From contig JAEOSI010000143.1 in the NCBI GenBank assembly GCA_016840425.1, positions 1 to 6,120 of the forward strand: a stretch of 6,120 bases of DNA. Reading direction: 5' to 3'. The position numbers were made by a program, and so were the translations under genes. The stretch comes from Candidatus Wukongarchaeum yapensis. GTDB taxonomy: Archaea > Asgardarchaeota > Wukongarchaeia > Wukongarchaeales > Wukongarchaeaceae. The notes under the pieces are model-generated. The model searched no databases, was not told the DNA's origin, and worked only from the letters and a program-made list of their open reading frames with translations. Shown here piece after piece: positions 1 through 6,120 of this stretch (its first letter is position 1; every line of letters begins with the position of its first letter).

Positions 1-153
1 CTTACTACGCAGGATATAATGCAACTATTCCGCCTACTAAAAGAAGAAGAAAACCAAACCCTAATCCTCGTAACCCACAACGAACTAGTCGGACAAGCCT
101 GCGACCGAATAATAAGACTAAAAGACGGCCTAGTAGAATCAGAAGGCCTCTAA
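1..153 (+). CDS. 3' end (partial) of an ABC transporter ATP-binding protein, LolD/MacB (MJ0796-like) type
   Basis: Frame 1 reads LTTQDIMQLFRLLKEEENQTLILVTHNELVGQACDRIIRLKDGLVESEGL*, with TAA at 151-153. It contains the H-loop 'TLILVTHN' and the 'DRIIRLKDG' tail typical of this ATPase subfamily. It is missing from the ORF track because the start lies outside the window. Confidence 0.9.
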   Translation, partial: LTTQDIMQLFRLLKEEENQTLILVTHNELVGQACDRIIRLKDGLVESEGL

Positions 154-190
154 ACCAAAAAAAGAATAAAAAGCCAAGTTGAATTAAAAA

Positions 191-196
191 AGGTGG
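191..196 (+). promoter_or_regulatory. Shine-Dalgarno-like site (AGGTGG) for the 631-aa ORF
   Basis: AGGTGG lies 7 nt upstream of ATG 204. The same GGTGG core precedes the ORFs at 3646 and 4730. Confidence 0.6.
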
Positions 197-203
197 ATGA
201 AAA

Positions 204-2099
204 ATGAGCCCTTTTAGAAAAAGAGAAGTAGGAGAAGAAGAAGAAACCATGTTTTGGGCCGTTTTCTATATTGCAAAGTTTAGAGAAGACGAAAATGAAT
301 ATTTCATGAAACGATTGAAAAAAGCCCTAAAGCCCTATAAGCCCTCATCTGTCACGTTTAACGAGTTAAACACCTTCCTAGCAGTGAGAGCTTCTTTGCC
401 ACCTCAAACCTCTCCAAAACCTGATGAAGAGGAAAAAATCAAAGAACTCGAAGCAAGAATCGGAGAAGCAGCCAACGCTTACGCCCAAAAAGTCATGAAA
501 AAATACGACAAAGAACTAAGAAAAGACCCTGAAATAATAGAAACCATCCGTATCTTCAACAATCTCCTAGAACAAAACCCCGAATACATAGGGCTTTTCA
601 ATCAACAAGCCCAAGAAATCATCAAAAACATAGAAATAGAATATGGAACCGTCCTACAAGTTGCAAGAATCCACATCTGGGACTTCCCCGGATTAGAATA
701 CGATTATGCCGTAGTAGCAGGAGTCAGAATAGAATTCTCCGCAGCACTACCCGACTACGAACACCTTATAGACGAAACAGTCCTCTTCAGCTTCTCCCGA
801 AGATACCAACCACCAACAAAAAAATTCCTCGACGAAATTCAAAACGCCATAAGCCAAGCCATGAAAGTTTTCAAAATATACTCAGAAGAAACCGATCCTA
901 AAAAACAAATCATGTGGAACCAACCCTTCTTCGAAGCAGTACAAATGATCCTAGGAAAAACCGAAGGAACCTACGAACTCATGCAAAAAATCAAAAGACA
1001 AACCCTTAGAATGACAGGAATAGCCCAAACCCTCATAAAAGAACTAAAAGAAGAAGAAGCAACAGACGTAATCAAAATAGTCAAACAATTCGACATAACA
1101 CCAGAACTAGAAGACCTAGCAAAGCAAACAGAAACCATGACAAAAGAACTCCAAGAAACCGCAAAAACCGCCCGAAAAATAAGCACCCAAATGAAAACAG
1201 CAGAAAAAGAAGACCGAGCCGCACCCCTAATCACCCCAGAAATAGAAGAACTAGGCCACACAATGGGCAAACTATACCTAGAACTAGAAACCCTAAGACT
1301 ATGGGCAGACAACTGGGACGACATACCCTACTACACAGCAGCCCCCGGAGCAGTAGCCTTCGAACAAGAAACCCTAGCAGAAGAAGAACTGAAAGCACTC
1401 GCCCGACAAATACCAGAAGACGCCGTAATACACGGCGAAAACATCTTCAAAACCTACCGCATGGGCAGAAACACCATATACGCCCTAAGAGGCGTAAACA
1501 TAACCATAAAAGAAGGAGAATTCGTAGCCCTAGTCGGACCAAGCGGATGCGGAAAAACCACCCTACTAAACGTCCTAAGCGGACTAGACACCCCCGACAG
1601 AGGAAGAATATACCTCAAAGGAGACAACATAGCCACCCTAGCAGACAAAGAACTAACAAAAACAAGAAGAGACGACATAGGATTCGTCTTCCAAACCTAC
1701 AACCTAATACCCGAACTAACCACCCTAGAAAACGTCATGCTACCCGCACAAATGAGCGGAAAACCCGGCGGCGAAACAAAACAAAAAGCCCTACAAATCC
1801 TAGAAGACGTCGGAATACAAGAATTCGCAAACCAATACCCCGAAAAACTCTCAGGAGGACAACAACAAAGAGTCACCATAGCAAGAGCCCTAATAAACGA
1901 CCCAAGCATCATCGTGGGAGACGAACCCACAGGTGACCTCGATTCTGAAACGGGGCAAGCTGTGCTGGATATTTTCAAAAAGATCAATAAAAAGCGTGGT
2001 GTTACTATTTTAATGGTCACACACGACCCGAAGATGGCTAAGCAGGCTGGTCGTCTTCTTGAGATGAGGGACGGGCAGATTATCAGCGATGTTTGGTAG
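204..2099 (+). CDS. ABC ATP-binding protein (LolD/MacB-type domain, aa ~407-631) fused to a ~400-aa soluble N-terminal region of unknown function
   Basis: All ATPase motifs are intact: Walker A GPSGCGKTT (aa 445), Q-loop FVFQTYNL, signature LSGGQQQR (aa 549), Walker B/D-loop IIVGDEPTGDLD (aa 569) and H-loop MVTHD. The N-terminal region has no obvious TM segment and includes a coiled-coil-like stretch (ELEDLAKQTETMTKELQETAKTARKISTQMK). Confidence 0.92.
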   Translation: MSPFRKREVGEEEETMFWAVFYIAKFREDENEYFMKRLKKALKPYKPSSVTFNELNTFLAVRASLPPQTSPKPDEEEKIKELEARIGEAANAYAQKVMKKYDKELRKDPEIIETIRIFNNLLEQNPEYIGLFNQQAQEIIKNIEIEYGTVLQVARIHIWDFPGLEYDYAVVAGVRIEFSAALPDYEHLIDETVLFSFSRRYQPPTKKFLDEIQNAISQAMKVFKIYSEETDPKKQIMWNQPFFEAVQMILGKTEGTYELMQKIKRQTLRMTGIAQTLIKELKEEEATDVIKIVKQFDITPELEDLAKQTETMTKELQETAKTARKISTQMKTAEKEDRAAPLITPEIEELGHTMGKLYLELETLRLWADNWDDIPYYTAAPGAVAFEQETLAEEELKALARQIPEDAVIHGENIFKTYRMGRNTIYALRGVNITIKEGEFVALVGPSGCGKTTLLNVLSGLDTPDRGRIYLKGDNIATLADKELTKTRRDDIGFVFQTYNLIPELTTLENVMLPAQMSGKPGGETKQKALQILEDVGIQEFANQYPEKLSGGQQQRVTIARALINDPSIIVGDEPTGDLDSETGQAVLDIFKKINKKRGVTILMVTHDPKMAKQAGRLLEMRDGQIISDVW

Positions 2100-2180
2100 T
2101 TTTCGTGGTTCTTAGTTGTCCAGCTTTTTTTAATTGTTTAAAGAGTAGAGAGTTTGATTATTTATAGTTGTGAAGACGTT

Positions 2181-2188
2181 TTAATTAA
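2181..2188 (+). promoter_or_regulatory. Possible TATA box for the 434-aa gene
   Basis: TTAATTAA lies about 30 nt upstream of ATG 2218, consistent with a short-leader transcript. The region is AT-rich, so support is weak. Confidence 0.3.
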
Positions 2189-2217
2189 ATTTAGTCTTCT
2201 GAGAATGTGGTATTTAA

Positions 2218-3522
2218 ATGAGTCCTAGTCCTTTTGGTGACTATTTCTTTAACGAATGGTGTATTCCTTATTTTATTGCCTTTTTCGTCAATTTTTTCAT
2301 TGCTTGGCTTTTGTTTTTTAAGGCTCGAAAAGAGGAACATGTTCAATTATATATTCTAACGGAGTTCTTCGTGGCGCTTCTGTGTTTTAGTGTGGCATTG
2401 GCTACGTGTAGTTTGGATTCTGATACTTGGCTCTTTTGGATGGTCATTAATAGAGTCACGTCGCTCCTTGCGGTCACTACATTATTCCATTTTTCGTATG
2501 TATTTCTTTATCGGATAAATATATTCGAGGATCTTCGAGTGTTTTTGGTTCATTTGGTTCCTTTGTTTTATATCTCTGTTTTTTTAATAGATATAGACAT
2601 ATTGTATTCTAGTGTGTTGGAATCGGGTGGTTCGCCTTTCGGCCTTTTTGAAGCGGATATCGAAAGGTTTTCGCCCCCGTTCCTTTGGGGTTTTTTTGAC
2701 ATTTTTCTAGTTGTAATGTTGGTTTTTGCTGCTGTAAACTTTTTCAGAATGTTCAGGTCAGAGGATGTGGAGATAAGGTGGCGTTCGGCGTATTTTATTC
2801 TTGCGAGTTTAATTCCATTAATTTTTACGTGTATGGAGGATTTTTTGGAGGCGATATTCCCGGATTTTAACTTAAAATTGGATCTGGGCACAGTTTCTTT
2901 ATCGATAACTGGAGTCATAATCTCTATCGGTATTTTGAAGCATAGGTTGTTCGATATCGATTTAATTTTGCCAAAAAGTTTCTATTATATAACGACTGTT
3001 GTTGTTCTTGTTTGGGTTTTTATTTTGAGCGGGGAGTTGCTGGTTCGTTTTATTACGGGGGGTGAAGTGTCTATCTTGTCTCGTTTTGCTGCTGTTTTGT
3101 TTACGTTATTTCTTTTTTTCCCTGTTAGAGAAGTGGTAGGTGGGTTGACGACTAGGTTATTTCCGCGTGATTTTATCAGTAGGAGGCGTAAAAGCGGTTT
3201 GTCTAGCGGGGTTGCTTTAGAGATTTACAGGAAGCAGTTACAGTTAGCATGGGAGGGTGGGGAAATATCTGAAAAAGAGAGGAGGTTGTTAAACGATTTG
3301 AGGTTATCTTTAGGAATATCTGGTAAAGAGCATGAGAGGTTGGAGAGAGAATTAATCAGCGCGTTAGAGATTTACAAGAAGCAGCTTCAGTTAGCATTGG
3401 AGGGGGGGGAAATAACTGAAAAAGAGAAGATATTGTTAAAAAATTTGAGGTTATCTTTAGGAATTTCTGATAAGGAGCATGAGAGGTTGGAGAAAGAGAT
3501 AATTGGTATGAACGTTCAATAG
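2218..3522 (+). CDS. Polytopic membrane protein: HisKA_7TM-like sensor region plus 2 further TM helices and two C-terminal helical repeats; no kinase domain
   Basis: There are about 9 hydrophobic segments in aa ~16-303. 'IGILKHRLFDID' after TM7 and 'LFFPVR...TRLF' after TM9 resemble motifs of 7TM histidine-kinase N-terminal regions. No H-box or HATPase boxes follow. Confidence 0.85.
   Translation: MSPSPFGDYFFNEWCIPYFIAFFVNFFIAWLLFFKARKEEHVQLYILTEFFVALLCFSVALATCSLDSDTWLFWMVINRVTSLLAVTTLFHFSYVFLYRINIFEDLRVFLVHLVPLFYISVFLIDIDILYSSVLESGGSPFGLFEADIERFSPPFLWGFFDIFLVVMLVFAAVNFFRMFRSEDVEIRWRSAYFILASLIPLIFTCMEDFLEAIFPDFNLKLDLGTVSLSITGVIISIGILKHRLFDIDLILPKSFYYITTVVVLVWVFILSGELLVRFITGGEVSILSRFAAVLFTLFLFFPVREVVGGLTTRLFPRDFISRRRKSGLSSGVALEIYRKQLQLAWEGGEISEKERRLLNDLRLSLGISGKEHERLERELISALEIYKKQLQLALEGGEITEKEKILLKNLRLSLGISDKEHERLEKEIIGMNVQ
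3214..3507 (+). repeat. In-frame tandem duplication, 2 x 147 nt (2 x 49 aa)
   Basis: Unit 1 (3214-3360) is ALEIYRKQLQLAWEGGEISEKERRLLNDLRLSLGISGKEHERLERELIS. Unit 2 (3361-3507) is ALEIYKKQLQLALEGGEITEKEKILLKNLRLSLGISDKEHERLEKEIIG. They share 38/49 identical residues by hand count. Confidence 0.97.
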
Positions 3523-3531
3523 TTTTTTTTT
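3523..3531 (+). terminator. Oligo-T terminator (archaeal type)
   Basis: A T9 run directly follows the TAG of the 434-aa gene. Confidence 0.55.
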
Positions 3532-3584
3532 CCTGTGGGAAGATTCTTCTTTTTCTGCGTTCGAAACACTTGATCTTGTTGCTC

Positions 3585-3592
3585 TTTAAATA
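3585..3592 (+). promoter_or_regulatory. TATA box for the 108-aa ORF
   Basis: TTTAAATA matches the archaeal TATA consensus. GGTGG SD-like site at 3632-3636 and ATG at 3646. Confidence 0.5.
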
Positions 3593-3645
3593 TCGAAAGT
3601 AGTGTATATAGTAGTGAGGCTTTTGTTTTTGGGTGGTTTTTTGTT

Positions 3646-3972
3646 ATGGGTGGTGTTTCTGTTTTTCCTACTAAGAAGGGTGATGGTGTTCACGTGGTGG
3701 TGAGTTATTCTTCTCCTCCTGGTTCTCATCGGGTTTCTTTGGGTTTTGTTTCTGCGGTTGGTTTGGGTGTTCAGTTGTTACGTGAGGGTGTTAAGGGTTT
3801 GTTGTTTAAGGGTGATGTTCGGGGTCTTAAGTCTTGGCAGGGTAAGAGTCTTAGAGAGTCTTTTCTTATGTTGAAGGGTTTGTTTTCTGATGATATAGTC
3901 GGGCAGTTAGGTTCTCTTTTAGGTGAAGAGGATACTGGATTTGGAGAAGGCTTTGATCTCAGAATCACTTGA
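3646..3972 (+). CDS. Small hypothetical protein (108 aa); true C-terminus uncertain
   Basis: Has a TATA box and SD upstream. In this G/T-rich stretch, A and C fall mostly at codon positions 1-2 of this frame (aag, cct, act, cat) while third positions are nearly all T/G, which is the pattern of a real coding frame. No family recognised. Confidence 0.65.
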   Translation: MGGVSVFPTKKGDGVHVVVSYSSPPGSHRVSLGFVSAVGLGVQLLREGVKGLLFKGDVRGLKSWQGKSLRESFLMLKGLFSDDIVGQLGSLLGEEDTGFGEGFDLRIT

Positions 3973-4023
3973 AAAAGCTTCTAGAAAACTCGAGAAAGCC
4001 TCAGCGCCAGTATTAAAAGATCC

Positions 4024-4054
4024 CTCGAAAAAAAAAGCGCTTTTTGAGTTTTTT
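4024..4054. terminator. Probable bidirectional terminator between the convergent 108-aa and histone genes
   Basis: Sequence is CTCG-A9-GCGC-T5-GAG-T6, containing the palindrome AAAAAGCGCTTTTT. This gives a T9 run on the - strand just after the histone stop and T5/T6 runs on the + strand. Confidence 0.45.
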
Positions 4055-4226
4055 AGAAGTCTTGTGCTTTGATTGTTTTTCTTCCGTTTGCTTTTGTGCG
4101 TTCCATAGCGGCCGCAATTAGTTTTTCTACGGCTTCATCAAGGGCTTTGATAGAGTCGCTGCCTACGAGGAAGCCTTTTCCCTTAGCGAGGTCACGGTAA
4201 GCTTTTTGCACAATATACATAACCAT
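4053..4226 (-). CDS. Histone-fold protein, 57 aa, short-alpha3 type (resembles face-to-face/HTkC-like or Bd0055-like prokaryotic histones)
   Basis: Hand translation: MVMYIVQKAYRDLAKGKGFLVGSDSIKALDEAVEKLIAAAMERTKANGRKTIKAQDF*. It has the L2 signature GRKTIxxxD, a long amphipathic alpha2, and ends one residue after the Asp. It has its own SD and BRE-TATA. Confidence 0.9.
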   Translation of the reverse strand: MVMYIVQKAYRDLAKGKGFLVGSDSIKALDEAVEKLIAAAMERTKANGRKTIKAQDF

Positions 4227-4233
4227 TTTATTT

Positions 4234-4239
4234 CCCCCT
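4234..4239 (-). promoter_or_regulatory. Shine-Dalgarno-like site (AGGGGG) for the histone gene
   Basis: The minus strand reads TAGGGGGAAATAAAATG. Confidence 0.6.
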
Positions 4240-4322
4240 AATAATGGTTTTAATTGTTGTCTTACCTACTAGCAGTGGAATCTTTTTTGTTTGGCTCCTA
4301 AGCTTTTTTAAGGTTTTTACAG

Positions 4323-4339
4323 TATTTAAAAATTTTCCC
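4323..4339 (-). promoter_or_regulatory. BRE-TATA promoter for the histone gene
   Basis: The minus strand reads GGGAAAA-TT-TTTAAATA, a purine-rich BRE followed by a consensus TATA box. This predicts a start near 4298 and a ~70-nt leader. Confidence 0.6.
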
Positions 4340-4426
4340 TATTCACGGTATAACTTGGATAAAATCAATGAATGAAAAAATGTTTTACGCAGGATAAACC
4401 GCGTAATGCCGCTATTTCATGCCATT

Positions 4427-4549
4427 ATAAAACGAAGTTAAAGCGAGTGAACTACTCCCAGCTTTCGCAAGGGGCTTCCTGTTTCAACGACGGGATCATC
4501 ATTATTCATCCATCTCCACAGGCGTAAATTCGGACAGTCCCTGTCCTAC
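4427..4549 (-). ncRNA. Predicted TnpB omega-RNA (reRNA): ~103-nt scaffold (4549-4447) plus ~20-nt flank-derived guide
   Basis: Minus strand: GUA-GGACAG-GGA-CUGUCC-GAAUU-UACG-CCUGU-GGAGAUGGAU...AUCCCGUCGUUGAA-ACAGG-AAG-CCCCUUGC-GAAA-GCUGGGAG-U-AGUUC-AC. Visible pairings are the 5' stem GGACAG/CUGUCC, CCUGU/ACAGG, a pseudoknot GAAUU/AGUUC and a terminal GAAA-capped hairpin. This order matches my recollection of the ISDra2-type scaffold. Confidence 0.72.
4502..4549 (-). pseudogene. tnpB: Relic of the extreme 3' end of tnpB
   Basis: The minus strand translates to VGQGLSEFTPVEMDE*, matching the 'VGQGxPEFTPVE'-type TnpB C-terminal tail that overlaps the omega-RNA. The rest of the gene is absent. 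Confidence 0.7.
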
Positions 4550-4565
4550 TCTTCCATATTGTTAC

Positions 4566-4573
4566 TCTTATAA
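4566..4573 (-). promoter_or_regulatory. Candidate TATA box for the omega-RNA
   Basis: The minus strand reads TAATTATAAGAG, about 20-25 nt upstream of the first scaffold stem. BRE is not canonical, and TTATAA is palindromic, so direction is ambiguous. Confidence 0.35.
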
Positions 4574-4647
4574 TTACAAATAGTTTGTTATTATTTTTGT
4601 TGTTCGGCTTTCATCCCCCCCCAGCCGTCATAGGGGACTCCCGTCGA

Positions 4648-4664
4648 GAAAGTTAAAAATATAA
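4648..4664 (+). promoter_or_regulatory. Possible BRE-TATA for mrp
   Basis: GAAAG-TTAAAAATATAA lies upstream of an AGGTGG SD at 4714-4719. Confidence 0.35.
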
Positions 4665-4729
4665 GGGCGAAGAGCATTGCTTTTTTTTTATCAAATAAAA
4701 GAGCACGATCATTAGGTGGGATTTTTTCC

Positions 4730-5587
4730 TTGATGGATGAAATTAAAAGACGGGTTAGAGCTGAACGTATGAAAAAGGTTAAGGATAGAATGAGTAAAGT
4801 GAAGCATAAGATCGCTGTGATTAGTGGGAAGGGGGGCGTTGGCAAGAGCGTTGTCACTGTGAACCTTGCTATGGCTTTTGCGGTACGGGGTTATACTGAT
4901 AAAGTAGGTATCCTTGATACAGACATAACGGGTCCCTCTGTCCCTAAGATAATTGGTTTACAAGGGGAAAAGGTTGTATCTACTCCTGAACGCGAAATAG
5001 TTCCGGCAGTAGGTCCCTTAGGTATCAAGGTTGTATCTATGGCGCTTATGCTTGAAACTGAGGAAACACCGGTAATTTGGCGTGGTCCCTTAAAGGCGAG
5101 GGCAATCACTCAGCTTTTATCGGATGTTATTTGGGGTGAATTGGATTTTTTGTTTATAGATCTTCCCCCAGGAACTGGTGATGAGCCCTTGAGTATTATG
5201 CAACTCATACCGGATCTGGATGGGGTAGTAATAGTTACAATACCTTCAGAAGTTTCACAAATCGTTGTTAAAAAGGCAGTTACTTTTGCTAGACATTTGA
5301 AGGCTCCTATTATAGGCGTAATAGAAAATATGAGTGGTTTCATCTGCCCAAATTGCGGCAAAGAGATCGACATCTTCAAAAGAGGAGGAGGACAAAAAAT
5401 AGCCGAGGATATGAACATTCCGTTTCTGGGAAGGATCCCTATCGACCCTGAAATATGCGACTACTCTGATAAAGGTTTACCATTCGTAACTGAAAATAAA
5501 AATTCACCAGCAACAAAAGCTTTTATGGAAATTGTAAAAAAGATAGAAGAGTTCTTAAATCAAGAGAATGGAAAGCACATTGAATAA
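4730..5587 (+). CDS. mrp: Mrp/NBP35 (ApbC) family P-loop NTPase, Fe-S cluster carrier
   Basis: Motifs present: SGKGGVGKS deviant Walker A, DTDITGPS, IWRGP, DLPPGTGDE, VTIP, ENMS and the CPNC cluster-binding motif. Start is TTG 4730 or ATG 4733. Confidence 0.96.
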   Translation: MMDEIKRRVRAERMKKVKDRMSKVKHKIAVISGKGGVGKSVVTVNLAMAFAVRGYTDKVGILDTDITGPSVPKIIGLQGEKVVSTPEREIVPAVGPLGIKVVSMALMLETEETPVIWRGPLKARAITQLLSDVIWGELDFLFIDLPPGTGDEPLSIMQLIPDLDGVVIVTIPSEVSQIVVKKAVTFARHLKAPIIGVIENMSGFICPNCGKEIDIFKRGGGQKIAEDMNIPFLGRIPIDPEICDYSDKGLPFVTENKNSPATKAFMEIVKKIEEFLNQENGKHIE

Positions 5588-5636
5588 GTTGGCGAATCCA
5601 CAAAAAGAATGAACTAAGCAAGGTTTTACTCGATTA

Positions 5637-5674
5637 TTTTTTGCGTGAAATTGCCTTCACGACATTTTTCTTTT
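5637..5674 (+). terminator. Possible terminator of mrp
   Basis: A T6 run, then inverted repeat CGTGAA-N6-TTCACG (5644-5661), then T5-C-T4. Confidence 0.4.
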
Positions 5675-6120
5675 CTAAATTGAAAAATGAAAAAAACTGA
5701 GAAAAACTGGAAGAATGGGAGACTCCATAAACCCCATAAACCAAAATCTTAGCACAAATATGATCAACATACTAAAGAAACATTTGCATGAAGCAAAGCG
5801 AAACAGTAAGGATTCCGCTATTTTTAAAAAAAGCGCTAGTCGAAGCTTTTAATGTTTTTAGGATTTTCTGCCAACCATATTGGAGGAAAGGACAAACCAG
5901 ACATTCTTACTGATAATAATTTCAACATAATTCGACTCAAAAACCACAAAAGAGGGGGTGATAATTGAAGAATACATCAATTTTGATTCGCTAGGAAAAT
6001 ACAAAAATATGGGGTTTTTAAAAACTTACATTTTTTCAAAATTTAGGGATCATCGGCGGTTCTAAGAATTCCCCCTAATATTTGGCACAAAAATGGTGTA
6101 AGGAAAAAGAAAGAAGAACC

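Follow-up and report, generated by a model that had tools for sequence, protein, structure and literature searches.

A protein-less IS200/IS605-type mini-element with an intact omega-RNA core in the Asgard archaeon Candidatus Wukongarchaeum yapensis

The window, by which we mean the whole stretch of 6,120 nt that was analysed (positions 1 to 6,120 of contig JAEOSI010000143.1, assembly GCA_016840425.1, Candidatus Wukongarchaeum yapensis), contains a protein-less element of the IS200/IS605 type that is 206 bp long and lies at 4447-4652 on the minus strand. It sits in a divergent intergenic region, with a histone-fold ORF 3' of its right end and a gene for an Mrp/NUBPL-type ATPase on the other side. 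No ORF lies wholly inside the element and only 13 codons of a relic tnpB can be recognised in it; its content is a left end, an AT-rich spacer bearing TATA-like boxes, and the final 103 nt of tnpB. The features of the locus, in the order in which they are read on the minus strand, were as follows:

4730-5587, plus strand: Mrp/NUBPL-type ATPase gene, neighbour across the divergent intergenic region
4653-4657, minus strand: TTTAA target and transposon-adjacent motif (TAM), in the flank outside the element and found 5' of the left ends of nearly all copies
4652, minus strand: C, first base of the element, directly after TTTAA
4604-4652, minus strand: left end (nhmmer match to the left-end profile, E 1.4e-15)
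4551-4603, minus strand: AT-rich spacer with promoter-like boxes, as seen in an alignment of 7 close copies
4447-4549, minus strand: TnpB omega-RNA scaffold and right end (nhmmer E 1.2e-28 to the scaffold profile)
4532-4546, minus strand: stem 1, hairpin GGACAG-GGA-CTGTCC (6/6 pairs covary in the wide alignment; 98% paired in the copies of the same genome)
within the scaffold, minus strand: central helix CCTG.../...CAGG
4527-4531 (GAATT) and 4449-4453 (AGTTC), minus strand: arms of a putative pseudoknot, able to pair
4493-4511, minus strand: shortened AU-rich stem-loop in place of the long CCGAGA-GAAA-TCTCGG stem of full-length copies
4475-4478, minus strand: GAAG guide tetranucleotide, preceding the right-end hairpin and predicting cleavage at TCNC by the IS608 rule
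4454-4475, minus strand: imperfect subterminal hairpin of the right end, with strong covariation, serving as TnpA recognition hairpin and as last omega-RNA stem
4447-4450, minus strand: TCAC, final four bases and right cleavage site, straight after which copies diverge
4427-4446, minus strand: right flank, the would-be guide TCGCTTTAACTTCGTTTTAT, positioned by analogy with TnpB systems
4226-4053, minus strand: histone-fold ORF, neighbour 3' of the right end of the element

We regard it as close to certain that 4447-4652 is a PATE-type IS200/IS605 derivative (PATE/MITE) with an intact omega-RNA core. A sequence-only reading made earlier had proposed a protein-less mini-transposon carrying an omega-RNA across 4427-4652, a span that equals exactly the element plus 20 nt of its right flank, and this proposal held up: the whole functional core is kept, sister copies are present, and both tnpA and tnpB occur elsewhere in the genome. 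The parts it had named (left end, spacer, a scaffold starting at V-G-Q-G, the stems and TCAC) all lie on the minus strand where it had placed them. Elsewhere in the window, 2218-3522 on the plus strand encodes a 434-aa membrane protein with an N-terminal 7TM domain of the histidine-kinase type, in which a kinase domain was not detected; the C-terminus of this protein carries a unit of ~45 aa (EIYKKQLQLA...LGIS.KEHERLE) twice.

Both boundaries of the element stand out from chance through the shared ends of its copies, the loose ends of metagenomic contigs and the paralogues of one sister copy. At the right boundary, where the element reads ...GGGAGTAGTTCAC and ends at 4447 on the minus strand, 26 aligned copies diverge exactly past TCAC, and Logan contigs from four metagenome studies show many differing loose ends precisely at 4446/4447, with a depth 10-40x higher across 4428-4559. 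At the left boundary, the decisive copy is one on contig C177 that interrupts a tnpB gene: once joined, the sequences on its two sides align to the uninterrupted paralogues on C61 and C212 free of gaps only if the cut is placed between TTTAA and the following C, so the insertion was precise and caused no target duplication. A boundary one base further in, after TTTAAC, was rejected on this same alignment. The left junction and TAM, which the sequence-only reading had left to be located, are therefore fixed by the copy alignments and the C177 paralogues together.

The left end itself consists of a stem ACTTTC/GGGAGT, a degenerate subterminal hairpin CCCC...GGGG whose top is lost, and then GATGAAAGCCGAAC. 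By the guide and cleavage rule of IS608, AAGT at a hairpin foot corresponds to cleavage at TTNA and GAAG to cleavage at TCNC. The tetranucleotides of our family, AAGT and GAAG, fit its cleavage sites TTAA and TCAC by this rule, and these sites lie 17 nt 5' of the foot of the left hairpin and 8 nt 3' of the foot of the right one. The family thus resembles IS608 of Helicobacter pylori, the reference for end recognition by TnpA (He et al. 2011, PMC3201880), in its asymmetric ends, with cleavage on the 5' side of the left hairpin at 17-19 nt and on the 3' side of the right one at 8-10 nt, in the guide tetranucleotides at the hairpin feet and in the lack of target duplication, but differs from it in target (TT(T)AA versus TTAC), in terminus (TCAC versus TCAA) and in having no tnpA inside the element.

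The scaffold starts at 4549 on the minus strand with GTAGGACAGGG (V-G-Q-G) and corresponds to the last ~34 relic codons of tnpB (VGQGLSEFTPVEM...) together with the right end; over its first 36 nt, at the 5' side, it shares 94% identity with full-length tnpB genes at their 3' ends. Measured from TAGGG to TCAC, the scaffold of full-length copies is 117 nt long and that of the mini-element 103 nt. All modelled scaffold pairs are intact in the window copy, and the three pairings emphasised by the sequence-only reading, namely the 5' stem, the CCTG/CAGG helix and GAATT/AGTTC, can all still form. The mismatches which that reading had noticed in the terminal hairpin are also real (C.A and T.T), but they are family-wide and not a mark of decay.

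Across 26 copies of the same genome, 95.5% of the alignment cells in stem 1, the central helix, stem 3, the right hairpin and the pseudoknot were paired, with a few double changes. Wider sampling became possible through a 24-nt core, AGGGACTRYCCGAATTTACGCCTG, which occurs exactly in contigs of Lachnospiraceae, Coprococcus, Tissierellia, Caldicoprobacter and Thermovorax (loci L075-L113) as well as of Hodarchaeota, Bathyarchaeota and Micrarchaeota, so that the TnpB/omega-RNA clade spans both domains. A covariance model recovered 51 scaffolds at loci bearing this core, from which 47 distinct sequences were analysed. In these archaeal and Firmicutes sequences, in an alignment that was fitted to the model, 27 of the 33 pairs change on both sides, which is the covariation that the earlier reading had suggested looking for; 94.8% of cells in the same model-fitted alignment were paired, the corresponding values being 78% in shuffles and 26-44% with a slid partner. 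The bacterial relatives from Firmicutes naturally have a short stem 3. The bases of the pseudoknot are invariant in the copies of the same genome, and in a few distant relatives changes are confined to the 3' arm, so the support for this interaction comes from homology. Folding the scaffold as a single RNA sequence gave z = -0.92, which is uninformative taken alone. An Rfam scan of the window gave a single match, to CrcZ at 4526-4600 on the minus strand; at 24.7 bits it falls far below the gathering score of 95 and was dismissed as spurious, arising from the A-rich spacer.

The retained stretch can be compared directly with ISDra2, for which the functional scaffold has been mapped to -116 to -1 and the region 5' of it found dispensable, and in which GAA (-105..-103) pairs with UUC (-5..-3) to form a pseudoknot (PMC10097598). 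Stem 3b of ISDra2 (-70 to -49) is disordered, and its deletion, in the variant called Trim2, improves activity (PMC10097598). The mini-element carries GAA at 4531-4529 and TTC at 4451-4449, in positions equivalent to the two ISDra2 pseudoknot arms, and the sole part of its scaffold that has been shortened is at the position of the dispensable stem 3b. The retained stretch therefore corresponds to the ISDra2 core with stem 3b shortened, and the deletion kept precisely the functional part, in agreement with the earlier proposal that it stopped just before the first stem of the scaffold. The full-length copies of the family resemble ISDra2 (Nakagawa et al. 2023, PMC10097598; PDB 8h1j/8bf8) in a scaffold of ~116-117 nt inside a dispensable C-terminal coding region, in the equivalent placement of the putative GAA/UUC pseudoknot and in a long, dispensable stem 3b; they differ in their TAM, which is TTTAA versus TTGAT in ISDra2, and in the local hairpin that forms stem 1 in our family. 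The mini-element is of natural origin but similar to the Trim1+Trim2 design made in the laboratory from ISDra2.

Upstream of the scaffold, the spacer carries the candidate promoter. Full-length elements have TTTATAA close behind the left end, ~30 nt ahead of the ATG of tnpB; in the main family of mini-elements, in a copy from a sister species (G001) and in a second protein-less type (C154/C144, described below), TTTATA stands 24-26 nt before the first structured nucleotide. At the usual archaeal TATA spacing, transcription would start within a few nucleotides of the scaffold. In the window copy the family TATA aligns to 4580-4575 on the minus strand and reads TTTGTA, and the spacer has received a 6-nt insertion, AACAAA. 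A second TATA-like word, TTATAAGA at 4573-4566 on the minus strand, lies 7 nt downstream of the family position; this is the box that the sequence-only reading had singled out, and it is present as described, but it is specific to this copy, and the position used by the family is the one that is mutated. From their sequence and spacing, the boxes of the spacer may act as a promoter. Among the sequencing runs listed for the locus none is recorded as RNA, and one metatranscriptome that shares 13% of the words is evidence neither for nor against transcription.

The genome from which the window comes (2.16 Mb in 277 contigs, 92% complete) contains at least 8 close copies of ~205 bp, 85-91% identical and all in unrelated flanks, sister copies of the kind that the sequence-only reading had suggested looking for. 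More diverged subfamilies were found on C201, C175 and C268, many additional matches cover the last ~117 nt only, and one similar mini-element was found in the sister species. The two protein partners whose absence would have counted against the earlier reading are both encoded elsewhere in the genome, which has ~31 hits to the TnpB zinc ribbon and one complete Y1 tnpA (Y1_Tnp domain on C70, E = 1e-40). Two TnpBs, on C59 and C137, are intact proteins of 397 aa with OrfB_IS605 and TNB domains and the D-E-D residues of RuvC, and that of C59 matches ISDra2 TnpB at E = 1e-43. Their ORFs run through the scaffold (...GQGLSEFTPVE... and ...GQGLSEFTPVEIEPLPREISASSVVE...) and stop ~18 nt before the right end. 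The sole complete tnpA belongs to an IS605 element with a TnpB of another family, and the right end of that element reads ...GAGTATGTCAG, not ...GAGTAGTTCAC; its ends are similar and not identical to those of the mini-element, so that this particular TnpA may plausibly mobilise the mini-element in trans. No full-length element with the left-end type of the mini-element (GATGAAAGCCGAAC) was found in this assembly, at its 92% completeness and 277 contigs, so the search for a direct parent came back empty.

Several related structures were seen in the same genome. A second protein-less type (C154:4354-4634, L013; C144:3474-3748, L021) has an extra structured domain of ~95 nt between TATA and scaffold, the stems of which differ between the two copies, the only ones available, by compensatory changes; the C154 scaffold gave a weak match to RAGATH-18 (E 0.018, below the gathering score). 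At C104:5105-5155 and C160:797-847 there are elements of ~50 bp in which the start of the left end leads straight into the right-end hairpin and TCAC, without a scaffold. They look as if the left and right hairpins, which are similar, had recombined, and the one on C160 lies 1.2 kb from a full mini-element with which it shares, in inverted orientation, 80 nt of its left flank. The GAAA loop of the left hairpin is itself a site of insertion for an element of ~270 bp with terminal inverted repeats (C253:10002-10271, C175:3570-3873 and C121 near 906), which has GAAA on both sides and has split the left ends of three mini-elements.

The two halves of the window copy are in very different states. 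Folded as single-stranded DNA, its left hairpin reached -6.2 kcal/mol with z = 0.05, no better than shuffles, against -11.4 kcal/mol and z = -2.8 for the consensus copy on C168, and its left guide tetranucleotide reads GAGT, not AAGT, giving one G.T in place of A.T. The left end carries ~10-12 substitutions relative to the family consensus; left end and spacer together differ from the consensus of the closest relatives by ~17 substitutions, the 6-nt insertion and one indel. The scaffold differs from consensus at 3 of 104 positions, all of them polymorphic sites and all compatible with pairing, so that divergence is 3% in the scaffold and ~17% in the left half. The first stem of the left end resembles the left-end subtypes of C144 and C154, which makes a chimera and a copy that decayed once constraint was relaxed equally likely explanations.

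Both junctions of the insertion are bridged by contigs of four DNA runs from four metagenome studies. In these contigs, of a kind that drops rare variants, no joint across 4446/4652 such as an empty-site allele would give was found. With a degraded left hairpin, a mutated family TATA and presence in four populations, the window copy is probably an old and poorly mobile insertion whose scaffold is still intact. In the sister species, a congener, the synteny breaks at ~4385, and a gene similar to isopropylmalate/isocitrate dehydrogenase stands in place of the Mrp gene, which makes an orthologous comparison of the empty site uninformative.

Searching the genome for the would-be guide next to TTTAA, with one mismatch allowed in the TAM, gave no other match with fewer than 3 mismatches, and thus no secondary target of the kind that the sequence-only reading had recommended seeking; the best matches elsewhere had 3 mismatches, mostly in the first 12 positions. 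In ISDra2, double mismatches in the first 12 guide positions abolish cleavage (PMC10097598). The guide therefore fits only the empty site of its own insertion, a result that homing would predict and a domesticated regulator would not. The two other observations on guides concern a sister copy and the flank itself. The guide of the C177 copy (C177:4059-4257) matches the paralogous tnpBs on C61 and C212 beside TTTAA with 2 mismatches, in the TAM-proximal part. The guide flank of the window copy holds, at 4434-4442 on the minus strand, TTTAA followed by CTTC, that is, the target motif and the first four bases of the left-end consensus, a pattern that an earlier element may have left behind or that may have arisen by chance where the DNA is AT-rich.

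Taken together, these features suggest how such an element arose and could persist. A single internal deletion removed nearly all of tnpB and fused the left end with its TATA region to the last ~100 nt, that is, to the omega-RNA scaffold running into the right end. A Y1 TnpA would move the product in trans as single-stranded DNA, and the internal promoter would yield an RNA of ~120 nt comprising the scaffold and ~16-20 nt of flank. TnpB from full-length sister elements would load this RNA and, once the element had been excised, cut the empty-site allele (TTTAA plus guide), upon which homologous repair would restore the element. The mini-element would in this way borrow both its transposase and its homing nuclease. 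Of the mechanisms considered, our analysis best supports homing by a TnpB that uses the RNA in trans, which we think fairly likely; the protection of its own insertion, one of two roles suggested by the sequence-only reading, fits the published homing model and the lack of other TAM-plus-guide targets.

The principal competitor is an inert relic, a piece of DNA still movable by TnpA, in which the scaffold was kept because the deletion chanced to end there and the RNA is either not made or not used. The right end itself requires its last 40-50 nt, all copies of the main family descend from one deletion, and scaffold-less hairpin fusions such as those on C104 and C160 exist. Within the young main family we saw no sign of purifying selection: its 23 scaffold substitutions fell at unpaired positions in 15 cases, kept a pair in 6 and broke one in 2, with 54 paired and 54 unpaired positions available, so that the excess of structure-preserving changes was not significant, and in the copies other than that of the window divergence was similar across left end, spacer and scaffold. 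Since the main family goes back to a single deletion, retention of the scaffold could in part be a founder effect. Against a relic, however, the retained stretch reaches ~60 nt beyond the right end that TnpA recognises and coincides with the ISDra2 core (PMC10097598). The entire scaffold is kept as well in independent derivatives (d_C5, the C154/C144 type and the G001 copy), where, judged from the 5' junctions or the TATA spacing, the structured RNA begins with it, and the spacing of 24-26 nt between TATA and scaffold recurs in separate lineages. The case for selective retention, weak inside the main family, is made by these independent derivatives, by the recurring TATA spacing and by the unequal halves of the window copy. 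We therefore consider an inert relic a serious alternative but an unlikely one.

The position of the window copy raises other readings. Lying between divergent genes with a TATA box facing the histone-fold ORF, and present in contigs of four studies, the insertion might matter for its promoter, either by reading out towards the histone-fold gene or by disturbing a divergent promoter shared with the Mrp/NUBPL gene. We think this very improbable: the right end is separated from the histone gene by a hairpin and a T6 run at ~4405-4366, this copy carries a mutated form of the family TATA, and the congener retains the upstream region of the histone gene to ~4385 without any element. A domesticated guide RNA, the other role raised by the sequence-only reading, would be an immobilised cassette with a fixed guide for a TnpB or its nuclease-dead derivative, used in regulation or defence in the manner of TldR. 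The degraded left end beside an intact scaffold and the apparent fixation of the insertion in four populations would suit it, but no TTTAA-adjacent match had fewer than 3 mismatches and those at 3 fell mostly in the seed, the matching TnpBs retain D-E-D, the guide is mere local flank as in every mobile copy, and the likeness of the left half to the C144/C154 subtypes offers a chimeric origin instead. This role found no support, and we judge it the remotest of the readings. Hardly more probable is an anchored guide-RNA gene, no longer a transposon, in which the decayed left end, the nearly unchanged scaffold and the fixed insertion would reflect selection on a guide acting in trans with TnpB; if true, it would show an RNA-guided function at an early stage of being retained by its Asgard host.

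Homing through a borrowed TnpB, the reading we prefer, places the family beside elements already described. PATEs encoding omega-RNAs have been noted for Geobacillus stearothermophilus (Meers et al. 2023, PMC10055086), and, according to PMC10691335, the stand-alone mobilised omega-RNAs of Altae-Tran et al. (2021), without effector or transposase, were found by experiment to act in trans. The concept is thus already published (Meers 2023; Altae-Tran 2021/2023). Like the Geobacillus PATEs, our family has no protein gene, has both subterminal hairpin ends and would depend on other elements for mobilisation in trans and for the TnpB that uses its omega-RNA; unlike them, it has an Asgard archaeal host, an archaeal-type TATA 24-26 nt before the family scaffold and a scaffold reduced to its minimal core with stem 3b shortened, and the window copy has a degraded left end. 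Like the stand-alone omega-RNAs as that account describes them, it is a guide-only locus beside effector-encoding loci in one genome and would be expected to function in trans; the partner here is a TnpB, and the family is known from its sequence, whereas trans action of the former was demonstrated experimentally.

New here are the host lineage, the fusion of a putative promoter to the scaffold and a natural 'Trim2-like' scaffold. These elements extend the guide-only derivatives of IS200/IS605 to Asgard archaea and reveal no new mechanism. They form a clear natural mini-element that keeps only the ends for TnpA and a putative promoter and guide scaffold for TnpB. The RNA they retain coincides with the ISDra2 core, and the part that was shortened with the stem that engineers delete to obtain better editing, which lends independent evolutionary support to the minimal omega-RNA design. 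The family also makes available for tests an archaeal scaffold that is compact and has TTTAA as its TAM.
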